Below, in pieces: positions 1 to 64,000 of a DNA stretch of 64,000 nt. The notes under the pieces were generated by a model. The model worked only from the letters and a program-made list of their open reading frames with translations. It was not told the origin of the DNA and made no database searches. Source of the DNA: an uncultured delta proteobacterium (GTDB taxonomy: Bacteria > Desulfobacterota > Desulfomonilia > UBA1062). The translations under genes and the position numbers were made by a program. Position 1 is the first letter of the stretch, and each line of letters begins with the position of its first letter. The DNA is taken from the NCBI GenBank assembly GCA_963752595.1, contig CAVVYZ010000001.1, positions 64,001 through 128,000 on the forward strand, given 5' to 3'.

Positions 1-114
1 TTCATTCTTGAATGGGAAGAGGAAGGTTGATTATTTATTATCGCTTAGCCTCGTTTTAGTTTCCATATCCGATAATCTGAAGTAAAATCCGACCATTTGC
101 AGGAGGAGGGTGAT

Positions 115-1794
115 ATGAATACAAGTTTCCGGTGCTGTTCGGCGGGGAAAATACTTGCGGCGGCCTGTTTCGCGGTATGCTTCTTCTTGGTGACGGGCCT
201 GTTCTTCACCGCCTCTGCCGATGAGCCGGCAGGTGAGGCACTGTCACGGCACGATCTCGTGTTCCTGCCTGCGTATAAACTTGCCGAGATGATCCGTACC
301 GGCAAGGTCACTTCGAGCGAGGCCGTAGAGGCATACCTGGACCGGATCGCAAAGGTCAATCCCCGCCTGAAAGCCATTGTCACCCTGGATGCCGACGGGG
401 CACGGAACCGTGCCCGGGAAGCAGATGAGGCCCTGCGCCGGGGTGAGGTCTGGGGGCCGCTCCATGGCGTTCCCATAACCATCAAGGACAACATAGCAAC
501 CAAAGGGATAAAAACCACCAGCAGCATGCCGGATCTGGCCGAATATGTACCTCAATACGATGCAACAGTCGTAGTGCGGCTGAAGAAGGCAGGTGCGGTC
601 ATCCTCGGCAAGACAAACCTTCCGCCCATGGCTATGGACCTGCAGACCAACAGCTTAATCTTCGGCATTGCGAACAATCCGTGGGATCTCAAGCGGACCA
701 CCGGAGGATCTTCCGGCGGAGAAGCAGCTGCTGTGGCCGCCGGACTTACCGCTCTCGGCTTCGGCAATGACATCGGCGGGTCTATCCGTATCCCCTCGCA
801 CTTCTGCGGTATCTACGGCATCAAGCCGACTGAGAACTTCACCTCCACCTTCGGCGTCTCTCCGGGGAGAAGAAGCTACGGCATCCGGGCTGTCCGCCAC
901 CTGACCTGCAGCGGCCCTCTTGCCCGTTCCATCGAAGATCTGAAGCTGGCGCTGTCCGTCATTGCCGGGCCGGATACGAAGGAGCCTGACATTCCCTGGG
1001 TAGATCTGGCACAGGCCCCTGACAGGGAGATAAAAGATCTTCGCATCACATGGACCGATAATTTTGACGATGTCCCGGTTTCGGCGGAGACTAGAGCGGC
1101 ACTGAAAGCCTTTGCCGAAAAACTCGAAGCCCGGGGTTGTAAAGTGGAGAGGCTGAAAGGCAGTATCTTCGAACCCCACCTTAAGGTCATGAGCGACGAG
1201 TGGAAGGATCTTTACGCTGTGAAGTCATCGGAGGTCATGGCAGTCGATTTCAAATCCGCATGGACCACCTACGGCAAGCTCATGGACTTCGAGCTCGGGG
1301 AATACCAGCCATCCTTTTTCAGGCTTGTGAGTTATCTGAGCGGGCGGTGGTACCGCAAGGGTGTCCCCATGATCACCATGGCCTATCCCCACAGCTATGA
1401 GAAATACCTGAAGACTATGACGGAAAGAGACTTTTTCGTCTCAGCAATGGATGCCTTTCTCTCGGAAAGGGATGTCCTCCTCTGCCCGGTGACCTCGACC
1501 CCTGCCTTCGAGCACATTGCTCCCTGGATGTACTTCGGTCCGTTCGCGGTTTATAAAGACCCGATGATCGTAGACGGCCGGCCCGTGAAATACCTGGTGG
1601 CGAATATGTCCTATACCACCATTTTCAACCTCACCGGCAACCCTGTAGTGGTGATCCCCATCGGCTATACGAAGGACGGCCTTCCCATCGGCGTCCAGAT
1701 CGTCGGGAAGCGCTGGCGCGACATGGAGCTGCTCGCTATCGCCGGGCAGATCGACAAGGTTGCATCTGCATACCGGAAGCCCTCCGGGTATTAA
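115..1794 (+). CDS. Amidase signature family protein with N-terminal signal peptide
   Basis: Motifs GVPITIKD (catalytic Lys), GGSSGGEAAAVAAG and GNDIGGSIRIPSHFCG (Ser-cisSer-Lys triad). SD AGGAGGAGG precedes the ATG at 115, and the N-terminus is hydrophobic. Confidence 0.93.
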   Translation: MNTSFRCCSAGKILAAACFAVCFFLVTGLFFTASADEPAGEALSRHDLVFLPAYKLAEMIRTGKVTSSEAVEAYLDRIAKVNPRLKAIVTLDADGARNRAREADEALRRGEVWGPLHGVPITIKDNIATKGIKTTSSMPDLAEYVPQYDATVVVRLKKAGAVILGKTNLPPMAMDLQTNSLIFGIANNPWDLKRTTGGSSGGEAAAVAAGLTALGFGNDIGGSIRIPSHFCGIYGIKPTENFTSTFGVSPGRRSYGIRAVRHLTCSGPLARSIEDLKLALSVIAGPDTKEPDIPWVDLAQAPDREIKDLRITWTDNFDDVPVSAETRAALKAFAEKLEARGCKVERLKGSIFEPHLKVMSDEWKDLYAVKSSEVMAVDFKSAWTTYGKLMDFELGEYQPSFFRLVSYLSGRWYRKGVPMITMAYPHSYEKYLKTMTERDFFVSAMDAFLSERDVLLCPVTSTPAFEHIAPWMYFGPFAVYKDPMIVDGRPVKYLVANMSYTTIFNLTGNPVVVIPIGYTKDGLPIGVQIVGKRWRDMELLAIAGQIDKVASAYRKPSGY

Positions 1795-2058
1795 CCGCGG
1801 AAGTGGTCTGATCACCTTATCTGCCTGCCGGTGAATTCTCGTTTGAAGATGTCATGGCCGGGAACGGCGGAATCTTAAACGAAAAAAGAGTAATCGTTGC
1901 GGGAAATTTCCTCTCGCATTCTCATGAACCTATTCATTTTAAGCAACATCATTATACTATGTGGTAGAACCATAAATCCTCAACCGGGAGGACAGCTCGC
2001 GTATCCCTTTTTGCGTGCATGAAAACGATAGTACCCGGTTCTCATCAACCATAGCCGA

Positions 2059-2918
2059 TTGAGAGCAAAAAAGAACGTGGATGAAAAGAACCGTTCAAAG
2101 CATAACGAAACAAGGATGAGACAGGAGTTCGAAGAGCTCAGTGCAGTCTACAGCTCGGTGCCTATCGGGCTGTGCGTCCTCGACAGGCACCTGAGGTATG
2201 TCAGGGTAAACAGGCGCCTGGCCGAGATCAACGGCGTTCCCGAAGCCGAACACATGGGAAAGAGTTTAAGCGAAGTCATCCCTTTTCCAGTCTCCGACAC
2301 GATCGAGTCTCTGGCCCGTAAAGTACTGGAAACCGGTGATCCGGTTTACAATAGAGAAATACCGGGGCCTTTGGTTTCCGGGCAGGCAGGACAGCGTTGC
2401 TGGAACGTTCATATGTTCCCCATCAAAGAAGAAAACGGCCAAGTGCGTGCAGTCAACATGACGGTCGAAGAGATCACCGAGCGCAAGCAGACCGAGTCGG
2501 CCCTGCGGGAGAGCGATGAACAATTCCGCGCCATGTTCGATCAACGAATGTGGGAATTGCCCAGGCCGAGCCTTTCACGGGGAGGCTTCTGCGCGTAAAC
2601 GAAACCTCTGCAAACATGCTCGGCTTCACCGTTACGGAATTGACCGGTACCCCGTTCTCTCAAGTGACGCACCCGGATGACCGTCAGGAAAACTGGGAAG
2701 GGTTCTCACGCCTCGTGCGGGGGGAAATAGGCACCTACATGGTCGAGAAGCGATTCCTCCGCAAGAATGGCGACATCGTATGGGCCCTGGTCACGGCCGA
2801 TCTTGTCCGGGTTCGGCACGGTGACCCTGAACGCCGTCATGTTCATCCACTCGAGAGGCGACTCGGCCCTGTTATCCCCTCAATTACATGCAATTTTTTA
2901 CAAATGTTTTACCCATGA
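2059..2918 (+). pseudogene. Tandem PAS/PAC sensor fragment, frameshifted and truncated, with no output domain
   Basis: ORF 2059-2598 has PAS features (PIGLCVLDRHLRYVRVNRRLAEING...EITERKQTESALRESDEQFRAMF). It continues in a shifted frame (2550-) with a second PAS (VTHPDDRQEN...EKRFLRKNGDIVWALVT), and similarity is lost after about 2810. Confidence 0.75.
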
Positions 2919-3076
2919 CATGCTCGAAACAGGATATAAGGACGGCATGCTGACCTATGTCATCATGATTGCCGGGGCATTCACCTTAAAGCCGCACTGC
3001 ATACGCAAAAGCGGTTCTGGTGTGAGCGAACATGCGCAAACCACTTCTTGGAACTATGGTTGGAGGATAGAGGGTA

Positions 3077-4162
3077 ATGAATTATGATCTGTTGTTTCTT
3101 GCCGGGAAAAACGCATGGGAGCGGATTCATGACGGAGGCCTCGCCCCCGAAGACATCACGGTTGTAGCAGGTGCCGCAGGGGCAGCCAAGTGGCTGGTCA
3201 TCTCCGAGCTCGACAAGATCATCTTCAGCCGGTGGATGAAAGACCGCATCAAGCCGCTTCTTCTGTACGGGACTTCAATCGGCTCATGGAAGCTTGCCTC
3301 AGCCACCCTGAGCGACCCGGTATCCGCGATCGACGCCCTTGCGGATGCCTATACCCAACAGCGATACAATGGCCGCATCACACCGAAGAAGGTCAAGGAG
3401 GAATGCCGCAAGATACTTGATGCATGCTTTCCCAAGGAGCGTATTTCGGAAATCCTCAACCACCCCGTGATGCGCTTCAACCTTACTGCAGTCAGATGCA
3501 GAGGCGTTACCGGCTCCGAAAAAATTTCCGTCCAGTTTCTCGGGCTCGCCTTGGCGTTTCTGCTCAACAGGGTCAGCCGTAAGTTTCTCTCGGTTTTCTT
3601 CGAGCGGGCGTTCTTCTACGATCCCCGGGAGAATCCGGCCTTCTTCCAAAAAAGCGAGTTTCCCATCCAGAGGGTGCCTCTGGATGACGAGAATTTCCGT
3701 CATGCCCTGCTTGCCACAAGCTCCATACCCTTGGTTATGGGAGGGATACGGGACATCGCCGGCGCAGAAGCCGGTGTCTACCGGGACGGCGGTATCCTCG
3801 ACTACCACCCGGCATCATTTTCTCCGAAAGAGGAGAAAGGCATCATCCTCTATCCGCATTTCTCCACCAGGCTCATTCCCGGATGGTTCGACAAGAAGAT
3901 TCGCAGGCGCAGCGCCGACCCTGAACACATGAAGGACATGCTCATGCTGGTTCCCTCGCCTGAGTTCGTTTCCCGCCTCCCCTACGGCCGCATCCCCGAC
4001 AGGGCGGACTTCAAGACCTTTGACGGCCGTGATGCGGAGCGGATAGCCTTCTGGAAGGAAGCGACATCCAAGGGAAAAAGGCTGGCAGACGCCTTCATGG
4101 AAAGCGTGCTCAGCGGATCGATCCGGACACAAGTCAGGAGACTGGAAGCTCTTCCGAGTTAG
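3077..4162 (+). CDS. Patatin-like phospholipase family protein
   Basis: Gly-rich AGAAGAAKW, nucleophile elbow GTSIGSW and DGG motif (YRDGGILDYH); SD GGAGG/AGAGGG upstream. Confidence 0.8.
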   Translation: MNYDLLFLAGKNAWERIHDGGLAPEDITVVAGAAGAAKWLVISELDKIIFSRWMKDRIKPLLLYGTSIGSWKLASATLSDPVSAIDALADAYTQQRYNGRITPKKVKEECRKILDACFPKERISEILNHPVMRFNLTAVRCRGVTGSEKISVQFLGLALAFLLNRVSRKFLSVFFERAFFYDPRENPAFFQKSEFPIQRVPLDDENFRHALLATSSIPLVMGGIRDIAGAEAGVYRDGGILDYHPASFSPKEEKGIILYPHFSTRLIPGWFDKKIRRRSADPEHMKDMLMLVPSPEFVSRLPYGRIPDRADFKTFDGRDAERIAFWKEATSKGKRLADAFMESVLSGSIRTQVRRLEALPS

Positions 4163-4267
4163 CCGGCGTGCCGGGACCGTTATGCCAATCGGCCGATCCT
4201 CGCTCTGACCGGGCGGGAAGCAAGACCTGATCCACATTCGATTAACCGTCCTTCCGGCATCCGTCCT

Positions 4268-4531
4268 TCAAGCAGGCGGAAAATAGTGGCTCAAGTAATC
4301 CGCTATCTCCAGCGGAGGGTAGGGGAATGCGAGCAGGCAACCAGTGCTGTCAGTAAGCGCATCCATATCCTGCCGGATGACATCCGAAGGCATCACCTCC
4401 TGTTCATAGTCTCCGGGGATATTTTCATTTCCTGTCCGGTAACTGTCAGTCCGCATTGTCCTTTCCATTCCTCCCTTTGTTCGCGATCTTTCATCTCCCA
4501 GTGCTGAAGGGCATTCAGATCTCGTTGACAT
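4268..4531 (-). CDS. Small hypothetical protein (87 aa)
   Basis: ATG preceded by a strong SD (AAAGGAGGT on the minus strand); no recognisable motif. Confidence 0.5.
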   Translation of the reverse strand: MSTRSECPSALGDERSRTKGGMERTMRTDSYRTGNENIPGDYEQEVMPSDVIRQDMDALTDSTGCLLAFPYPPLEIADYLSHYFPPA

Positions 4532-4751
4532 AGTCCCACCTCCTTTGAAGCCTCTCTTCTGTCGTTGGGTGATAGGAGGTAATGTGTCTGTAGGGTCTCT
4601 TTAGGAATATTCAAGATAGATGAGATGATTCCAGTTCTTTCTTTTGTGCCCGGATACGAAATTGGGATTCTCACTGCAAAGCTGAATTGATTTACCTTCT
4701 TGGGAATTCATTATTCATTATGTAGATCATCAAACAAGATAGCACGATAAG

Positions 4752-4996
4752 ATGACTGTAAAAGGATATATCATAAGAGAAGCTGAGACGCATGATGCAT
4801 CCGCCATTGCCTCGCTCATCACCCAGCCGGGGTACCCCGTTTCCACGGAAGAGATGGCGGGGAGAGTAAAGATCCTGTTCTCAATGCCGCAATATATGAC
4901 CTTTGTCGCAGAGGCTGGGGGCGATGTTGTCGGGCTTGTCGGGGCCTATATGGGGCATTCCTGGAGTTCTCAGGGATGTATGGAAGGCTGCGGTAA
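4752..4996 (+). pseudogene. GNAT N-acetyltransferase (PhnO-like) N-terminal remnant
   Basis: IIREAETHDASAIASLITQPGYP...TFVAEAGGDVVGLVG is a typical GNAT N-half. After a frameshift it reads LEFSGMYGRLR then stop, and the acetyl-CoA motif (RxxGxG) is absent. Confidence 0.65.
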
Positions 4997-5149
4997 GCAT
5001 ACCTTCAGAGAAGAAGCTGCCTTACGGCTAATGACCGTGCAAAGGGGATGCGAAATGCCGAGTGAGAACACGAGGCTCTCGCTTTCACGCCGGACTCAAC
5101 ATTTGCGGCATTTGGGTCTACCCGGATTTTTCTCCTTAATGTCTATGCA

Positions 5150-6019
5150 TTGATGAGACCCGGGAGAGAAAGGGGACAGGTGCCTGTGACACGGAAGAAA
5201 GGGCTTAAGACCGATGCTGTTCCACCCGTATATATCGTGTCCGGGGGGACCGGATCCAGCGGCGAGCAGATCGTGAACACGGTTCTTGCTCAGTTCCCTG
5301 AGAGCAAAGTTCCCATGATTACCATCGGGAGCGTGTGCGATAAGGAGCAGGTCGAAAGCATTATCACACAGGCAAGAGAGACCGGCGGCACGATCGTGCA
5401 CACCCTGGTCGATGGAAGACTCAGGGGCATGCTGACGGACTCGGCACGGGACCGGAATGTCGAGGAGGTGGACCTCATGGGCCCGCTGCTGAAACGTCTC
5501 TCGTCAGTTCTCTACCGGGAACCTCTCGGCAGGCCGGGTCTCTATCGCAAGCTCCATGAGCCGTATTTCATGCGTATCGCTGCTATCGAGTACACCCTGG
5601 ACCATGACGACGGGCAAAACCCTAAAGAATGGTACAAGGCTGATGTCGTGCTGGCCGGTGTATCCCGCAGTGGAAAAACCCCGCTCAGTATATATTTATC
5701 CGTTCTGGGCTGGAAGACAGCCAATTATCCTGTTGTCCCCGGAGTTTCCGTTCCCAAGGAACTGTTTGGACTGGACCCTAAGCGGGTTTTCGGGCTGATT
5801 ATCGACCCGGACCGTTTGATGAAGACCCGGTCGCAGAGGCTCGCCCGGTTCGGCGTATCAGATCATACGCCCTACACGGACCCGTCCATGATCGAAGAAG
5901 AGATCCGGACTGCCAGGAAGATATTCAGGAAAGGCGGGTTCCACGAAATAGACATGACGGATAAAACCATTGAGGCCTGCGCATCAGAGATCATCAGACA
6001 CATCAGCCGGATTCAATGA
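5150..6019 (+). CDS. ppsR: PEP synthase/pyruvate phosphate dikinase regulatory kinase-pyrophosphorylase (DUF299)
   Basis: Motifs VYIVSGGTG, IEYTLDHDDG, ADVVLAGVSRSGKTPLSIYL and KTANYP. The true start may be the GTG near 5180. Confidence 0.9.
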   Translation: MMRPGRERGQVPVTRKKGLKTDAVPPVYIVSGGTGSSGEQIVNTVLAQFPESKVPMITIGSVCDKEQVESIITQARETGGTIVHTLVDGRLRGMLTDSARDRNVEEVDLMGPLLKRLSSVLYREPLGRPGLYRKLHEPYFMRIAAIEYTLDHDDGQNPKEWYKADVVLAGVSRSGKTPLSIYLSVLGWKTANYPVVPGVSVPKELFGLDPKRVFGLIIDPDRLMKTRSQRLARFGVSDHTPYTDPSMIEEEIRTARKIFRKGGFHEIDMTDKTIEACASEIIRHISRIQ

Positions 6020-6553
6020 AGAACTCTTTACGCCGGGCTCAAGAGGAACCCTCTGATTGATCAACCATCGGGCGGGAATGAGAGGTGAGGGCTTCAGTGT
6101 TTTTCGGGTCTGGTTCGCTTTTTTCCTCTGATTACAATTTATCCCGCAGTACCGGCTTATGGCAAGATGTACAGCGATCAGGCCGGTGACGGTTTCCGTG
6201 TCGGGTCTTTCGTGCTTGACTTATCCATACTTATTGCATAAGGATGGGCTCCATCTGAATTGCGATTTAGTTTTACCGGGTCTTTTATCCACGTTGATAT
6301 CAGATAGCCTTATCAGGGCTTGCCGTTGATACTTCTTCCGTTGTTCAGAAATATAAGAACAAATACGGCATGGAGAAAGTAGCACGGTATTGAGGAACAA
6401 AAGGTCATCAATCATCAGGAATGCATCTTTTCAAGAGTAATCTTAAACGAATAAGCTTCATTCTGAAGAGCGAATGTCCGATAGTATCGTGGAAAACCCG
6501 GCGGGCTAATTTGATATGCCGCTGATAAGGCTGCTGTAACGAAGGAAAATTAT

Positions 6554-6751
6554 ATGGCAAGAAAAACGAATTATTCTTTTCAGAAATCAGAACGCGAAAA
6601 GATCCGCCAGAAAAAGAAAAAGGAAAAGCTGGACAGGAAGCAGGAAGCCAAGGATCGCAAGACTGCCTTAAATGAAGAGGGCGAAGAAATCGACCCCGAT
6701 ATTGCCGGCATTGAACCGGGCCCGCAGGCTGCCATCAAGCCGGAAGAATAG
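6554..6751 (+). CDS. Small protein with basic N-half and acidic C-half (65 aa) upstream of the DEAD-box helicase
   Basis: SD GAAGGA before ATG; NYSFQKSEREKIRQKKKKEKLDRK basic helix and DPDIAGIEPGPQ tail. Confidence 0.7.
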   Translation: MARKTNYSFQKSEREKIRQKKKKEKLDRKQEAKDRKTALNEEGEEIDPDIAGIEPGPQAAIKPEE

Positions 6752-6844
6752 CCCCCCATAAAACCGACAAAACACTTTGACCCGGAAAGTTCCGGCAAAA
6801 AGAAAATCTATGGAATAACACCAGATAAAAACAAAGGAGTATTA

Positions 6845-8095
6845 ATGAAATTTGATGCATTTGATCTTCACCAGGACATTATCAGGGCCATTGCAAACAA
6901 CGGGTACGAAGTGCCGACCCCCATTCAGGCAGAGGCCATTCCATCCATACTGACAGGGCACGACCTTCTCGGCCTGGCACAAACCGGAACCGGCAAGACC
7001 GCAGCATTCGTGCTGCCGATTATCCATCATCTCATGGAAGGGCATCGCCGGTGCGTACGTGCACTGATCCTCGCCCCGACACGCGAGCTGGCTGCCCAGA
7101 CAAATGAAGCTGTAAAGCTTTTCAGCAGAGGCACCGGTCTCCGCAGCGTGGTCATCTACGGAGGAGTGGGCATGAGCCCCCAGATCGAGGCCCTGAAACG
7201 CGGCGTCGAGATCGTGGTGGCATGTCCGGGCCGTTTGCTCGACCATATTTCCCAGAAAAGGATCGATTTTTCCCGGCTTGAGACCCTCGTAATCGACGAG
7301 GCAGACCGCATGTTCGATATGGGCTTCCTTCCGGACGTCCGCCGCATCGCCGGCCATCTCCCCAGGAAGCGGCAGACACTGCTTTTTTCCGCCACCATGC
7401 CCGATGATATCCGCCACCTGGCCGATGATATGCTGCACGATGCAATTACGGTGCAGATCAGACATACGAAGCCGATTGAAACGGTATCCCATGCGCTCTA
7501 CCCGGTGGAGCACCACCTGAAGACGGCACTTTTGAGGGAGCTGCTGAAAGCCACCGATACGGATTCGGTTCTCGTATTCACCCGCACAAAACATCGCGCC
7601 GAGCGTCTTGCGCACCAGCTTACGCATGCAGGCTTCCGTGCGACTTCGCTCCAGGGCGATCTCTCGCAGAGCAAGCGCGAGAAGGCCATCGAGGGCTTCC
7701 GCAGGGGCTCATTCCAGATACTCGTTGCCACCGATATCGCTGCGCGCGGCATCGATGTTTCGGCAATCTCCCATGTCATAAATTTCGATATGCCGGATAC
7801 CGCTGATGCCTATACACACCGCATCGGCCGTACGGGCCGAGCCGAGAAAACCGGCGACGCCTTCACGTTCGTCACGCGCGACGATGCGGACATGGTCCGG
7901 ACCATTGAGAAGATCCTTGGTGAGAAACTGGAGCGGAAAACCCTGCCCGGCTTCGATTACAGCAAGCCGGATGAGAGACCTTCCCAGGCAGCGGGCCCAC
8001 GGTCCCGGCAGCATAATCCGCGCATGGCCCGCCCTGCGGTTCGCCGTTCGGAAAACCCACGATCACGCGGGGACAGGCGTATATCACAGGCATAA
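6845..8095 (+). CDS. rhlE: ATP-dependent DEAD-box RNA helicase (RhlE-like)
   Basis: Q motif PTPIQ, AQTGTGKT, PTRELA, DEAD, SAT, ARGID, HRIGRTGR and an Arg-rich C-tail; SD AAGGAG. Confidence 0.92.
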   Translation: MKFDAFDLHQDIIRAIANNGYEVPTPIQAEAIPSILTGHDLLGLAQTGTGKTAAFVLPIIHHLMEGHRRCVRALILAPTRELAAQTNEAVKLFSRGTGLRSVVIYGGVGMSPQIEALKRGVEIVVACPGRLLDHISQKRIDFSRLETLVIDEADRMFDMGFLPDVRRIAGHLPRKRQTLLFSATMPDDIRHLADDMLHDAITVQIRHTKPIETVSHALYPVEHHLKTALLRELLKATDTDSVLVFTRTKHRAERLAHQLTHAGFRATSLQGDLSQSKREKAIEGFRRGSFQILVATDIAARGIDVSAISHVINFDMPDTADAYTHRIGRTGRAEKTGDAFTFVTRDDADMVRTIEKILGEKLERKTLPGFDYSKPDERPSQAAGPRSRQHNPRMARPAVRRSENPRSRGDRRISQA

Positions 8096-8267
8096 TTTTT
8101 TCCGCATCAGTGGTCAGGTCTTGCTTTTTCAATACTCTATATTGAAAAAAAGCAAGATGTGACCCTGATCTTCCCGACAATTCCCATCACCTTTCGTGGC
8201 GGAAGACTTTTTCTGCAGGGTCAGTGTGTGAAAGACTGCAGGCAGGATCTGCCCCCATTGGTGCTCT

Positions 8268-8621
8268 TTATTTTGCGATAGCCCGCTGCCTTGTCTGTAC
8301 CGGCCCTTCACCTTCTTCTTCGGCCCGGATGCCCGATTTGGCCCCTGGTGCTATCTGTGTCCTGGGAGCGGTATTGCCCCAGTCCCAGCTGCCCTTTATC
8401 ATGCTGCCTTTTGCTCTGACTTTGTCACCCACCTTGATGCCTGCCGGCGAGGTTGTCTGAAATATCTTCTCCACCCCTGCGTCACTCTTTATCGTTACCG
8501 TGCTTCCCTGGATCTTCGTAACCGAGCCGTAGAAAAAATCGTCCCATGTTTCGGCAAAACCCAAGCCCGCTACGCCCAGAATGAATGCCGCCGCGCCGAT
8601 AAGAACAACAAACTTCCTCAT
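8268..8621 (-). CDS. Small secreted hypothetical protein (OB-fold-like)
   Basis: Signal peptide MRKFVVLIGAAAFILGVAGLGFA; GSVTKIQGSTVTIK...IKVGDKVRAKG pattern; SD GAGG upstream. Confidence 0.7.
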   Translation of the reverse strand: MRKFVVLIGAAAFILGVAGLGFAETWDDFFYGSVTKIQGSTVTIKSDAGVEKIFQTTSPAGIKVGDKVRAKGSMIKGSWDWGNTAPRTQIAPGAKSGIRAEEEGEGPVQTRQRAIAK

Positions 8622-8852
8622 GCTATTACCTCTTCCTTAACATCTTAAAAACCTTATGGAAAGTATACCATTACAGGTTCCAATAACAATAGAAGAAGAT
8701 CACGACATCGCCGCATTTATCTGAATCAGATTGACTTTGCATTCGCCGGGATTATCTTTTCCCCGTTGCCCGAGCTTTTGGGTGTATGCAATATCCTGGC
8801 TTTTCCTGGGGAGGGAAGTTTCAGCACGAACCTTTACGTTCAGGGAGGTTAT

Positions 8853-9914
8853 GTGGATATTCAATACAGTTTTCGTCTGTCTCTCGGCACCCTTTTCATG
8901 TGCATCTTTATGTTATCTGCCGTTCCCTCCGGGTATGCAGCTGTTTCCGACCCGCTTGACGTGCAGGTCTCCAATGTCAATTCAGGAGGGGGTTATTTCT
9001 CCTTTGTTCATCTCACCGACCTCCACATCGGTGAAGGCTCGGCCGATTACGGAACCCCGGGGTATGATGATGCCCCGCCCGCCGGTGATGTAGGCGTTCC
9101 TGCCCAGCTGCTGCGCAAGCAGGTCGACTGGATCAATGCAAACCTCAATGCCTACAATATCGATTTCGTCATTGTGACGGGAGACCTTACGCAGAGCGGA
9201 GAGAAGTCGGAGTTCCTGAAGGCCAAGGAAATACTTGATTCATTGCATGTTCCCTATGTCCCGATTCCGGGGAACCATGATGTGTGGCCGTATACCGACA
9301 GCCTGGAGGCTGCTTCGCCCATCGGGGATCAATACTTCAAGGAGATATTCGCATCCACGTTCAGTAACCTGCAGAGCGTCATGCCCGGCTGGAATAACGG
9401 GACACGCCTTATCCAGGTCTGGAACCCCGAACACAGCTGCTACAGCTACTTCCAGAACTTTTCATTCAGCTACGGAAGCTACCATTTCGTCTGCTCCGAC
9501 TTCGTGACGCGCGGACATGCCTTGTCCGGCAGCGGGGCGAATCCGGAGGCCGACCTGCATAATTTCACCGGAGGCACCTGGCCGTGGTTCAAGTCGCGGT
9601 ACGACAGTTTCCCTCACGAGAACAGGGACGACATCCTCATTTTTGCACACCACCCGCTCACCAAGGACCCCTGGAACGGCATCTATTCTTTTTCCTACGG
9701 GGAATATAATACGGTGGCGAGCTTCCTCAACAACAGCTCGCATAAATACAATACCGGGCTCTTCAATGCCGGGCACATGCACCGGAACTCCGCATACAAT
9801 ATTAAAACCCTCGGCTTCCCGCCGAGCACCATCTGTCCCGGAATTGAAACGAACGCAGCAAAGAACGACGGAGGCCACCTCAGGGTCATCAAGGTCTGGA
9901 ATGCATCATTTTAA
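8853..9914 (+). CDS. Secreted calcineurin-like metallophosphoesterase
   Basis: DLH, GD (VTGDLT), GNHD, HH and GHxH (AGHMH) motifs. GTG at 8853 follows GGGAGG, and a signal peptide-like segment follows the start. Confidence 0.88.
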   Translation: MDIQYSFRLSLGTLFMCIFMLSAVPSGYAAVSDPLDVQVSNVNSGGGYFSFVHLTDLHIGEGSADYGTPGYDDAPPAGDVGVPAQLLRKQVDWINANLNAYNIDFVIVTGDLTQSGEKSEFLKAKEILDSLHVPYVPIPGNHDVWPYTDSLEAASPIGDQYFKEIFASTFSNLQSVMPGWNNGTRLIQVWNPEHSCYSYFQNFSFSYGSYHFVCSDFVTRGHALSGSGANPEADLHNFTGGTWPWFKSRYDSFPHENRDDILIFAHHPLTKDPWNGIYSFSYGEYNTVASFLNNSSHKYNTGLFNAGHMHRNSAYNIKTLGFPPSTICPGIETNAAKNDGGHLRVIKVWNASF

Positions 9915-10081
9915 TGCGTTCGAAAGAGATTGAACGTCACCAACCCGTAACCGGCTAAGGCATCAGAGAGATGAAAAAGTTCTGCGGCCTTTTTTTTAGA
10001 CGAGCTCTTCATAGGGCTCATTCTACTGGAAAACCGGTTTGTAAATTCGATTTAATGGGCTTATAATACAATAATACAAGT

Positions 10082-13057
10082 ATGAAACCGCCGGGCAGAA
10101 TCAATCCGATGAATCTGATCACCCACACGGTTCTGGGTGCCATGGCTTTTGCGTTCAATCATTCCAGGACGTTGAAACGCCACATGAAAAACACCGATGG
10201 GTGGATCAATTTCTCCATTGGCATCCGCACGGGAAACGGCACGGTCGCCCAGACCGTCAGCTTCCAGAACGGCCGGGTCAGGGTATTGAAAGGCGTGAAC
10301 GGCGGTGCGGATGTCGTGCTCGAAACAGCGGACGACTCGGTCCTCAAGGAGCTCGCTTCTGCCCCGCCCAGCGAAGTGCTCAACATGATGCTCCGGAACA
10401 AGCTTACGATAGAGGGCAACGTGTCTTACCTGCAGCTCTTCACCTATTACCTTTCCCTGGTGTCGGGAAGCCTGCACGGCCGGATGCTCGCAAAGGCCCG
10501 CAGGCAAGATATAGAGTCTCGCAAAGAGGAATTTTGCGTCAATATCCCCGGTCTGGCCCAGGATCTGAAAGACAGGCGGAAAGAGCACCTGAAAGCCGAC
10601 AGGTCTGAAGACAGGGGCGTCGTGTATCTCAGTGATCCGTATCTTTCCAGCTATGACCTGGAGGACTTTCCCCGCCTCAAGACGCTCATGAAAAGGCACC
10701 GGAGCAGCAGGCCCGAGCTGTGCGCCGAGCGTCCGAAGCTGCTTACCGAGTGGTTCCGCAGGAACGGGTTCGAGGAAGCGAGCCCGGGCAGGCCGTGGCA
10801 GCCCGTACTGAGGCAGGGCCTTGCCTTCGAGCACCTGATGAGGCACAAAAGGCCGGTCATTGCCGATTCCCAGCTCCTGGCCGGATCGACCACCACCAAT
10901 CCCGTCTGCGGGGTGATCGTGTACCCCGATGCGCAGGCCACAATGATCTGGGGCGAGCTGAACTCGGTCGATAAACGGCTCCTGAACCCATACGATATCA
11001 GCGATGAAACAAAAGAAACGCTGAACGACATCTTCCCGTTCTGGACCAAAAGGACGTTCCATGAATGGGTGAACAGGGAATACAACAGGCCGCTCTCCTT
11101 GAGACTCAGCGAGCGTCTCGTCGCTATCGTCTGCTCCAAGGCTATCTGCGTGTCGCACACCGTTCCCGGCCTGAAAACATTTTTGGACAAGGGCACTTCC
11201 GGCATTATCGAGGATATCCGGGAGAGACTCTCCGAAGATACGCCGGATGAAGACGGCCGGGCAGTGCTGGAGGGCATGATCCATTCCCTGAAAGGCCTGG
11301 AGGCATACGCCGATCACCTGGCAGCAGAGGCACGGCTGCAGGCTGCCAAGGCCGCGGACCCTGCCCGGGAGAAGGAGCTGCTCCGCATGGCGGAGATCTG
11401 CGGACACGTTCCCCGCCTGCCTGCAGAAACGCTGGATGAAGCCGTCCAGAGCATCTGGACTGTCTGGATCGGCATGCACATGGAGAATACCAATGCCGGG
11501 CTTTCCCCCGGCCGGCTCGATCAGTGGCTGCAGCCTTATTACCTGGCAGACATGGAAAAGATCAGTGTGGAAGAAGGTCGTATAGATTACATCCACCGGG
11601 CCGTCGAGCTCATCGGCTGCCTTTATTTGAGGATATCAGACCATATGCCGCTCTCGCCGGACATCGGCAACATCCTCTTCGGCACGTCTCCTTCCAATCA
11701 GGTCATCACCCTGGGCGGCGTCACGCCGGAGGGCGAAGACGGCGTGAACGACATGACCTATATCTTCCTCAAGGTCACCGAGATGCTGGGCCTCCCGGAC
11801 CCGAACATCAATGCCCGCATCAACACTGAAAAGAACAGCGAGACCTATATCAGGAGGCTCTGTGAGGTGAACTTCACCACATCGGCCACGCCCTCCCTGC
11901 ACAACGATGCGGCGGTATTTGCCTCTTTGCGTCAGCACGGCTACCCGGAAGAGCACATCCGCGACTGGAGCGCCACCGGCTGCGTGGAGCCCACCATTTC
12001 CGGCCGCCATAACGGCCATACCGGCAGCATCCTCATCAACCTGGTCGCTGCCATGGAGATGGCACTTCACAACGGCTGCCACCCCCTCATGAAGTGGGAC
12101 TTAGGCCCCAAGACCGGAAACGTAGAAGACTTCCGCACCTTCGAAGAATTTTTCGAGGCCTATAGGGCCCAGATTACTTTCCTGATCGATCAGGCGGTGA
12201 GCTTGAACAACATGTTCGGAGAGGTACATGCGCGGATGAGGCCCACACCGTTCTTAAGCTCGACTATCGAGGGCTGCATCGAGAAAGCATGCGACATGAC
12301 GCGGGGCGGCGCCCGGTACAACACCACGGGTGCGGCGAACATCGGGCTGACGGATGTCACTGACAGCCTCATGGCTGTCAAGAAGCTGGTATTCGATGAG
12401 AGGAAGCTCAGCTTCTCTGAGCTCAAGGATGCCGTGGACTCCGACTTCCGGAACGCACCCGGCGTCAGGGCACTGGTACAGAACAAGGTGCCGCTGTTCG
12501 GCTCGGGCAATGCAGAAGCGCTTGCCATGGCCAACCGCGTTGCATCGCTCATCCACGGGATCTATACATCGCACCGCAACTTCCGCGGAGGCAGGTATAC
12601 GAGCGGGTTCTGGTCCATGTCCCAGCATACGGCCTACGGCAATCTTTCGGGCACGTTGCCATCGGGGAGGCTCGCCGGAAAGCCCTTCACGCCGGGGCTC
12701 ACTCCCGAGCCCCATGCCAGCCGGAGCTACCTTGATTTCATCTCGGATGTTGCACGGCTCAATCCCGAGAACATGGACAACAATATGGCATTCAACGTCA
12801 AGCTCTCACCTTCATCCAAGGACAGCCGGGAGAAAATTGTCGGCAACATGGCCGGCTACGTGAAAGCCTACTGCAGCCTGGGCGGCATGCAGATGCAGTT
12901 CAACGTGGTCGATTCCCGGATGCTCAAAGATGCTTATTCAAACCCCGAAAACTACCGCGACCTGATCGTGAGGATATCGGGATACAATGCCTACTTCGTC
13001 GCGCTTAACAGATCCCAGCAGCTCGAGCTCATCGAGAGGGCCGAGTACGGTGTCTGA
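10082..13057 (+). CDS. Glycyl radical enzyme (PFL-like/PflD family) with N-terminal SCP2-like domain
   Basis: Cys loop ATGCVEP (Cys codon 11981) and C-terminal Gly loop LIVRISGYNAYF (Gly codon 12980), plus GRLDQ and QFNVV motifs. An extra N-terminal region of about 150 aa resembles SCP2. Confidence 0.92.
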   Translation: MKPPGRINPMNLITHTVLGAMAFAFNHSRTLKRHMKNTDGWINFSIGIRTGNGTVAQTVSFQNGRVRVLKGVNGGADVVLETADDSVLKELASAPPSEVLNMMLRNKLTIEGNVSYLQLFTYYLSLVSGSLHGRMLAKARRQDIESRKEEFCVNIPGLAQDLKDRRKEHLKADRSEDRGVVYLSDPYLSSYDLEDFPRLKTLMKRHRSSRPELCAERPKLLTEWFRRNGFEEASPGRPWQPVLRQGLAFEHLMRHKRPVIADSQLLAGSTTTNPVCGVIVYPDAQATMIWGELNSVDKRLLNPYDISDETKETLNDIFPFWTKRTFHEWVNREYNRPLSLRLSERLVAIVCSKAICVSHTVPGLKTFLDKGTSGIIEDIRERLSEDTPDEDGRAVLEGMIHSLKGLEAYADHLAAEARLQAAKAADPAREKELLRMAEICGHVPRLPAETLDEAVQSIWTVWIGMHMENTNAGLSPGRLDQWLQPYYLADMEKISVEEGRIDYIHRAVELIGCLYLRISDHMPLSPDIGNILFGTSPSNQVITLGGVTPEGEDGVNDMTYIFLKVTEMLGLPDPNINARINTEKNSETYIRRLCEVNFTTSATPSLHNDAAVFASLRQHGYPEEHIRDWSATGCVEPTISGRHNGHTGSILINLVAAMEMALHNGCHPLMKWDLGPKTGNVEDFRTFEEFFEAYRAQITFLIDQAVSLNNMFGEVHARMRPTPFLSSTIEGCIEKACDMTRGGARYNTTGAANIGLTDVTDSLMAVKKLVFDERKLSFSELKDAVDSDFRNAPGVRALVQNKVPLFGSGNAEALAMANRVASLIHGIYTSHRNFRGGRYTSGFWSMSQHTAYGNLSGTLPSGRLAGKPFTPGLTPEPHASRSYLDFISDVARLNPENMDNNMAFNVKLSPSSKDSREKIVGNMAGYVKAYCSLGGMQMQFNVVDSRMLKDAYSNPENYRDLIVRISGYNAYFVALNRSQQLELIERAEYGV

Positions 13058-13132
13058 CAGCGGAAACGTGACCGGCAGCCTCTTATATTAAGCAGACCGG
13101 ATCGGCAGCCTGAATCCAATGACGGAGATACC

Positions 13133-14742
13133 ATGGAGAGTAAAGACTTAAAGGATTTGATAGATACCTTCTTTACCTGCGATAAACAGGAAGTCCTGCA
13201 GATCTTCAACGAGTTCCTGGATACCCTGGTGGCGGAGGAAACGCTCACGCTCCATCGAGCCCATGAGCAGGAATTACGAGACGGCCCAGTCGAACCCCGA
13301 GATCCACATCATCCCCGGCAATCTCAAGGATGCCCGCGACGCCATTTTCCCCTTCTTCTGGGGCACGGACGGGTGGTACTCGCGGCTCCACCTGGAAAAC
13401 GTCAAGGGCCCGGCCAACTATGCCTCGCTGGTCGGCTCGTTCGCCTGCCTGCTGAAAAACCCCAACCTCTGCGTCGACACCTACAGCCAGCGCTCCAACG
13501 AGCTGGAAGTCAAGGCCATCACGCGCTGGCCAATCTCGTGTTCTACCACACCGAAGACCCCTGGGGCGTCTTCACCATGGGCGGAACCATATCCAATCTC
13601 TACGGCGGCAAGATCGGCATTGAAAAGGTGCTGCCCGGCGCCATGCAGAAGGGGCTCTGCAGGCGAGGAGGCTCGTCGGGCATCGTCTCCGAAGCCGCCC
13701 ACTATTCCAATGCAACCCTGGCCGGCTGGCTGGGCATGGGGACCGACAACCTCATCGCCATCCCCACGGACGATGCCTGCAGCATGGATCTGACCTGCTC
13801 GAAGCCGAGCTGGAAAGGCTCTACGCGGGAGGCACGCCCTGGTGGCCTTTGTCATGGCCACCTTCGGCACCACCGATGCCTTCGGCATCGACGACATTGC
13901 CGGCATCCGCAAGATCATCGACGCAAAGTCAGCGGCAATACTCCGTGCCCGCGCCGCAACTTCACGTGGATGCCGCTGTCGGCTGGCCGCTGAGCTTCCT
14001 CACCGAGTACGATGCGGAAAAGAACCCGTTCAAGCTGAACAAGGATGTGCTGGCCGTGGTGGCAGAGCTCAGGGACAAAGGCCATGAGACATCAGGTATG
14101 CCGACACCGTCACCATCGATTTCCACAAGATGGGCTGGGGCCATTATCCGTCGAGCGCCTTCATCGTCTACAACCGGAACGACATCAGCCTGCTCTTCCG
14201 GAGCATGGAGCAGATGCCGTATTTCTCCGAGGCCGATTACCGGCACGATCCGGCCCTGTTCACCCTGGAGATGCTCGCGGCCCGGCATAGGCCCGTATTC
14301 GGTCATGGCCTCGCTGAACGGCATCGGGCTGAGGGCTAGCAGATGCTCGTGGCCCATGCCCTGGAGATGGCGCTCCTAGCGCAAAGAAGCAGATCGAGAA
14401 GCTCGAATACTGCAAGGTGCTCAACATGAAATGCCTGGGGCCCAGCGTCGTCTGGTGGGTTCTGCCCAAGGGGCGGAATGCGAAAACGGATCTATCGAGG
14501 ATTTTGTCCAGGGCAGGGTCCGGCAGGAAGAGTACCAGCGGTACTTCTCCGAGGTCCACCGTCTTTTCGAGAAGCGCAAGGCTGCCATGGATCCCAGGAA
14601 AGATGCCCGGCTCAGCTTCACCACATGCATGGGCTACCAGCCCGGGGGGATTGCCATGCCCGCATGGAAGGCCGTGTTCTTCAATCCCAAGACCGATGCC
14701 GAGGTGGTGAGGCAGATCATCAGAAGCATCGAAGAAGTGTAA
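13133..14742 (+). CDS. Group II PLP-dependent decarboxylase family protein (multiply frameshifted in this assembly)
   Basis: Pieces in successive frames: GVFTMGGTISNLYG, AAHYS, MATFGTTDAFGIDDI, LHVDAAVG and DFHKMGWGHYPSS (PLP Lys); SD GGAG at the start. Confidence 0.8.
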
Positions 14743-14830
14743 TGAGAGCCAAAAATATGAACCTGCTGATCGGCAGCTCACGGTTTCTGCCCTTAAGCAG
14801 GCTTAAGTTCTTTACCCGGAGGTTTAAAAG

Positions 14831-15898
14831 ATGAAGGGAAATCCGTTCGAAAGGCTCCAGACGTTTCTGGATCAGCTCCCTCTCGGGTTTCCCCGCACCG
14901 AGTCCGGCATTGAGATCGAGATCCTGAAAAGACTATTTACCGAAGAAGAAGCCGGGATTGCAATGCTTCTCACCCCGTTCTCCGAGGATGTGGAGCAGAT
15001 TGCGGCGAGGAACGGCATCAGCGGGGCGGGTCTCGGCGAAAAGCTGGAGTTCATGGCAAAAAAAGGCCTCTTTTTCAGGATCCGGCGTGACGGGAAGACA
15101 TATTACAACACCGCTCCCTTCATGATCGGACTCTATGAGTACTCGGTGCAGAAGATGGACCGGGAACTGGCAGAGCTCTATTCGCGATACTACGAAAAGG
15201 CCTACCAGATGGAGATGGGTGCAAGCGATGTGCCCGGGTTCAGGGTTATCCCCGTGAGCGAGAGTATCGATCCCGAGATACGAATCTACCCGTATCCTGC
15301 ACTCGAAATGGAGATCCGATCTGCCAGGAAGATCTCGGTTGCGGAGTGTATATGCCGCAAAGAAGCCGGAATGATCGGGAAGGGCTGCGGCGGGTCTCTC
15401 GAAACCTGCCTTCATTTCGGATCTGCAGCGGAATATTATATTGAAAACGGCATCGGCCGGGAGATCGATGCGGATGAGGCAATAGAGATCGTCAAGGCTG
15501 CCGACAAGGCCGGCCTGGTGCACGCAGGGGTGAACACCAGACATCTCTCCAATCTCTGCAACTGCTGCCCGTGCTGCTGTGCATCGATGAAAGGCATAAC
15601 CGCCAAAGGACTGGCCAGGCGCAAATACCTGAATCCCCTCTATGAGGCCGTTATCCATGATGATAATTGCACCGGCTGCGGGCTCTGTGCCGATCGATGC
15701 CCGGTCAGGGCCGTCACGATCGATGATGCATCCCGGATAAACAGAGACCTGTGCCTTGGCTGCGGTCTGTGTGCCGGCACCTGTCCAACGGGTGCGATAT
15801 CCCTCATCCCGCGGTCGGACAGGGAGGAGCCCTTCGAGCATATCCTCGATCTGGGTATGGCAATCCTTCAGGGCAAAGCTCGACCAGCCAAATCATGA
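14831..15898 (+). CDS. 4Fe-4S dicluster protein with N-terminal HTH-like region
   Basis: CICR, CNCCPCCC and two CxxCxxCxxxCP motifs (CTGCGLCADRCP, CLGCGLCAGTCP); SD GGAGG. Confidence 0.88.
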   Translation: MKGNPFERLQTFLDQLPLGFPRTESGIEIEILKRLFTEEEAGIAMLLTPFSEDVEQIAARNGISGAGLGEKLEFMAKKGLFFRIRRDGKTYYNTAPFMIGLYEYSVQKMDRELAELYSRYYEKAYQMEMGASDVPGFRVIPVSESIDPEIRIYPYPALEMEIRSARKISVAECICRKEAGMIGKGCGGSLETCLHFGSAAEYYIENGIGREIDADEAIEIVKAADKAGLVHAGVNTRHLSNLCNCCPCCCASMKGITAKGLARRKYLNPLYEAVIHDDNCTGCGLCADRCPVRAVTIDDASRINRDLCLGCGLCAGTCPTGAISLIPRSDREEPFEHILDLGMAILQGKARPAKS

Positions 15899-15935
15899 GC
15901 CCTGTAGAAAGCTTGCCTGCTGATTCGGCAGGCAG

Positions 15936-16085
15936 ATGAAAAAATCGAAGGAGTTCAGCATTGAATCCGGGCACCGCCGTTTAGGGGTCACCCTTGACGG
16001 TGAAGTCGAGAGTATGGATGCCCCGCTTCATTACCACATACTCTCCGAGGCATTACGGGTAATTGCTCCCCTGCCTGTGCAGTAA
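15936..16085 (+). pseudogene. C-terminal remnant of a diacylglycerol/lipid kinase (YegS/DAGK) family gene
   Basis: Manual translation: MKKSKEFSIESGHRRLGVTLDGEVESMDAPLHYHILSEALRVIAPLPVQ*. The DGE...P.....ALRVIAP pattern is the characteristic C-terminus of this family. Confidence 0.65.
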
Positions 16086-16088
16086 ACC

Positions 16089-16526
16089 ATGCGCAGCATT
16101 GTTCATTTATCCGACCTTCATTTCGGACGCGTGGATCATACCATGCTCAAGCCTCTTGCTGCCGCAGTATGGGAAATCATGCCCGACCTGGTGGCGATAT
16201 CAGGGGATCTCGCGCAGCGGGCACGGGTCGAAGAGTTCAAGGAAGCAAGAGCATTTCTGGACTCGCTTCCGGTTCCCCAGATCATTGTTCCCGGGAACCA
16301 CGACATTCCGCTCTACAATCCATTCTTTCGTTTTCTGCTTCCTCTTGCAAGGTTTACCCGGTATATATCTGCCGACCTGTCGCCTTTGTATGCGGATCAG
16401 GAAATCGCTGTACTGGGCGCCAATGCCACCCGTTCGCTGGTGGCAAGGCGAAGAAGGGAAAAGATATTTTTCCTGAAATACGTGACCCTGCCCCCATTTC
16501 AATTGTTGCTGCCGTGCTTGTTATAA
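16089..16526 (+). pseudogene. Truncated CpdA/Icc-like metallophosphoesterase
   Basis: HLSDLHFG, ISGDL and PGNHD are present. Similarity is lost after ANATRSL, and the C-terminal HH and GHxH ligands are missing. Confidence 0.75.
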
Positions 16527-16665
16527 TCTTACCTGTATCCGGAATCTGAAGGCAATCGGATAACATTGTCTTGATATTGTATGAGAAAGAGGAGAGCCGG
16601 TGTGCCTGCCGGCTCTCATTGTTTCGCACTTCCTGAGGGAGTGTCTTCAAAAGGGTATCTTGCCG

Positions 16666-17343
16666 TTACTCTTTTCTCTTTTCCCCGCTGCTGGGTGCTT
16701 CATTTGTTTCAATTTCCAGATCTTCACTCCTTATTTCACCGCTCACTTCGCGCTGCTCTGTATGAACGACTTTCTTGGCATGCACCGTCTCTCTTACCTT
16801 CTGGCGTTTTGAAATCTCTACTTCCTCTTCCATGAGCGGGATGGATGTACTCTGCTCGGTAAAGGCCCTTTTGTCCTCGGTTGATTCGCTGGTCGGGCTC
16901 CCCGGCGTACGTTCAATGACGACCTCTTCCTTGGTCACGGGGATCGAGAAAGACTGCACCTCTGTATGCACAATCCTATTCAACCGGACTTCTCCCGTCT
17001 TATGAGCTGTCTTATGTGCCTGAAGCTCTTCTTCATGGAGAGGGATCTCGATATCCCCACTGGTTTTGAGCGCATCAAATTTATTCCATCCTTCATATTC
17101 CTCACTCTTCCAATCGCTCAATTCCTTGCCCTGCCTGTCAATGATCAACTCATTGTCGTGGATATCTACGACATTGTCATAGCGGACGAAAAAATCTCTG
17201 GGAAAGAAAAACCCTTTTTCGATATCGATGCTGTCTTCATTCAGGGCTGTAACCCTTCCCAGCTTCTCTCCGTCACGGGTGTATGCAACCATGTCACCTT
17301 TTATATTCGGGTGATCCCTTAAAAACTCTTCTCTTCTCATCAT
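16666..17343 (-). CDS. PRC-barrel + YsnF/AvaK (DUF2382) stress-associated protein
   Basis: AYTRDGEKLGRV (PRC-like) and IPLHEEEL...GEVR...IPVTKEEVVIER...IPLMEEEVEISKR repeats; SD GGAAAGGAGA before the ATG at 17343. Confidence 0.85.
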   Translation of the reverse strand: MMRREEFLRDHPNIKGDMVAYTRDGEKLGRVTALNEDSIDIEKGFFFPRDFFVRYDNVVDIHDNELIIDRQGKELSDWKSEEYEGWNKFDALKTSGDIEIPLHEEELQAHKTAHKTGEVRLNRIVHTEVQSFSIPVTKEEVVIERTPGSPTSESTEDKRAFTEQSTSIPLMEEEVEISKRQKVRETVHAKKVVHTEQREVSGEIRSEDLEIETNEAPSSGEKRKE

Positions 17344-17715
17344 GGTGTAATCTCCTTTCCACAATTGGATTTTTATTCCGGATATTCCTGTCTCATGCCT
17401 CTGCTTCTTCCGTTTTTTTCTCACCAAGCATGGAAACAGAAAATATGGAAAAAATAATGCCTGACAGAAACCTATGGCTGCTCTTTTGTCCCGTTCACGG
17501 GAGGTATAAAATCCATCTCTCGATGCCCTGGAGGAGTAATCTGCCTGGTATTCATTATCTCCCCTCCTTTGGCCTTTTAAGACAGTTTCGGTGGAGGTTG
17601 CTTTTTTGTAGGGATGCAGTTCTGAAAGTCAATAGGGGGTTGGCGGGATGTCTCTACAAAAATGCATTTGCATATTTCGACAGGGTAGGTCCAAGATATA
17701 TATACAGATAACATA

Positions 17716-18669
17716 GTGAGATTACCCGATAGAGGAGAAATATCCGTACGAAGGGGATTGTTCATGAAAAGGCTTGCAGCAGGGTCGATTACTGAGTTCA
17801 TATCCGTGGCAGGTAATTCGTTTTATCCCGACTATGTGATCAAGGGGCGCCGGAAAAACCTGATGATAGAGGCAGGGCTGAATCTTATGGGGCCGCTCTA
17901 CTGCAGATCCTTGGACGAAATCCTGGGCAGCCGGGACCTGCTTGATTATCTCTTCATCACCCATTCCCATTACGACCACCTGGGCGCGGCACATTATCTC
18001 AAGCGACTTATCCCTCAGCTTGCGATCGGCGCTCACGAGCGGGTAGCTCCTCTGCTGCAGAAGGAATCGGTCCTCGCGTTGATGAGCCGGCTGAGCGAGA
18101 TCCAGCGTGAGCTGTTTCGGGATATCGCAGGGGATGAAGACCTTTCTATCAGGCCCGTGGAGATAGAGCTTTCCCTGAAAGAAGGGGATGAGATCGACCT
18201 GGGAGGGATTTCATGCCGCGTATATGAGGTCCCAGGCCACACAAAGGACTCGCTTGCGTATTTCATACCTCAGATCCGGGCCCTGTTCTCCGGCGAAGCG
18301 GCCGGGGTACCCCAGGGAATGGATGCGGACGATCCGCAGGTGGAATTCCTCTCCTCATATAATGATTACCTGGTCTCTCTGGAAAGGATGATTTCCCTTG
18401 AGCCCGAGATACTATGCGTCGGCCACGGCTGGGTTTTCACCGGCGAGGATGTCTCTCCATTCCTCCGCACATCCCACGCTGCGACATTCGAGTACCGGAA
18501 GCTCATTGAATGCTACCTCGATAGCGCAGGCAGCGATATTGAAAAGGCCGTAGAGATGATGACAAGGAAGGAATACGACGAAAAGGGGACTATTTTCCAG
18601 GAGCGCAACGCATATATAACAAACCTGTCGGCTCAGGTACGGCATATCGCAGGCCTGAATGGATACTGA
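17716..18669 (+). CDS. MBL-fold metallo-hydrolase
   Basis: THSHYDHLG (HxHxDH), PGHT and GHG motifs; the start is possibly the ATG at 17764. Confidence 0.88.
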   Translation: MRLPDRGEISVRRGLFMKRLAAGSITEFISVAGNSFYPDYVIKGRRKNLMIEAGLNLMGPLYCRSLDEILGSRDLLDYLFITHSHYDHLGAAHYLKRLIPQLAIGAHERVAPLLQKESVLALMSRLSEIQRELFRDIAGDEDLSIRPVEIELSLKEGDEIDLGGISCRVYEVPGHTKDSLAYFIPQIRALFSGEAAGVPQGMDADDPQVEFLSSYNDYLVSLERMISLEPEILCVGHGWVFTGEDVSPFLRTSHAATFEYRKLIECYLDSAGSDIEKAVEMMTRKEYDEKGTIFQERNAYITNLSAQVRHIAGLNGY

Positions 18670-18735
18670 AGGCAAAAAGAGCCGGGCGTGTCTTCATTAA
18701 GATGATACCTCTTAAGCTTGCTGCGAAGTTTCTCT

Positions 18736-18820
18736 TTCTTCCTCTCCCGACCCGCTTTGCGGGTACCCCGGGGAGAGGATAAAGGCGAGGGGATATAATC
18801 AAAAGGCTTTTTGATACCCC
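18736..18820. repeat. Intergenic palindromic repeat, copy 1
   Basis: The 25-nt core TTCTTCCTCTCCCGACCCGCTTTGC is identical to 40232-40256, and similarity continues to AAGGCTTT(T/G)TGATACCCC. Nested hairpin between convergent genes. Confidence 0.85.
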
Positions 18821-18924
18821 GTCTGCAGTCTGTAAAGATGCCCGGCTAATACCATGAAGGGACAGAGCAGGACAGACGTTCGGCCGGCCTGCTCCACCTT
18901 TGGTATTCAAGCTTGGTCGCGGTT

Positions 18925-19950
18925 CTATTTGGCGTTCAGTTTATATCCGGAAGGGACATCGAAGGTGCCGGAAGGCAGCGAGTCCACTTTAATGGACTTT
19001 ACCTCGGTTGTGCTCGAGAAGAACGGAGCGTTCTCGTCAGCCTTCATTCCATCCGACATCTTCTGGGAGATTACCCCTGAAAGGATGCCTCCCCAGCCGC
19101 TGGAGACATCGATGCCTCCGGATGAGCCTGCCTGTTCACTCTTGGGCGCCGGCTTCTTGTCATCTTCAATTCTCCAGTTTATGGTTGTACGGATCGGGTA
19201 GCCTTTGACCTTTGCCATCTCTTTCTTGAAGCCTTTGAACTCTTTTTCCATGCCTTTTTCCGGAGCCCCGCTCATCATGGAAAAAACGCTCATGCCGTAC
19301 TGCTTCGTCTCTTCCGGTGTGAGGTTCATGCCCGCCTTCTTCATGTATGCCTTTGAAAAGGCCATCTCCTCGGCCTGCAGTTTCTTGGTGGATGCATTTT
19401 CAGGGGTTGTCCAGAGATTGGTGGCCATGGTGTTTTTCGTTTTGGCCTTTGTATCCGGATTCTCTATCTCGATGAGCCAGGTAACAAGGTATTCCTCGCA
19501 GGGAAAGCTGTTGATCGTCTCGAATTTGCCGGTCTTCTTGACCGTGAACTCGCTCTTTGTCACCCGGACATTGGGCTTCTCGCCTGCGTCTTCTTTTTTT
19601 GCCTTCTCTTCCTTGGCAGCCGGATCATCAGGCCTGAAAGAGGTAATAGGATCTTCGGTATAGACCTTTTTATTCGGATCAAGGACCCACATGACACCCT
19701 TATCGATCCGGGTAATCGTGGTCGACTCGCTTCCGCCTGCCGCCCAGGAAAGAATGGCCCCGGTGAACTTGATCGACGAGGATTCCCACTGCTTGTCCCC
19801 TTGAATCCGTGAGACCGTGGTCTCCTCGTATGCCCCGCTGCCTTTGAAACCGCCGAACTTGGTGAATGATTCAACCGTGGCATCGGCCCACACGGATGAA
19901 GCAGCCATGAACAAGCACAACGCCGACATCAGAACACCCAGTTTTTTCAT
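18925..19950 (-). CDS. Secreted DUF4412-like protein
   Basis: SD GGAGG before MKKLGVLMSALCLFMAASSVWA; RIDKGVMWVLDPNKKVY, KTGKFETINSFPCEEY and C-terminal FDVPSGYK are typical of DUF4412. Confidence 0.7.
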   Translation of the reverse strand: MKKLGVLMSALCLFMAASSVWADATVESFTKFGGFKGSGAYEETTVSRIQGDKQWESSSIKFTGAILSWAAGGSESTTITRIDKGVMWVLDPNKKVYTEDPITSFRPDDPAAKEEKAKKEDAGEKPNVRVTKSEFTVKKTGKFETINSFPCEEYLVTWLIEIENPDTKAKTKNTMATNLWTTPENASTKKLQAEEMAFSKAYMKKAGMNLTPEETKQYGMSVFSMMSGAPEKGMEKEFKGFKKEMAKVKGYPIRTTINWRIEDDKKPAPKSEQAGSSGGIDVSSGWGGILSGVISQKMSDGMKADENAPFFSSTTEVKSIKVDSLPSGTFDVPSGYKLNAK

Positions 19951-20385
19951 AAAAAAACCTCCTCTAGCTTGTTGCTTGAGCTGTTTCTTCCCAATTCGGC
20001 AGGATATAGACCTCTCCATTGATGTCAAGGAATATTATTACGGATAAGACCACGGGTAGGGGCACCGGTATGCACACTTTTGAAACCGCCATGGCAAAAA
20101 GGTTACCCGCTTAAAAAGAAGAAGCAACTTTTGAGTGCTTCGATTTTCTTATGGTGCGAAGTCATGAAAGGGCCTCCATACCGGCAGCGCTTCGATCCTT
20201 TCAGGACCTATGCCTTCTTCAACATATTCAGTGGAATAAGTATTGCAGAAAAGTTCATGCATGAAAAAAGGCAGAGGTCATTGTCTCATGAAGAAAAATG
20301 GAAGCAATCTAATACCTGTGGTGATGAAGATGGAGTTCAAGAACTATCTTCACGGTGAGCCTTTGAAATCGGAGGGAGGAATTCG

Positions 20386-22317
20386 ATGAGGAAGTTTTTT
20401 GACCCGATATGCAAGGTCATAACGTTTTTCTGTTTCATCATGGTCGCGCTCTTTGTCTACGATTTTTTCTTCTGGTCGAAGACCGAGGAGGGGAGGCTTG
20501 CATCAAAGGTAATCATAATCTTTTTCTCCCTCGCGGGATTCTTTATGTATTGCATCCACTGCATGATCAGGAAAGGAGAACACGCTGACAATCAAAGCTC
20601 ATGGGACAGCTTTGAAGCCCAAAATGAATATGAAAAAGAATATATCGCACTGGGATATGCCCTTCCCCATGAAAGGACCGAAACTCTCCCCGTACACGGA
20701 CCTGAGATCACGAGTATATACAAACTGAAAGTCATGAGCCTTGCAATAGCAGGTTATGCATATATCTTCGGGATTATTTGCGCACTTGCCTCTCTCCTGT
20801 ACCATCTTGTCCGGTTTGCTTTCACGACTTCCTATCCGTACATTCTCTTGCTCATGAGCATACCGGTTCTGTTCGTCGTCACGGTATTACTGGGAGCCAT
20901 GCTCGCGACAGTCCGAACCCGCATGACACCCCCGAAGGGCATCGAAGTTGCCCGCGACGATGCACCGGAACTTTTTGAAACGGTGAACCATCTGAGGAAA
21001 CGGCTGCAGGGCCCTCGCGTGGGCAAGATTGTGCTTACGAATGATTTTGCTGCATCCATTGTCCGGATTCCGCGGCTCGGGATTTTGGGATGGCACAAGA
21101 ATTACCTTGTCCTGGGGCTCCCGCTTCTTCAGGCCCTTTCCGTAACACAGACACTCGCACTTCTTGCGCATGAGTACAGCTATCTCTCAGGAGAGCACGT
21201 CTGGTTTGATTCCTGGATCTACAGGCTCAGGCAAACCTGGATGCAGACCATGAGGGCCCTGGAGAACCGGAAACACTGGAGCCGGTCGATCGCAACTCGG
21301 TTTTTCCGATGGTATGCCCCGTATTTCCATTCATATACCTTGCCACTCGCAAGGTCCCGGGAATACGAAGCGGATCTGTGCTCCGCCACCTTTGCAGGCG
21401 AGAGTGAAACCGCAGCAGCACTGGTACGGGCCCATGTGCTGGAGTTCTATCTACAGGAGTCATTCTGGCCGATGATAACGGATATGATGGAGACCCAGCC
21501 CGAACCCGTTGCATCGCTCTATGGGCTCATGCAGGAAAAATTCCAGCAGGGCATTGATGAGGGTCAGGCAAAAGAATGGGTCGAGAGATCGCTCCAAAAA
21601 GAGCCGGGATCAACCGATGCCCATCCGGACCTGAAAAAACGTCTGAATGCCATAAATGAGGCACCGGTCTTCCATAATTCCCTGGCGATGAGCTCCGCGC
21701 AATACTATTTTCCGGATCTCGATGCATTCAGAAAGCTTTTCGATGACGAGTGGCGATCATATATCAGAGCATCCTGGCAGGAAAGATATGCCTATGTACA
21801 CAAATTGAGAACCAGAATCGAAGAACTGTCTTCAAAGGCACGGCTGAAGCCATTGAATCTCGAAGAAGCCCTGGATCTTGCCTACCTCACCGAGGACCTT
21901 TCGGGCAGTGGAAAGGCATTACCTTTGTTCGAGCGCATCCTGAAATACAAACCCGAGTGCGTACCGGCTCTCTGTGCAGCGGGAAGGATAATGCTGGCAA
22001 ATGGAGACGAATCCGGGGCAGCCTGCATCGAACGGGTAATGGCTTTGGATTTGAACTACAGCATTTACGGCCTTGAAGCCCTTTATAATTTCTACCTGGA
22101 AAAAGGAGACCGGGAAAAGACCGGGAAGTATTACCAGAAGCTGTCCGATCAGAGAGATCTGATCGAGCATGCAGAACAGACGCGGAAATTGGAGACGGAA
22201 AGAGCCGCGTCCGCAGAAAAAGGTAAGAAGAACATCCGGAAGAAATTGCATACGGAGAGAATGAGCCTGGGATTGATAAAGGTGTGCCCTGTAGAGAATA
22301 ACCCTATCTTCCCGTAA
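20386..22317 (+). CDS. M48 (HtpX/Ste24-like) membrane metallopeptidase homolog with C-terminal TPR and a degenerate HExxH
   Basis: N-terminal TM helices, APELF, LGLPLL, LAHEYSYL, EYEAD, HPDLKKRL and TPR-like helices; SD GGAGGGAGGA. Confidence 0.8.
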   Translation: MRKFFDPICKVITFFCFIMVALFVYDFFFWSKTEEGRLASKVIIIFFSLAGFFMYCIHCMIRKGEHADNQSSWDSFEAQNEYEKEYIALGYALPHERTETLPVHGPEITSIYKLKVMSLAIAGYAYIFGIICALASLLYHLVRFAFTTSYPYILLLMSIPVLFVVTVLLGAMLATVRTRMTPPKGIEVARDDAPELFETVNHLRKRLQGPRVGKIVLTNDFAASIVRIPRLGILGWHKNYLVLGLPLLQALSVTQTLALLAHEYSYLSGEHVWFDSWIYRLRQTWMQTMRALENRKHWSRSIATRFFRWYAPYFHSYTLPLARSREYEADLCSATFAGESETAAALVRAHVLEFYLQESFWPMITDMMETQPEPVASLYGLMQEKFQQGIDEGQAKEWVERSLQKEPGSTDAHPDLKKRLNAINEAPVFHNSLAMSSAQYYFPDLDAFRKLFDDEWRSYIRASWQERYAYVHKLRTRIEELSSKARLKPLNLEEALDLAYLTEDLSGSGKALPLFERILKYKPECVPALCAAGRIMLANGDESGAACIERVMALDLNYSIYGLEALYNFYLEKGDREKTGKYYQKLSDQRDLIEHAEQTRKLETERAASAEKGKKNIRKKLHTERMSLGLIKVCPVENNPIFP

Positions 22318-22341
22318 CGCCTTTTTGTTTATCATACCGAG

Positions 22342-22388
22342 AAGGCATCCTCCCTTTCCCTTAAAAAGAGAAGGGAGGATGCCTTTTT
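22342..22388. terminator. Rho-independent terminator-like hairpin between convergent genes
   Basis: 15-bp inverted repeat AAGGCATCCTCCCTT / AAGGGAGGATGCCTT followed by Ts. Confidence 0.75.
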
Positions 22389-22397
22389 CAGGTTCTG

Positions 22398-24203
22398 TTA
22401 TTCGCCTTCCTTGTACAGAGCTTCGATGCTGTTGTTGTATCTTTCCGTGACATTCTTGCGCTTGAGCTTCATGGTCTGGGTCAGCATCCCGTTTTCCAGG
22501 GTGAACGGCTCTGAGATGAAGATGAACTTTTTCGGGATCTCGTAGCTGCCGTACTTGGTCTTCAGGGCATCGAGGATCTCCTTGGTGATCATCTTCTGCA
22601 CATCCTCCCGCTCTGTGAGGGCCTTGTAGTCTTTCGGCAGGTTGTTCTTCTGAGCGTATCCGTCCAGGGCGACAGGATCGGGCACGATCATGCAGACATT
22701 GTAAGGCCTTGTTGGCGCCGTAGATCAGGGCGTTCTGCACGTAGTGGTTCAGGCAGATATCCTCCTCCAGTGCTGCGGGGAAGACATACTTGCCGTTTTC
22801 GAGCTTGAACTGCTCCTTGATGCGGCCCGTGATCCACAGGAACCCGTCTTCGTCGATGCGGCCGCGGTCGCCGGTCCTCACGCCGCCGTCCGGGGTCATG
22901 ATCTCTTTGGTCGCTTCGGGCTTGTTGTGGTAGCCCTTCATGACATTGGGGCCGTAGCAGATGATCTCTCCGTCTTTGGCACCCGGCTCGACCACGGACT
23001 GGTCGATGACCACCCTGATCTTGTCCATCACCGGGCCCACGCTCCCGATCTTGAAGTTGCCGGGGCAGTTCATGGTAATGCCCGGGGTGGTTTCGGTCAT
23101 GCCGTAGGCATCGTAGAGAGGAATGCCGATGTCGTAGAAGAATTTGGAGATATCGGGGTTCATGGCCGCGCTGCCTGTCATGGAGCCGCGGAGCCTTCCC
23201 GCCGAAGAGGTCGCGGATCTTCTGGAACACGATCTTGTCCACGAGCTTGAACTTGAGTTCTGCCATGAAGCTCGACTTGCCCTGATCGGCCAGGCGTCGC
23301 GCTTTCTTTGCCGGCCTCAACGCCCATATCGAAGAGCGGCTTTCTTGAACCCGCCGGCATCATTCACTTTCGTGACGATCGTATCATACACCTTGTTGAA
23401 GATGCGGGGGACCGCGATGAGGAAGGTGGGCCTGATCAGCGCCATGTCCTGAACAACGGTGTTCGTGCTCTCCATGAAACCCATGGACCCGCCGAGCGCC
23501 GTGAACGTATGGAGCTCTCCCAGGCCGAAGCAATGCGCCCAGGGCAGCAGCGAGAGGACCTGTCGTTCTCGTTGAAATCGGGATAGGCCTTTGCCCGTGC
23601 ATGGTGGTTGCTCGTCCAGTTCATATGCATGAGAAGGACGCCCTTCGGGTCTCCCGTCGTACCGGAGGTGTAGACAAGGACTGCCACTTCCTCGGGATCC
23701 GGATAGATGGACTTGACCGGGTTCTTCTCTCCGATCTTTTCCAGCTCGGCCATCGTGTCCTTGCCTTCCCCGGCGATCACGATTGATCTTTTCCAGGGTA
23801 GGAATGCGAGAGGGAAAATCCTTGATCTTTGCCAGGATCTCCGGCTTTGAAACAAAGAGGACCTTGATGGCGCTGTCCTTGATGATGTATTCCCAGACAT
23901 GGGTCAGCTCCGCTTCGTACATGGGGACGTAGAAGGCCCCAAGACCCACGGTGGCATAATGGCCGACAGCCCAGTCGGTGCTGTTGTTGGAAATGATGCC
24001 CACTGCATCGCCCCTCTTGATGCCCAGGCCTGCCAGTCCGCCCGCAGATTATCGACACGACGGCCTACTTCGCGGTAGGTGACCCATTCGTACACCCCCT
24101 GCTTGTTCTTCGTGCCCAGAAACGGCCTGTCGGGAAATCGCTTCACGCTGCTCTCGAACAGCTCCACCAGATTGTCCGGTTTATCGAGCTGAAATTGAAC
24201 CAT
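22398..24203 (-). CDS. fadD: Long-chain fatty acid-CoA ligase (AMP-binding, FadD15/COG1022-like), frameshifted in this assembly
   Basis: Fragments in successive frames: [39 protein letters not shown] and LTQTMKLKR; SD GGAGG. Confidence 0.85.
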
Positions 24204-24367
24204 GTTACCTCCACTATCTGTTTATTATACCTTGCATTATTAAGTTTTATTATAAACATAAATTCGATCTTATATCTACTGGTTCCGGATAATCTTTTTG
24301 AAACGGGCAGAAAAACCATGAGGGCTGGAGCCGGCCGCCTTGGTTTGAAAAGTAGGCCGGCTTAAGG

Positions 24368-25508
24368 TCAATCTTTCAGGACATTTCGTGCAATGACGAT
24401 CCGCTGGATTTCGGAAGTTCCCTCATAGATCGTTGTTGCGCGTGCATCGCGGGAGAGCCTCTCGATCTTGAATTCTTTCGTGTAGCCATAGCCGCCGTGG
24501 ATCTGAACGGCGTGATAGGCGGTCTTGTTGGCCACCTCGGAGGCAAAGAGCTTTGGCCATGGATGCCTCAGTGGTAAAGGGCAATCCCCTGGTCCTTCTT
24601 GTCTGCTGCAGACAACGTGAGCAGGTGAGCGGCCTCGATGCCGGTGGCCATGTCGGCGATCATCCACTGGATGGCCTGGAACGAGCTGATGGACCTGCCG
24701 AATTGCTTACGGTCCTTGGCATACTTCACCGCCTCGCTCATGCATGCCCGCGCGATCCCGATGGCCTGCGATGCGATGCCGATGCGGCCGCTGTCCAGGG
24801 CAGTCATGGCGATCTTGAACCCCTGTCCGGCCCTTCCCAGGAGGTTCTCCTTGGGCACGCGGCAGTCCTCGAAGATGAGTTCTACGGTATTGGATGCCCT
24901 CAACCCCATCTTGTCTTCTTTGGATCCCACAGAAAATCCTGGAGTGCCTTTCTCCACGATGAGGGCGGAGAGGCCGCTTGTTTCCCTTCTCGGGGTCGGT
25001 CCTGGCGATGAGGTTAACCACGTCGGCATACCCGCCGTGGGTAATGAAGATCTTGGTCCCGTTCACGAGATAGTGGTCGCCTTTATCCTATGCCCTGATC
25101 TGAAGGCCCCCGGGTCTGACCCTGCAGAGGGCTCGGTCAGGGCAAAACATCCGAGCATCTCGCCGCCGGCGAGGCGGGTCAGGTATTTTTCCTTCTGGGC
25201 CTGGCTCCCGAACTTGAGCAGCGGCTCTGTGGAGAGGTTGGCAACCGACATGGTCACTGCTGTTGATGCACAGGCATAGGCGATCTCCTGGAGGGCAAGG
25301 CAGTAGCTCACCGCTCCTGCACCCGAGCCGCCGTATTCTGCCGGCACCATCATGCCGAGCAGACCCAGCCCTCCCATCTTCTTGACTGCCTCCAGGGGAA
25401 AGGTCTCTTCCCTCTCCCACTTCGATGCGAAGGGCTCGAGCTCTTTCTTTGCAAAGTCCTTGGCCATGAGGCCGATCATTTTCTGTTCAGCGTTCAGGTG
25501 AAATCCAT
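24368..25508 (-). CDS. Acyl-CoA dehydrogenase (butyryl-CoA dehydrogenase-like), frameshifted in this assembly
   Basis: [49 protein letters not shown] and [10 protein letters not shown]; ATG at 25508 after AAGGAGG. Confidence 0.88.
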
Positions 25509-25518
25509 AGAAGCCTCC

Positions 25519-26068
25519 TTACGGCACATAGATGACAACCAGGAGCTCGGCCTTTTCCCTGGTGGGGTTGCTCAGTGCATGATGGAGCGAGGAATCGAAG
25601 GTGATGCTACTCGCCCTTCTTCAGGGTGGTGGTATTCTGCCCGACCTGGATCTTGAGGCCGCCGCTCAGGACATAGACGAATTCTTCTCCCTCGTGGTGA
25701 TACTCGACACCCTTGTGCTCGGTCTCAGGGTCGATGGTTACGCGGTATGCCCGCAGGTGCTTTTCCTCTCCGGGGCGGGTAAGCGGGGTATAGGCATAGG
25801 AAGCAACCCGCTTCTTGTGGCTTTTCACGCGCTTCTTCGTTGCCTCTTTCTCCTGGCCGCCCTGGACCTGCTCGATATCCATCTTGAAGGTCCGGCCGAG
25901 CTGGAGCACCAGCGCCACAGGCGGGGCAACCTTTCCCTCTTCGACATCTTCCAGCACCTTCGCAGGATAGCCGGTTTCCCGTGAGAGGGCCTCCAGGGTG
26001 ATGCCTCTTTCCTCCCGCAACGTACGGATTCTTCTGCCAAAGCTTTCTTCCGTTTTTTTCGCCATCAT
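25519..26068 (-). CDS. XRE-family HTH transcriptional regulator with cupin domain (one frameshift near 25607)
   Basis: GRRIRTLREERGITLEALSRETG HTH and HHEGEEFVYVLSG cupin motif. It continues in a shifted frame (ITFDSSLHHALSNP...LLVVIYVP*). Confidence 0.85.
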
Positions 26069-26220
26069 ACCTCCTCCTGCCGTAGGGTAAGCACAGTAAC
26101 AAAAAATAGTCAGGAATATATTGCTTGTGTATAGGTAAACTCAAAACCGATCTATGAGTCAATAAATATTTTCACAACATTAAAGGTAATCGTGTATCGG
26201 TATATCGGGAACTGAGAGCA

Positions 26221-26505
26221 TCAATTCCAGGCGGGCCGTTTCAGGAACAGGAGATGCAGCGCAAGCCAGAGGAAGACCATGCTTAAGGCTTTGGACAGTA
26301 TGGCCTGCAAGGGTCCGCGCTTGAGAAGAAATTTTCCGAGGGAGCCGGACAGGTAGCCGAGGGTGATGAAAAACGCCAGGGCCATCAGCCCGATCACCCC
26401 GCCCAGACATAGTATCTGCAGGAACAGGGGGCCGTGCCCCGCGGTGATGAGCAGGACCGCGGCTGCCCCAAGAAAAATCGGAAATGTCTCGGGGGCGAAT
26501 GCCAC
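26221..26505 (-). CDS. Small hydrophobic membrane protein, possibly a LysE-type translocator C-terminal fragment
   Basis: Three hydrophobic segments; weak resemblance only. Confidence 0.4.
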   Translation of the reverse strand: MAFAPETFPIFLGAAAVLLITAGHGPLFLQILCLGGVIGLMALAFFITLGYLSGSLGKFLLKRGPLQAILSKALSMVFLWLALHLLFLKRPAWN

Positions 26506-26518
26506 CGGGATCCTCTTG

Positions 26519-27025
26519 TCAGTTCGATGGAGAAGGCATGGGCGCTTCGGCGTCTTCCTTCGGGGTTCCCATCAGTTTCCTGTAGGTGTCGAGATATTCG
26601 GGCTTGCGCTCCGCGCAGAGCGCCTTCGTGATGAGCTCCACTGCCTCGGTTTCCCGGCTTCGTTCGTGCAGGAGGTTGGCGAGATTGTTCATTATGTCGG
26701 TATTCGTGCTGTCATAATCCAGGGCGCGCCGGTAATATATCTCGGCTATCATGAGGTCGCCCTTTTTGTAGAAGAGGTTCCCGAGGTTGAAATAGGGGAG
26801 CCACCAGTCATTCTCCTTTTCAAGTGCCTTGAAGTACTCCTTCTCGGCAAGGTCGAGCATGCCCTTCTGCTCGTAGACTACACCGAGGTCATTGTGCTCG
26901 GTCGCCGTCAGGGGGTCCTTCAGGATGATGATGCGCGGTGCAGAGCAGGAACTGACAAAAAGAGCGAGAAAGAGCATCCCTATCAGGGATGGATGACGAG
27001 ATATGCAGAGCCCTTCTTTTTCCAT
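26519..27025 (-). CDS. TPR-repeat lipoprotein
   Basis: Lipobox-like FVSSC; TPRs HNDLGVVYEQKG, YFNLGNLFYKKG and MNNLANLL. Confidence 0.85.
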   Translation of the reverse strand: MEKEGLCISRHPSLIGMLFLALFVSSCSAPRIIILKDPLTATEHNDLGVVYEQKGMLDLAEKEYFKALEKENDWWLPYFNLGNLFYKKGDLMIAEIYYRRALDYDSTNTDIMNNLANLLHERSRETEAVELITKALCAERKPEYLDTYRKLMGTPKEDAEAPMPSPSN

Positions 27026-27495
27026 ATTCTCACGAATTCCTCATCGCTGAAATGTCTGGATGCCTCATAGCCTGTGTGTGCGATGACACTGTTGCCCGCG
27101 CACCCCGTGACTACGAGATAGTGAGGTTTGGATACCACCCAGAAGCCCATATCAACAAGCACAATGACCGGTTTTTTCTGTTCGATGAAATTTCTGATAT
27201 CTCCGAGGCTGCCCTGCCCCAGGTGGGTTTTAAAACCTTTGGCTCTGGCGTAATTATCCAGGTCGGTAATCAGTGAGCCTTTGAGCCCTTCGCAGTAGAC
27301 TGATTCTCCGATGGTCTTCTGGTCGATTTCAGAGCCGTAGAAGGACATGACCGATGCAAGCGAAGCAGGCCCGCAGAAGCCGGTTGCCTGCTCCACGAAC
27401 GGCACTCCCTCTATTTCGGAAGCACAAGCGTTACCCGATATGAGCGTGAGCAGGAGAATCAGTATTTTCAAGGGAGAACTTGATGATGATGTCAT
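26983..27495 (-). CDS. C39-like cysteine peptidase (PA2778 family)
   Basis: VPFVEQ..FCGPASLA (catalytic Cys), PVIVLVD and HYLVVTG (catalytic His). Signal peptide-like LKILILLLTLISG; likely TTG start near 27470. Confidence 0.85.
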   Translation of the reverse strand: MTSSSSSPLKILILLLTLISGNACASEIEGVPFVEQATGFCGPASLASVMSFYGSEIDQKTIGESVYCEGLKGSLITDLDNYARAKGFKTHLGQGSLGDIRNFIEQKKPVIVLVDMGFWVVSKPHYLVVTGCAGNSVIAHTGYEASRHFSDEEFVRIWKKKGSAYLVIHP

Positions 27496-27871
27496 GGTTG
27501 AGCAGCTTCAGGATTATGATGACAAGGATAACGATAATCAGGACGCCGATAACGGCACCGACCCCGTCTCCCCCTGCGAGAACGTCCCCGGACGCCTGGG
27601 AAAGCAGATGTATCTGCGCGGGGCTCATTCCTGAGAGCTTGGTTCTGACCTCGTCTGCCGTGAGCCCGTAGTCCTTAAGCTTTTCCTGAACAAGCTTGTT
27701 TTCAAGGGCGAGCTGGATCGTGTCGATCTCCTCCTGGATCCGGGCCTTGCCGTCAGCTCCGGTTGAACCCTGAGATGGAACCATGGCAGCCCATGCAGGT
27801 GATGCTACAAGCCCGATCATGTAGGCAGCGACAACGGTCGCCAGGATGCGATTTCTCATAAATGATATCAT
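27431..27871 (-). CDS. PA2779-family protein (signal peptide, helical core, GG motif, hydrophobic C-terminal helix)
   Basis: AWAAMVPS cleavage site, VQEKLKDYGLTADEVRTKLSGMS core, then LAGGDG followed by GVLIIVILVIIIL; SD GGAGG; adjacent to the C39 peptidase. Confidence 0.8.
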   Translation of the reverse strand: MISFMRNRILATVVAAYMIGLVASPAWAAMVPSQGSTGADGKARIQEEIDTIQLALENKLVQEKLKDYGLTADEVRTKLSGMSPAQIHLLSQASGDVLAGGDGVGAVIGVLIIVILVIIILKLLNHDIIIKFSLENTDSPAHAHIG

Positions 27872-28043
27872 TTAACTACCTCCTCACATTTCTCTTTTGA
27901 TAATCCGCTTCCCCGGAAGTGTCAACAGGAAGGCAAAGGATGGGATTGCACTCCTGCCGGATCCTGATTTCCCAAGCCGGTCTCTTTCTATTCTTTACCA
28001 ATATCCTAGAAAAAACGAAAAACAAGGTTCGGCATGGTTGGAT

Positions 28044-28325
28044 TTATTCAGGCAGTCTCTTGCGCACTGCCGAGACTGCTTCCTGCCGGCGGTACATGTT
28101 CACCGGATGCGGCCCGATTATTTCATAGCGGTAGTCGTTGCCCGTCTTCCGGATCAGGGTATCGACCACGGTCTCGCTGGGCGAACCGTTGGCGTTGACC
28201 TGATCCTGGTAGCCGATATAGGGGCGAACTTTTTCCTTGTCGTACGGCTTTGTATTCAGCTCATCACAGTTCTTGAACTGCTTTTCAAGGGGGACACCTT
28301 TTTCTTCCAATGGATTGAAGGCCAT
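28044..28325 (-). CDS. Short hypothetical protein, apparently an internally deleted relic of a larger conserved protein
   Basis: SD AAGGAGG before MAFNPLEEKGVPLEKQ...KPYDKEKVRPY, followed directly by YQDQVNA...DYRYEIIGPHP. Confidence 0.55.
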   Translation of the reverse strand: MAFNPLEEKGVPLEKQFKNCDELNTKPYDKEKVRPYIGYQDQVNANGSPSETVVDTLIRKTGNDYRYEIIGPHPVNMYRRQEAVSAVRKRLPE

Positions 28326-28536
28326 AATTCCCTCCTTTATTGCGTTTATGAATGAAGGCAAAGACAAACTCATCCTTTGCCTTCATTTCATTCATAATAC
28401 AGCAGGGAGGGAGTATTCAAGCAAATACCGGCCCAAGAAGGGCTGTTATCTACTTGAATTAACAAGGTAAAAAGGGTAGGGGTTTCTCCCGACGAGTCTT
28501 GCCTGCCGTCGGTTTACGTTAAGAATATCGTCCTTT

Positions 28537-29961
28537 TCAAGAAACTTGCCCGCCTTTGAATTTCCTCTGGAACTGCGCATACCGGATGAGGTGAAGGATC
28601 GCCTTGAAGCTGTCCTCCGGGTGCTCGATGTAATACACACCCTGATCGTGATAATACTTCCTGGCATAGTCATTGATCTCCCGGAAGGACAGGGCGACGA
28701 CCGGCTTGTCAGCTGTGCGGGCAAGAGGAAAGACGGTTTCGTTGAAAAGCCTGGGCATGCCGTCGTTATCGTCTGCGGGCGCAAAGGACAGGCAAGCGAT
28801 CATGCCGAGATTCTCATCATCGAGCAGGACTTTGAGGATTTCACCCATGCCCTGGGAGAATCCCGATCCTGTCACATCCAGGGGATTGTCCGGCTGTGCG
28901 AACTCCGGAAGGATTGCGTTCAGCGAAGCGACCGTCTTTTCCGAGAGCTTGGGCAGTTCAATGCCATAACGGCTGCACAGGTCTGCATAGAGCCCGCAGA
29001 GCCCTCCGGAAAGCGTGCAGATACCTAAGCCTGTGCCCTGAGGGAGGCGGCAGCGGGAGAAGATGGTCGCTGTTTCCACGAGCTCTTCGATCGTGTCGAC
29101 ACGGACGATGCCATACTGCCTGAAGAATCCCTCCATTGCGGCATCGTTGCCTGCCATGGCGCCTGTATGGGAGCGGGCGGCCTGCATACCTTTTTCCGAT
29201 CGGCCGACCTTGATGAGGATAATGGGAATCTCCCTTTCTGCAGCAACGACAGCGATTTCCTTCATCCTCGAGATATCCCTGAACCCCTCCATAAAGGCGG
29301 TGATCACGCGCGTGCGGCTGTCGTGCACGAGATACTCCATACAGTCTTCCGTTGTGATCATGGCCTCGTTGCCTGTGGCTGCGTACAGAGAAATACCCAG
29401 CGACCTCTTCAGGAGCTTGGTTGCAATCATCTCGCTGCTGGCACCGCTCTGGCCGAGCAGCGCAATGGAGCCCGGCAGCAGCTCTCCCTCGACGGACCCG
29501 CCGGTGAAGACGCTCACCCTCTCGGACAGGTTCATGAAACCGAGACAGTTCGGGCCCATGAGCCTGATGTCATGCTCGCGGCAGAAACGGGTGAGCTCTT
29601 CCTGATGCGATACGCCTTCGCCGCCCATTTCGGCATAGCCCGAGGATATGAGCAGCACATCCTTCACTCCTTTCCGAAGAAGTTCCTGAAGGGATTGTAA
29701 GACGAGGGTGCTTTTTACCATGATTACTGCAAAGTCGATCGTACCTTCCGGAAGGCTTGGGATAGAAGGGTATGCCCTGATGCCGCAGACCTCTGATGCC
29801 TTGGGATTGACGGGGTATATGCGGCCGGCGAGGCCCGCCTGATAGGCATACCTGACCATGTTGGCGAACCAGTGGTTCTTTGTCGAGGCGCCGACTACTG
29901 CAATATGAGTTGGCGAGAAGAATTTTTTTATCCTTTCAAAGGTTGCCTGTTCCATATGCAA
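28537..29961 (-). CDS. Acyl-CoA synthetase (NDP-forming) alpha-subunit-like CoA-binding protein
   Basis: IAVVGAS, YPVNP, GPNCLG, QSG, GNEA, KVGRS, SHTGA (phospho-His) and NPLD motifs. Confidence 0.88.
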   Translation of the reverse strand: MHMEQATFERIKKFFSPTHIAVVGASTKNHWFANMVRYAYQAGLAGRIYPVNPKASEVCGIRAYPSIPSLPEGTIDFAVIMVKSTLVLQSLQELLRKGVKDVLLISSGYAEMGGEGVSHQEELTRFCREHDIRLMGPNCLGFMNLSERVSVFTGGSVEGELLPGSIALLGQSGASSEMIATKLLKRSLGISLYAATGNEAMITTEDCMEYLVHDSRTRVITAFMEGFRDISRMKEIAVVAAEREIPIILIKVGRSEKGMQAARSHTGAMAGNDAAMEGFFRQYGIVRVDTIEELVETATIFSRCRLPQGTGLGICTLSGGLCGLYADLCSRYGIELPKLSEKTVASLNAILPEFAQPDNPLDVTGSGFSQGMGEILKVLLDDENLGMIACLSFAPADDNDGMPRLFNETVFPLARTADKPVVALSFREINDYARKYYHDQGVYYIEHPEDSFKAILHLIRYAQFQRKFKGGQVS

Positions 29962-30203
29962 GAGGTCTCCTTTCGCTTAACTGCTCATTCAAGATCATCC
30001 GACGATGAGCTTTGTCAAGAAAAAACGAACCTTTGTTCTTTTTTATCCGGCCCCGGAAGTCTCAAAGTGTCCCTTGGTATATGTGCAAAGAATATTATTC
30101 AAATATCTAGGCGCCATTGATATCTAAAACAGGGCAAAAACCCCGTATGCAGGCATTGGAGCAAAGCCGTGGAATATGGTTCGTAACGTCAAAGGAGGGA
30201 AAT

Positions 30204-30698
30204 ATGACAGGGAGAAGACGGATTATAGTGCCGACTGCAGCGGCCTTTATCATTCTCGGGCTGGCTGCCGTACTATCTGCCGAGGAAAGCCTTTCATTCA
30301 CTGAAGCGGTAAAGCTCTATCCTGCCCCCAGCCAGCACGATTCCTATTCGCTCTACTACGATATCACCATAGAATCTCCCGGCCTCATCTGCATCGGCCT
30401 CGAGGTCAGCGATGTCTTCCCCGAAGTGCAGAACAGGGGCAAGTTCATAAGCGTATCCCTGAGGCAGCGCGACGAGGAGAGAGAGGTGCGCTTCGTCGAA
30501 CTGGGAAGGGAAGGCGGTACATTTTCCTATGGTGTCGATGCCTATGAGCTGAACCTGACCAAAGGGGAATACCGGATCGTGGTCTCAAACTGGTCGCTGC
30601 AGAATACCATTGCAGCAAAGCTCGTGGCCTTATACCCTGGCACAGTGGAGGCCGAGGTCGAAACAAAGATTCTCATGATCCCCGGAAGCGCGATCTGA
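30204..30698 (+). CDS. Secreted hypothetical protein
   Basis: SD AAGGAGGG before MTGRRR; hydrophobic signal peptide; beta-rich mature part (GEYRIVVSN). Confidence 0.65.
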   Translation: MTGRRRIIVPTAAAFIILGLAAVLSAEESLSFTEAVKLYPAPSQHDSYSLYYDITIESPGLICIGLEVSDVFPEVQNRGKFISVSLRQRDEEREVRFVELGREGGTFSYGVDAYELNLTKGEYRIVVSNWSLQNTIAAKLVALYPGTVEAEVETKILMIPGSAI

Positions 30699-30755
30699 CC
30701 GATGGACAGGATGGCTCGTCTTCAGGACACCTTTGGCCAAAGCTTTGCTTTCCAC

Positions 30756-31475
30756 TTATGCATCTTCCGCCAGGTACTTCTCGCGGTTCAGGAGGAAATC
30801 TTTATAGATGAGGTAATAGTCAGTCTCTTCATACGCCACGCTGGTGAGCATGCTGCCTTCGAAAGAGACGATCGCGGCTCCGGGGCAGCTCAGGAGTATG
30901 GGTGAATGCGTGGCAATGATGAACTGGGCATGGCCGTCTCTGCTCTGCTCCCTGAGGAGCCGGACGAATTCGATCTGCCGGCGCGGGGATAGAGCTGTCT
31001 CGGGCTCGTCGAGAAAGTAAATGCCTTCGATGGCATAGCGTGCATGGAAAAACGACATGAAGGACTCGCCGTGTGACTGGGCCAGGAGGGACTTCCCGCC
31101 GAAATAATCGAGCAGATGGGGATCCGAGCAGGCCAGTTCGTCAATGACCTTTGAAAGGTGCTGATATCTTTCCGAAGAAAAGAAGGCGCCTGCCTTCCTG
31201 TCCTTTGTCCAGGCAATATCGATATATTTGAACAGATCCTCCTCGTGGGGATTGTTCCCGAACCTGCCCCTGTCCTCCTCCCAGATGTAGACGCTGCACC
31301 TCCTGGCAATGGCCTTGAGAAGCGTCGATTTGCCCGAGCCGTTCTCTCCGATGAAGAAAGTGATGTTCGTTGCGAACGAAAGGCTCCCGGTGTCGCGGAA
31401 GATGTTCAGGTTGAAGGGATAGGCGTCCTGCACCGGATAGGCTTCAGGATGAAAGAATACACTCTCGATATGCAT
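30756..31475 (-). CDS. Predicted ABC/AAA-type ATPase (COG3910-like)
   Basis: Walker A GENGSGKST, QSHGESF signature, Walker B YFLDEPE and IIATHSP H-loop. Confidence 0.88.
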   Translation of the reverse strand: MHIESVFFHPEAYPVQDAYPFNLNIFRDTGSLSFATNITFFIGENGSGKSTLLKAIARRCSVYIWEEDRGRFGNNPHEEDLFKYIDIAWTKDRKAGAFFSSERYQHLSKVIDELACSDPHLLDYFGGKSLLAQSHGESFMSFFHARYAIEGIYFLDEPETALSPRRQIEFVRLLREQSRDGHAQFIIATHSPILLSCPGAAIVSFEGSMLTSVAYEETDYYLIYKDFLLNREKYLAEDA

Positions 31476-31565
31476 CGCTCTGACACCTCTTAAAGACCTT
31501 TTTTATCATGGTATCCGGCCTGCGGGCAATCCAAAACGGTTACCTTTATCTGATCCTTGTTCCTC

Positions 31566-32237
31566 TCACCGGTGCTTTGCCACACCTGCCTGCCTGCACA
31601 TGTCCAGGATCGGGCAGGTGGAGCATTTCGGGAGCCGTGACGTGCAGATGTGCTTGCCGAAGGGAACGAGCAGCCGGTTGATATCCACCCAGTGCTTTCT
31701 GGGAAGGATCTTTTCAAGTTCCTTCAGGCTCTGCTCAGGTCTCGTCGTGTGTATGTAGCCCCAACGGTTCGGCACACGGTCCACATGTACGTCGACAGAG
31801 ATACGCGGCTGCCCGCAGGCCGCCCCCAGCACCAGGTTGGTGCACTTGGGTCCGACCCCCTGAAAAGACAGGAGCACTTTTTCCTCGCACGGAAGCTCGC
31901 CGCCGTATTCATCCATGATCCGGCAGGCGATACCATGGATGATGCGTGATTTCGTATCATGGAATCTGCAGGCTGAGATGGCTGCATCAATGCGGGCGGT
32001 ATCCAGCACGGCAAGCTCTTTCGGGGTGCGGCCGAGGCCGAAGAGTTCGCGGGCACAGACCAGAGATATCTCATCGAGGGTCCGGATCGTGAGAATACAT
32101 GCGATGAGCTGTTCAAAGGGCGATCTATGCCCTTCATCGGCAAGTGCGAAAAGAGCGGCCTTCGGGAAAGGCTTCACAACCTCCCTTATGAGATTCATGG
32201 CAAGGTCGATGTCAAAAGGACGCTTCCAGGCGCTCAT
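31566..32237 (-). CDS. nth: Endonuclease III (HhH-GPD DNA glycosylase/AP lyase)
   Basis: PFEQLIACIL, HhH GVGPK, VDVHV and the C-terminal CxxxxPxCxxCxxxxxC 4Fe-4S motif. Confidence 0.9.
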   Translation of the reverse strand: MSAWKRPFDIDLAMNLIREVVKPFPKAALFALADEGHRSPFEQLIACILTIRTLDEISLVCARELFGLGRTPKELAVLDTARIDAAISACRFHDTKSRIIHGIACRIMDEYGGELPCEEKVLLSFQGVGPKCTNLVLGAACGQPRISVDVHVDRVPNRWGYIHTTRPEQSLKELEKILPRKHWVDINRLLVPFGKHICTSRLPKCSTCPILDMCRQAGVAKHR

Positions 32238-32606
32238 CTGTAGCCCCTTTCTTTCCTCTGCTATGACTTAGGATAGTGCCGTGGAGAAAAAAATGTATCT
32301 ACCCTTAATTATCACTTGCAATTTTTTCAGGAAGTATTATTAGAAAAATCAAAAGAGGCTCGCTCTTGGATGCGAGAAAAGGGCTCCGGGACACAGCAGA
32401 TTCAGGGAGAGAGTGATACAGTGACGAAGCTTAAAGATCATATCATCACGGCACCCGTCAGCGATGCCGAACGGTATTGAATACCTTTCGATGATACTCC
32501 CTTTCACTCACCTCATCCCTCCCTACCGACACAATCCATTTCAAAAAATTAATACTCAACACAGAAATAATACATGCCGATATTTGACGCAAGGAGGAGA
32601 TTTGAG

Positions 32607-33911
32607 ATGAAGAACAACGGTCCTGCAGTGTCTGTTTCACCCGAAGACCCGGACCCCCTGGGTACTGAGGCCCCCGAGGAGCCCCCATCGATATCGTCGG
32701 CCCTAACCCAGGATTTGTTGTTTGCACCACAACCCGCAAGGAAGTTTCCTTTAGCCGGCCGTATTCCCATCAGCCAACGTTGCCGCCAGTTCTTAAGGGA
32801 TTTCTATCCCCACGCAACTGAAACCGACTGGGCAAGCTGGAACTGGCAGATCCGCAACAGCATCAACACCCCCGAGCAGATCCAGAGGATCATCGGGATG
32901 ACCGTGGAAGAGTTTGATGCCATTCAGAGGCGCACGGCACTCCCCTTCAGGATCACCCCGTACTACGCGAGCCTCATGAGCCCGACGGACCCGTCACAGG
33001 CCATAAGGCGATCCGTCGTGCCGGTGGTCGATGAGTACACCATGAGTCCCGGAGAGGAGCAGGACCCGCTGTCCGAAGAGCACCAGAGCCCGGTGCCCGG
33101 GCTTGTTCACCGGTACCCCGACCGGGTGCTGTTCCTGACAACAGGCTTCTGTTCCACGTATTGCCGCTACTGCACCAGGTCACGCATGGTCGGCAACAAC
33201 GGCAAGTTCCGGAGCAGCATCACGCAGTGGCAGCAGGCCATTGCGTATATAGAGGCCACACCCCAGGTGCGGGACGTCCTCCTTTCCGGAGGAGACCCCC
33301 TGACACTGCCGGACAGCCATCTGGATTACCTTCTGTCAAGCATCAGGCGTATCCCCCATGTGGAGATCATCCGCATCGGCACCAAGGCGCCCGTGGTATT
33401 ACCTCAGCGGATAACGCCGAAGCTTATGAGGATCCTGAAGAAGTACCAGCCTCTCATGATGAGCATCCATTTCACGCATCCCGATGAACTCACTCCGGAA
33501 ACGAAGGCGGCGTGCAATATGCTCGCTGATTCCGGTGTCCCGCTCGGGAGCCAGACAGTGCTGCTCAAAGGCATCAACGATAATGTAGATACGCTCAAAT
33601 CCCTCTTCCATGGGCTTCTCAAGGTCCGGGTTCGTCCATACTACCTGTACCAGTGCGACCCGATCCTGGGCTCTGCTCATTTCAGGACCACCGTAGAAAA
33701 GGGCATCGAGATGATCGAAGGACTGCGAGGTCATACCTCGGGGTATGCGATTCCCCACTATGTGGTCGATGCCCCCGGCGGAGGAGGCAAAATACCGCTC
33801 CTGCCCGATTACTTCCAGGGCCGCGCCGATGGACAGGTTATCCTGAGGAACTACGAGCGAAAAATTTTCCGCTACCCCGAGTATGATGCGGAATGCCCTC
33901 CGGGCGTGTAA
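32607..33911 (+). CDS. kamA: KamA-family radical SAM enzyme (lysine 2,3-aminomutase-like)
   Basis: GLVHRYPDR, CSTYCRYCTR (CxxxCxxC), LLSGGDPL, YYLYQCD and VDAPGGGGK (PLP Lys); SD AAGGAGGAG. Confidence 0.92.
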   Translation: MKNNGPAVSVSPEDPDPLGTEAPEEPPSISSALTQDLLFAPQPARKFPLAGRIPISQRCRQFLRDFYPHATETDWASWNWQIRNSINTPEQIQRIIGMTVEEFDAIQRRTALPFRITPYYASLMSPTDPSQAIRRSVVPVVDEYTMSPGEEQDPLSEEHQSPVPGLVHRYPDRVLFLTTGFCSTYCRYCTRSRMVGNNGKFRSSITQWQQAIAYIEATPQVRDVLLSGGDPLTLPDSHLDYLLSSIRRIPHVEIIRIGTKAPVVLPQRITPKLMRILKKYQPLMMSIHFTHPDELTPETKAACNMLADSGVPLGSQTVLLKGINDNVDTLKSLFHGLLKVRVRPYYLYQCDPILGSAHFRTTVEKGIEMIEGLRGHTSGYAIPHYVVDAPGGGGKIPLLPDYFQGRADGQVILRNYERKIFRYPEYDAECPPGV

Positions 33912-33912
33912 G

Positions 33913-34890
33913 ATGAAGGTCGGCATTACCTATGATCTCAGGGACGATTATCTGAAAGAGGGGTACAGCTCCGAGGAGACCGCCGAGTTCGACCGTGCCG
34001 ATACCATTGATGCCATCGATGAGGCACTCGTTGCACTCGGCCATGCCACGGACCGGATCGGAAACGTAAAGCAGCTCGTCTCCAAGCTCGCTTCCGGCCA
34101 TAGATGGGACCTGGTTTTCAACATTGCCGAAGGCATGTACGGGGTCGGGCGGGAGGCCGTGGTCCCTGCCTTGCTCGATGCATATAAGGTCCCCTATACT
34201 TTCTCGGATCCGTTTGTCCTCTCGCTGACCCTGCACAAGGGCATGACAAAGGCTGTCATACGCGATGCAGGCCTCCTGACCGCCGACTTCGTGCTGGTCA
34301 ATTCAGCAGACGAGATCGATGCCGTACGCCTGCCGTATCCGCTGTTTGCAAAACCTGTTGCAGAAGGTACGGGCAAGGGCATATCCGATACCTCCCGGAT
34401 ATCCTCTCCCGAAGAGCTTCGTTCGATCTGCGAGCGCCTGCTGAAAGAGTTCCGCCAGGCCGTGCTCGTTGAAACTTATCTTCCTGGCAGGGAGTTCACC
34501 GCAGGCGTCGTAGGCACCGGAAGCGATGCGCAGCTCGTCGGCATGATGGAGGTCTTGTTCCGCGACAAGCAGGACGGTGAGCTGATCTATTCGTACCATA
34601 CCAAATCGAACTATGAAGAAATGATCGTATACTCTATCCCTGAGCAGAGCGTGATCGATTCATGCTCAGAGCTTGCCCTTGCTTCATGGAAGGCCCTTGG
34701 ATGCAGGGACGGCGGCCGGGTCGACATCAGGATGGATGCTCAGGGACGGCCCAATTTCATCGAGGTAAACCCCCTGGCAGGGCTCAATCCGGTTCATTCC
34801 GACCTGCCGATCCTGTGCAGGCTCAACGGCATCTCTTTCCAGAACCTCATCGAGCGCATCCTCCTGAGCACTTTGAAGAGAATCTGCTGA
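33913..34890 (+). CDS. D-Ala-D-Ala ligase-like ATP-grasp enzyme 1
   Basis: VFNIAEG, FAKPVAEGTGKGI, GREFT, RVDIR and FIEVNPLAGL; starts 1 nt after the kamA stop. Confidence 0.9.
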   Translation: MKVGITYDLRDDYLKEGYSSEETAEFDRADTIDAIDEALVALGHATDRIGNVKQLVSKLASGHRWDLVFNIAEGMYGVGREAVVPALLDAYKVPYTFSDPFVLSLTLHKGMTKAVIRDAGLLTADFVLVNSADEIDAVRLPYPLFAKPVAEGTGKGISDTSRISSPEELRSICERLLKEFRQAVLVETYLPGREFTAGVVGTGSDAQLVGMMEVLFRDKQDGELIYSYHTKSNYEEMIVYSIPEQSVIDSCSELALASWKALGCRDGGRVDIRMDAQGRPNFIEVNPLAGLNPVHSDLPILCRLNGISFQNLIERILLSTLKRIC

Positions 34891-34899
34891 AGAGCCTTT

Positions 34900-35898
34900 G
34901 TGAAAAAGCCCGTTATAATCCTTCACCAGAAACTGCCCCTTGATGCCTCACCGGATGACCAGGATGTGCTCATCCAGGCGGCAGCGATATCGGATGCGCT
35001 GACGAGTCTCGGCTACCAGTCCTCCATCGTGCCTTTCGAACTCGACATCCACGCGTTGGCTGCCCGGCTCACCCGCATCAAACCCCTGTGCGTTTTCAAT
35101 ATCGTCGAGTCGCTGGACGACGACGGCAGGCTCATACACCTTGCCTGCTCGATCCTGGACCATCTCGGCATCCCTTACACCGGGGCCTGCACCGAGGCGA
35201 TGTTCCTCACCTCGAACAAGGTCCTGGCCAAGAAATGGATGCACAGATCAGGCATCCCGACGCCGGAATGGATTATGCCGGGCAACTCACCCGAGAGCAA
35301 TCTCCCGTTTCCTTCCCTCTACATCGTGAAGGCCCTCTGGGAGGAAGCATCCGTTGGGATCGACGGCGAGTCGGTGAAGGAGGCAAAGGATCTCCCCGGT
35401 CTGATTGTTTCCCTTGAGAAGAGGGCGCATGTCCTGAACAAAAAGTGCTTTGCTGAGCGCTATATCGACGGAAGGGAGTTCAACCTCTCGGTCCTTGGAG
35501 GAGTACGCGGGCCACAGGTGCTGCCGCCTGCAGAGATCACGTTCTCTTTCCCGGACGGAAGGCCCAAGATCCTTGATTACAAGGCGAAGTGGCATGAGGA
35601 TTCGGTTGAATACAGATCCACGCTCCGGACCTTTGAATTCGGAAAACAGGATGCAGGTCTCCTCAAGGAGCTTGAACAGGTAGCGCATTTGTGCTGGGAA
35701 GCCTTTGACCTGAGAGGCTATGCCCGGGTCGATTTCCGGGTGGACGGGGAGGGGAGGCCGTGGGTCCTGGAGATCAACGCCAACCCCTGCATATCGCCGG
35801 ACAGCGGGTTTGTGGCCGCCTCTCAGAGGGCCGGGATGAGCTACCCGGAAGTGATCGCCCGCATTTTATCGGATACCCTGGAGAAAGGCGGGTTATGA
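34900..35898 (+). CDS. D-Ala-D-Ala ligase-like ATP-grasp enzyme 2
   Basis: VFNIVES, GIPYTG, EEASVGI, GREFN, ARVDFR and LEINANPCI. Confidence 0.9.
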   Translation: MKKPVIILHQKLPLDASPDDQDVLIQAAAISDALTSLGYQSSIVPFELDIHALAARLTRIKPLCVFNIVESLDDDGRLIHLACSILDHLGIPYTGACTEAMFLTSNKVLAKKWMHRSGIPTPEWIMPGNSPESNLPFPSLYIVKALWEEASVGIDGESVKEAKDLPGLIVSLEKRAHVLNKKCFAERYIDGREFNLSVLGGVRGPQVLPPAEITFSFPDGRPKILDYKAKWHEDSVEYRSTLRTFEFGKQDAGLLKELEQVAHLCWEAFDLRGYARVDFRVDGEGRPWVLEINANPCISPDSGFVAASQRAGMSYPEVIARILSDTLEKGGL

Positions 35899-36377
35899 AA
35901 CTCTCCTATCGCAGCAGGGTAACACCAGGCGACAGGGACACGGTACGGGCCATCGTTGATTCTACAGGGTTTTTCAATTCAGAAGAGCTGGCTATTGCCG
36001 TAGAGCTCGTGGACGAACGCCTGAGCAAAGGACCGGAGAGCGGCTATCACTTCCTGTTCTGCGAGCAGGGAAGCTCAAGAGACCTTGGATACACCTGCTT
36101 CGGGCGCATTCCGGGTACCGCCTCAAGCTTCGACCTTTACTGGATAGCGGTTCACCGGCAATTCCAGGGACAGGGTATCGGCCGAGAATTGCTCGGCGCT
36201 ACCGAGAATATCATCAGGGAGATGGGCGGTTCCCGCGTCTACATCGAGACCTCCTCCCGGGGCCTCTATCAACCGACACAGGCTTTCTACGAAAGATCAG
36301 GCTATGCCCGGGAGGCTGTCCTCGAAGACTTCTACGCACCCGGCGACAGCAAGATTATCTATGTCAAGGAGTTGTAA
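35895..36377 (+). CDS. GNAT N-acetyltransferase
   Basis: DLYWIAVHRQFQGQGIGRELL acetyl-CoA motif and FYERSGY; ATGA overlap with the upstream ligase stop. Confidence 0.9.
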   Translation: MKLSYRSRVTPGDRDTVRAIVDSTGFFNSEELAIAVELVDERLSKGPESGYHFLFCEQGSSRDLGYTCFGRIPGTASSFDLYWIAVHRQFQGQGIGRELLGATENIIREMGGSRVYIETSSRGLYQPTQAFYERSGYAREAVLEDFYAPGDSKIIYVKEL

Positions 36378-36450
36378 AAGCATTGTTCGCCCGGGGCCGC
36401 GAATCATAATCCCCACAGATAGCTCATCCGATAATTCCCATGATGATACG

Positions 36451-36813
36451 CTATTCCTGATGCTCTGTAGTGTTGAATGTATAAGAAGAGACGATGCCCT
36501 GCTTGTCGAAGCGGATTACCAGGTCTTTCGTGCTTGCCTCTTTGAACAGGCTGTAGCGGTATCTCCCGTAGGTCCACGCCTGCTGTCCGTCTTCGAGCCC
36601 TGCGCGCCAGGGCGCTCCGAACATAGACCGGACCTGTTCCTGGGTGGTTTCATGGATTTTTATCCGGGGCACAAGGCTATCCGGAAAATCACGGCCGACG
36701 GTGGCGCAGCCGGCAGAGAGAAGAAGTACGGCAGGTAGCGCGAGCAAGAGGATCCTTGGCAGGGTTTTCCTTTGCCGGCTTGAGCGCAGAGCGGAACATT
36801 CCTGATTCTTCAT
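36451..36813 (-). CDS. SmpA/OmlA (BamE-like) domain lipoprotein
   Basis: Lipobox LSAGC; TTQEQVRSMFGAP...WTY...LVIRFDKQGIV pattern; SD GAAGGAGA. Confidence 0.8.
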   Translation of the reverse strand: MKNQECSALRSSRQRKTLPRILLLALPAVLLLSAGCATVGRDFPDSLVPRIKIHETTQEQVRSMFGAPWRAGLEDGQQAWTYGRYRYSLFKEASTKDLVIRFDKQGIVSSYTFNTTEHQE

Positions 36814-37069
36814 GATACATTCTCCTTCTTTCATTCTTATAGAGGGAAAGATCAGACGGAACAAGTGTGAAGCAATAAGAAGCGCGGCCGTCAATCCACA
36901 GTATACCGCCATGGGAATCCGATGATCATCCCTGGCTGCTATTTAATTTGGGAAGCTAACCGCACTTAAATTATAGTTTCCAATGGCATGTACCGAAATA
37001 TATTTTGAAGAGAAGACTATCAAATTGTTGATATTTTGATTGCAGAGCATGTATGAGAGGGATGGTTAG

Positions 37070-38749
37070 GTGATGGATTTCCAAGATAAACAAATGAAAG
37101 CCCTGAATGCCGGGCCTACGGAAGAGGAATTGGAGGCGGCGAAAAAGGTTCTTGCAAGCCTCCTTCTTGTCAGAAAGAATTATTCGTTATATCCCGAAGG
37201 CCACACCGTCTGTACGAATTCCCTTGAACAGTTTCATTGGCATCTTGGAAAATACCTAGCCAAGTTTGGAGACCTGAAACTTGACATCGAAAGAGATCAG
37301 CTCCTTTCCCAGGGTGAAGTAATCTTTTCGGAACCCCCGGAAGAAGGAACGCTGGCGTTCACCCTCTTTCGTGACGGAATCCGATGGCTGGAATTCAAAG
37401 AAGGCATAGATCTTGGGGAAGTAAAAGAATTCTTAAGGGTCATCAACAAATACGGCATATTGTCTGATGAGCCCGAGGGGGATATCGTCACTGCGTTCTG
37501 GGAAAACCAACCAACCCATATAAAATACGAAGTTTCCGATTTTTTCTGGGGAGTCGAACAGGAAATGGAACTTGCTCCGCCCCAAGAAACGGATAATACG
37601 GTTTCCGCATTACTGCGAGAGAATAAACTGGCTGATTGGAAGCCTTTGGCTGATCCGCCTATTAATCAAGATGATATCGTGATTGCCTCGGAGGAGATGA
37701 TAGCGATCCAGGAGATGGTCTGTATCGAGGAAGACGGAGACCCGACCGCATATCTGGACGCGTTATTCGACAGCCTGCTTCAGAATCGGGAACAAGAGAA
37801 TTTCAAGGTCATTCTCGATGTACTGGAGGAAGAGTTCGTGAGCTCTCTGGCTCGAAAAGATTTCGATATTTCGCTCAAGATCCTGCAAAGCTTGCAGTAT
37901 GTCGTCGACACATGCGTGGCCGAGATACCATGGGCCGGTCCGTTCATTGAAGACTTTTTCCTTACTGCCTCCAGTGCACAGTCGTTAAGCCCTCTACAGC
38001 ACGTATGGTCGGAGATAGATCCCGGCCGGATTGAAAAAGTAAAACAGACCCTCATGCTTCTGCAACCCGAAGCCATTCATACCCTGGGAAGCTTATTGCC
38101 GAAGAATCAACCGGTAAAGATGCGGCAGATGCTTTCGGATGTAATAAGTTCACTGGCCGCCCGGGATTTCCATCCTTTGGAAGACATGCTGAAAAGTCCC
38201 GATGAAAAGCTTATGGAAAAGCTTATCCATGTAGTCATAGACCTCGGGGGAGAAAGGTCTTCCAAGGTCCTGATGAAAATGATCCGCCATAAATCGACAT
38301 ATGTTCGCCAGGAGGCGGTAAAGGGGTTATTGCAACGAGGCCCTGCTTATATAAAGGATGTTTTCAGTCTTATCAACGACCGAGACGAATCTATCCGCCG
38401 CCTGATCTTGAAACAACTTGGGCAGACTCGGAATCAGGCTGCCGAAGGGCTTCTTCTTGACTATCTTGAACACCGGAAGTTCACGAATGCCGATTACGAG
38501 CATATTATTGCCTGCTTCACAACGCTCGGCCAATGCGGCTCATCGATCTCAATCCCCTTTCTGAAACAAATTCTGTTCAACAGGGGATGGATGCCTGCCT
38601 TCGGCATATCCCCACAGAGGAGAGGTGCTGCCATCGCATTGAGTAAAATGGGGATCAGAGAAGCGCAGCAGTTGCTGGAAGAAGCCGGCCGGTCTCTTAA
38701 CCCGATGGTGCGGCGTGTTCACCGGGAAATAAACCACGACCGGGCTTAA
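37070..38749 (+). CDS. HEAT-repeat protein with uncharacterised N-terminal domain
   Basis: C-terminal HEAT-like repeats (YVRQEAVKGL, INDRDESIRRLIL, RRGAAIALSKMG) and an acidic central linker. Confidence 0.8.
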   Translation: MMDFQDKQMKALNAGPTEEELEAAKKVLASLLLVRKNYSLYPEGHTVCTNSLEQFHWHLGKYLAKFGDLKLDIERDQLLSQGEVIFSEPPEEGTLAFTLFRDGIRWLEFKEGIDLGEVKEFLRVINKYGILSDEPEGDIVTAFWENQPTHIKYEVSDFFWGVEQEMELAPPQETDNTVSALLRENKLADWKPLADPPINQDDIVIASEEMIAIQEMVCIEEDGDPTAYLDALFDSLLQNREQENFKVILDVLEEEFVSSLARKDFDISLKILQSLQYVVDTCVAEIPWAGPFIEDFFLTASSAQSLSPLQHVWSEIDPGRIEKVKQTLMLLQPEAIHTLGSLLPKNQPVKMRQMLSDVISSLAARDFHPLEDMLKSPDEKLMEKLIHVVIDLGGERSSKVLMKMIRHKSTYVRQEAVKGLLQRGPAYIKDVFSLINDRDESIRRLILKQLGQTRNQAAEGLLLDYLEHRKFTNADYEHIIACFTTLGQCGSSISIPFLKQILFNRGWMPAFGISPQRRGAAIALSKMGIREAQQLLEEAGRSLNPMVRRVHREINHDRA

Positions 38750-38764
38750 AAAGGAGGCACAACT

Positions 38765-40192
38765 GTGTCGAACCAGAAGACCCATCCCGAGCTGCTGGGA
38801 GGAAGATTAATCAAAACCTTCTATCAGATTGTCAATACCGTGAGGATTCATCAGGATAACAACCAGTTGATCAAGGAGTGTGTCTCACAGTTTCATAGCA
38901 TTATTGCCGACCTGACTGACGGCCAGGATGATGTAAGTATCCGGATCTGGCGGGGGAGATTCCACATTCAGGGAGAGAAGATCCTCTATCAGAGAGAGAT
39001 ATTTCACATTATCAATGAAATGGTGGAGTATTTCTCGCAAAGGGGAATCGGCGGGCTGAATTTTAAGTTTTCCGTGAACGATGTCTCACCAGAAGATATC
39101 GTAACCTTTGCACGCCTCCTCAACGATTCTATGAAATACGAGGATGCCCCTGAATGGCTGAACCGTCAACTGGGAGAGAATGGATTCTCCTGGATAGAGG
39201 TTTCCCGGAACCAGGAGGATAATCAGCAGGATCCTGATATGCGGCGGAAAGAAAAGGCCAGGCATGTCTACTTTCATGCCCTGAATATCGTAAAAGAGGT
39301 AGCCGAGAAAGCATCGAAGGGGATTGCGGGGGTCCGCAAGGCAAGACGTCTGGCCCAGACCATCGTGGATCTGGTGCAGGAAGACAATTCACTCCTGCTG
39401 GGCCTGGCAACGATCAGGGACTATGACGATTACACCTATACCCATTCGGTAAACGTGGCCCTGCTTGCCACGTGCCTGGGGAGATACGTAGGTCTGTCTC
39501 AGGTATTTCTTGAGCATCTTACGGTGTGCGGACTTTTTCATGATCTGGGAAAGGTCGGGGTAGCGAAAGAGATACTCCTGAAGCGTGGCGAACTGAACAC
39601 CGACGAGTGGGATAAAATGCGGAGGCACCCCCTTATCGGGGTGAGAAAGATCCTCAGGTTGAACGCTCCGCATTCCCTGCGATCAAGGATAATACTCGGC
39701 CCCTTTGAGCACCATCTTAATATTGACATGTCCGGATACCCCAAGACACATTTCATGAAGAAGCTGAGCCTCCTGGGGAAGATTCTGCGTATCGCCGATG
39801 TCTATGAGGCATTAACCTCGGAGCGTGTCTATCGTTCCAGGGCATTTACCCCGGATGAAGCCTTGAGGAGAATGTGGAGCGAGAGGGGAAAAAGCTTTGA
39901 TACAGTCCTGCTGAAAAGCTTTATCAATATGATGGGAATATACCCCATCGGTTCGATCGTGGAGCTGAATACCGGCGAAGTCGGCTTGGTGATGGAATAT
40001 CCGGACGAATCAGAAAAGAGCCTCCCGGTGATTGTACTCCTGACGGATGACGGCCAAGGCGGCCTGGCCAAAGGTGAAACGATCAATCTCGCAGCTCAGG
40101 GAATAGACGGCGGTCCCGCTCGAAGAAACATAGTCGGGGGCATTCATTTCTCCCGGCTCGGAATCCAGCCTTCGCTCCTCTTCCTCCAGTAA
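38765..40192 (+). CDS. HD-GYP domain protein (putative cyclic di-nucleotide phosphodiesterase)
   Basis: YTYTHSVNVA, FHDLGK, HP, EHH...SGYP and IADVYEALTSERVYR; SD AAGGAGG. Confidence 0.9.
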   Translation: MSNQKTHPELLGGRLIKTFYQIVNTVRIHQDNNQLIKECVSQFHSIIADLTDGQDDVSIRIWRGRFHIQGEKILYQREIFHIINEMVEYFSQRGIGGLNFKFSVNDVSPEDIVTFARLLNDSMKYEDAPEWLNRQLGENGFSWIEVSRNQEDNQQDPDMRRKEKARHVYFHALNIVKEVAEKASKGIAGVRKARRLAQTIVDLVQEDNSLLLGLATIRDYDDYTYTHSVNVALLATCLGRYVGLSQVFLEHLTVCGLFHDLGKVGVAKEILLKRGELNTDEWDKMRRHPLIGVRKILRLNAPHSLRSRIILGPFEHHLNIDMSGYPKTHFMKKLSLLGKILRIADVYEALTSERVYRSRAFTPDEALRRMWSERGKSFDTVLLKSFINMMGIYPIGSIVELNTGEVGLVMEYPDESEKSLPVIVLLTDDGQGGLAKGETINLAAQGIDGGPARRNIVGGIHFSRLGIQPSLLFLQ

Positions 40193-40231
40193 GCGTAAAT
40201 AAAGTACCGGTCCTCAATCAAAGGATTTTCC

Positions 40232-40317
40232 TTCTTCCTCTCCCGACCCGCTTTGCAGGTGCCCCGGAGGAGAGGGTATAGAAGAGGGGGGAAAAGAAAA
40301 AGGCTTTGTGATACCCC
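40232..40317. repeat. Intergenic palindromic repeat, copy 2
   Basis: Same 25-nt core and flanking pattern as 18736-18820; also between convergent genes. Confidence 0.85.
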
Positions 40318-40348
40318 CGCTGCTTCCGGCAGGGCACGTCATTATCTC

Positions 40349-41086
40349 TCAGGCAAGAAGCATCTTGTACCCTGCGATGACAAGTACCAGGGACAGAATT
40401 CTCTGCACGCTCAGTACCGGGAGCTCTCTGCTGCCCAGGTATGATCCCACGAGGCCTCCGGAGACGGCGGCAAGGGCAAAGGTGAATGCATATGAGGGGA
40501 TCGGATGATTCCCGCTCACGAAGCCGAGGAGACCCGAACAAGAGTTGACCAGGATGAAGAAGGCCGATACCGCCGCCGTTTCCCTGTTGCCTGCCCAGCC
40601 CATGAGAATGAGGAGCGGGCTCAAGAATATGCCGCCGCCTACGCCGATGAGACCGGACAAAAGCCCGAGGGCTGCCCCTACGGTCAGGGAAAGAGGCATG
40701 GACGGAAGACGGAGATCTTTTGTCTGCACTGCGGGGCGGGTGAAGAGCTGCACTGCCGAAAACCACAGAACGAGCACGATAAAATATTTATAAAAGGACA
40801 GAGGAAGAACGAAATAGCCCCCGATGTAGGCAAAAGGAATGGAGGTCAGGGCAAAACGCACGAAGAGAGGCCGGCGGAAATGCCCTGCTCGAAAGAACTG
40901 AACTGCAGCGATTGAAGAGACCAGGATGTTCAGCACGAGGGCCGTGGGCTTGATGACCAGCGGGGTAAGCCCGAAGAGCGTCAGGACTGCAATGTATCCC
41001 GAGGCTCCGCCATGCCCGACGCAGGAGTAGAGGGCAGCGATCATGACGATGCAGAATATCATCAAGGTCAGAGATGAAGCGTCCAT
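40349..41086 (-). CDS. Sulfite exporter TauE/SafE family membrane protein
   Basis: VGHGGASGY and GLIGVGGGIFLSP repeats; about 8 TM segments. Confidence 0.88.
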   Translation of the reverse strand: MDASSLTLMIFCIVMIAALYSCVGHGGASGYIAVLTLFGLTPLVIKPTALVLNILVSSIAAVQFFRAGHFRRPLFVRFALTSIPFAYIGGYFVLPLSFYKYFIVLVLWFSAVQLFTRPAVQTKDLRLPSMPLSLTVGAALGLLSGLIGVGGGIFLSPLLILMGWAGNRETAAVSAFFILVNSCSGLLGFVSGNHPIPSYAFTFALAAVSGGLVGSYLGSRELPVLSVQRILSLVLVIAGYKMLLA

Positions 41087-41093
41087 TGAGCGG

Positions 41094-41675
41094 TTATTTA
41101 TCCTCTACCGTATATGGGCCCTCGCCGCTGCAGGCAGGGCAGATTTGCCCGAGAACCGTACGAAACGCCTCTCCGCAGGAAGGGCACAAGGCTATCGCAG
41201 AATGCTTCTTTCCAGGGGCGGTAAGGTACGGAGATTTCACCTTTACCTTTCCGGTGCTGTAGATGTCCGTTCCCGCCCTGCGAAACTCATCAAGGATACT
41301 GTTAAGATCCTGCTCCTTCTTCGGTTTCTCCTTCAGAAACCAGGCCCGGATTGCCGGCCAGCCGCTCAGTTTGTTTGCATCGAGGTATACCCTGATTCCG
41401 TCGCCGGTGTACTTGTTGTAAAAGGAGAGCGCGTAGCGGCCCGTGTCGACGATCTTGAGCCACCGGTTGCCGATGGTGCAGGGGGTGAGAAGCTGCACTG
41501 CATCCGGCAGGCAGTGCGCTGTCTCACAGACTACATCGAAGAAATCGCCTTCGGGTAATTGCATCCTGGCAATGTCCACCATGATGCCCCCTGCGATAAT
41601 CCCAGGTGCGATACTGCCGTGGAATGCCTTGACCTTCTCAATGAAGTCTTCATACCTATAAGGGCCTATGTTCAT
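41094..41675 (-). CDS. FmdE-family protein (formylmethanofuran dehydrogenase subunit E-like)
   Basis: FHGSIAPG, CLPDAVQLLTPCTIGN and a C-terminal CPSCGE...CPAC zinc finger. Confidence 0.85.
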   Translation of the reverse strand: MNIGPYRYEDFIEKVKAFHGSIAPGIIAGGIMVDIARMQLPEGDFFDVVCETAHCLPDAVQLLTPCTIGNRWLKIVDTGRYALSFYNKYTGDGIRVYLDANKLSGWPAIRAWFLKEKPKKEQDLNSILDEFRRAGTDIYSTGKVKVKSPYLTAPGKKHSAIALCPSCGEAFRTVLGQICPACSGEGPYTVEDK

Positions 41676-41718
41676 CGAAGTTTCTCCTCCGCTAAACCCG
41701 GATTGACTCCATACAGTA

Positions 41719-42798
41719 TTATTTCATCTGGCTTACGTATTTCTCCAGCTTGCCTTTCTCGGTCAGCACCTTCATGCCCAGTTTCTGCATGGTAGGGAAC
41801 ACCTCGGGCGGTTCGGATCTTCTCACCAGCGTTATTGCCTGAGTCGGGCAGACGGAAACGCACAACCCGCAACCGATGCATTTTTCGGAAGACGGCACGG
41901 CCGTGTTTCCGGAGATATCTATCGCACCCATGGGGCAGCGATCGTCGGTGCAGATGCCGCATCCTGTGCATGCCTCTGCATCAATGCCCGCCTGGAAAGC
42001 GCTCGGCGCGAAAGCATGGGAGATTCCCAGCTGGGTATGGCAGGTGAGGATCGTGCAGCAGCAGGAACAGCAGTTGCAGATAAACCCCGGCCTGTCCACG
42101 CTGTTGTTGCTCGTGTGGACGAGCCCGGCTTGTTCCGCGAGATCGAGCACCCGGTGGGCCTCCTCCTTGCTGATTTCCCGCGCGTATTTCCGCTGAACCA
42201 GAAAGCGGCCGGTGCCATCGAAGATCAGGCACATCTCTGTGGGCTTGTCGCAAGCCTTGATGCTGACCCTGCAGGCGCATTCCCCCAGGGCGATGAAATT
42301 CACGGAATCGATGAGGCGTGCCACTTCTTCATAGGGATGCACCCTGGTAAGCGACGTGACGGATTGCTCTACGGGGATAACGCGGGCAATCGGCGTGGGT
42401 TTGCCCGAGAAAGAAGCACCCAGCGACTGCCGGTGGTACTCGTCCCAGAGCTTGCCGAGGTTGTCAAGCAGCGGTGTCCCGCTCCCTTTCATCAGGGGGA
42501 ACTCGAACAGACCCGGAATAGTCGGAAGAAGGCCGTAGGATCGCTTTCCCTCCTTTTCGCGGGCAAAGATCACGGCCTTATCCGCCATGGCCTCCAGCAT
42601 CTTTCCGGCTTCATCCTCTGGCATGCCCGCATCGGCTGCTATGGCTGAAAGCTTCCGGGGGAAGAGGGTCATGTGTACGGCAAGGGCTGCCTCTTCAGGC
42701 GTGAAGAGTAACCGGAGGATCTCGTCAAAGACCTTTGCAGGGGGTGCACCGATGGGACCGGCATCGAGTATCTGCTGCAGCCTTTCGTAATTGTCCAT
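41719..42798 (-). CDS. 4Fe-4S dicluster protein (paralog of 14831-15898)
   Basis: CACR, ICNCCSCCC, CTGCGICTDDRCP and CIGCGLCVSVCP. Confidence 0.88.
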   Translation of the reverse strand: MDNYERLQQILDAGPIGAPPAKVFDEILRLLFTPEEAALAVHMTLFPRKLSAIAADAGMPEDEAGKMLEAMADKAVIFAREKEGKRSYGLLPTIPGLFEFPLMKGSGTPLLDNLGKLWDEYHRQSLGASFSGKPTPIARVIPVEQSVTSLTRVHPYEEVARLIDSVNFIALGECACRVSIKACDKPTEMCLIFDGTGRFLVQRKYAREISKEEAHRVLDLAEQAGLVHTSNNSVDRPGFICNCCSCCCTILTCHTQLGISHAFAPSAFQAGIDAEACTGCGICTDDRCPMGAIDISGNTAVPSSEKCIGCGLCVSVCPTQAITLVRRSEPPEVFPTMQKLGMKVLTEKGKLEKYVSQMK

Positions 42799-42843
42799 AT
42801 GATATCTCCTTTTTGCAACGCTCTTTTCGCATTGCCGATTTTT

Positions 42844-45081
42844 TCAGGCTGCCTCCACCCTGCATCGTACATACCGGTGCAGCGGGGTGCCTGCGAACCT
42901 GTCGCGATAGGTGTTCCTGGTGAGGCGGTTCACATTTGCCCCAAACGCCTTGCCCTGATGAATCATGCCGAACCCGTGGGGCATGATCACCTGGCCCCTG
43001 CGGGTCGCTCCGGTCACTTCCGCCTCGATCTCCACCCGGCCTGCCTCGGTTATGACCCTGACCATCTGGCCATCGACGATGTTCAGCCCTGCGGCATCTT
43101 CCGGGTGCAAGGCCAGCGTGCAGGGCCTCCTGCCCTGGTTCCATGCCGGGTCGCGCATGAGGGTATTGGCATTCATGCTCATATGGCGGCCCGCCTGGAG
43201 GATGAGTGGAAATTCGGGATCGGGGTTAAGGGCCTTTTCTTCGGATTCAGGCTCGATGCTTTGCACCCATCCGGCCATCTCGGGGATGTGGACATTGATC
43301 CTGCCGTCTTCGGTCTGCACCGAGGCAAAATTGTTTTCTTCGTCAGCGCGGCCGATAATGATCCCTTCCGGGTGGTCGAGGATGGCCTGGAAAATCTCCT
43401 CGCCCATGAGCGGTCCCTTGGCGAAGCCTGCTGCCTGGGCCATCCTGCGGAAATCTTTGGGCGCCACCTGGAGCATGCCCCAGAGCGCGGCCAAGTTTGC
43501 AGACCCCAGTTCTTCTCCCAGGGTTTTTGCCAGCACGTACTGCATGTTGGGCAGGGCCTTGGGCTCTTCTCCTGCATATTTCATGAGCTCCATGCCGAAG
43601 GTGAGCCGGTCTTTCTTTGCAGCCTCCTTCAGGGTGTCCGGGATGGGCGGGATAAACCCGAGCTTTTCGGCGAGCATTACATGGATTTTGCTCAACTCCA
43701 TCCTCTCGCCTTCCGGTTCGACGATGGGCCTTCGCATCTGGAAATACACCTCCGGGAAGGTGAAGGCGAAGAACGTACCGTCCCAGGACTCATAGCCGGA
43801 CCGTGAAGGGAGCACGTAGTGGGAAAGGGATGCGGTCTCGGTCATGGACAGCTCGCAGGTGACCAGGAGGTCGAGCTGTTTGAACGCCTGCTCGTACGCA
43901 GTGGTATCGGCAAACGAGCGCAAGGGGTTCGACTGGCAGCACAGCACAGCCCGAAGCCGCTCGGGATGGTCGCTCATGATTTCTTCCGGCATCGCGTTGG
44001 GAGGGAATACGCCCATGAGGGCCGGGAAACCCGTGGCGACGGTGCGCCAGGTCTTGGAGTCGCGCTCGTCCGTGTGCGCGCCGATGGGCATGATCTGCCC
44101 AGGGATGACGTTGCCCCCGGGCATGCAGATCCTTCCGCAGACTGCCAGCAGAACGAGATGGAGATAGGATGCTGCGGTGCTGTGGCGGTTCATGTAAATG
44201 CCCAGATCAGGGTGCAGGCAGGATTTCCGTGTGGCGAACAGGCGGCAGACCTCCCGGACCTGGCCGTAATCGAGTTCGCAGACTTTGACCGCAGCCTGGG
44301 CATCGAAATGGGTAAACCACGGCTCGATCTCGGCAAAACCGCTCACGTGCTGCTCGATGTACTCTTTGTTGTGCCAGCCTTCCTTCAGGATGATGGCGAT
44401 CATGGCCCTGGTAAGAAGTGCATCGGTGCCGGGGCGGATGGCCAGGTGGACGTCTGCGATCTCGGCGGTCTCGGACTTTCTCGGGTCGATGACTACAAGG
44501 AGCTTGCCGGGGTCTTTAGAGAACTCCTTGAGCACGAGCGGAGCCCGGGGTATCTGGTGGCTCTGCATGCCGTTCCAGCCGATGGCCAGGATCATGTCGG
44601 ACCTGTGTTCATCGGTGACTGCATACAGGTACTGCTTTCCCGTAACGCGTCCATGGGCCCAGAAGGTGCCGGTGAGCTCCTGGGCAAGGGCATTGTAGTG
44701 GTATCGCGATCCGAGGGACCGCATGAGCCGCACGCCGAAGGCAGCCTCGAAGTGGCATCCCTGGCCGCCGCCTCCCATGTAGGCAAAGGAGCGGGGACCG
44801 TAGGCGTGGACGGTCGAACGGAGTTTTTCGGCGATCTCACTTATCGCCTGGTCCCAGGAGATGCGCTCGAATTTATCTCCCACGCGCTTTAAGGGGAAGG
44901 AGAGGCGGTCTGTATGGTGCTGATGGAAGGCGATGTTTGCCCCCTTGCGGCAGACATAACCTTTTGACCGGGGATTATCGCGGTCGCCCCTGACTTTTAC
45001 GATATGGTTGTTCTCTACAAGGACTTCCAGCCCGCAGTTTTGTGCACAGAGAACACAGCCTGTTTTATGCCATTGCCCCAT
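42844..45081 (-). CDS. Molybdopterin-dependent oxidoreductase (DMSO reductase/MopB family) catalytic subunit
   Basis: N-terminal CVLCAQNCG...CRKG 4Fe-4S motif, ISWDQA, VIDPRKSETA, IRPGTDA, MTETA and C-terminal HPEDAA...G.V.MPHG molydop-binding domain; no Tat signal. Confidence 0.92.
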   Translation of the reverse strand: MGQWHKTGCVLCAQNCGLEVLVENNHIVKVRGDRDNPRSKGYVCRKGANIAFHQHHTDRLSFPLKRVGDKFERISWDQAISEIAEKLRSTVHAYGPRSFAYMGGGGQGCHFEAAFGVRLMRSLGSRYHYNALAQELTGTFWAHGRVTGKQYLYAVTDEHRSDMILAIGWNGMQSHQIPRAPLVLKEFSKDPGKLLVVIDPRKSETAEIADVHLAIRPGTDALLTRAMIAIILKEGWHNKEYIEQHVSGFAEIEPWFTHFDAQAAVKVCELDYGQVREVCRLFATRKSCLHPDLGIYMNRHSTAASYLHLVLLAVCGRICMPGGNVIPGQIMPIGAHTDERDSKTWRTVATGFPALMGVFPPNAMPEEIMSDHPERLRAVLCCQSNPLRSFADTTAYEQAFKQLDLLVTCELSMTETASLSHYVLPSRSGYESWDGTFFAFTFPEVYFQMRRPIVEPEGERMELSKIHVMLAEKLGFIPPIPDTLKEAAKKDRLTFGMELMKYAGEEPKALPNMQYVLAKTLGEELGSANLAALWGMLQVAPKDFRRMAQAAGFAKGPLMGEEIFQAILDHPEGIIIGRADEENNFASVQTEDGRINVHIPEMAGWVQSIEPESEEKALNPDPEFPLILQAGRHMSMNANTLMRDPAWNQGRRPCTLALHPEDAAGLNIVDGQMVRVITEAGRVEIEAEVTGATRRGQVIMPHGFGMIHQGKAFGANVNRLTRNTYRDRFAGTPLHRYVRCRVEAA

Positions 45082-45176
45082 TGTATTTTCCCTCCCCGAA
45101 GGAATCTGTGTATCCGGTTCATGCCCTTTATATCCCCGGTTATTCTAAAAAGGGTTATACAAAGGGCATGGATGTA

Positions 45177-45758
45177 TTATTTCAAAATGCGTTCAAACAC
45201 CATTCGCTTGAAGATCTGTAACGGCTCAGTGCTTTTCGCGAGCTTCATATGCATAATGGCCCCTTCCCAGGCGTTGAGGATGAACTGGGCTGCCTCAGCC
45301 GGATCGATGTCAACGGAGACATCTCCCCGGCTTCTTGCCTGCACGATGCACTGTTCAAGAAAGCCTATCATGCTGGAATAGACATCTCCGACCTTTGCCC
45401 TGAAATCCTCGCTAAGGTCGCTCATTTCCTGCATCAGGTTGCCGATGGGGCAACCGCGACGCAAATCCATCTTTTCAAAAAGGTCCCGGTAGGCATCCAT
45501 GAAATTGGAAAGCCTTTCCAGGGGAGGTATGCTCGCATCGAGCAGATATGCCACACCCATGCCCCGGATGAATTCCCGGTAGTAGTCGATGACGGCCAGG
45601 CCGAAGTCATCCTTGCTTTTGAAGTAGAAATAGAACGAGCCCTTGGGTACGCCTGCTCCGGCGAGGATATCGGAGAGGCCCGTATTATTGTATCCTTTTG
45701 CATGGACGAGGCGGGCGCCTTCCCTGATGATGGTGTGTCTGGTAGCGTCTTTTGCCAT
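45177..45758 (-). CDS. TetR/AcrR family regulator (NemR/LmrA-like)
   Basis: KGYNNTGLSDILAGAGVPKGSFYFYFKSK HTH, GCPIGNL and WEGA. Confidence 0.92.
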   Translation of the reverse strand: MAKDATRHTIIREGARLVHAKGYNNTGLSDILAGAGVPKGSFYFYFKSKDDFGLAVIDYYREFIRGMGVAYLLDASIPPLERLSNFMDAYRDLFEKMDLRRGCPIGNLMQEMSDLSEDFRAKVGDVYSSMIGFLEQCIVQARSRGDVSVDIDPAEAAQFILNAWEGAIMHMKLAKSTEPLQIFKRMVFERILK

Positions 45759-45780
45759 AAAAAATCCCTTTTATGACGCA

Positions 45781-45810
45781 ATATTAGACCGGTCGTCTAG
45801 TATAAGTCAA
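45781..45810 (-). promoter_or_regulatory. Sigma70-type promoter with an overlapping TetR/NemR-type palindromic operator
   Basis: Minus-strand TTGACT (45810-45805), 18-nt spacer, TAATAT (45786-45781). The inverted repeat TAGAC-CGGTC-GTCTA at 45785-45799 resembles the NemR-type TAGACC box. Confidence 0.75.
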
Positions 45811-46080
45811 GTGCTTTCCATCTCTTTTTCAGGTCAGGGTCGAAATTGGTTTTCCCGCAGGGGGCAAGGATATTCAGGATTTCGCATACCTGTGTCTTCC
45901 GATCGGCCGGATTTCTTTATGACTATACAGCAGATGATTGCTTTTTGAGGAGCTGTTCCTTAAAAAGCTCTCTTATTCGCTGATTCTTCCCTGAAAAATC
46001 ATGAGAAATCATGATGATTGACGGTTGTCCCTCATGGTGCGAATCACAGTAACTTCCGGCGATTTTCAGTATAAAAATTC

Positions 46081-46109
46081 TTGACACTGGTGGGGAGCTA
46101 TTGTATGGT
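46081..46109 (+). promoter_or_regulatory. Sigma70-type promoter upstream of hppA
   Basis: TTGACA-17 nt-TATGGT. Confidence 0.55.
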
Positions 46110-46371
46110 TTCATGGGCTGAATGATGATTCACTCATGAGACAAAAACTAATTATCCTTTACCATTATATGTGAGCATGCGGATGTTTTTACTGAATACA
46201 CATAGAGTGAATTTTGAGAGTGAGGTTAAAGCCGTTCCTTGCTCAAGCCTGTTCGAGGTCGGAATAAATTTTGGAAGGTAAGATACTAGTCGTTGCTTGT
46301 TCCTTTGGTGTTTCTTAAGCCTTTGGAATAAGCACTAATGTATCAATCGACCAATAAACAAGGAGATTGAA

Positions 46372-48858
46372 ATGATGGGTAAAGCAAAACTGAGTTTATG
46401 GTCTTTTTTGTTGACCGCGGGTGTCATGCTCTTCGGCATGGCTCCTATGGCATTTGCGGGAGAAGCGGATATCAAGCTGCCTGATCTGTCCACGGTGTCG
46501 TTCACCATTATGGGCAGCACGGTCGCCGGGTTATCCATTCTCTATGTCGGCTTGCTGGTATGCGTAATCGGCCTGGCTTTCGGGTACTTGCAGTACATCC
46601 AGACCAAGAACCTGCCTGCGCATAGCTCCATGCTGGCTGTTTCCAACACCATCTGGGAGACATGTAAGACATACGTCACCCAGCAGGGCAAGTTCCTCGC
46701 CGCTCTGTGGATACTGATTGCACTCTGTATCGTTTATTACTTCAAGGGGCTCCAGGGCGCACCCATTGGCAACGTCATCATCATTCTTCTCGCCTCTGTT
46801 TTGGGTATCCTCGGCTCCTACGGTGTTGCCTGGTTCGGTATCAGGATCAACACGGTTGCCAACTCCAGGGCCGCCTTTGCATCACTGAAGTCAAACCCCC
46901 TGGACATCGTGAACATCTGCCTTCGTTCCGGTATGAGCGTAGGCCTTCTGCTCGTGAGCGTTGAGCTCTTCTTCATGATCCTCATCCTCGCATTCCTGGG
47001 CGAGCTCGCAGGGCCCTGCTTCATCGGCTTCGCCATCGGCGAATCTCTCGGCGCCAGCGCACTGAGAATTTGCGGCGGTATCTTTACCAAGATCGCAGAC
47101 ATCGGCTCCGACCTCATGAAGATCGTGTTCCACCTTCCCGAGGACGACCCGAAGAACCCCGGTGTTATCGCCGACTGTACGGGCGACAACGCGGGCGACA
47201 GCGTTGGTCCCACAGCTGACGGTTTCGAGACCTACGGCGTGACCGGCGTTGCACTGATCGCATTCCTGGCCCTTGCACTGTTCGACAACCCTGAGATGGG
47301 CGGCAAACTGATCGTCTGGATCTTCGCAATGCGTATCCTTATGATCCTGACCTCGCTCGTTTCCTACTTCGTCAATGATATAATCAGCAACTCACTTTGG
47401 GCAGGCAAGAAAGACTTCGATTTCGAGCATCCGCTGACCAACCTGGTATGGATCACCTCTGGGATCTCCATCGCTGTTACCTTTGTTGCAAGCTACGTGC
47501 TCCTTTCCGACCTCGACCCGATCAGATACGGCGACCTCTGGTGGGCACTCTCCGCGATCATCAGCTGCGGTACGATTGCCGGTGCTCTGATCCCCGAGTT
47601 CACCAAGGTTTTCACTTCCACCAAGTCACGCCACTGCGAAGAGGTCGTTAACTCTTCCCGCCAGGGCGGACCTTCGCTGAACATCCTTTCCGGTCTCGTT
47701 GCCGGTAACTTCTCAGCTTTCTGGGAAGGACTCGTCATTCTGGTTCTGATGCTTGTTGCTTACCTGGTATCCAAGAACCCTTCCATCATGAACCTCATGC
47801 CGCCCGAGTTCGTATTCGCAGCCCCGGTGTTTGCCTTCGGTCTGGTGGCATTCGGTTTCCTGGGTATGGGTCCGGTAACGATCGCTGTCGACAGCTTCGG
47901 CCCGGTTTCCGACAATGCCCAGTCCATCTATGAGCTCTCCATGATCGAGTCGGTCCCGAACGTCAGTGAAGAGATCAAGAGAGATTTCGGTTTCACCCCT
48001 GACTTCAGCGGTTCCAAGCACTATCTCGAATCCTGCGACGGTGCAGGCAACACCTTCAAGGCAACAGCCAAGCCCGTGCTCATCGGTACGGCTGTCGTCG
48101 GTGCAACCACCATGGTGTTCGGCATCATCATCCTGCTCGAGAGAATCTATGGGAACGTCATTGCCAAGCTGTCTCTCGTACAGCCTGAGATCATCATCGG
48201 CCTGCTTATGGGCGGCTGCGTGATCTACTGGTTCACCGGCGCTTCCATCCAGGCCGTTGTTGCCGGTTCCTACAGCGCGGTTGTGTACATCAAGAAAAAC
48301 ATCGACCTCAGCAAGACATCCGCCTCCATCGAAGACAGTAAAGAGGTCGTGAAGATCTGTACGCAGTATGCCCAGAAGGGTATGATCAACATCTTCGTGG
48401 TCATCTTCTTCCTGGCTCTGGGTCTGGCCTTCTTCAACCCCTACTTCTTCGTCGGCTACCTCGTCTCCCTGGCCTTCTTCGGCCTGTTCCAGGCTATCTT
48501 CATGGCCAATGCGGGCGGCGCTTGGGACAATGCCAAGAAGATCGTCGAGGTTGACCTCAAAGAGAAGAACACCCCGCTGCACGAAGCGTCAGTCGTTGGT
48601 GACACGGTCGGCGACCCGTTCAAGGATACTTCATCAGTTTCCATGAACCCGGTCATCAAGTTCACCACCCTTTTCGGCCTTCTCGCAACCGAGATCGCGG
48701 TTACCATGACGGATCAGGCTGTTAAGACCGGTCTGGGAGTGGTTTTCTTCGCTGTCGCACTGGTATTCGTATACCGCTCTTTCTACAGCATGAGAATTTC
48801 CAGCGTGAAATCAGAAGAGAATGCGGAAGACAAGCCCCTCAAGGCTGCCAGCCACTAG
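46372..48858 (+). CDS. hppA: Membrane-bound H+-translocating pyrophosphatase (K+-independent, divergent type)
   Basis: GGIFTKIADIGSDL, EDDPKNPGVIAD, GDNAGD, GPVSDNA, GNTFKA, GGAWDNAKK and GDTVGDPFKDT; many TM helices; SD AAGGAG. Confidence 0.95.
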   Translation: MMGKAKLSLWSFLLTAGVMLFGMAPMAFAGEADIKLPDLSTVSFTIMGSTVAGLSILYVGLLVCVIGLAFGYLQYIQTKNLPAHSSMLAVSNTIWETCKTYVTQQGKFLAALWILIALCIVYYFKGLQGAPIGNVIIILLASVLGILGSYGVAWFGIRINTVANSRAAFASLKSNPLDIVNICLRSGMSVGLLLVSVELFFMILILAFLGELAGPCFIGFAIGESLGASALRICGGIFTKIADIGSDLMKIVFHLPEDDPKNPGVIADCTGDNAGDSVGPTADGFETYGVTGVALIAFLALALFDNPEMGGKLIVWIFAMRILMILTSLVSYFVNDIISNSLWAGKKDFDFEHPLTNLVWITSGISIAVTFVASYVLLSDLDPIRYGDLWWALSAIISCGTIAGALIPEFTKVFTSTKSRHCEEVVNSSRQGGPSLNILSGLVAGNFSAFWEGLVILVLMLVAYLVSKNPSIMNLMPPEFVFAAPVFAFGLVAFGFLGMGPVTIAVDSFGPVSDNAQSIYELSMIESVPNVSEEIKRDFGFTPDFSGSKHYLESCDGAGNTFKATAKPVLIGTAVVGATTMVFGIIILLERIYGNVIAKLSLVQPEIIIGLLMGGCVIYWFTGASIQAVVAGSYSAVVYIKKNIDLSKTSASIEDSKEVVKICTQYAQKGMINIFVVIFFLALGLAFFNPYFFVGYLVSLAFFGLFQAIFMANAGGAWDNAKKIVEVDLKEKNTPLHEASVVGDTVGDPFKDTSSVSMNPVIKFTTLFGLLATEIAVTMTDQAVKTGLGVVFFAVALVFVYRSFYSMRISSVKSEENAEDKPLKAASH

Positions 48859-48880
48859 GTAACAGGTAATTCAAAGAAAC

Positions 48881-48924
48881 AACAAGCCCCGCCCCGGTGC
48901 AGACCGGGGCGGGGCTTGTTTTAT
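48881..48924. terminator. Bidirectional Rho-independent terminator
   Basis: Perfect 18-bp stem AACAAGCCCCGCCCCGGT / ACCGGGGCGGGGCTTGTT with a 4-nt loop, between convergent hppA and the cyclase. Confidence 0.88.
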
Positions 48925-48981
48925 TGTCCTTCTTATACTTTGACGCTGATGAAGCCGGCTTGCCGCCATCCAACCTGTCTG

Positions 48982-51255
48982 CTACTTGGTTTCAAATGTT
49001 TGAACACCTTGCCAGTCAGGCGGGGGAGGGCAGGTAAGGTAGCTCCCGATACGTTTAAGGTACAGCTCGTAGAGGCGGCAGGGATTCTTGCCGTGCAGAT
49101 CGCCGATCATCTGCCGGGCATGAACGAAATCCCGTTTCTGATATAAGTCCAGCGCTTTTTCAAAGAACTCAACCTCCTGCCTCATCTCCGGATCGGGAAG
49201 ACCCTCGACAAGAGGCTCGAAGATCTCAATGGAAACGCTCTTGCCTTTGACCTGTACGGTATCGATCTTCCGGCAGAAGAAAGCACCGTTCAGGACGTCT
49301 CTGGTGAACCGGGAAATAATGATACTCGTGCCGTAGATTTTATTCAGCCCCTCCAGCCGGGAAGCGATGTTGACGGTGTCGCCGAGTACCGTGTATTCAA
49401 ACCTGCTCTCGCTGCCGAAATTTCCGATACTGGTAAGTCCCGTGTTGATGCCGATGCCGATATCGACAGCGGGCAGGCCCTGCTGCTGCCATTTCTGCTG
49501 CAGGGTTTTCAGTGTGCGTTTCATCCGGAGTGCGGCAAGCACCCCATGACGGGCATGATCTTTATCATCCAGCGGAGCACCCCAGATGGCAACGATTGCA
49601 TCGCCGATGTACTTATCCACCATCCCGTAATTCTCCATGATGATACCGCTCATGGCTGTGAGATAGGAATTCATGAAAGCCCCGAGCCTTTTCGGGTCCA
49701 TGCCTTCGGATATGGAGGTAAAATCCCTGATGTCGCTGAAGAGGATAGTGAGCTCTTTTTCTTCTCCCGAAAGGGTGAGCCTTTCGGGCCGTTTCATGAG
49801 TTCGTTCACCACTACGGGTGAGACATAACGGTTGAACGCAGTCTGGATGAACTGCTTTTTACGTAACTCGAAGAAGTAGTTGAAAAGCGTCACCATGAGA
49901 AAGACCGTAATAATCGTTGCGAGGGGGTAGGTGATACCCAGGAGTTTGCCCTTGAGGAAGAACAGATAATAATCTCCGGTAATCATGCAGCCGATGAACA
50001 GGAGCCCGGCCAATCCCCCCGTTACTGCCCCTGTGTAGGCGAGCAGGGCGCTCAGCAGTATGCCTCCGGCAAAGATGAACGAATAGGTGAGCCCGATCTC
50101 GGTGAAGATATCATAGGTAAGAAGTGAACCTGTCAGGACGTTATCGATGATGGTGGCCTGAATCTCGACACCGGGGAATATTCCGGAAAAAGGTGTGGCG
50201 TGAAAGTCGAGCAGGCCTGAAGCAGAGGTTCCGATGAGCACGTATTTATCCTTGATACGATCAGCATGCAGCCCATCGATGACATCAGAGGCAGAGATGT
50301 ATTCAAAGGTCTTCACCGGGCCGCGGAAATTGACCATGACCTGTCCTTTGTCATCTGTGGGGATAAATGCATCTCCGACCGATACCCCGATGACGCCGTT
50401 CTTCCCCCCTGACTTCCGGCTGGATGCATGAATGACGATCTCCTGCTCCCGTGAGGCCGTCCTCACCATCTCCAGGGCAAGGGAGGGGTAGGGGATGTTT
50501 TTTAGAGACATGAAGAGCGGGACTTTGCGGACCATGCCGGATGAATCCGGGAAAACATTCAGAAATCCTTCTGTACGGGCCTGCGCAACGTCTTCGATAT
50601 TGAGGACAGCGCGGTAGCCGGATATGAGGCTCAGCTCATCATGACTGATGCCTGACGGTGATATTTTGATGGTAGCAGATGGAAAGGGAGTTTCGTTTTC
50701 ATCCTTGAGCCCGTCGTCCTCGAGCTGAAATACATATCCCAGCACAACCGGTGCTTCGGAAACAGCCCTTCCCAGCTCGATATCATGATTGAGATCCTCT
50801 CTATGCCTGATACGATCGAGCTCTTTCCCTACTTTCGCATCGGGAATGAGTTTCGAGAAATCATCTACATATTCGGCAATGGAAGTCCTGTCCTTTTCAG
50901 CAAAAACGATATCGAAACCGATGACCTTTGCGCCGGATTCATGAACGGATCTGACAAGCCGGGCCACGACATCCCGGGGCCAGGGCCACTGACCGTTTCT
51001 CTTCAGGCTCTTCTCGTCGATATCCACGATGACGACCTTGCCCGTAGCCTCGGCAGACCCGCGCCAGCGGAACATGGCGCTCGTTACCTGGTTGTCCATG
51101 GATGCAAGCAGGTCCGGCTTGGTCTTGCCGAAGGAGTAGAACAGCATGCACGAGGCAAGGATGATAAGGCACCCCATTTTGAAGGGAGAGGGCTTCAGTA
51201 TGGCGGCACGCTTATCCATCATACAGGGGATTTCAAGGCTACCGTTTCCCTTCAA
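48982..51255 (-). CDS. CHASE2-domain class III adenylate cyclase
   Basis: CHASE2 motifs VVIVDIDEKSL, GQWPWPR, IGFDIVF, DSSGMVRKVPL and PGVEIQA; 3 TM helices; cyclase motifs LFSDIRDFT, KYIGDA and EYTVLGDTVNIASRLE. Alternative start ATG 51222. Confidence 0.93.
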   Translation of the reverse strand: MKGNGSLEIPCMMDKRAAILKPSPFKMGCLIILASCMLFYSFGKTKPDLLASMDNQVTSAMFRWRGSAEATGKVVIVDIDEKSLKRNGQWPWPRDVVARLVRSVHESGAKVIGFDIVFAEKDRTSIAEYVDDFSKLIPDAKVGKELDRIRHREDLNHDIELGRAVSEAPVVLGYVFQLEDDGLKDENETPFPSATIKISPSGISHDELSLISGYRAVLNIEDVAQARTEGFLNVFPDSSGMVRKVPLFMSLKNIPYPSLALEMVRTASREQEIVIHASSRKSGGKNGVIGVSVGDAFIPTDDKGQVMVNFRGPVKTFEYISASDVIDGLHADRIKDKYVLIGTSASGLLDFHATPFSGIFPGVEIQATIIDNVLTGSLLTYDIFTEIGLTYSFIFAGGILLSALLAYTGAVTGGLAGLLFIGCMITGDYYLFFLKGKLLGITYPLATIITVFLMVTLFNYFFELRKKQFIQTAFNRYVSPVVVNELMKRPERLTLSGEEKELTILFSDIRDFTSISEGMDPKRLGAFMNSYLTAMSGIIMENYGMVDKYIGDAIVAIWGAPLDDKDHARHGVLAALRMKRTLKTLQQKWQQQGLPAVDIGIGINTGLTSIGNFGSESRFEYTVLGDTVNIASRLEGLNKIYGTSIIISRFTRDVLNGAFFCRKIDTVQVKGKSVSIEIFEPLVEGLPDPEMRQEVEFFEKALDLYQKRDFVHARQMIGDLHGKNPCRLYELYLKRIGSYLTCPPPPDWQGVQTFETK

Positions 51256-54061
51256 AGATGCCTAAATACCGGGTTCCTCCGATGCCGGCATTGAAATTGC
51301 CGCCGATGGCCTCGGCATTGGGACCATAGAAAGCACCGAAGGCGCCGTCGCCTGCCGAACCTGCAACGATATCGGCAGAGAACCCGGACAATGCTCCATC
51401 AATAGATCCATTCGTGAGCCCGATCGTGCACTCGGTAAAATTAATGGATCCGGAGACCGGGTTTGATGCGGCAGGATTGAAGTCAAATGTCAGACTGGTA
51501 ACGCCGTTAGTGAGCGGGTTCATCACGCCCAGATTATTTATGCTTACCCCATGGGCTCCTCCGGCATAAGTCCCTATGAAATCAGTTGCGATCATATTCT
51601 GGATTACCGTGGGATTCGTTTTCTCGCCGGCAACCCAGAAGGCACCGGGCTGATGAACGTGATAACTCTCCAAAATACCCGGGTCGTTATATGCTATTTC
51701 CCAGTACCCCCAGGACACATAGTCATTAAGTTGGTCTGACGGATTCGCCGTGACAAGAAAATTTGCATAGGGTTTCAGTCCCCCGGACAGGGCATATACG
51801 CTGACCGCGTCATTTCCCGTATCTCCGAGAACTGCGGCAAAGGCATCATCGAGAACATAGGCTGATCCGTGGGAGGATCCGATCTCGATATTTAAAAGGT
51901 GCACGTTCGCGTTCAGAATATCATCTGCCGAGAGCGATCCGCTCAGAATTCCCAGATCGCGATTGATACCCAGGAGGAAACCGGTGGGGTTCGTGTTCAT
52001 GAATATCCTGCGGTTCATAGGGTTGCTCATCTGTTCCGCTACTCCGACCACGAAGCCGGAAAGAGACACGATTCCCGTAGGAGAGGTCGCACTTAGGGGA
52101 TCCTGAGCCGCCCTGAGCGCTGCTCCATCAAGGCGTGATGTACCTACCCGTGAAGTCATATTGGAACTGACATCAAAGTCGTTGCCAATGCCCATAATGC
52201 CGAATCCCTGATTATCGGAGCCGTAAAACCGGCCGGAGAATATGCTTCCTTCAATCCAGGCCACGGGACCTGTCGGATCTTTTTCTTCAGGGCCTCTGCT
52301 CCCGAGGAAGCGGACATTCGTCAGAGTACCGTTTGTCCTGTCGATATCCCCGAAGAAAAAGAGAAGGCTGTCTGAATAATCCGAGCCCGGATCCGATGTT
52401 CCGGTATTGCTGAAGTCTATCAGCCCGAGTACCTTCCCGTTGAGCCAGTTGACCTCCATGCCCATGTCTCCGGCACCGAAATCTTTCCGTGCAGTGCCGG
52501 GGTCAGGGCCGATACTCTCGAATCCCAGAGCCGGCCCCTGGTAGAGATCTATCCCATTGCCACGGAGTGTCGATGCAGACGGGGCTCCAACATACCCAAG
52601 CTCGGCAAACTCATAGGTCGCTGTCTGTGTGAAACTGCTCAGTGTATTATAGAAAGCAAACTCTCCGAGCGGGTCCGATATGATCTTCCAGGTAAATGTC
52701 CTGTCAGATCCCAGGAGGTTTATTGTATAGGGCAAGGAATATGTCTGGATGCCGGTAGGTGCATAGGTTCCGCCAGGATTGCGGGGGGAAATTGAAAACG
52801 AGAAATTGTATGCAGTGCCGCCCGGTGCAGTCAAGGTACAGGCAACGAGACCTGCTGTAGAAGTTGCGGTCAGGCTCTCTGAATACGAGAGGTTGTTATT
52901 GGTATTCCAGTAGTTATCTATATCGGCAAGTCCACTCATGCTTGCACCGGACATGGCAATCCCCGGGATTGATGCCAGGTCCTGAACGGTGGTTGCCAAT
53001 CGATCCTGGGATAGTGTGTCGGACCCGGTGACGGTAGAGACAGGATTTGTGCTGCTCGGAATCGGGGTCGGCTCAAAAAACGGCTCACTTATGGTAAATT
53101 GTCCTTCAAGGCCGCTTGCAGCAGAAGAAGTATCGCCGGGCTGAGTGGTGCCTGCTGCGACGAAGGTAGACAAACCGGTTTCTGCATCTCCTCCTTGGAC
53201 TGGCTGAGTCTGATCTCCGGTACCGGCCCCGGCATCCGATGCGGTCTGTTCGCTGCCACCGGATGACTGATCTCCGGTGCCGCTTTGCTGTTCCGCATGA
53301 GACGTTATGGAACCGGACTCGCCTTCGCTGCCGGAACTGCTCACGCCGGTCTGGTCTTGAGTTGTGGAGCCCCCGTCTCCACCCTGGGCAGGGGCAGCTG
53401 CTTCATCTTCTTCGGTCTGACCGTCCACGGACAGGTCATTGTTGATGCCGGATACATCCTGGGTGCTGACCCGTGCGGGCTTTTCCGGCAGGGTATCCTG
53501 GCCCTGGATGCGTGTCCCGAAACCGGGGCGTGTGATTGACATCTCGCCTGTATCATTCACAACATAGATGCCCTTTCCGCCTTCAAACACTACACTGAGT
53601 GTTCCTTTCTCAACCCTGCCGGCATACATGGAGCCTCTGATCCCGATGGTGGCGGCCGGAGTCTCGGTGGTGAAGGTTTCGGGAGAGTCTTTGGCAATGG
53701 CACCGCCCATCACGCGGAAAACGCCTTCCTTGACCTTTGTTTTCATCGTCCCGGTCTTCCGGTCAGGGTTCCAGATGTGCTCGATTATCTCCATCCGGCT
53801 TTCCTTGCCGAGGCTTACGATGGTATTGTCCGAGAAGAGGACTTGTACTCTTCCCTGGGGGCCGGTCCTGAGAGTGTCGCGCCGGAATACGGGGCTTTTG
53901 ATGCTGAGTTCCCTTGTGACTCCCCGTGTATCAAAGGCAGTAACCTTGCCGCGGATCGCAATGACAGATCCGACCTGATCACCTTCCTGCGCTAAGGCGA
54001 GCGGCACCCCGGATATGAGCAGGGACGAAAAGGCAAATAGAAGAAATATTTTCTTTCTCAT
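51239..54061 (-). CDS. Secreted FecR-domain protein with low-complexity linker and C-terminal TbpB-like beta-barrel repeats
   Basis: Sec signal peptide; FecR motifs DTLRTG and TPAATIGIRGS; Gly/Ser/Gln/Thr linker; GRFYGSDNQGFG, VSWGYW and GAFYGPNAEAIGGNF...GIFEGKR. Confidence 0.8.
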   Translation of the reverse strand: MRKKIFLLFAFSSLLISGVPLALAQEGDQVGSVIAIRGKVTAFDTRGVTRELSIKSPVFRRDTLRTGPQGRVQVLFSDNTIVSLGKESRMEIIEHIWNPDRKTGTMKTKVKEGVFRVMGGAIAKDSPETFTTETPAATIGIRGSMYAGRVEKGTLSVVFEGGKGIYVVNDTGEMSITRPGFGTRIQGQDTLPEKPARVSTQDVSGINNDLSVDGQTEEDEAAAPAQGGDGGSTTQDQTGVSSSGSEGESGSITSHAEQQSGTGDQSSGGSEQTASDAGAGTGDQTQPVQGGDAETGLSTFVAAGTTQPGDTSSAASGLEGQFTISEPFFEPTPIPSSTNPVSTVTGSDTLSQDRLATTVQDLASIPGIAMSGASMSGLADIDNYWNTNNNLSYSESLTATSTAGLVACTLTAPGGTAYNFSFSISPRNPGGTYAPTGIQTYSLPYTINLLGSDRTFTWKIISDPLGEFAFYNTLSSFTQTATYEFAELGYVGAPSASTLRGNGIDLYQGPALGFESIGPDPGTARKDFGAGDMGMEVNWLNGKVLGLIDFSNTGTSDPGSDYSDSLLFFFGDIDRTNGTLTNVRFLGSRGPEEKDPTGPVAWIEGSIFSGRFYGSDNQGFGIMGIGNDFDVSSNMTSRVGTSRLDGAALRAAQDPLSATSPTGIVSLSGFVVGVAEQMSNPMNRRIFMNTNPTGFLLGINRDLGILSGSLSADDILNANVHLLNIEIGSSHGSAYVLDDAFAAVLGDTGNDAVSVYALSGGLKPYANFLVTANPSDQLNDYVSWGYWEIAYNDPGILESYHVHQPGAFWVAGEKTNPTVIQNMIATDFIGTYAGGAHGVSINNLGVMNPLTNGVTSLTFDFNPAASNPVSGSINFTECTIGLTNGSIDGALSGFSADIVAGSAGDGAFGAFYGPNAEAIGGNFNAGIGGTRYLGIFEGKR

Positions 54062-54081
54062 AGCTTTCTCCCCATTTTCTC

Positions 54082-55434
54082 TTAAAATCCGATCGATATG
54101 TTTGCGGAGGCCACGTTCTTTGTGTAGGCGTAGAGGTCGATGTTGGAATCGGATCTTGTGTAGGTGTAGTTGAGGTTGAGGTCCATTCTATAATCAAAGG
54201 GTTCGGACTTCCAGATAGAGAGCGTCTTGGAGAGGCCTGCCGAGAGGTACTGCACATCATCATCGCGTTTTTTCCCGAACAGGGGGTAGACATCCTTATA
54301 GCCCGTACCCTGGTACCAGTAGCTTATGTAGACAGTAGCCTCATAAGGGAGCCTCACTTCATAACTAGAGATGCTGGTGAGCTTCGTATACGTGTTGACG
54401 TCTCTCCGGGCGTTTTCATATTCCCAGCCAAGGCTCCACGACAGGCGGTTCCTGCCGAAAATGAAAACAGGCGATAAAGCCAGGCCGACATTTTTTGCGT
54501 CCTTGTCGCTGCTCTCAAAATAATTCTTGGTCTTGAATTTGGCGTCAAAACTGACGAGGAAAGATGGAGTTACCGCAAAACCCAGGGTCGTTCCCGCGCC
54601 GTAGGTGCGAAGGTATTGACGGTAATCCTGGTTCAGGTGGTTCGTAAGGCCGTAGATGTCCCACACAACCCTGCCCCTTCCGATGCTGGCACCGGCTTTG
54701 ATATCGAACAGGTTCACATCGAGGTCCTTTGCATCCCGGTAGACCGCGTTGTAATTCAAACTCGAAAACTTCCAGGAAACGGTGCTGTCCAGAGGCCTGT
54801 AAAGATAATTGAGGTTCGCCATGCTCGTGTATATCTGGTCTTTTTCAGGCCGGTCCACTGTCACGGTGATTACCTCGCCAAGGGTGGTGTTAATTCCGAT
54901 ATCCGAGTTTGTGGGCGCTGCATTCACGTTGTCATCAAAATCCAGGCCCAGCGATAACTTGCCGGAAAGGAAGTGCTCTTTTTTCGATTGCCTGATAGCT
55001 TTGATGTATTGATTGATATTTGAGCGCACATTCTCCGGGGGGTTTACGGCGAGAACTTCCTGGAAGTATTGCTCGGATGACTCGAGCGATCCGAGTTTGT
55101 AATAGCTCCTGGCGATCTCGAGCTTTGCCCGCACCGCATCGGGCCTGTTTATCAGTACGCGCTCAAAGGCCATGATCGCTGCTTCGTAGTCTCCGGTCTC
55201 AAAGGCTGCCCTGCCGAGGTTGAAATTGATGTCCGGATCCCCTGGATCCTGCCGGAAAAGCTCAAAATATGATTCAAAAGCCTTGTCAAACTCAGCCTTG
55301 TCGAAGTGATCTTTTGCCAGGTCTCTTAAGGCCGGGTCCACGGAGTCCGCTCCCAAGACAGGGGAAAGAGGAATGCTTACTGAAAGGACAGATAAGATAA
55401 AAGCCGTGATGAAGACAGGAAGAGTCTTCCGCAT
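54082..55434 (-). CDS. TPR + outer-membrane beta-barrel protein (Slam/DUF560-like, type XI secretion)
   Basis: Signal peptide; TPRs (FNLGRAAFETGDYEAAIMAFERVL, RAKLEIARSYYKLG); barrel start GLDFDDNVNAAP; C-terminal YTRSDSNIDLYAYTKN...ISIGF ending in Phe. Confidence 0.8.
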   Translation of the reverse strand: MRKTLPVFITAFILSVLSVSIPLSPVLGADSVDPALRDLAKDHFDKAEFDKAFESYFELFRQDPGDPDINFNLGRAAFETGDYEAAIMAFERVLINRPDAVRAKLEIARSYYKLGSLESSEQYFQEVLAVNPPENVRSNINQYIKAIRQSKKEHFLSGKLSLGLDFDDNVNAAPTNSDIGINTTLGEVITVTVDRPEKDQIYTSMANLNYLYRPLDSTVSWKFSSLNYNAVYRDAKDLDVNLFDIKAGASIGRGRVVWDIYGLTNHLNQDYRQYLRTYGAGTTLGFAVTPSFLVSFDAKFKTKNYFESSDKDAKNVGLALSPVFIFGRNRLSWSLGWEYENARRDVNTYTKLTSISSYEVRLPYEATVYISYWYQGTGYKDVYPLFGKKRDDDVQYLSAGLSKTLSIWKSEPFDYRMDLNLNYTYTRSDSNIDLYAYTKNVASANISIGF

Positions 55435-55601
55435 GATCGTTTTCACATACTCATAGGAATGCAAACGGTTAATTTGTATACTTGACTGAAAGATAGGCTC
55501 AAACACTTTTTTCCCTCCCGTACATCCATCATCGTCAGGGGAGAGGAAAAATGTGAGACCCTTTTACTCGGAACCGGGTGAATCGTTCTCAAGACCTCCG
55601 G

Positions 55602-56099
55602 TCAGATCTTGTTGAGAAACTCCAATGCCTGTTTCAGCCTTGAGAATTCAGTACTCGTCATACGCAGCCGGTGGGCCAGTATCTCTGCAATGAGCCGGTA
55701 ATAGACCGCTTCAAACTCGGTGCGGTCCTCGTGCTCCAACCGGTCGAGGAATGCGCCGTCTATGGCAAGGCAGGTGGTGTTGTCCGTAACGGCATAGACA
55801 GAGGCAGACCGCGCTTCCCCGTCGATGACGGAAAGCTCGCCGAACGTTCCGCCCTGGGCGTCGAGCCGGGCAATCTCCTCTTCGTTCTTGACCACCTTCA
55901 CCTCACCTGAAAGGATTACATACAGCCAGCTGTCATATTCGCCCTGCCTGGTGATGACTTCCTCTGCCTGGTATCTCCGGAGCTTGCTCAACTCAAGGAT
56001 CTTCTTGAGGAACTTGTCTGCGTAGGAATTGAGAAAGGGGATTTTCTTCAATGTCTCGATAAGATCGTCCCGTCCTTTCAGATAGCGGGATTCCTTCAT
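55602..56099 (-). CDS. Stand-alone cyclic nucleotide-binding domain protein
   Basis: LKKIPFL, ITRQGE, LYVILSGEVKV and phosphate-binding cassette FGELSVIDGEARSASV; no HTH; SD GGAGG before ATG 56099. Confidence 0.88.
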   Translation of the reverse strand: MKESRYLKGRDDLIETLKKIPFLNSYADKFLKKILELSKLRRYQAEEVITRQGEYDSWLYVILSGEVKVVKNEEEIARLDAQGGTFGELSVIDGEARSASVYAVTDNTTCLAIDGAFLDRLEHEDRTEFEAVYYRLIAEILAHRLRMTSTEFSRLKQALEFLNKI

Positions 56100-56482
56100 A
56101 CGTTCCTCCATCTCCATGCAGTCTGTTTGCACAAGATACCTTATGATGTCGGCTGTTCGGGTGAGAAAATTGAGAGGCAAATGGTACCGCTCATTCCCGG
56201 GCGAGGGTATGCTTCTATGGATTTGCCCCTACGATAATCCGGCAGCTCCCCCCTCTCCTCCGAACATTCGCATAAATATCCTTTTTTATGCGTACGGATA
56301 CTAAGGTCGGAACGACTCTATCCTGCTGCAGGCCTGCTCCAGGATAGAGTCTTCATTTGCAAAACAGAACCGCGCCAAGTTTTCCCCGGCATCGTCATGA
56401 CAGAATGCCTTGCCGGGAACACTGGCAATACCTGTCTTCCTCAGGAAATGTATGGCCTTTTCCTTCTATCCCAAGGGGAATG

Positions 56483-57820
56483 TTACCCCGGCAGAATCTT
56501 CCTGCACTCCAGATAGAACCGCTTCTCGTCGGCATGGCCCATGGAGAAGGTCTTCCGCGGCAGCACGCCGTCTTTGATGATGGTCCTGAAAAAGTCGAAC
56601 TTGGAAATCGCGGGCAGGAAGAACCCTACGGTATCCGGCCGTGAGGCGAGGTCGTTCACGATCTTCTCCCCGTGGATGTAGTCGATCCTGATCCCCGTAT
56701 CCTTGATGTACTCGTCGAGGAACGACTGGAGGGTCCCCACTTCGAGGGTGAGCTTCGGATTCCGGATGGAAATCGTACCGCACGAGGACTTTGTTACGAA
56801 CGAAATCCGGTGGGTATCGGGGAGCTTCGAGGGAATGGTCTGAAGCGCATCGGTTGTATCGCACATGCTCACGGAGAAGGTCGAGCCCTGGGCGGTATAA
56901 TATGATTCCATGCGTTTCAGCATGTCATCGGCAGGGCAGTTGAACACAACGCGGTCAATGGGCTCGAAGGTGAGCGCTTCGTCGTGAAGATTGACCAGTT
57001 CCACAAGTGCGTACCGTGCCGGATGCTTCATGACGGCATCAGTGCCGGCCGCATCCCTTTTGAGCTTTTCCCAGATCTCCTTTGCCGTGGCCAGAGAATG
57101 GTTTCCGTCTCCCATGGCATAGAGCAGGACATTGCGGTCTTTGGTCTGGTACTTTTCCTGGAAGACATCCGGATCGGCCAGTTCAGCGAGCGCCTCTGCT
57201 ATCCCGGCGAGCGTTTTTTCGCCGTTTGCCAGGTATCCTCTGATGTGCCCGCTTCCTTCCATGAGATCGAAGTCATAGACCTTTTGCAGCCCTTTTTTGA
57301 AAAGGGGCTCGATTACGGTTTTCCCGGGGTCATCGATGAGCACCATGATATGGGGAGACTCGATGGGCGCCCCCTGCCGGATCTTTATCCTGGGAGGCAG
57401 CCTGTCGATGACCGTGCCCTCGGTCGCCCGGATGAGGCTCTTGGAGCCTTCCCGGAAATCGTAGCGTTCGAGGTCGAGGGCCACCACCAGCCCTTTGCGC
57501 GAGCTGCCGTGGCCGGTAGCCCTGTCCACGAGGATGAACCCTGACCGGCAGGGCACGAGGATATTTCGGTTGAGGTATTCCTCCATGTTCTTGTTGATCT
57601 TCCGGGCTGCCTCTTCAGAATCGCACTCCTCCAGGTAGGCCTCAGGGAGGATGATATGGAAGGTGGAGGGGCTCTGACCCACGAAATCCCTCACCCGTTC
57701 CCAGTACTCGGGCTGGGAGGTGTACTGGTCGCACGCAACCACTGCCCATTTCGTGAGGTCCGCGCCCTCACGGGGCAGCAGGATTTCAGGCACGAGGAGG
57801 CCGATATTATCGAACAGCAT
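56483..57820 (-). CDS. DUF1015 family protein
   Basis: WAVVACDQYTS, IRATEGT, YAMGDGNHSLATAK, DYIHG and LPRKTFSMG. Confidence 0.85.
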   Translation of the reverse strand: MLFDNIGLLVPEILLPREGADLTKWAVVACDQYTSQPEYWERVRDFVGQSPSTFHIILPEAYLEECDSEEAARKINKNMEEYLNRNILVPCRSGFILVDRATGHGSSRKGLVVALDLERYDFREGSKSLIRATEGTVIDRLPPRIKIRQGAPIESPHIMVLIDDPGKTVIEPLFKKGLQKVYDFDLMEGSGHIRGYLANGEKTLAGIAEALAELADPDVFQEKYQTKDRNVLLYAMGDGNHSLATAKEIWEKLKRDAAGTDAVMKHPARYALVELVNLHDEALTFEPIDRVVFNCPADDMLKRMESYYTAQGSTFSVSMCDTTDALQTIPSKLPDTHRISFVTKSSCGTISIRNPKLTLEVGTLQSFLDEYIKDTGIRIDYIHGEKIVNDLASRPDTVGFFLPAISKFDFFRTIIKDGVLPRKTFSMGHADEKRFYLECRKILPG

Positions 57821-57849
57821 AAGAATTCTCCTTATATGTGCTTCCCTTG

Positions 57850-58464
57850 TTACAGATTGATCTTATTGTATCCGTCGGCCAGGGAGGTATTCACGTGTAC
57901 CACGTCTTTGTTCAGGTCTTTGAGCGGATAGTCGGCAGTGATGGCCGGGAGCCTGTCCGCGTCTTCCTGCTTTTTGAGCACGGTCCCGGCAGGGACAATC
58001 CGGCCGTCCGGCACATGCACGCCCATGACGATGCAGCCGGGCTCGATTACGCAGTTGCTGCCCACCTCTGCTTTGAATACCAGGGACTGCATGCCCACGA
58101 ACGAATCATCTCCCACAGAGGCGGGGCCGTGGATCTGGACCTGGTGAGCAAGCGACACCCGCTTGCCGACATAGACCGCGTACTTCCTGCCCTGGACTTC
58201 CACGAGATGCTTGTCAATCGCATGCCCGTTATGCTCCGTCTCGAGGGCGTGAAGGACTACGCCGTCCTGGATGTTGGCTTCGTCTCCCACAAAAATGGGC
58301 TGCCCTTCGTCGCCGCGAATGGAGGCAAAGGGCGATACCATCACGCGTTTTCCCACCGACACGTTTCCTATGACTGCCGAGAGAGGGTGAATATAGGCGC
58401 TGGGGTCGATAACCGGTGTGTATCCCTTCCCGCAGAAATCGGTGATTACATTCTTATGAATCAT
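57850..58464 (-). CDS. Gamma-class carbonic anhydrase (Cam-like)
   Basis: Hexapeptide repeats; SIRGDEG, NIQDGVVLHALE and LAHQVQIHGP supply the three His metal ligands. Confidence 0.9.
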   Translation of the reverse strand: MIHKNVITDFCGKGYTPVIDPSAYIHPLSAVIGNVSVGKRVMVSPFASIRGDEGQPIFVGDEANIQDGVVLHALETEHNGHAIDKHLVEVQGRKYAVYVGKRVSLAHQVQIHGPASVGDDSFVGMQSLVFKAEVGSNCVIEPGCIVMGVHVPDGRIVPAGTVLKKQEDADRLPAITADYPLKDLNKDVVHVNTSLADGYNKINL

Positions 58465-58613
58465 GGCAGTACTCCTTATATGATGTATAGTTGCCGTGTA
58501 CGGATCAGTCCTGCATGGTCAGCCGGTGATCACGGCATCCTCCCCGGCATGGGGAAGTATCTATTTTTACCTGAGAAAGAGGATAAGGAAAAGAGGAAAT
58601 AATCTCTTTGTCT

Positions 58614-61199
58614 CTATTCCGGGACCAGTACCAGAACTTTCCGGTACTGCTTCTCTATCCTGTCGTCCGCAAAGGGAAAGCTCCGGTAATCACCTTTGAG
58701 CCATGCATGGATTCCGTCATCATAGTAAGGGCTCGAAGGGTTGTCGCTCTGGCCCGTGCTGTTTATGACAAAAACAGGCTCTTCCAGACTGAAATCCACT
58801 ACCAGGCGCATGGCCGGGATCAGCCAGGTATTGAAATCCTTGCCGATCATGTATGCGGAGATATTGGGCGTGGTAAAGTCACCCGGAGCGGGGAAGGGGC
58901 CCCGGTTGAAGTAGGAGTTTAAGAAAGATAGGCCTGCCCTTTGAACGAAGTCAAGGTTTGGAGCCATCCTGCACGATTCGGTCACGAAATCATACGTGTG
59001 GAACTTTCCCCAGGTCCAGGCATTGCGGTTTTTCCCCAGACTCTCTTCAATAAGCACGATGGACTTTGCCAGAGCCCGGGCGATGATCCGGGCCTTGGTC
59101 TCCTGCACAGAAGTCGTGGTGTCGTCCCAGAACGGGCTTTCATCCCCCCTGACGATGAGGTGGTCCGATGTGGCGTTGTAGCTCATGGAGTTGCACGATA
59201 CGAAGGCCTTCCAGGTGGGAGAGGTGGTCGGGCCCAGCTCGTCGAGGAAAATCTCCCTGGTCAGGGTATTAATGAAGGCCCCCATAATGACCGCGTTTCG
59301 GGAATGGACGCTTAAGTCCCCATCGAATTCCCTGATCATGGCGAGGGCTTCACGGGCTTTCTCTTTCACGCTCTCGTCCTGCCAGGAATCTATCTCGGAG
59401 GCGATGGGGCGGGAGAGGTCTCCTTCGAGCAGGACCTTTCTGATGGCCGGAAGGGACGATGTATGCGTATCGAGCTGAATATCCTTGGAGGTCTTCGCTG
59501 TATGGTCCTTGGTTGCTTTGATCATTTCCACAATGCGGTCTATCCGGTCGGGCCAGTACCATGATGATGAGAGGATATGGGGGTAATCGGCGCCGACGGT
59601 CTTATTGTTGGCAGTGGCGATGTACCCCTCCGGAGGGTTCAGAGAACAGGGATACTTATCGACAGAGAGGAACCCGTTCCAGTCGTACTCTCCTGTCCAG
59701 CCCGGGGAGGGCATGAGTCCGCGGCCGCTCTTGCGGACGGGATAGCGGCCCGTGACCTGCCATGCGATGTTCTCCTTGTCCGCGACAACCATATTCAGCG
59801 CCATGATCTGGATCCGCTTCAGGATAGGGACGGCCTCATCGACAGACTCCGCGGTCAACAGTGAGAAGAAGGCATCCAGACTTTTGTCTTCCGGCTCGAA
59901 AGCTGCCCATGAAAGGGCAATGCCGTAGGGAAGCTCGACAGGATTCGACATGAATGGATTCTTAGGCGGGCGCTTCAGGATATCATTGAGCAGAGGTCCG
60001 TGGATGGTCTCCTGGACAGTGATGTGTACGGGCTCGTAGCCGCGGACGATAAAGGTCTCTTTCCGCTGGGTAACCGGCAGCCATGATCCTTTATAGAGAT
60101 AGCTCATTTTCCCGTCCGTTGTTTTAAGCTTTTCGAGAAAGAGGTCCTGGTTGTCGGCCATAACCATGGTCATACCCCAGGCTATATGCCCGTTATACCC
60201 TGCCACGATGCCCGGCAGCCCTGCCGCGCATACCCCTGCTGCATCAAGGCCGTTGCAGCGGATATGCATCATGTTCCACAGGGAAGGGAGCGTCAGCAGA
60301 AGGTGGGTATCGTTTGCAAGGATGCTTGCCTTGCGTTCTGTCATCCCCTTGGCCACAGCCCAGTTGTTGGATGACGCTATGCCGGTGAGCCCCAGCGCGG
60401 CGAGTATATCATCCGCAGCAATTGTTCCTTTCAGGCTGGAAAGCGTCCCTTGAAGATCCAGGCCTTTCAGCTTCCGAGCCTCGTCCAGAGGGAGGGGTTC
60501 ATCCGGGTGGATGGGCATGAGCCAGGCTGCCTTTTCAGTGCCCACTGCCTTGGCCAGGATAAGGGATTCCGTTTCTTCATGCATATTGAAGGACAGGGCA
60601 AAATTCACGAGGGCAAGGATGCTCATGGAATCCATGGGCACCCACTTCTCGGGTTTGTATCCGCTCATGGCGAGCTCGGGGGGGAGCTTGTCGCTGTGCT
60701 GCTCGATATATGCGTTCACCCCTTGCGCATACCGGCCGAGGAGAATCTTGTTTTCCTGCGACAGCCCGTCAAAAAGGATGCGGGCGGACTTTGAGAGGTT
60801 CAGCGTGCGCATGAAGACGTCGATATCAAGTGCAGGCTTTCCCGCCATCTCGGAGAGCCTCCCCTGCGAGAGGAGCTTGATCCCGACCATCTGGGTAAGC
60901 CTGTCCGAAGCATTGACATAGCCTATGGCGAAGGAAAGGTCCTGCATATCAGAAGCTTCGATGAAGGGGATGCCCATGTCGTCACGGCGTATGGTGATCT
61001 GGCTGTGAAGCCCTTTCATGGACAGCTGACCTTCCATGACAGGAAGGGTGTCCGAGTAATGGGAGTTGAGCATGCGCGTGCAACCCCCGGTAATGAGAAC
61101 CGCTGCCGAAAGCAAGGCCGGGAGGAGCATCCGGTTCAGCTGTGATCCAAGGCATACGCTTCTTTTCCACACAAAGGGCCGGATATTCAATACCTTCAC
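58614..61199 (-). CDS. Penicillin acylase family Ntn-hydrolase (AHL acylase QuiP-like)
   Basis: IRRDDMGIP, DRLTQM, SNNWAV (N-terminal nucleophile Ser), LANDTHL, TANN and GQSDNPSSPYYDD. Confidence 0.9.
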   Translation of the reverse strand: MKVLNIRPFVWKRSVCLGSQLNRMLLPALLSAAVLITGGCTRMLNSHYSDTLPVMEGQLSMKGLHSQITIRRDDMGIPFIEASDMQDLSFAIGYVNASDRLTQMVGIKLLSQGRLSEMAGKPALDIDVFMRTLNLSKSARILFDGLSQENKILLGRYAQGVNAYIEQHSDKLPPELAMSGYKPEKWVPMDSMSILALVNFALSFNMHEETESLILAKAVGTEKAAWLMPIHPDEPLPLDEARKLKGLDLQGTLSSLKGTIAADDILAALGLTGIASSNNWAVAKGMTERKASILANDTHLLLTLPSLWNMMHIRCNGLDAAGVCAAGLPGIVAGYNGHIAWGMTMVMADNQDLFLEKLKTTDGKMSYLYKGSWLPVTQRKETFIVRGYEPVHITVQETIHGPLLNDILKRPPKNPFMSNPVELPYGIALSWAAFEPEDKSLDAFFSLLTAESVDEAVPILKRIQIMALNMVVADKENIAWQVTGRYPVRKSGRGLMPSPGWTGEYDWNGFLSVDKYPCSLNPPEGYIATANNKTVGADYPHILSSSWYWPDRIDRIVEMIKATKDHTAKTSKDIQLDTHTSSLPAIRKVLLEGDLSRPIASEIDSWQDESVKEKAREALAMIREFDGDLSVHSRNAVIMGAFINTLTREIFLDELGPTTSPTWKAFVSCNSMSYNATSDHLIVRGDESPFWDDTTTSVQETKARIIARALAKSIVLIEESLGKNRNAWTWGKFHTYDFVTESCRMAPNLDFVQRAGLSFLNSYFNRGPFPAPGDFTTPNISAYMIGKDFNTWLIPAMRLVVDFSLEEPVFVINSTGQSDNPSSPYYDDGIHAWLKGDYRSFPFADDRIEKQYRKVLVLVPE

Positions 61200-61243
61200 A
61201 AAACCTCCCTTTCGTACTCAAAGGATTCCTGGCACAAGCTCTT

Positions 61244-62029
61244 TCAGCCGCTTATCTCAATGGTTCCCTTCATGTAGAGTGCTGCCCGGCCCGAGATCGC
61301 AACCCGCCCGCTCATGTTGCGGCAGAATATCTCGCCGCCTCGTCTGGAGATCTGGCGGGCATAGAGGTCGTCTTTCCCGAGCCTTTCAGCCCAGTAGGGT
61401 ATGAGGGCGCAGTGGGCAGAGCCCGTGACCGGGTCTTCGGGGATGCCGAGAGCCGGAGCGAAAAAACGGGAGACAAAATCCGCATCACTCCCCGGGGCGG
61501 TCACGATGACCCCCCGTAAGTCGAGGGAGCCCAGCCCGGCCATATCAGGGTTCAGACTCCTGACGTCTTCCTCGTTTTCATACACAACAAAATAATCTTC
61601 AGAGCTTAAAACCTTCCTGGGGGTTCTTCCGAGGCTCGAGATGAGCGCAGGAGGGGCCTTGCAGGGAGCAGGAGGCTGGGAAGGAAAATCCATGGTGAGC
61701 ATCTCTCGGCTGCGGGCCACTCTCAAGGGGCCGCTTCTCGATGCAAAGCTCACCTGGAGGCCGGTTTTGTTGATGAAGGTAAAGAACACGAAGGCAGATG
61801 CAAGGGTTGCATGGCCGCACAGGTCTACCTCTGCCGCAGGGGTGAACCAGCGGATCCGGTAGCTGTCGCCCTCGGGAACAAAGAAGGCGGTCTCCGAGAG
61901 ATTGTTCTCGGATGCGATTTTCTGCATGAGATCATCGGGGAGCCACTCCCGGAGTGGGCACACGGCAGCAGGATTGCCTGAGAACACATGACCCGTGAAT
62001 GCATCGACCTGATAAATAGGTATTTCCAT
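61244..62029 (-). CDS. PhzF family isomerase/epimerase
   Basis: QVDAF..GNPAAV, NLSETAF, RWFTP.EVDLCGHATLA and EDPVTGSAH. Confidence 0.92.
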   Translation of the reverse strand: MEIPIYQVDAFTGHVFSGNPAAVCPLREWLPDDLMQKIASENNLSETAFFVPEGDSYRIRWFTPAAEVDLCGHATLASAFVFFTFINKTGLQVSFASRSGPLRVARSREMLTMDFPSQPPAPCKAPPALISSLGRTPRKVLSSEDYFVVYENEEDVRSLNPDMAGLGSLDLRGVIVTAPGSDADFVSRFFAPALGIPEDPVTGSAHCALIPYWAERLGKDDLYARQISRRGGEIFCRNMSGRVAISGRAALYMKGTIEISG

Positions 62030-62380
62030 ACCCGGCGCTCATCCTTTTATTTCAGAGTCGTTTCCTGCATAAAAGACAGGCATTACCAATGTTTCAGTGA
62101 ATCATAATGGGTAATTGGGAAACCAATGTCAATGTCGATATTGAAAGCCCGGGAAGGGAAGATATTGATATATGTATCGCTCCCTCTGGCCGGCATGCCG
62201 GAGGAACTCAGGAATTAGCTGGATGGAGCGTTTGATTGCAGGTTCTCTTGTATCCAGGCATGCAAGCATTCGGGCTAAATGGGAATAAAAATACCTCTGA
62301 TGGGTAAATCAGGTTCCATTTCTCATGATAGATGAAAGGGATCTATTAAGCAAACTATTGAAATGGTTGAAGAAATGATA

Positions 62381-62396
62381 TGGCATATGGCTTGCT
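62381..62396 (+). promoter_or_regulatory. Sigma54 (-24/-12) promoter
   Basis: TGGCATATGGCTTGCT has GG and GC at the canonical spacing, 52 nt upstream of ORF 62449. Confidence 0.65.
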
Positions 62397-62448
62397 GAAA
62401 AAAAGAAGGTGCGCTGCTCCCGGCACAGGATAAAGGGCACAGAATATA

Positions 62449-62742
62449 ATGAGTAAACAGGATGGCACCATGTTTTTTGATGATTTCGCTGCACGTAAGA
62501 CAGAGAGAGAAGTTCGGGAAAAACCCGAGATCCAGGAGCTCATCGATGTAAAGAACAGGCTCATCTCCGAGCACCCGAACCTGAAAGCAACCCAGGATGA
62601 GATCGACAGACTGATGAGCACGACCCTGGACCCACGTATTCGTCTTGAGATCCTCTTCATGCTCATCACAGAGAAGCTGGACGTAATGAGGGGCATATTC
62701 GAGGAAGTAGCTCGGCTGGCGGATCAGGCCTTACCGGAATAA
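62449..62742 (+). CDS. Small helical hypothetical protein
   Basis: 97-aa ORF with protein-like composition, downstream of a sigma54-like promoter. Confidence 0.65.
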   Translation: MSKQDGTMFFDDFAARKTEREVREKPEIQELIDVKNRLISEHPNLKATQDEIDRLMSTTLDPRIRLEILFMLITEKLDVMRGIFEEVARLADQALPE

Positions 62743-62819
62743 TGCGGTTGAACCGCTTTAAGGCAGGTTTTTAAGCCCGACACCAATCTCTTGTGAAAGA
62801 TGAACTTTGCAGGGGAATC

Positions 62820-63602
62820 TTATGTATCCGGCCTCATGCCGGCCTTCATCCATCGTTCGATGGAATTATACCAGGACCGGGGGATGAGGTCATTCGGCCT
62901 CTCATCAGGAATAAGGCTCCCCTGGCCCACGAGCACATCTAGGGCATGGCCGGTGATGAGCTTGTTGTAGTCCCAGCGCTTGAGCACACCGGGGAAGGAC
63001 TCCTTCAGGAGCGAGACGAATCCTTTCAGGACATCATCCCTTTGATCCCCTTTTGCCTCAACCTCCAGCTCGTAGTGAAGGAACCTTTTTTCTCCTATCT
63101 CGTAACATACCTTGTCCAGGGCCATTTCGCCTATGACATTGCGATCGTCTTCGCTTTCCGGGACGATATCGAAAAGCACCCTTGAGGTCTGCCTTAACTG
63201 GATCACGAAGAGCGACAATCCCTCCAGCGTCCCGGCAGGGTCGCTTCCATGAAAGGACCCTTTAACATAGTGAAGGACGCCTGCTTCGCGTGCGATCTGC
63301 TCCAGGGTCTGCTCCGACCACGGGCCCTCGATTTCCAGTCGGCGAATTCCTCCCCATGCATTCGTCCGTTCCTTGCCCTTGAGGCAGAGGAGCCTGTCTC
63401 TGCCGTGCGTTCTGAGGCGCAGGGCGTAGCCCTTTTTCTTTAAAGCTGAATCCGGCGTATCGACGTACTGATCGTGAATCACCAGGTTTCCTCGAGAAAC
63501 GAGCGTGTAGGGTCCGATGGACCGGAGAGCGGAAATATCGCGGAATACGGCTTCCGGGTCTTCTGAATCGACCCGTACGGTTACTTCAAACTCCTCGGCC
63601 AT
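62820..63602 (-). CDS. CYTH (triphosphate tunnel) domain protein
   Basis: N-terminal ExE (EEFEV), DQYVDTPD..L, ALRLR, LCLKG, RLEIE, ALDKV and ELEVEAK. Confidence 0.85.
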   Translation of the reverse strand: MAEEFEVTVRVDSEDPEAVFRDISALRSIGPYTLVSRGNLVIHDQYVDTPDSALKKKGYALRLRTHGRDRLLCLKGKERTNAWGGIRRLEIEGPWSEQTLEQIAREAGVLHYVKGSFHGSDPAGTLEGLSLFVIQLRQTSRVLFDIVPESEDDRNVIGEMALDKVCYEIGEKRFLHYELEVEAKGDQRDDVLKGFVSLLKESFPGVLKRWDYNKLITGHALDVLVGQGSLIPDERPNDLIPRSWYNSIERWMKAGMRPDT

Positions 63603-63627
63603 GGGTCCTCATCCCTTTTGCATTCTC

Positions 63628-63999
63628 TCAAGCAGCCGGCGGGCGCTCGCCTGTAATGATCGCGACCGTATCGAACATGAAATAATGGAAGGCGACTTTC
63701 GTAAAGCCGGCTGATTCCATGATCCCGGCCAGTTCCCGGGGCGTCTTGAATGCCTGTATGGATTCCGGCAGGTAGCGGTACGCATCCCACTGCCTGCTCA
63801 CCATCCCTCCCAGGAAGGTGATTCCTATTTTGAAGTACAGGTATATGAGCGGTTTCATGGCATGGTACTTCGGCGGGCAGGTATCCAGGCAGACCACCCG
63901 GCCGCCCGGCTTGACGACCCTGAGCTGCTCCTGGAAAGCCTTTTCCACATCCGGTGCATTGCGCATCAGAAAGCCGGAGGTAACTGCATCGAAGCATTT
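63628..63999 (-). CDS. ubiE: UbiE/MenG-family methyltransferase, C-terminal part (runs off the window end)
   Basis: FDAVTSGFLMRN, RVVKPGGRVVCLD and AYRYLPESIQAF. Confidence 0.85.
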   Translation of the reverse strand, partial: KCFDAVTSGFLMRNAPDVEKAFQEQLRVVKPGGRVVCLDTCPPKYHAMKPLIYLYFKIGITFLGGMVSRQWDAYRYLPESIQAFKTPRELAGIMESAGFTKVAFHYFMFDTVAIITGERPPAA

Positions 64000-64000
64000 G

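Follow-up and report, generated by a model that had tools for sequence, protein, structure and literature searches.

An SCP2-fused glycyl radical enzyme from an uncultured delta proteobacterium, a candidate eliminase of long-chain lipid-derived substrates

A gene in the 64,000-nucleotide stretch of an uncultured delta proteobacterium analyzed here (the window) encodes an intact radical enzyme that is sensitive to oxygen and includes a domain with a lipid-carrier fold. We consider it probable that this glycyl radical enzyme (GRE) is an eliminase acting on some long-chain lipid-derived substrate. The enzyme belongs to a large uncharacterized clade from anaerobes. To our knowledge, characterized GRE eliminases use small soluble substrates, and the solved structures that we found agree with this.

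The features of the gene are listed in Table 1. An earlier note on this DNA had described an intact GRE of 991 residues, and the reading frame was indeed unbroken with both catalytic loops in place. Pfam PF02901 scored 554 bits on the product. The gene is under purifying selection. Against six relatives, dN/dS was 0.08 to 0.13 for the GRE core, 0.17 to 0.27 for the SCP2 domain, and 0.24 to 0.47 for the linker, which is the least conserved part. The promoter-like site lies 14 nt upstream of the ATG, with no clear Shine-Dalgarno sequence. One such site was found upstream of the gene compared to a mean of 0.5 in shuffled sequences, and the site is therefore weak on its own. Most displayed window-type relatives share the hexamer pair and the 14-nt spacing (e.g., L001, L002, L004, L005, L008, L014, and L129), and a transcript with a short leader is predicted.

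Table 1. Positions of the GRE gene and its features within the window
Feature	Position	Strand	Details
Sigma-70-type promoter-like site	10039..10067	+	10/12 consensus matches, 17-nt spacer
SCP2-fused GRE gene	10082..13057	+	991 aa, ORF without internal stop
SCP2-fold domain	10106..10462	+	Residues 9-127; Pfam match residues 30-120 (10169-10441)
Linker, SCP2 to GRE barrel	10463..10669	+	Residues 128-196; mostly helical (predicted secondary structure)
PFL-like GRE barrel	10673..12640	+	Residues 198-853, Pfam PFL-like
Clade-specific Lys353, His359	11138..11158	+	Alignment of relatives and known GREs
Asn539	11696..11698	+	Aligns with pocket aromatic: GD Tyr339, CutC and HypD Phe
Cys loop GCVEP	11978..11992	+	Residues 633-637; Cys634, Glu636
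Thr647	12020..12022	+	Invariant in 143/143 fused members; aligns with CutC Thr
Clade motif W844-S-M846-S-Q-H849	12611..12628	+	Trp and His conserved in all 143 fused and all 16 split sequences
Glycyl-radical domain	12689..13000	+	Pfam Gly_radical, residues 870-973
RISGY Gly loop	12971..12985	+	Residues 964-968; Gly967 codon 12980-12982

The proposal of an SCP2-like N terminus was borne out by the profile and structure-prediction checks that had been suggested for it. PFL-like, Gly_radical, and SCP2 models all matched the protein. The SCP2 match (PF02036) reached 22.9 bits against a cut-off of 21.3, with an E value of 6.5e-6 when the N terminus was scanned alone, and 56 of the 68 aligned N termini of relatives matched SCP2 at an E value of ≤0.1. 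The predicted N-terminal model (pLDDT 76.8) has the five-stranded sheet and helices of the SCP2 topology. Foldseek placed it among SCP2 folds, with UbiJ-SCP2 (6h6p) as the best match (E value of 7e-7), and the top 10 chains of a wide VIA search were all SCP2 folds (Z of 8.8 to 12.0). The domain shares its fold with UbiJ-SCP2, human SCP2/MFE-2, and the C-terminal domain of SdsA1/Pisa1 (Z of 10 to 12 over 100 to 117 aligned residues) at 12 to 20% identity, but unlike these, the family's SCP2 domain either forms part of a GRE polypeptide or, in the split form, accompanies one. The alkylsulfatase SdsA1, with its decanesulfonate and dodecanol complexes, is a precedent for a carrier fold fused to an enzyme for long-chain substrates. 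The VIA search also found the fold in Eis acetyltransferases, whose known substrates are non-lipid. In the sister clade, SCP2 is a separate gene between the GRE and activase genes at 12/12 loci, and we therefore regard the pairing of GRE and SCP2 as functional. We infer that the SCP2 domain delivers the substrate to the GRE.

The protein has the hallmarks of the GRE superfamily, namely, the Gly loop, in which Gly967 aligns with Gly763 of B12-independent glycerol dehydratase (GD), the Cys634 loop, and a PFL-type barrel. The closest solved structures are those of GD (1r8w) and GRE 1,2-propanediol dehydratase (5i2g and 9rco; GrpM). The best matches to solved GREs had an E value of 5e-118 and 27 to 30% identity, and the Foldseek target TM-score to Clostridium butyricum GD (1r8w) was 0.92. 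The window GRE scored under every curated GRE cut-off, with 403 bits against 1050 for CutC (TIGR04394) and 425 against 1100 for HypD (NF043068). For the HpsG/HpfG, decarboxylase, and PFL NCBIfam models, the scores were 373 and 340 against 1000, 275 against 1100, 195 against 1150, and 107 against 994. In a FastTree tree with 9 reference GREs, built without IslA, HpsG, HplG, and the succinate synthases (which are set apart from the window GRE by low scores only), the enzyme fell outside the characterized small-molecule GREs sampled, and the fused and split SCP2 forms formed a single clade (SH 100). Named hosts of the family include Desulfosudis, Desulfatibacillum, Smithella, and Desulfatiferula, which we take to be fatty-acid or hydrocarbon degraders. 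Desulfoluna limicola carries four fused GRE copies and one split copy.

The Cys loop is of the eliminase type, as had been pointed out before. Every one of 143 fused and 16 split sequences has its CxE motif, and CxE is described as the motif of GRE eliminases in PMC7077986. The GCVEP loop, the Gly loop, and His164 of GD and propanediol dehydratase (C. butyricum numbering for GD) are shared with the window GRE, but these enzymes lack an SCP2 domain and belong to another clade. GD His281, Ser282, Tyr339, Asp447, Tyr640, and Ser642 are replaced by Ala, Gly, Asn, Gly, Trp, and Met, and small or aliphatic residues take the places of GD His281, Tyr336, Tyr339, and Phe450. At the positions that we take to determine specificity in glycerol/propanediol dehydratases (His281, Ser282, Asp447, Tyr/Phe339, and Tyr640), none of the residues is retained, and only His164 is kept. 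His359 aligns with GD His164 and HypD His160, at a position where CutC has Asp. CutC (9f3w and 5fau) and the window GRE have CxE and Thr647 in common, and the family consensus around residues 468 to 481 (the beta-1 stretch) is nearly identical to CutC. However, the window GRE has His359 in place of the CutC Asp, Cys351 and Leu651 in place of its two Tyr residues, and Asn539 in place of its Phe, so that of the residues that presumably bind choline (Asp/Tyr/Phe/Tyr), none is found and the Thr alone is kept. For HypD (6vxc), a dehydratase acting on an amino-alcohol, equivalents of His160, Cys434, and Glu436 are present, but Asp278, Ser334, Asp339, Phe340, Tyr450, and Thr645, which are named in PMC7077986, are absent. 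The pocket of the window copy has also diverged from its own family: position 539 is Asp in 90 of the 143 fused relatives and Asn here, and four aromatics were lost in its subclade. The earlier note had proposed an uncharacterized GRE class, to be given up if the enzyme clustered with a characterized small-molecule GRE and kept its specificity residues or if the N terminus lacked an SCP2 fold. The proposal is supported in part. Neither outcome was seen: the enzyme stands apart in the tree and below the curated cut-offs, few specificity residues are kept, and the SCP2 fold is present.

No activase gene lies beside the GRE gene, in agreement with the previous observation. All 22 genome matches to the GRE-activase model TIGR02494 are outside the window, and of the 46 Radical_SAM matches in the genome, the single one in the window is a KamA-like gene (32574-33911). 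The search elsewhere in the genome that had been proposed located a family-type activase on contig C15 (159356-160300), next to a second GRE paralogue. Its frame is whole (314 aa), it exceeds the TIGR02494 cut-off, and its product is the best genome match (45 to 68%) for 30/30 family-linked activases queried. An adjacent activase was found at 0/12 window-type copies, a set from which L023 was left out because its motif match was false. Among the genomes with a window-type copy, 7/8 have an activase-linked paralogue, and the eighth has a family-type activase alone. Activation of the window GRE in trans by the C15 activase is therefore likely in our view, and the window copy is a diverged paralogue that is probably transcribed separately. 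The C15 GRE paralogue carries apparent frameshifts and stops in this assembly; this region was compared with four DNA runs (shares of 0.05 to 0.07) and by DNA comparison (78% identity). A close genome (L288) has an unbroken orthologue of this paralogue, and many unrelated genes of the assembly are likewise split. The sequencing runs listed as carrying this sequence include no RNA run.

We additionally examined the gene neighborhoods of relatives. Of the 58 WSMSNH-type GREs, 16 have an SDR gene no more than 3 kb away, and four different gene orders are represented. By automatic database annotation, the name 3-dehydrosphinganine reductase is given to 22 of the 120 closest homologues listed for this SDR and to its top Atlas cluster. 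Although these names agree, the SDR scored 130 to 136 bits on the curated KdsR model (cut-off of 400), and we therefore call it KDSR-like only. The GRE-linked TetR forms a distinct subfamily. TetR genes of this type also flank a cluster of neutral ceramidase, FGGY kinase, class-III aminotransferase, and RuBisCO-like protein genes, but they flank unrelated-looking genes too. In genomes with the window-type copy, the ceramidase operon begins with the same SDR type, and a FadL-type transporter adjoins. In this genome, aminotransferase and RuBisCO-like genes (72 to 87%) lie right where contig C17 begins; a ceramidase, the KDSR-like SDR, and a close FGGY kinase were not found in the assembly, which is 84% complete. 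Among 400 genomes of the phylum, the SDR was present in 13/24 fused-GRE genomes compared to 17/376 others, and the ceramidase was present in 6/24 (undetected in 18/24) compared to 11/376, with shared ancestry and a lipid-consuming way of life as confounders. Plain counts are given because related genomes are not independent and Fisher tests would overstate the association. Neither marker was found in the 19 split-form genomes. An aldehyde:ferredoxin oxidoreductase (AOR) gene adjoins 8 family GREs, of which 6 are of the WSMSNH type, in three gene orders. Neither the SDR nor AOR gene adjoins any of the 85 WSMSQH-type or 12 window-type GREs, and their link to the window copy is therefore indirect.

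Within the window itself, the downstream PLP gene, considered as a sphingosine-1-phosphate lyase, was rejected, as the PDB matches of its intact orthologue were of the group II decarboxylase type in 24/24 cases; it adjoins the GRE in L001 and this genome only. The upstream phosphoesterase gene and the ferredoxin gene at 14831 were also rejected as GRE partners because neither recurs at GRE loci. Our analyses yielded no evidence specific to sterols or acyl-CoA as GRE substrates. The neighbor genes of relatives point to long-chain amino-alcohols or diols, and the split SCP2 gene, the lost pocket aromatics, and the lipid-catabolic neighbors indirectly support a lipid substrate.

The single reaction that we favor, tentatively and as one that may well prove to be wrong, is the dehydration of a sphingoid-type long-chain amino-polyol. 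The C15 activase would install a radical on Gly967, from which it would move to Cys634, and Cys634 would abstract a hydrogen from the carbinol carbon. Glu636 and His359 would then promote departure of the adjacent hydroxyl, and the product would be a ketone or an aldehyde. The alkyl tail would sit in the SCP2 domain, which would pass the polar head into the pocket that the loss of aromatics would have opened wider. The favored case would be the conversion of a phytosphingosine-type C3/C4 diol to 3-ketosphinganine, which could proceed through a reductase, FGGY kinase, class-III transaminase, and RuBisCO-like route to beta-oxidation. The window copy may take a variant substrate.

A different lipid is possible but on the unlikely side, with the enzyme acting on an alkane-1,2-diol, an internal diol fatty acid, or a glyceryl ether by dehydration or ether C-O cleavage and the aldehyde passing via AOR and acyl-CoA ligases to beta-oxidation. 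His359 is common to the C-O cleaving GD, GrpM, PflD, and YbiW, and an amine-binding acid is disfavored because Asn539 replaces the family Asp and the four aromatics are lost. The recurrence of AOR in several gene orders fits this chemistry, as do acyl-CoA ligases in 11/100 and glycerol kinase in 4/100 GRE groups. However, the AOR and glycerol kinase neighbors partly reflect synteny among kin and occur at no window-type copy, and the links to the KDSR-like SDR, ceramidase, and transaminase would be left unexplained.

The SCP2 domain could instead serve structure or activation, as the small subunits of other GREs do, and the substrate would then be a small and soluble molecule. The split gene order (GRE-SCP2-activase) would agree with this, and the split-form neighbors (DUF6765, phosphoesterases, and unknown proteins) are without lipid markers. 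Two fused relatives (P0180 and P0211) keep SCP2 but lack both catalytic motifs, and the full model (pTM 0.91) suggests that the domain is firmly docked. We nevertheless consider this role improbable, as smaller residues replace the pocket aromatics, the nearest folds are lipid or quinone carriers, and the named hosts are degraders of fatty acids or hydrocarbons.

Slightly more doubtful still is a CutC-like ammonia-lyase acting on sphinganine, in which the C1 hydrogen would be taken and the C2 amine lost to give a 3-hydroxy long-chain aldehyde for AOR. The CutC-like beta-1 stretch and Thr647 would suit such a reaction, and WSMSNH paralogues neighbor both AOR and the KDSR-like SDR, but His359 replaces the CutC Asp, contacts equivalent to those of Tyr and Phe in CutC are missing, and the window copy has Asn539 rather than Asp. 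We regard it as very improbable that the window copy has been stranded as a duplicate and is never activated, or that it only assists the C15 paralogue without being catalytic itself: the missing adjacent activase and the broken C15 paralogue would allow it, but both catalytic motifs are intact, the core is constrained, relatives share the promoter-like site, the C15 activase has an uninterrupted frame, and the breaks in C15 have parallels in unrelated genes and no counterpart in L288.

Neither an SCP2-linked GRE nor this sphingolipid route turned up in full-text literature searches, which reach few subscription papers. Two candidate reports were set aside: in PMC9172201 the terms co-occur by coincidence, and PMC12583861 concerns a succinate synthase, with no mention of SCP or sterol found. 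Dehydration of a sphingoid-type base by the window GRE would fit into a broader scheme, which is speculative and rather doubtful as a whole. The clade would comprise the first GRE eliminases for membrane lipids, with SCP2, as a domain or a subunit, feeding sphingoid bases to the enzyme, and would form an arm of an undescribed anaerobic sphingolipid breakdown in which one activase serves several paralogues. Its parts would be ceramidase, the GRE or KDSR-like reductase, FGGY kinase, transaminase, and the RuBisCO-like enzyme; its hosts would be fatty-acid-degrading anaerobes, and the paralogues would differ in specificity. If a lipid-directed GRE branch is real, it would give a function to many genes currently annotated as "formate acetyltransferase," bring membrane lipids within reach of radical C-O/C-N cleavage, and help to explain the recycling of sphingolipids and similar lipids in sediments and digesters.

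The earlier note had described a 991-residue glycyl radical enzyme (GRE) with an SCP2-like N-terminus. We found the intact ORF with PFL-like and Gly_radical domains, and the Pfam profile, structure models, Foldseek, and a wide fold search all agreed on SCP2. Sequence alone gives a weak SCP2 match, but the N-termini of 56 of 68 relatives also matched the profile. SCP2 topology was seen both in the full-length model (pLDDT 88.8, pTM 0.91) and in a separate model of the N-terminal domain, whose best Foldseek matches were UbiJ-SCP2, AF1534, alkylsulfatase C-terminal domains, and eukaryotic SCP2. When 48,161 chains were searched by structure, the top ten for this domain were all SCP2 folds (Z 8.8 to 12.0).

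Coordinates of features in the window, the source genome (G000, contigs C8 to C17), and related loci (L numbers)
Feature	Position	Strand	Remarks
SCP2-fused GRE gene	10082-13057	+	Intact ORF, 991 aa
SCP2	Residues 30-120 of window GRE		Pfam, 22.9 bits (cut-off 21.3)
PFL-like	Residues 198-853 of window GRE		Pfam
Gly_radical	Residues 870-973 of window GRE		Pfam
Group II PLP decarboxylase-like gene	13133-14742	+	Pieces lie in three frames; the L001 copy is whole (532 aa)
Lipid-kinase gene remnant	About 15945-16082		In L001 this gene follows the PLP decarboxylase-like gene
Frameshift-split genes	21919-25479		Also elsewhere in the window
KamA-like radical SAM gene, two apparent ATP-grasp ligase genes, acetyltransferase-like gene	32574-36377	+	Identities read from sequence; profile scan covered KamA only
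Family-type GRE activase	C15:159356-160300		Best genome match for family-linked activases
Conserved kinase/aminotransferase/RuBisCO-like operon	L394:552-8280 (genome G082), L381, L382, L384, L408-L411; G000:C17:1-3900 (L412)
TPP enzyme, Zn-dehydrogenase, epimerase-type reductase, small SCP2-like protein	L293:3869-8256 (G000:C8), L294, L369, L386
BadF/DUF2229 protein	L371:5035-9258		1407 aa; divergent from GRE-type TetR

The GRE core is 22 to 30% identical to the solved GREs listed. The best 119 other matches share 54 to 90% identity and are nearly all full-length; family hosts include Syntrophaceae, Smithella, Desulfosudis, Desulfatibacillum, Desulfoluna, Spirochaetota, and Chloroflexota, and the SCP2 profile matched in 45 of 401 genomes of the phylum. 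A sister group (37 to 43% identity) is without the fusion, and all 12 of its fetched loci have the order GRE, stand-alone SCP2 (same profile), activase. A FastTree tree of 65 rows joined the 43 fused and 11 split rows in a single clade (SH 100, stem 0.45) and left nine reference GREs outside it; one branch divided the fused from the split rows. Because both forms share one clade and an SCP2 gene is present at the split loci, SCP2 is, on these sequences, a standing partner of the clade and not a chance fusion. In two full-length SCP2-GRE relatives (P0180 and P0211), neither the Cys-loop nor the Gly-loop motif survives; these are candidate pseudoenzymes. The window protein is a GRE superfamily member with an eliminase motif and belongs to none of the glycerol dehydratase (GD)/propanediol dehydratase, CutC, HypD, or HpsG groups. 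It reached no NCBIfam GRE cut-off and lies outside the reference GREs, in line with the uncharacterized class proposed earlier, and the literature searched held no account of an SCP2-linked GRE family.

Active-site residues were read by alignment to fetched reference GREs. Cys634, Glu636, Gly967, and His359 are kept, the last equivalent to GD His164 and HypD His160; the CxE motif is a mark of GRE eliminases (PMC7077986). GD residues His281, Ser282, Tyr336, Tyr339, and Phe450 are replaced by Ala, Gly, Ser, Asn, and Leu, respectively, which would widen the pocket. Lys353 (158 of 159) and Trp844 with His849 (159 of 159) are clade signatures. The window subclade has additionally lost aromatics at 349, 350, 352, and 531 and carries Asn where Asp539 is common; its substrate may therefore differ from that of its paralogues.

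As the earlier note stated, no GRE activase lies within the window, and its sole radical SAM enzyme is KamA-like. Three activases in the source genome exceed the TIGR02494 cut-off, each adjoining another GRE. Each of the 30 family-linked activases used as a query matched the one on C15 best; two further queries, which belong to a different GRE, matched C9. There, on C15, a TetR gene and a second SCP2-GRE precede the activase, with an aldehyde:ferredoxin oxidoreductase (AOR) gene divergent upstream. This paralogue is broken in the source assembly, like many unrelated genes there; a close genome (L288) carries an unbroken orthologue. None of 12 copies of the window gene's own subclade (window-type) has an adjacent activase; seven of eight genomes with such a copy hold an activase-linked paralogue, and in the eighth a family-type activase stands alone. 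A promoter-like site is conserved upstream of window-type genes. We infer a separately transcribed paralogue that would be activated in trans. Tandem family-GRE pairs occur at L020, L023, L147, L151, and L153, some with a single shared activase, and pocket residues differ between partners in those examined (L020, L023, and L151). Many genes in the window and on C15 and C17 are split by frameshifts, including apparent acyl-CoA ligase and acyl-CoA dehydrogenase pieces, AOR, and RuBisCO-like genes, a pattern that suggests errors in the assembly and not decay on a large scale.

Neighbors of family GREs included an activase in 48 and TetR in 31 of 100 GRE groups; others varied. A KDSR-like (3-ketosphinganine reductase-like) short-chain reductase (SDR) adjoins 16 of 58 WSMSNH-type GREs (variants at residues 844 to 849), in four gene orders; the 85 WSMSQH-type and 12 window-type copies have no such neighbor. 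Among the SDR homologues listed, 22 of 120 are named 3-dehydrosphinganine reductase, as in Atlas; the GRE-neighbor SDR did not reach the curated KdsR cut-off. Across 400 genomes, with counts inflated by kinship, SDR was present in 13 of 24 fused-GRE genomes versus 17 of 376 others and ceramidase in 6 of 24 versus 11 of 376; both were missing from all 19 split-form genomes. DUF6765 genes (L207, L210, L211, L214, and L215), metallophosphoesterases, and an unnamed 640- to 820-aa protein recur next to split-form operons.

The GRE-linked TetR forms a sharp subfamily (full-length copies >185 bits versus ≤70 for the source genome's other TetRs), found in 22 of 78 genomes mostly picked for having GRE, SDR, or ceramidase and in none of 80 genomes without them. 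At four loci away from GREs, this TetR neighbors an FGGY kinase, class III aminotransferase, and RuBisCO-like protein, with neutral ceramidase added at one locus and the SDR type at one. The conserved operon also encodes an uncharacterized 358-aa protein; variable members are neutral ceramidase, KDSR-like SDR, epimerase-type reductase, class II aldolase, and a FadL-type transporter. The operon starts with SDR in two genomes with window-type copies, adjoined in one by the FadL-type transporter, and it adjoins a family GRE operon on a metagenome contig (L146). Close aminotransferase orthologues (at least 74%) occur in 10 genomes, eight with a fused GRE. In the source genome, the aminotransferase (72 to 83% identity, in pieces) and RuBisCO-like genes lie at the start of C17, where upstream genes may be cut off. 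The operon looks like an undescribed non-radical route of long-chain amino-alcohol breakdown. The TetR subfamily also flanks amidases, TPP enzymes (two copies of the tabulated cluster), and a second GRE class of 845 aa with GD-like His/Asp motifs (L368, L370, L372 [partial], L385, and L393). The L371 protein resembles ether-lipid reductases in its domain content.

By chemistry, SDR oxidation of sphinganine would yield 3-ketosphinganine, as would phytosphingosine dehydration by a His-bearing GRE; kinase and transaminase would then give a 2,3-diketo-1-phosphate. Compounds of this type are the substrate of DK-MTP-1-P enolase, the best PDB match of the RuBisCO-like protein. For the window gene, such a sphingoid-type route, with phytosphingosine dehydrated to 3-ketosphinganine, is the favored reading, although a tentative one that falls short of probable. 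Neither ceramidase nor KDSR-like SDR was seen in the source genome, which counts against a sphingoid substrate. Another long-chain diol or ether is rather unlikely. Set against a widened pocket, a small substrate with SCP2 as a structural subunit is doubtful. Residue 359 is His where CutC has Asp, which favors C-O cleavage, and a CutC-like deaminating enzyme is slightly more doubtful still. A stranded copy would be very surprising, as both domains are under purifying selection. New for the window gene are a putative activase in trans, the division of paralogues by neighbors and pocket, and a kinase/transaminase/RuBisCO-like cluster linked to the TetR.

Follow-up and report, generated by a model that had tools for sequence, protein, structure and literature searches.

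Several described systems resemble parts of the locus analysed here. In pyrrolysine synthesis, the radical SAM lysine mutase PylB supplies its product to the ATP-grasp ligase PylC, and carnosine synthase, another ATP-grasp ligase, accepts a beta-amino acid. The synthesis of N-acetylglutaminylglutamine amide (NAGGN) involves Ngg (GNAT plus ATP-grasp enzyme). The AblA/AblB pathway, which leads to N-epsilon-acetyl-beta-lysine, is described for methanogens and some bacteria (PMC3543383, PMC9337991). Here we describe a cassette of four genes, for a KamA-family aminomutase, two ATP-grasp ligases and a GNAT acetyltransferase, whose order is conserved in anaerobic bacteria of many phyla; our literature search found no published description of it. 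We propose that this operon probably turns L-lysine into beta-lysine and then builds a small peptide or amide that contains beta-lysine and is N-acetylated.

The cassette occupies positions 32607–36377 on the plus strand of the window, the whole 64,000-nucleotide stretch of DNA that was analysed. Its genes, tightly packed on this strand, encode KamA (32607–33911, 434 aa), ligase 1 (33913–34890, 325 aa), ligase 2 (34900–35898, 332 aa), and the GNAT (35895–36377, 160 aa). The KamA stop codon TAA (33909–33911) is separated by a single nucleotide from the ligase 1 ATG at 33913, nine nucleotides lie between the ligase 1 TGA and the GTG start codon of ligase 2 at 34900, and ligase 2 and the GNAT overlap in an ATGA, with the GNAT running from 35895. 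The open reading frames and junction sequences confirm the four coupled genes with these spacings, as reported in an earlier note on this DNA. An AGGAGG lies upstream of the KamA ATG at 32607; a longer reading frame starts at 32574. The 5′ leader (32320–32606, plus strand), a possible promoter region, is conserved in an alignment with eight close relatives, which retain a TTGCAA box (32326–32331), CATGCCGATA, and the AGGAGG ribosome-binding site. The leader has no Rfam match and no sigma-54 box, its consensus fold is weak (−2.15 kcal/mol), and these checks revealed no ligand-naming riboswitch or other regulatory signal. An inverted repeat (TTCGCCCGGGGCCGCGAA, 36386–36404) lies between the 3′ end of the operon and a convergent BamE-like gene; a terminator scan finds it terminator-like on the minus strand only, and its plus strand lacks a T-run. 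Pfam assigns the flanking ORFs (26.4–45.1 kb) to CoA-ligase-like, AAA ATPase, HhH-GPD glycosylase, BamE-like, HEAT-repeat, HD-domain, TauE, ferredoxin and molybdopterin oxidoreductase proteins. Lysine-fermentation, epmA, efp, and mur genes are absent among them, in agreement with the earlier note.

KamA is a radical SAM lysine 2,3-aminomutase of the KamA family and the predicted beta-lysine maker. It aligns with the clostridial lysine 2,3-aminomutase (PDB 2a5h) at E = 1.1e-131; its YLYQCD and YVVDAPGGGGK segments pair with YIYQCD and FVVDAPGGGGK, and its translation carries CSTYCRYC, the radical SAM CxxxCxxC motif. The aligned segments match the PLP-binding lysine and the two aspartic acid residues by which 2a5h binds the epsilon-amine of lysine. 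The alignment confirms the two lysine-binding Asp motifs (YQCD and VVDAPG) that had been picked out from the sequence alone, and supports the lysine-type reading of the active site built on them. The motifs recur among the cassette KamA ORFs of related loci (YQCD in 65 of 66; [IV]D[AST]PGGGGK and CxxxCxxC each in 64 of 66). Judged by these motifs, the active site is intact and of the lysine type. Among NCBIfam models, KamA passes only the KamA-family model TIGR00238 (345.9 bits, cut-off 199.2). Its best model is AblA (TIGR03820), at 471.9 bits below the curated equivalog cut-off of 525.4, and its scores for glutamate 2,3-aminomutase (421 versus 650) and arginine 2,3-aminomutase (380 versus 600) are likewise under the respective cut-offs. 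The C-terminus is short; the Pfam LAM_C domain is matched over positions 1–60 of 127 only, and just 30–47 residues follow GGGGK in the cassette KamA family. Because the AblA score is below its cut-off and most of the clostridial C-terminal domain is missing, we consider lysine no more than the likely substrate and beta-lysine the likely product.

Both ligases belong to the fold of D-alanine–D-alanine ligase (Ddl). The Pfam domain Dala_Dala_lig_C is found in ligase 1 (5.9e-26) and ligase 2 (4e-21), and for their predicted structures (pLDDT 90.6 and 91.8, respectively) the closest folds identified by Foldseek are Ddl, with TM scores of 0.74–0.78. The two proteins share 27% identity, which bears out the divergence between them claimed earlier. 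Their scores against the best Ddl model, NF002378, are 143.2 and 127.8 bits (cut-off 243), and both are far under all curated Ddl and Van cut-offs in NCBIfam. We compared the invariant columns of the two canonical Ddl proteins, which are encoded at other sites in the same genome, with both ligases. Ligase 1 shares K109, K113, K147, E187, R193, E194, K231, R269, D271, E284 and N286 with Ddl, and ligase 2 keeps the catalytic R276, D278, E291, and N293. The GGxSxE, HGxxGEDG and Y-x-x-K-Y loop motifs are replaced in both proteins by family-specific motifs; in place of the first two, ligase 1 has TYDLRxDY...AEFD and AEGMYGxGRE, and ligase 2 has LHxx...PD[ED]xDVL and VES..G.GRL. The loss of the N-terminal Ddl motifs (GGxSxE, GEDG) that the earlier note had pointed out is thus evident in the alignment. 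These comparisons support the view that neither ligase is a housekeeping Ddl. Ligase 1 itself is well conserved, with a mean column identity of 68% in 32 sequences from many phyla.

The GNAT matches Pfam Acetyltransf_7 and Acetyltransf_1. Its top NCBIfam match is rimI (39.8 bits, cut-off 86.4); the AblB model (TIGR03827) does not match it at E ≤ 0.01, and there is no AblB match in the host genome, which is 84% complete. The GNAT matches PDB 2r7h (E = 9.5e-41), whose deposited name is ‘putative D-alanine N-acetyltransferase’, as well as Naa30 and archaeal Nat (E = 4e-5 to 3e-3). Its nearest characterised relatives are protein N-alpha-acetyltransferases (rimI, Naa30, archaeal Nat), a kinship as compatible with acetylation of a peptide or protein N-terminus as with that of a small amine.

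Comparative genomics ties the four genes together. A relative of ligase 1 is encoded in 220 of 273 pattern-matched stretches from species genomes. The complete cassette, on one strand and in identical order, occurs in 57 of the 80 related loci that were kept, from about ten phyla; so constant an order is not a chance arrangement. When 824 ORFs were clustered, no other neighbour recurred in more than nine of these loci, and seven of the 80 have KamA and ligase 1 with no GNAT nearby. In all four genomes with a solitary ligase 1, a cassette-type KamA is encoded elsewhere, and one of the four has KamA, ligase 2 and the GNAT clustered away from ligase 1. Five genomes have just KamA and ligase 1 side by side; ligase 2 lies elsewhere in three of them and is missing from the other two. 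We also took a census of fusions among the best 120 longer relatives of ligase 1, counted as protein clusters. It comprises 79 ligase 1-ligase 2 fusions, 21 KamA-ligase 1 fusions, 16 tandem ligase 1-like proteins, two ligase 1-ligase 2-GNAT fusions, and two others. The earlier note had suggested a heterodimeric ligase. A physical pair is plausible because of the 79 fusions, but an obligatory heterodimer is unlikely since ligase 2 is missing altogether from two of the five genomes in which KamA and ligase 1 stand as a bare pair.

Co-occurrence was assessed in a sample of the phylum (301 genomes, 201 genera), with thresholds of E ≤ 1e-60 for ligase 1-like matches, more than 430 bits for ligase 1, and E ≤ 1e-75 for ligase 2. 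A ligase 1-like match is present in 101 of the 301 genomes, 52 of them above 430 bits, and in 72 of the 201 genera. Ligase 2 is present in 51 of these 52 genomes; conversely, 65 of 66 genomes with ligase 2 have a ligase 1-like match. Ligase 1 of Bacteroidota shares 55–62% identity with that of the window. Conserved order, fusions and co-occurrence together support KamA, ligase 1, ligase 2 and the GNAT as one functional unit, in line with the single operon envisaged at the outset.

A fifth component, an acetylpolyamine-amidohydrolase-like deacetylase, is a frequent companion of the cassette. This 580-aa protein is inserted within the cassette at four loci and is found in 17 of the 301 phylum genomes, 15 of which have a ligase 1-like gene. 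The host genome's copy (58% identity) is on the same contig, ∼330 kb from the cassette, alone among unrelated genes. Its catalytic domain belongs to Pfam PF00850 (Hist_deacetyl, 2.2e-71) and most resembles solved acetylpolyamine amidohydrolases (E = 5.8e-70 to 8.3e-63); the best PDB matches are 6phr, 9gkz, 3q9b and 3men, with HDAC6 and HDAH ranking behind. Unlike the acetylpolyamine amidohydrolases (6phr, 3q9b, 3men), the accessory protein has an additional N-terminal domain of ∼260 residues with weak GNAT likeness. At individual loci, the cassette encloses a transporter gene (MFS or DMT_6) or is followed, immediately 3′ of the GNAT, by an Amidohydro_3 gene.

These observations suggest the following pathway, in which acceptor substrates and the order of steps are proposed from gene order and fusions only. 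KamA would convert L-lysine to beta-lysine. Ligase 1 would act directly on beta-lysine, forming an acyl phosphate and linking a carboxylate to an amine; we place ligase 1 at this step because it is the constant partner of KamA, is sometimes fused to it, and is its sole companion in the two-gene versions. A second amide bond would come from ligase 2, and acetylation by the GNAT would cap a free amine. Where present, the acetylpolyamine-amidohydrolase-like enzyme may take the acetyl group off again, for turnover or regulation. The end product is most probably a small molecule of the cytoplasm that acts as a compatible solute or resembles a polyamine. The host records, mainly from freshwater sediment, digesters and groundwater, give no hint of salt stress. 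We can also conjecture, as a rather unlikely elaboration, that the two ligases, which many organisms have as a single fused protein, form a two-module amide synthetase that converts beta-lysine to a polyamine-like cationic metabolite, with its charge switched by the GNAT and the deacetylase. If so, the cassette would make a new and widespread metabolite class of anaerobic bacteria, housekeeping in many phyla and so far missed by metabolomics.

Protein modification must be weighed against this small-molecule pathway. In this rival reading, ligase 1 would be the ATP-grasp equivalent of EpmA and put beta-lysine on a lysine or carboxylate of a target protein (for example EF-P or a protein of the ribosome), and the adduct would be lengthened and capped by ligase 2 and the GNAT. 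In its favour, KamA beside a ligase does recall EpmB with EpmA, the best named relatives of the GNAT are protein N-terminal acetyltransferases, the EF-P loop of the host is of the lysine type (KPGKGGA), no EpmA above cut-off was found in the host genome (84% complete), and some ATP-grasp enzymes, such as RimK and LysX, have protein substrates. However, EpmA is present above its curated cut-off in at least 28 of the 52 ligase 1 genomes, compared with 113 of 301 overall; the distribution therefore lacks complementarity, and this co-existence argues against a role in EF-P modification. The nearest relative of both ligases, in sequence as in fold, is Ddl, an enzyme of small molecules, the companion deacetylase is of the small-molecule acetylpolyamine type, and some cassettes contain transporter gene insertions. 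No target gene or conserved small ORF accompanies the cassette (small ORFs recur in at most eight of 58 loci, all close kin). We thus regard protein modification as decidedly improbable. The cassette was also considered as a substitute for EpmA, and rejected on the ATP-grasp nature of its ligases and the same EpmA count. The type of deacetylase, together with EpmA co-existence, shifts the expected role towards a small molecule whose primary amine is acetylated. This narrows the roles initially listed (osmolyte, polyamine-like compound, envelope or protein modification) without singling one out.

The remaining alternatives concern the kind of small molecule and whether the ligases belong with KamA. 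Beta-lysine is part of streptothricin-type antibiotics, and the cassette might make a secreted bioactive compound (antibiotic or signal) in which acetylation gives self-protection and deacetylation follows upon release. The patchy distribution in the phylum (101 of 301 genomes), the pairing of a GNAT with a deacetylase, and the MFS or DMT genes enclosed in single cassettes are consistent with this, and the high cross-phylum identity of ligase 1 would fit horizontal transfer. Yet ORF clustering at the 80 loci found no conserved exporter, NRPS, regulator or immunity gene with the cassette, its occurrence is very common (72 of 201 genera) and its order stable, and the deacetylase of the host stands apart from it; a secreted compound would come as a considerable surprise. 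It is still harder to credit that the locus is nothing more than the AblA/AblB osmolyte pathway to N-epsilon-acetyl-beta-lysine, interrupted by two Ddl paralogues unrelated to it. AblA is the best model for KamA and a GNAT shares the operon, but this GNAT is not AblB and no AblB match was found in the 84% complete host genome, other organisms have the ligases in fusions with KamA, with one another and with the GNAT, the co-occurrence of the ligases is near-perfect, and seven loci pair KamA and ligase 1 away from any GNAT. Because the GNAT is not AblB, the operon is not a plain ablAB osmolyte pair, a separation already drawn in the earlier note. We give scarcely any credence to the idea that the ligases work apart from KamA and synthesise D-Ala-D-Ala or some other dipeptide of the cell wall. 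Relatives of the ligases are named ‘D-alanine--D-alanine ligase’ in databases, and 2r7h carries a D-alanine name, but these names look like transfers from weak similarity; the ligase scores of 143 and 128 bits fall far short of the 243-bit cut-off, their D-Ala-binding motifs are replaced, the genome has two canonical Ddl genes at other sites, mur genes are not nearby, and the ligases are KamA-fused in other organisms.

The proposed beta-lysine peptide or amide pathway thus shares elements with several known systems. Like AblA/AblB, the cassette combines a lysine 2,3-aminomutase and a GNAT in one operon; unlike it, the cassette has two integral ATP-grasp ligases, a non-AblB GNAT, and a KamA whose AblA score is under the cut-off and whose C-terminus is short. 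With Ddl and its D-Ala-D-Lac and D-Ala-D-Ser relatives, the ligases share the fold and the ATP, Mg and catalytic residues, so their chemistry is likely the same (attack of an amine on an acyl phosphate), whereas their substrate motifs, far lower scores and KamA/GNAT rather than mur context set them apart. EF-P beta-lysylation likewise couples a KamA-family enzyme, EpmB, to an ATP-dependent ligase for its product, but EpmA is a lysyl-tRNA-synthetase paralogue and the cassette ligases are ATP-grasp enzymes. As for PylB, KamA is a 2,3-aminomutase, whereas enzymes of the PylB type are carbon-skeleton mutases. NAGGN synthesis resembles the cassette in its logic, as an ATP-grasp peptide bond made independently of the ribosome and N-acetylation yield a small capped peptide solute. 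The cassette differs from it in its ATP-grasp subfamily, in having no amidotransferase, and in its predicted starting point, a beta-amino acid that a radical SAM mutase supplies.

The cassette consists of four consecutive plus-strand ORFs: kamA (32607–33911), with an AGGAGG box ahead of its ATG, the genes for the two Ddl-fold ATP-grasp ligases, ligase 1 (33913–34890) and ligase 2 (34900–35898, GTG start), and a GNAT gene (35895–36377). A single base separates kamA from ligase 1 (TAA-g-ATG), nine bases lie between the TGA of ligase 1 and the GTG of ligase 2, and ligase 2 and the GNAT gene overlap in an ATGA. These ORFs and junction sequences reproduce exactly the coordinates and spacing reported in an earlier note on this DNA, whose observation of a tightly coupled operon is real and non-random. 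An inverted repeat follows the GNAT stop, ahead of a convergent BamE-like gene. Upstream, the kamA leader (∼250 nt; 32320–32606) is conserved in sequence in eight close relatives, with conserved elements that include a TTGCAA box and CATGCCGATA ahead of the ribosome-binding site. The conserved leader gave no convincing consensus fold, Rfam returned no matches on 32100–32750, and no sigma-54 box was found between 32238 and 32606. Sequencing runs matching this stretch comprise four DNA runs from a single freshwater-sediment study, each with a small share of it, and no RNA run. Among related loci, sigma-54 activators adjoin some cassettes, and an HTH_3-Cupin_2 regulator precedes kamA at a single locus (L108).

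The four genes form a conserved unit in diverse bacteria. Scanning one genome per species for ligase 1 gave 273 pattern matches, of which 220 were confirmed as relatives. Record titles for the best 80 of the 220 loci name Thermodesulfobacteriota, Bacteroidota, Bacillota, Spirochaetota, Planctomycetota, WOR-3, Fibrobacterota, Myxococcota, the Moduliflexus group and others; the nearest, with 89–91% identity, bears the title Syntrophaceae bacterium UBA6087. At 57 of these best 80 loci, the four genes occur in identical order on one strand, and several of the remaining 23 stop at contig borders. Clustering of 824 ORFs identified no further neighbour family conserved in more than nine of the 80, so the cassette is self-contained within ever-changing surroundings. 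Genomes with a lone ligase 1 all (4/4) encode a cassette-type KamA elsewhere, and in one of them KamA, ligase 2 and GNAT are grouped at another site. Likewise, where only KamA and ligase 1 adjoin, ligase 2 is encoded elsewhere in three of five genomes. The other two, one of them a Bacillota bin and the other a complete WOR-3 chromosome, lack it, so that the minimal set is KamA with ligase 1. Of 301 genomes sampled evenly from the window's phylum, 101 carry a ligase 1-like gene (E ≤ 1e-60), 52 of them scoring above 430 bits; ligase 2 (E ≤ 1e-75) accompanies 51 of these 52. Ligase 2 in turn occurs in 66 genomes, 65 of which carry a ligase 1-like gene. Because the sampled genomes are kin, these counts describe the sample and are no statistical test.

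Several loci carry variations on this arrangement; these and the regulators named above are leads from individual loci and carry no weight as evidence here. Two WOR-3 loci that contain just KamA and ligase 1 have a Peptidase_S58 gene convergent to ligase 1 (L053:4221–5567 and L063:6962–8230); this family includes beta-peptidyl aminopeptidases. Three loci (L058, L065 and L081) encode a cysteine-rich protein of 170–215 aa between KamA and ligase 1; of two such inserts scanned, one gave a weak, below-cut-off match to PF03692 (CxxCxxCC; E 1e-3) and the other none. Another genome of the phylum (L109:2804–6693) has a divergent form of the system, in which KamA is followed by a 644-aa fusion of two ligase 1-like units, then a GCS2 protein (carboxylate-amine ligase family) and a Peptidase_C26 protein (gamma-glutamyl-amide hydrolase family), a possible sign of gamma-glutamyl chemistry in this form.

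Gene fusions bear most directly on how the enzymes work together. Called proteins longer than the ligase 1 query were compared by BLAST with the four window proteins. The best 120 longer relatives comprise 79 ligase 1–ligase 2 fusions, 21 KamA–ligase 1 fusions, 16 tandem ligase 1-like proteins, two ligase 1–ligase 2–GNAT fusions and two ligase 1 proteins with other extensions. Every adjacent pair of the operon is thus a single polypeptide somewhere, in operon order. These fusions are the strongest evidence that ligase 1 uses the product of KamA and that the two ligases act next to each other. They also lend indirect support, through the 79 ligase 1–ligase 2 fusions among those 120, to the possibility of a heterodimeric ligase raised in the earlier note; the predicted complex of ligase 1 and ligase 2 scored 0.18 against a mark of 0.32, which bears on binding in neither direction. 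Three other long frames were rejected as fusions. At the high-GC loci L107 and L108, those of 728 and 448 aa overlap the real genes and are artefacts because the KamA and ligase matches fall in different frames, and the 1463-aa frame at L110 contains no domain beyond its ligase part.

The cassette KamA passes the NCBIfam KamA-family model (345.9 bits; cut-off 199.2), lies under the cut-off of the curated lysine 2,3-aminomutase model (471.9 bits; cut-off 525.4), and is also under the curated NCBIfam cut-offs for glutamate and arginine 2,3-aminomutases. Residues 66–425 align to the solved clostridial enzyme 2a5h (E 1.1e-131), the YLYQCD and YVVDAPGGGGK segments superpose on the matching 2a5h motifs, and the CSTYCRYC motif is present. 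The aspartates of the two superposed motifs are those we take to hold the side-chain amine of lysine; glutamate 2,3-aminomutase has different residues at these positions. Among 66 KamA ORFs from related loci, 65 contain YQCD, 64 the second motif and 64 the cluster motif, and only 30–47 residues follow GGGGK; less than half the length of the LAM_C model is matched in KamA. Judged by these sequence features, the cassette KamA is a recognisable subfamily. In the window's KamA, residues 1–55 (32607–32770) form a Pro/Glu-rich N-terminal extension. Matches reach residue 1 or its vicinity in the closest loci alone; in most of the distant loci they start at residues ∼20–66. Contig 30 of the same genome encodes a further KamA-family radical SAM protein, of 361 aa and 31% identity to the cassette KamA, at ∼138.7–139.8 kb (L086:1312–2397), in a low-GC cluster whose ORF translations read as hexapeptide-repeat acetyltransferase-like and glycosyltransferase-like genes; this protein may act as an aminomutase in the modification of a sugar or glycan. 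PF09043, a marker of lysine fermentation, had no matches in the genome, and its control likewise had none, so this negative carries no weight.

Both ligases match only Dala_Dala_lig_C and general ATP-grasp models in Pfam and score far under every curated Ddl or Van cut-off. They share 27% identity, and neither is nearer to the other than to the real Ddl of its own genome, which encodes two canonical Ddl genes with the GGxSxE and HGxxGEDG motifs. Confident AlphaFold models (pLDDT 90.6 for ligase 1 and 91.8 for ligase 2) have Ddl enzymes as their best structural matches (TM 0.7–0.8, 20–27% identity). Alignment with canonical Ddl indicates that both retain the ATP/Mg-binding and acyl-phosphate-stabilising lysines, glutamates and R-x-D ... 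E-x-N residues, and that family-specific motifs stand in place of the D-alanine-binding motifs. Because the ATP/Mg set is retained and the D-alanine-binding motifs are replaced, both are probably active amide-bond ligases with substrates other than those of Ddl. The fourth protein, the GNAT, gives no match to AblB, the acetyltransferase of the N-epsilon-acetyl-beta-lysine pathway, and no AblB was found in the genome, which is 84% complete. Its only close solved relative is 2r7h, an uncharacterised structural-genomics entry (E 9.5e-41), followed at weak E-values by protein N-alpha-acetyltransferases.

These assignments suggest a pathway in which KamA would form beta-lysine; ligase 1 would couple a carboxylate, activated as its acyl phosphate, with an amine, beta-lysine being one of the two partners; ligase 2 would make a second amide bond; and the GNAT would place an acetyl group on a remaining primary amine. 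The earlier note had proposed an acetylated beta-lysyl di- or tripeptide or amide. That interpretation is reasonable and partly supported: gene order, fusions and co-occurrence establish the cassette as one unit, and the product itself we infer. An acetylated beta-lysine peptide or amide, made as a small molecule, is a reasonably likely outcome, and within this reading we consider a polyamine-like cation roughly as plausible as a compatible solute.

The main rival is that the cassette acts on a protein, with its ATP-grasp enzymes substituting for EpmA of the EF-P beta-lysylation system. The own genome fits this idea: the loop of its EF-P is of the lysine type, and no EpmA in it scores above cut-off. 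However, EpmA exceeds the cut-off in 113 of the 301 phylum genomes, and the 52 that carry ligase 1 include at least 28 with such an EpmA, indicating that EpmA and the cassette co-exist and do not replace one another. Moreover, no conserved small ORF that might encode a carrier or precursor peptide accompanies the cassette: conserved small ORFs occur in at most eight of 58 loci, all close kin, and overlap the leader. Given the EF-P loop and the lack of EpmA in the own genome, we regard a role on EF-P as weakened only. Three efp matches above cut-off lie on contigs 23, 28 and 21 of this genome (L114–L116), two of them with nearly equal scores (254.1 and 254.0 bits); either the gene was duplicated recently or the pair reflects the contamination stated for the assembly (6.8%).

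Several leads favour a small-molecule product over a protein target. The cassettes of four Bacteroidota-type loci contain an inserted gene for a 580-residue protein that has a histone-deacetylase-family domain. The own genome encodes a 586-aa homologue (58% identity) on contig 1 at ∼427.9–429.6 kb (L117:6877–8637), ∼330 kb from the operon and among unrelated neighbours (an RCC1-repeat protein, DUF2254 and a sulfatase); it combines a ∼260-residue N-terminal domain with an acetylpolyamine-amidohydrolase-type domain. This protein occurs in 17 of the 301 phylum genomes, 15 of which have a ligase 1-like gene; seven of the 17 encode it on the contig of ligase 1, no more than a few kb away. Its catalytic domain is nearest to solved acetylpolyamine amidohydrolases (E 5.8e-70 to 8.3e-63), with HDAC6 and bacterial HDAH ranking behind. 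Acetylpolyamine amidohydrolases remove acetyl groups from small aliphatic N-acetyl amines, and a beta-lysyl unit acetylated on its epsilon-amine would present such a group. We conjecture that the amidohydrolase-like enzyme would reverse the acetylation by the GNAT. Single loci also have an MFS or DMT_6 transporter within the cassette or an Amidohydro_3 gene directly after GNAT.

The enzyme set is compact and self-contained, recurs in some ten phyla of mostly uncultured anaerobes and, in the one phylum sampled, occurs in about a third of the genomes. It points to a common metabolite missing from pathway maps. The identity of this metabolite would give function to thousands of genes annotated as ‘D-alanine--D-alanine ligase family protein’ or ‘KamA family radical SAM protein’ and extend the known ATP-grasp enzymes by a beta-amino-acid ligase. 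The product might also account for the handling of osmotic, ammonia or polyamine-related stress in carriers. The four genes are small and their products soluble, so the question is directly testable. A literature search, with subscription journals and supplementary tables outside its scope, found no paper on this gene set, and the related passages of PMC3543383 and PMC9337991 concern ablAB only.

Compared with known systems, the cassette resembles a blend of the AblA/AblB route, with its pairing of an aminomutase and an acetyltransferase, Ddl-type dipeptide ligation, and the logic of NAGGN synthesis, in which an ATP-grasp enzyme is combined with N-acetylation. Lacking an AblB, it stands outside the AblAB pathway, and its ligases, which have neither the substrate motifs of Ddl nor scores above the Ddl cut-offs, stand outside that family. 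Known kinds of enzymes are here assembled into an undescribed and very widespread pathway.

Follow-up and report, generated by a model that had tools for sequence, protein, structure and literature searches.

Can a type 11 secretion system (T11SS) be wired to a cyclic nucleotide cyclase? The question is raised by a gene cluster in the window analysed here, a stretch of 64,000 nucleotides from an uncultured delta proteobacterium, in which genes for a Slam-type outer membrane protein (OMP), a FecR/barrel protein (hereafter the cargo) and a CHASE2 cyclase follow one another. Together with a preceding gene for a cNMP-binding protein they make up four minus-strand ORFs, all of which we verified, in agreement with the first-pass annotation (Table 1). 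That annotation had also placed the last three genes no more than 20 nt apart and had the OMP end in Phe, and both statements hold: 20 nt separate the OMP stop from the cargo start, and the cargo stop overlaps the TTG start of the cyclase by 17 nt or, if the alternative ATG at 51222 is used, precedes it by 16 nt. The gap between the cNMP stop and the GTG of the OMP is 95 nt. At the other end, the hairpin at 48881-48920 marks the end of the unit. No plasmid match was found for the cargo, and the region has no listed RNA holder.

Table 1. Features of the locus, in window coordinates.
Feature	Position	Strand	Description
Terminator-like hairpin	48881..48920	.	Bidirectional, intrinsic; 18-bp stem, between the cyclase and a convergent H+-pyrophosphatase gene
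CHASE2 class III cyclase	48982..51255	-	757 aa from TTG; N-terminal TM, periplasmic CHASE2 39-378, hydrophobic helices ~383-464, catalytic domain 499-673
FecR/barrel cargo	51239..54061	-	940 aa
Cargo residues ~356-940	51239..52996	-	Two predicted TbpB/fHbp-like lobes
Cargo residues ~214-355	52997..53422	-	Predicted disordered tether, ~140 residues; acidic, Ser/Thr/Gly/Pro-rich, Lys/Arg-poor
Cargo residues 1-213	53423..54061	-	Type I signal peptide without lipobox, then FecR-type head 25-213
Slam/DUF560 (T11SS) OMP	54082..55506	-	474 aa, GTG start; hydrophobic signal segment, TPRs ~60-160, predicted 14-strand beta-barrel ~179-474, C-terminal Phe (...ISIGF)
Stand-alone cNMP-binding protein	55602..56099	-	165 aa from ATG, GGAGG RBS; cNMP_binding 57 bits (Pfam), GE...RSA cassette

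The last gene product is, judging from its sequence, most likely an inner-membrane adenylate cyclase with intact catalytic residues. Pfam assigns it CHASE2 (207.7 bits) and Guanylate_cyc (80.4 bits) domains, and it shares 29% identity with S. meliloti CyaK over 656 columns. The Lys and Thr previously singled out as signs of ATP specificity are in place, in KYIGD (K548-D552) and EYTV (with T622), and D508, K548, D552, T622, N629 and R633 are invariant in 43/43 aligned orthologues. We take D508 and D552 to be the metal aspartates, K548 and T622 to serve substrate binding, and N629 and R633 to serve the transition state. The signals sensed by CHASE2 domains are described as unknown (PMC5192318).

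The OMP belongs to the Slam (T11SS) family and is the predicted translocator of its cognate cargo. It matches PF04575 SlipAM over nearly the whole model (39.5 bits against a cut-off of 22, model positions 6-280 of 288) in addition to TPR families in Pfam, the cut-off is also passed by the six of six orthologues tested, and its top Atlas matches are SlipAM (0.97-0.98). This is the sole SlipAM match in the genome. The signal segment spans residues 27-54 by hydropathy, and a hydrophobic-alternation profile of 63 orthologues, read by eye, gives 14 amphipathic strands; automatic counting of the peaks yielded a noisy 19. Slam-family identity, which had been proposed from the sequence alone, is thus borne out by both the domain match and the strand profile. 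TPR proteins were among the matches listed in a PDB sequence search, and a profile search at E 1e-30 retrieved designed TPR proteins only.

The cargo was modelled with AlphaFold from a 130-sequence alignment (pLDDT 84); a single-sequence fold was dropped at pLDDT 32. Its signal peptide is hydrophobic at residues 4-25, the head begins straight after it, and hydropathy shows no second hydrophobic segment or membrane anchor. Inspection by eye of 43 aligned N-termini revealed type I-like ends and no lipobox cysteine. The head, the best-conserved portion of the cargo across orthologues and mostly modelled at pLDDT above 90, matches PF04773 FecR (37.8 bits, cut-off 24, residues 62-161) and carries an invariant RG-S motif at 142-144; its Gly-Ser is invariant in 43/43 sequences, and in a wider set of 82 the second position is Ser in 78 and Thr in 4. 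An Atlas search with the cargo returned FecR clusters only. By VIA, the modelled head resembles PupR (Z 16.1) and BDI_1681 (Z 15.2), and residues 27-123 superpose on the MpIBP anchoring domain 5IX9 (Z 11.6, rmsd 2.0, 75/76 residues, 29% identity), a relation also detected by sequence (E 4e-7). About half of the head is therefore covered by a match to the periplasmic plug that holds type I secretion (T1SS) adhesins in TolC; the match to NCBIfam retention_LapA is weak (23 bits, cut-off 50).

Beyond the head, pLDDT falls below 50 at residues 214-259 and 262-343. Composition and length of this tether were compared across orthologues, and in some cargos it measures only 29-49 residues (2/25 and 2/46 short forms). 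The remainder is predicted to form two lobes, each a handle followed by a barrel (~368-495 and ~500-653; ~661-815 and ~816-940), a reading that, on structure comparison, replaced an earlier one with three barrels. Their top Foldseek matches are TbpB and LbpB (E to 1.6e-12). In VIA, residues 368-653 match the TbpB C-lobe (Z 15.4), 661-940 match fHbp (Z 12.0), and 770-940 match NHBA (Z 13.4), with hemophilins also matched (Z 10-11.5); overall, the modelled C-terminal lobe matches NHBA, fHbp, HpuA and TbpB, and a profile search with the cargo found TbpB, NHBA and hemophilin. The TbpB-like C-terminal barrel suspected earlier is thus supported jointly by model and profiles. Of the four Pfam families expected at the locus, SlipAM, FecR and CHASE2 scored above their cut-offs and TbpB_B_D did not (17 bits, cut-off 26); PF01298 is carried by 23/36 rows of one listing, though this cargo falls short of it. 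Lobes differ in number among cargos and diverge fastest.

The trio is widely conserved and tightly linked. Our survey comprised 63 loci encoding a head plus barrel, two of them (L054, L064) with cargo ORFs split in a frameshift-like manner, and counts are limited to loci with enough flank. A Slam gene lies directly upstream of the cargo in 59/59 such loci and a CHASE2 gene directly downstream in 56/57, in most within tens of nucleotides, so that the order Slam, cargo, cyclase is found in 53/54, as the first-pass annotation had anticipated; the genes flanking the trio are unrelated between loci. Every one of the 59 head-plus-lobe loci with a Slam gene upstream encodes the C-terminal barrel; the four complete heads without lobes lack it and adjoin neither a Slam barrel nor CHASE2. 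Of the observations that had been named as able to overturn the proposal, none was made as regards the barrel strands (counted on a sequence profile), the cargo C-terminus or gene order. The predicted absence of TonB receptors and ECF sigma factors also held among the scanned neighbours (82/120 neighbour-cluster representatives, E <= 1e-12). Exceptions to the linkage include L021, with Slam and cargo and no cyclase, and three loci (L059, L060, L074) in which the head stands beside TolC/HlyD/DUF4347 genes with no CHASE2. An apparent FecR-CHASE2-cyclase fusion (L039) proved artefactual, caused by a scaffold gap filled with Ns, and was excluded from the counts.

Among same-genus genomes, 4/11 carry an intact trio. 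Three deletions disrupt all three genes in one (G002), the trio is missing at the locus in two (G001, G009), 42 cyclase codons remain in another (G003), and in G011 cargo and cyclase are lost together while the Slam gene is intact and no cargo was found. The cNMP gene is present in 10/11 and intact in genomes where the trio is lost or broken; across the survey it is adjacent and co-directional in 9/59 loci. These two observations rule it out as an obligatory fourth member, and the core unit is three genes, not four.

Seen from the cyclase side, a FecR head lies within 4 kb in 11/40 CHASE2 loci (the best 40 of 60 in the phylum sample) and in 12/33 of a second set, and the complete trio occurs in 1/40 and 0/33, respectively. 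Pairings of head and CHASE2 without Slam include membrane-anchored heads in archaeal-looking loci and heads of ~150 aa with OmpA proteins and no adhesin part. Over 37 loci, the distance matrix of the head correlates with those of the Slam barrel (r 0.85), CHASE2 (0.83) and the Slam TPRs (0.81), and with those of its own lobes at r 0.75 and 0.53; partial correlations of 0.32 (Slam) and 0.19 (CHASE2) do not separate the partners, and the loci are non-independent kin.

Considering all the above results, we propose that Slam pore, cargo and cyclase form a surface-to-cAMP relay, a split analogue of NsrA-CyaK in which a cargo tethered in the pore controls the cyclase through its head; we judge the chances of this reading to be even. 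The cargo would be exported by Sec without receiving a lipid anchor, and its C-terminal barrel would be recognised by the Slam protein, both lobes then passing unfolded to the surface; Slam is reported to translocate unfolded cargo only (PMC9090332). The FecR head would fold in the periplasm and be too big to pass the pore, much as the 5IX9 plug is described as too large for TolC passage (PMC5550230), so that the cargo would span the outer membrane, held by its tether. Mobile on this tether, the head would touch the CHASE2 domain, and a ligand or a pull at the lobes would shift it between the cyclase and the TPRs of the pore, changing cAMP output. The cNMP protein would be an optional effector.

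The relay is favoured by the coupling of the trio in unrelated contexts, by the joint loss of its genes in same-genus genomes, by predicted lobe folds that match known T11SS cargo, and by the recurrence of the head-CHASE2 pairing without Slam. Threading and contact would be further strengthened, by analogy, by the homology of the head to a retention plug and by the occurrence of this head in the protein encoded upstream of cyaK, and head divergence tracks Slam and CHASE2 more than the cargo's own lobes. On the other side, tethers of 29-49 residues might not suffice to span the outer membrane and extend as far as the inner membrane, the head occurs without CHASE2 and one locus lacks the cyclase, and single deletions remove adjacent genes together regardless of function. 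By analogy, the known T11SS cargo processed by signal peptidase I, described as a released soluble protein (PMC8406197), and the S. meliloti FecR-domain protein SMc02177, described as an output of cAMP/Clr dispensable for signal perception (PMC5498481), would also speak against it. More broadly, and with somewhat less than even confidence, T11SS may have been repurposed for receptor assembly, stalled cargo spanning the outer membrane with the FecR head as both plug and CHASE2 ligand. The head would then be a general CHASE2 ligand on interchangeable anchors (Slam cargo, NsrA-type barrel, OmpA partners, archaeal membrane helix), sharing a common origin with T1SS retention modules.

The closest known system is found in S. 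meliloti, where the gene directly upstream of cyaK encodes a 1197-aa protein, which we take to be NsrA, with a FecR head and TPRs; its head aligns with that of the cargo at an hhalign probability of 95.6 (28% identity, 169 columns). As here, the gene for the FecR-head protein lies directly upstream of one for a class III cyclase with CHASE2. That CyaK activation depends on NsrA has been published (PMC7529298), so cAMP signalling across the envelope with neither TonB nor an ECF sigma factor is not new in itself, a precedent that the first-pass annotation did not mention. In NsrA-CyaK (CyaD1/D2)-Clr, as proposed here, a signal at the outer membrane reaches a CHASE2 class III cyclase in the inner membrane. 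However, NsrA is described as a single outer-membrane barrel protein with loops toward the medium, whereas here head and barrel reside on separate proteins, the barrel is SlipAM (the OMP aligns with the cyaK neighbour over the TPRs only), the outward part is a predicted TbpB-like bilobe and the cassette holds no Crp-type gene.

As in T11SS loci (cargo TbpB, LbpB, fHbp, HpuA, NHBA, hemophilin/HrpC, Pls), a TPR and SlipAM barrel gene lies beside that of a Sec-exported cargo, which by its model is bilobed like TbpB, with lobes of a handle and an 8-stranded barrel. Unlike TbpB-type surface lipoproteins, this cargo lacks a lipid anchor and yet is probably retained; no architecture with a FecR head at the N-terminus appears among the cargos in the accessible text of PMC12282271, and the partner here is a cyclase, with no TonB receptor among the scanned neighbours. 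The fold of residues 27-123 and the layout of plug, spacer and surface domain recall T1SS adhesin retention modules (MpIBP RIN, LapA), but the cargo head is about twice the size of that plug, and the cargo has a Sec signal peptide, a Slam pore instead of TolC/HlyD/ABC and no RTX family match in Pfam. With FecA-FecR-FecI and PupB-PupR-PupI it shares the periplasmic FecR-family fold, the match being confined to ~140 residues out of a PupR/BDI_1681 periplasmic region of ~215. The classical anti-sigma reading was rejected, since, unlike FecR/PupR, the cargo has neither a cytoplasmic sigma-binding part nor a membrane anchor and no TonB receptor or ECF sigma gene was found among the scanned neighbours. 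Finally, a Campylobacterota cluster combines a CHASE2 adenylate cyclase with FecR-domain and TPR proteins, for which one pathway was proposed (PMC9239204); it differs in having a phosphodiesterase, and its description, in the accessible text, does not connect it with Slam/T11SS or with TbpB lobes.

Three other explanations deserve weight. The cargo might be fully secreted, or shed after cleavage of head or tether, with the head acting on CHASE2 only while the cargo waits in the periplasm; cAMP would then report the state of export and not an outside ligand. The type I signal peptide without lipobox, as in released T11SS-1B cargo, and the occurrence of short tethers would fit such a monitor, as would the self-cleavage of FecR-family domains at Gly-Thr (PMC12036975, PMC9249621), given the Gly-Ser of the head at an apparently matching motif. 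We nevertheless consider it unlikely: the head is confidently modelled as a 190-residue domain akin to a known retention plug, and the variable number and fast divergence of the lobes are as expected of ligand-binding parts. Similarly unlikely, in our view, is that the cargo is a plug-held surface adhesin or binding protein and an output of the pathway, co-regulated with a cyclase that senses otherwise through CHASE2 and does not contact it. The fold homology to the MpIBP/LapA-type module, the same head beside T1SS-like genes without CHASE2, the precedent of SMc02177 as a Clr target and not a sensor, and the scarcity of the trio among CHASE2 loci all point that way, but the cyclase gene mostly starts no more than tens of nucleotides from the cargo gene, always in a single order (56/57), and FecR heads adjoin CHASE2 even where no adhesin part exists.

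There might also be no export at all, with the OMP serving as channel or receptor and the complete 940-aa cargo staying in the periplasm as a ligand-binding adaptor between pore and cyclase. Secretion is reported for only seven T11SS OMPs of one cluster, and marine cluster 3 is described as rarely paired with barrel cargo (PMC12282271); the lone Slam gene of G011 would also be explained. Against this stands the C-terminal barrel, described as the common mark of T11SS cargo and present or absent together with Slam in our survey, and we regard the adaptor as improbable.

To our knowledge, all tested T11SS cargo serves nutrient capture, adhesion or immune evasion. If the relay is correct, both a signalling role and a plug-based, lipid-free surface retention would be new for type 11 secretion. 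The FecR head is a candidate protein ligand for CHASE2 domains, and such a contact would account for how NsrA reaches CyaK. A targeted literature search found no published description of the trio, and none linking FecR domains with adhesin retention plugs, a fold relationship that joins two envelope modules studied apart so far.

The cNMP-binding protein, in which we found no HTH, had been presented as the dedicated effector of the system, a role at odds with its rare adjacency and its retention where the trio is lost. It is an accessory, clade-restricted neighbour and possibly a cAMP effector; Crp-like proteins are encoded elsewhere in the genome.

All four ORFs described by the first-pass annotation, encoding a stand-alone cNMP-binding protein, an outer-membrane protein (OMP), its putative cargo and a CHASE2 cyclase, are present as stated, all on the minus strand. 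The cNMP and OMP genes lie 95 nt apart and the OMP and cargo genes 20 nt; cargo and cyclase overlap by 17 nt or are separated by 16 nt, depending on the cyclase start codon. Downstream of the cyclase gene is a hairpin whose stem spans 18 bp. The GC content of the region resembles that of the remainder of the window, and the flanking genes are ordinary. In the 4.1-Mb, 84%-complete assembly, the OMP barrel, FecR-type head, lobes and CHASE2 domain each gave one tblastn match, and SlipAM and TbpB_B_D searches a single match each; OMP and cargo thus appear to be dedicated to each other. Most of the named relatives carry a Deltaproteobacteria or Desulfobacterota label, the nearest being Syntrophaceae.

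Features of the locus and flanking genes (window positions)
Feature	Positions	Strand	Remark
CHASE2 class III cyclase	48982-51255	minus	core gene
Cargo	51239-54061	minus	core gene, 940 aa
R142-G143-S144 of cargo	53630-53638	minus	putative cleavage motif
Slam-type OMP	54082-55506	minus	core gene
cNMP-binding protein	55602-56099	minus	165 aa
HD-domain protein	38765-40192		flanking
H+-pyrophosphatase	46372-48858		flanking
DUF1015	56483-57820		flanking
Hexapeptide-repeat protein	57850-58464		flanking
Penicillin amidase family	58614-61199		flanking

We conclude that the three core genes form a real, conserved variant joining two known systems, and one that is apparently undescribed. No paper describing a module of T11SS/Slam/DUF560 with FecR, CHASE2 cyclase and TbpB lobes was found, most subscription literature lying outside the search, and none linking "retention module" with FecR. 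The FecR-head architecture is absent from the available part of a T11SS cargo survey (PMC12282271), and CHASE2 from its supplements, where FecR co-occurs 201 times with cluster 1 OMPs; the supplements of PMC8406197 contain none of the three terms. A Campylobacterota cluster of CHASE2 cyclase, FecR protein, TPR protein and phosphodiesterase has been reported, with no secretion link made in the accessible text (PMC9239204).

The proposed Slam-like nature of the OMP is borne out by its TPRs and a SlipAM match across nearly the whole model. The SlipAM threshold is also passed by 6/6 orthologues tested, and its Atlas neighbours are SlipAM clusters (0.97-0.98). The hydrophobic-alternation profile across 63 orthologues gave a noisy automatic peak count; by eye it shows 14 strands. 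The hallmarks of the T11SS OMP family are 14 strands, TPRs and a cargo that ends in an eight-stranded barrel, according to the portion of PMC8406197 available.

Cargo residues 360-940 matched 36 proteins, query counted, with FecR in 34 and PF01298 in 23; a profile run against 1.84 billion representatives returned 947 matches at 1e-30, many via the head alone. At its C-terminus the family profile matches TbpB, NHBA and hemophilin, and at its N-terminus 5IX9, the anchoring domain of the T1SS adhesin MpIBP. An AlphaFold model built on a 130-sequence alignment (mean pLDDT 84) predicts a head (25-213), disorder (214-343) and then all-beta modules through the C-terminus. The expected TbpB-like C-terminal barrels were recovered by Foldseek, whose top matches were TbpB and LbpB, and by VIA-align, which resolved two predicted lobes: 368-653 resembles the TbpB C-lobe (Z 15.4) and hemophilins, and 661-940 fHbp (Z 12.0), HpuA and NHBA (Z 13.4). 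The modelled head matches the FecR-family structures PupR (Z 16.1) and BDI_1681 (Z 15.2) over ~140 residues. The first half of the modelled head matches 5IX9 (Z 11.6, rmsd 2.0, 75/76 residues, 29% identity), a periplasmic plug too large for TolC that keeps its adhesin on the cell (PMC5550230, available part). Across 43 aligned cargos, conservation is highest in the head, and by eye the N-termini carry type I-like signal peptides, with no lipobox seen. Tethers are acidic or Pro-rich, with few Lys/Arg; by a rough alignment-based measure, their median length in forms lacking the first handle is 88 residues (25 proteins, minimum 42) or 110 (46 proteins, minimum 29). Enlarged cargos of 1171-2052 aa occur in L021, L029, L050, L053, L062 and L081, several with repeated barrels, and in L032 and L063 one Slam and one cyclase serve two tandem cargo genes.

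The cyclase joins CHASE2 to a class III domain, and its six catalytic or substrate residues are invariant in 43/43 orthologues. Lys548 and Thr622, which by class III rules we take to specify ATP, point to ATP as its substrate.

A GTDB scan confirmed 150 relatives, of which the best 80 were kept, giving 79 loci annotated with profiles made from the window proteins. Head plus barrel occurred in 63/79. Slam lies directly upstream of the cargo in 59/59 of these (four with <500 nt of flank left out) and CHASE2 directly downstream in 56/57 (six dropped; exception L021). The order Slam > cargo > cyclase is conserved as anticipated, the full trio being found in 53/54 loci with both flanks, fractions that are not independent trials since the loci are mutually related and were chosen by similarity to the cargo. 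Slam also lies upstream of all eleven heads truncated by a contig end, and one locus was discounted as an N-gap artefact. Genes flanking the trio vary freely, and, in agreement with a module lacking both, neither a TonB receptor nor a sigma-70/ECF factor was found in the 82 of 120 neighbour representatives scanned. Four complete heads lack lobes, Slam barrel and CHASE2, three of them in a TolC/HlyD/DUF4347 operon. In these three (L074:7321-19349, L059:324-13567, L060) the same head, with a short tail, accompanies a TolC-like OEP, a small TPR protein, a giant DUF4347 protein and HlyD-type/M50 genes, CHASE2 was not found, and the head may serve a second secretion system. L089:7559-18144 contains the TbpB-type trio and, convergent with it, another FecR/TPR-barrel-like/CHASE2-cyclase set in which the FecR protein bears a low-complexity tail; a class II phosphodiesterase-like gene lies upstream. 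In L046:6201-7637 a group II intron reverse transcriptase immediately precedes the Slam gene.

The cNMP-binding protein had been proposed as the effector of this cyclase, but is not tied to it: its gene adjoins Slam, co-directionally, in 9/59 loci and is intact where the trio is lost or broken. Of 11 same-genus genomes, 10 carry the cNMP gene and four an intact trio. It is intact in G001 and G009 (trio absent at the locus), G002 (three deletions, all three core genes broken), G003 (42 cyclase codons left), G010 (contig ends at the locus) and G011 (Slam kept, cargo and cyclase absent from the locus). Three of these loci, L094 (G002:C55), L224 (G011:C215) and L229 (G003:C189), capture different stages of cassette loss in one genus. 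The cNMP domain is matched seven times in the source genome, in six proteins of which two are Crp-sized; there are also three further class III cyclase matches.

Approached from the cyclase (best 80 of 587 metagenome matches; best 40 CHASE2 matches in a set of 121 genomes from the phylum), a FecR head lies <=4 kb from CHASE2 in 11/40 and 12/33 loci for which 3 kb upstream was available, and the TbpB-type trio in 1/40 and 0/33, counts that are lower bounds from narrow profiles. With so few trios, the trio is one branch of a wider pattern. Other heads near CHASE2 include ~150-aa proteins with an OmpA partner, a head fused to TPRs in the NsrA-like protein of L165, and heads on a membrane helix. 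The last lie directly upstream of CHASE2 cyclases in L114, L115:6980-9866, L148:7021-9797, L156 and L159, where neighbours look archaeal (FttA by Pfam, and what we take to be EF-1alpha-, proteasome- and pilin-like N-termini); judged by gene content, these would be head-CHASE2 pairs without an outer membrane. A recurring unit combines a ~150-aa head, a protein of ~200 aa that belongs to the OmpA family in the cases scanned, and a CHASE2 protein that has no cyclase domain (L102:7027-10125, with HD-type CHASE2; L225:4688-7864; L186, L191, L194, L201, L204, L206, L212). Among cluster representatives scanned, many metagenomic CHASE2 cyclases precede two genes, one for a ~255-aa metallo-beta-lactamase phosphodiesterase-like protein and one for a cNMP-rhodanese protein (L110, L112, L121, L126, L131, L132, L139, L147, L150, L151).

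The reading we favour, to which we give about an even chance, is that the Slam protein would export the lobes unfolded, the folded head would stall in the periplasm as a plug, and head position relative to CHASE2 would set cAMP output. TbpB travels unfolded through Slam, as the available text of PMC9090332 reports. Of this reading, the domains, predicted folds, catalytic site and gene order are established here, and export, stalling and head-CHASE2 contact are inferred. We infer that the head acts on CHASE2 mainly because their pairing recurs. Head divergence tracks Slam and CHASE2, not separable from each other, more than the cargo's own lobes. The cargo might instead be released or self-cleaved in a secretion monitor, which we regard as unlikely; in its favour, FecR and FoxR cleave themselves at Gly-Thr, in a motif that is invariantly Gly-Ser in this family. 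In most other contexts the head has Thr at this position, and Gly143-Ser144 could be a kept or a disabled site. Next in our estimate comes a plug-anchored adhesin merely co-regulated with the cyclase, and last, as quite improbable, that nothing is exported at all.

On an S. meliloti pSymB record, the gene abutting cyaK encodes a 1197-aa protein with FecR (66-160) and TPRs, which we presume to be NsrA. Its head aligns with the cargo head (probability 95.6) and CyaK is 29% identical to the window cyclase, but no alignment was obtained between the barrel of the 1197-aa protein and the Slam profile. According to the accessible text of PMC7529298 and PMC13001267, both NsrA, in the outer membrane, and CyaK, a CHASE2 cyclase, are required for S. 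meliloti to perceive a protein signal. Reading this as a simple precedent is weakened because another FecR protein, SMc02177, counts among the outputs of Clr and is dispensable for signal perception (PMC5498481, available part).
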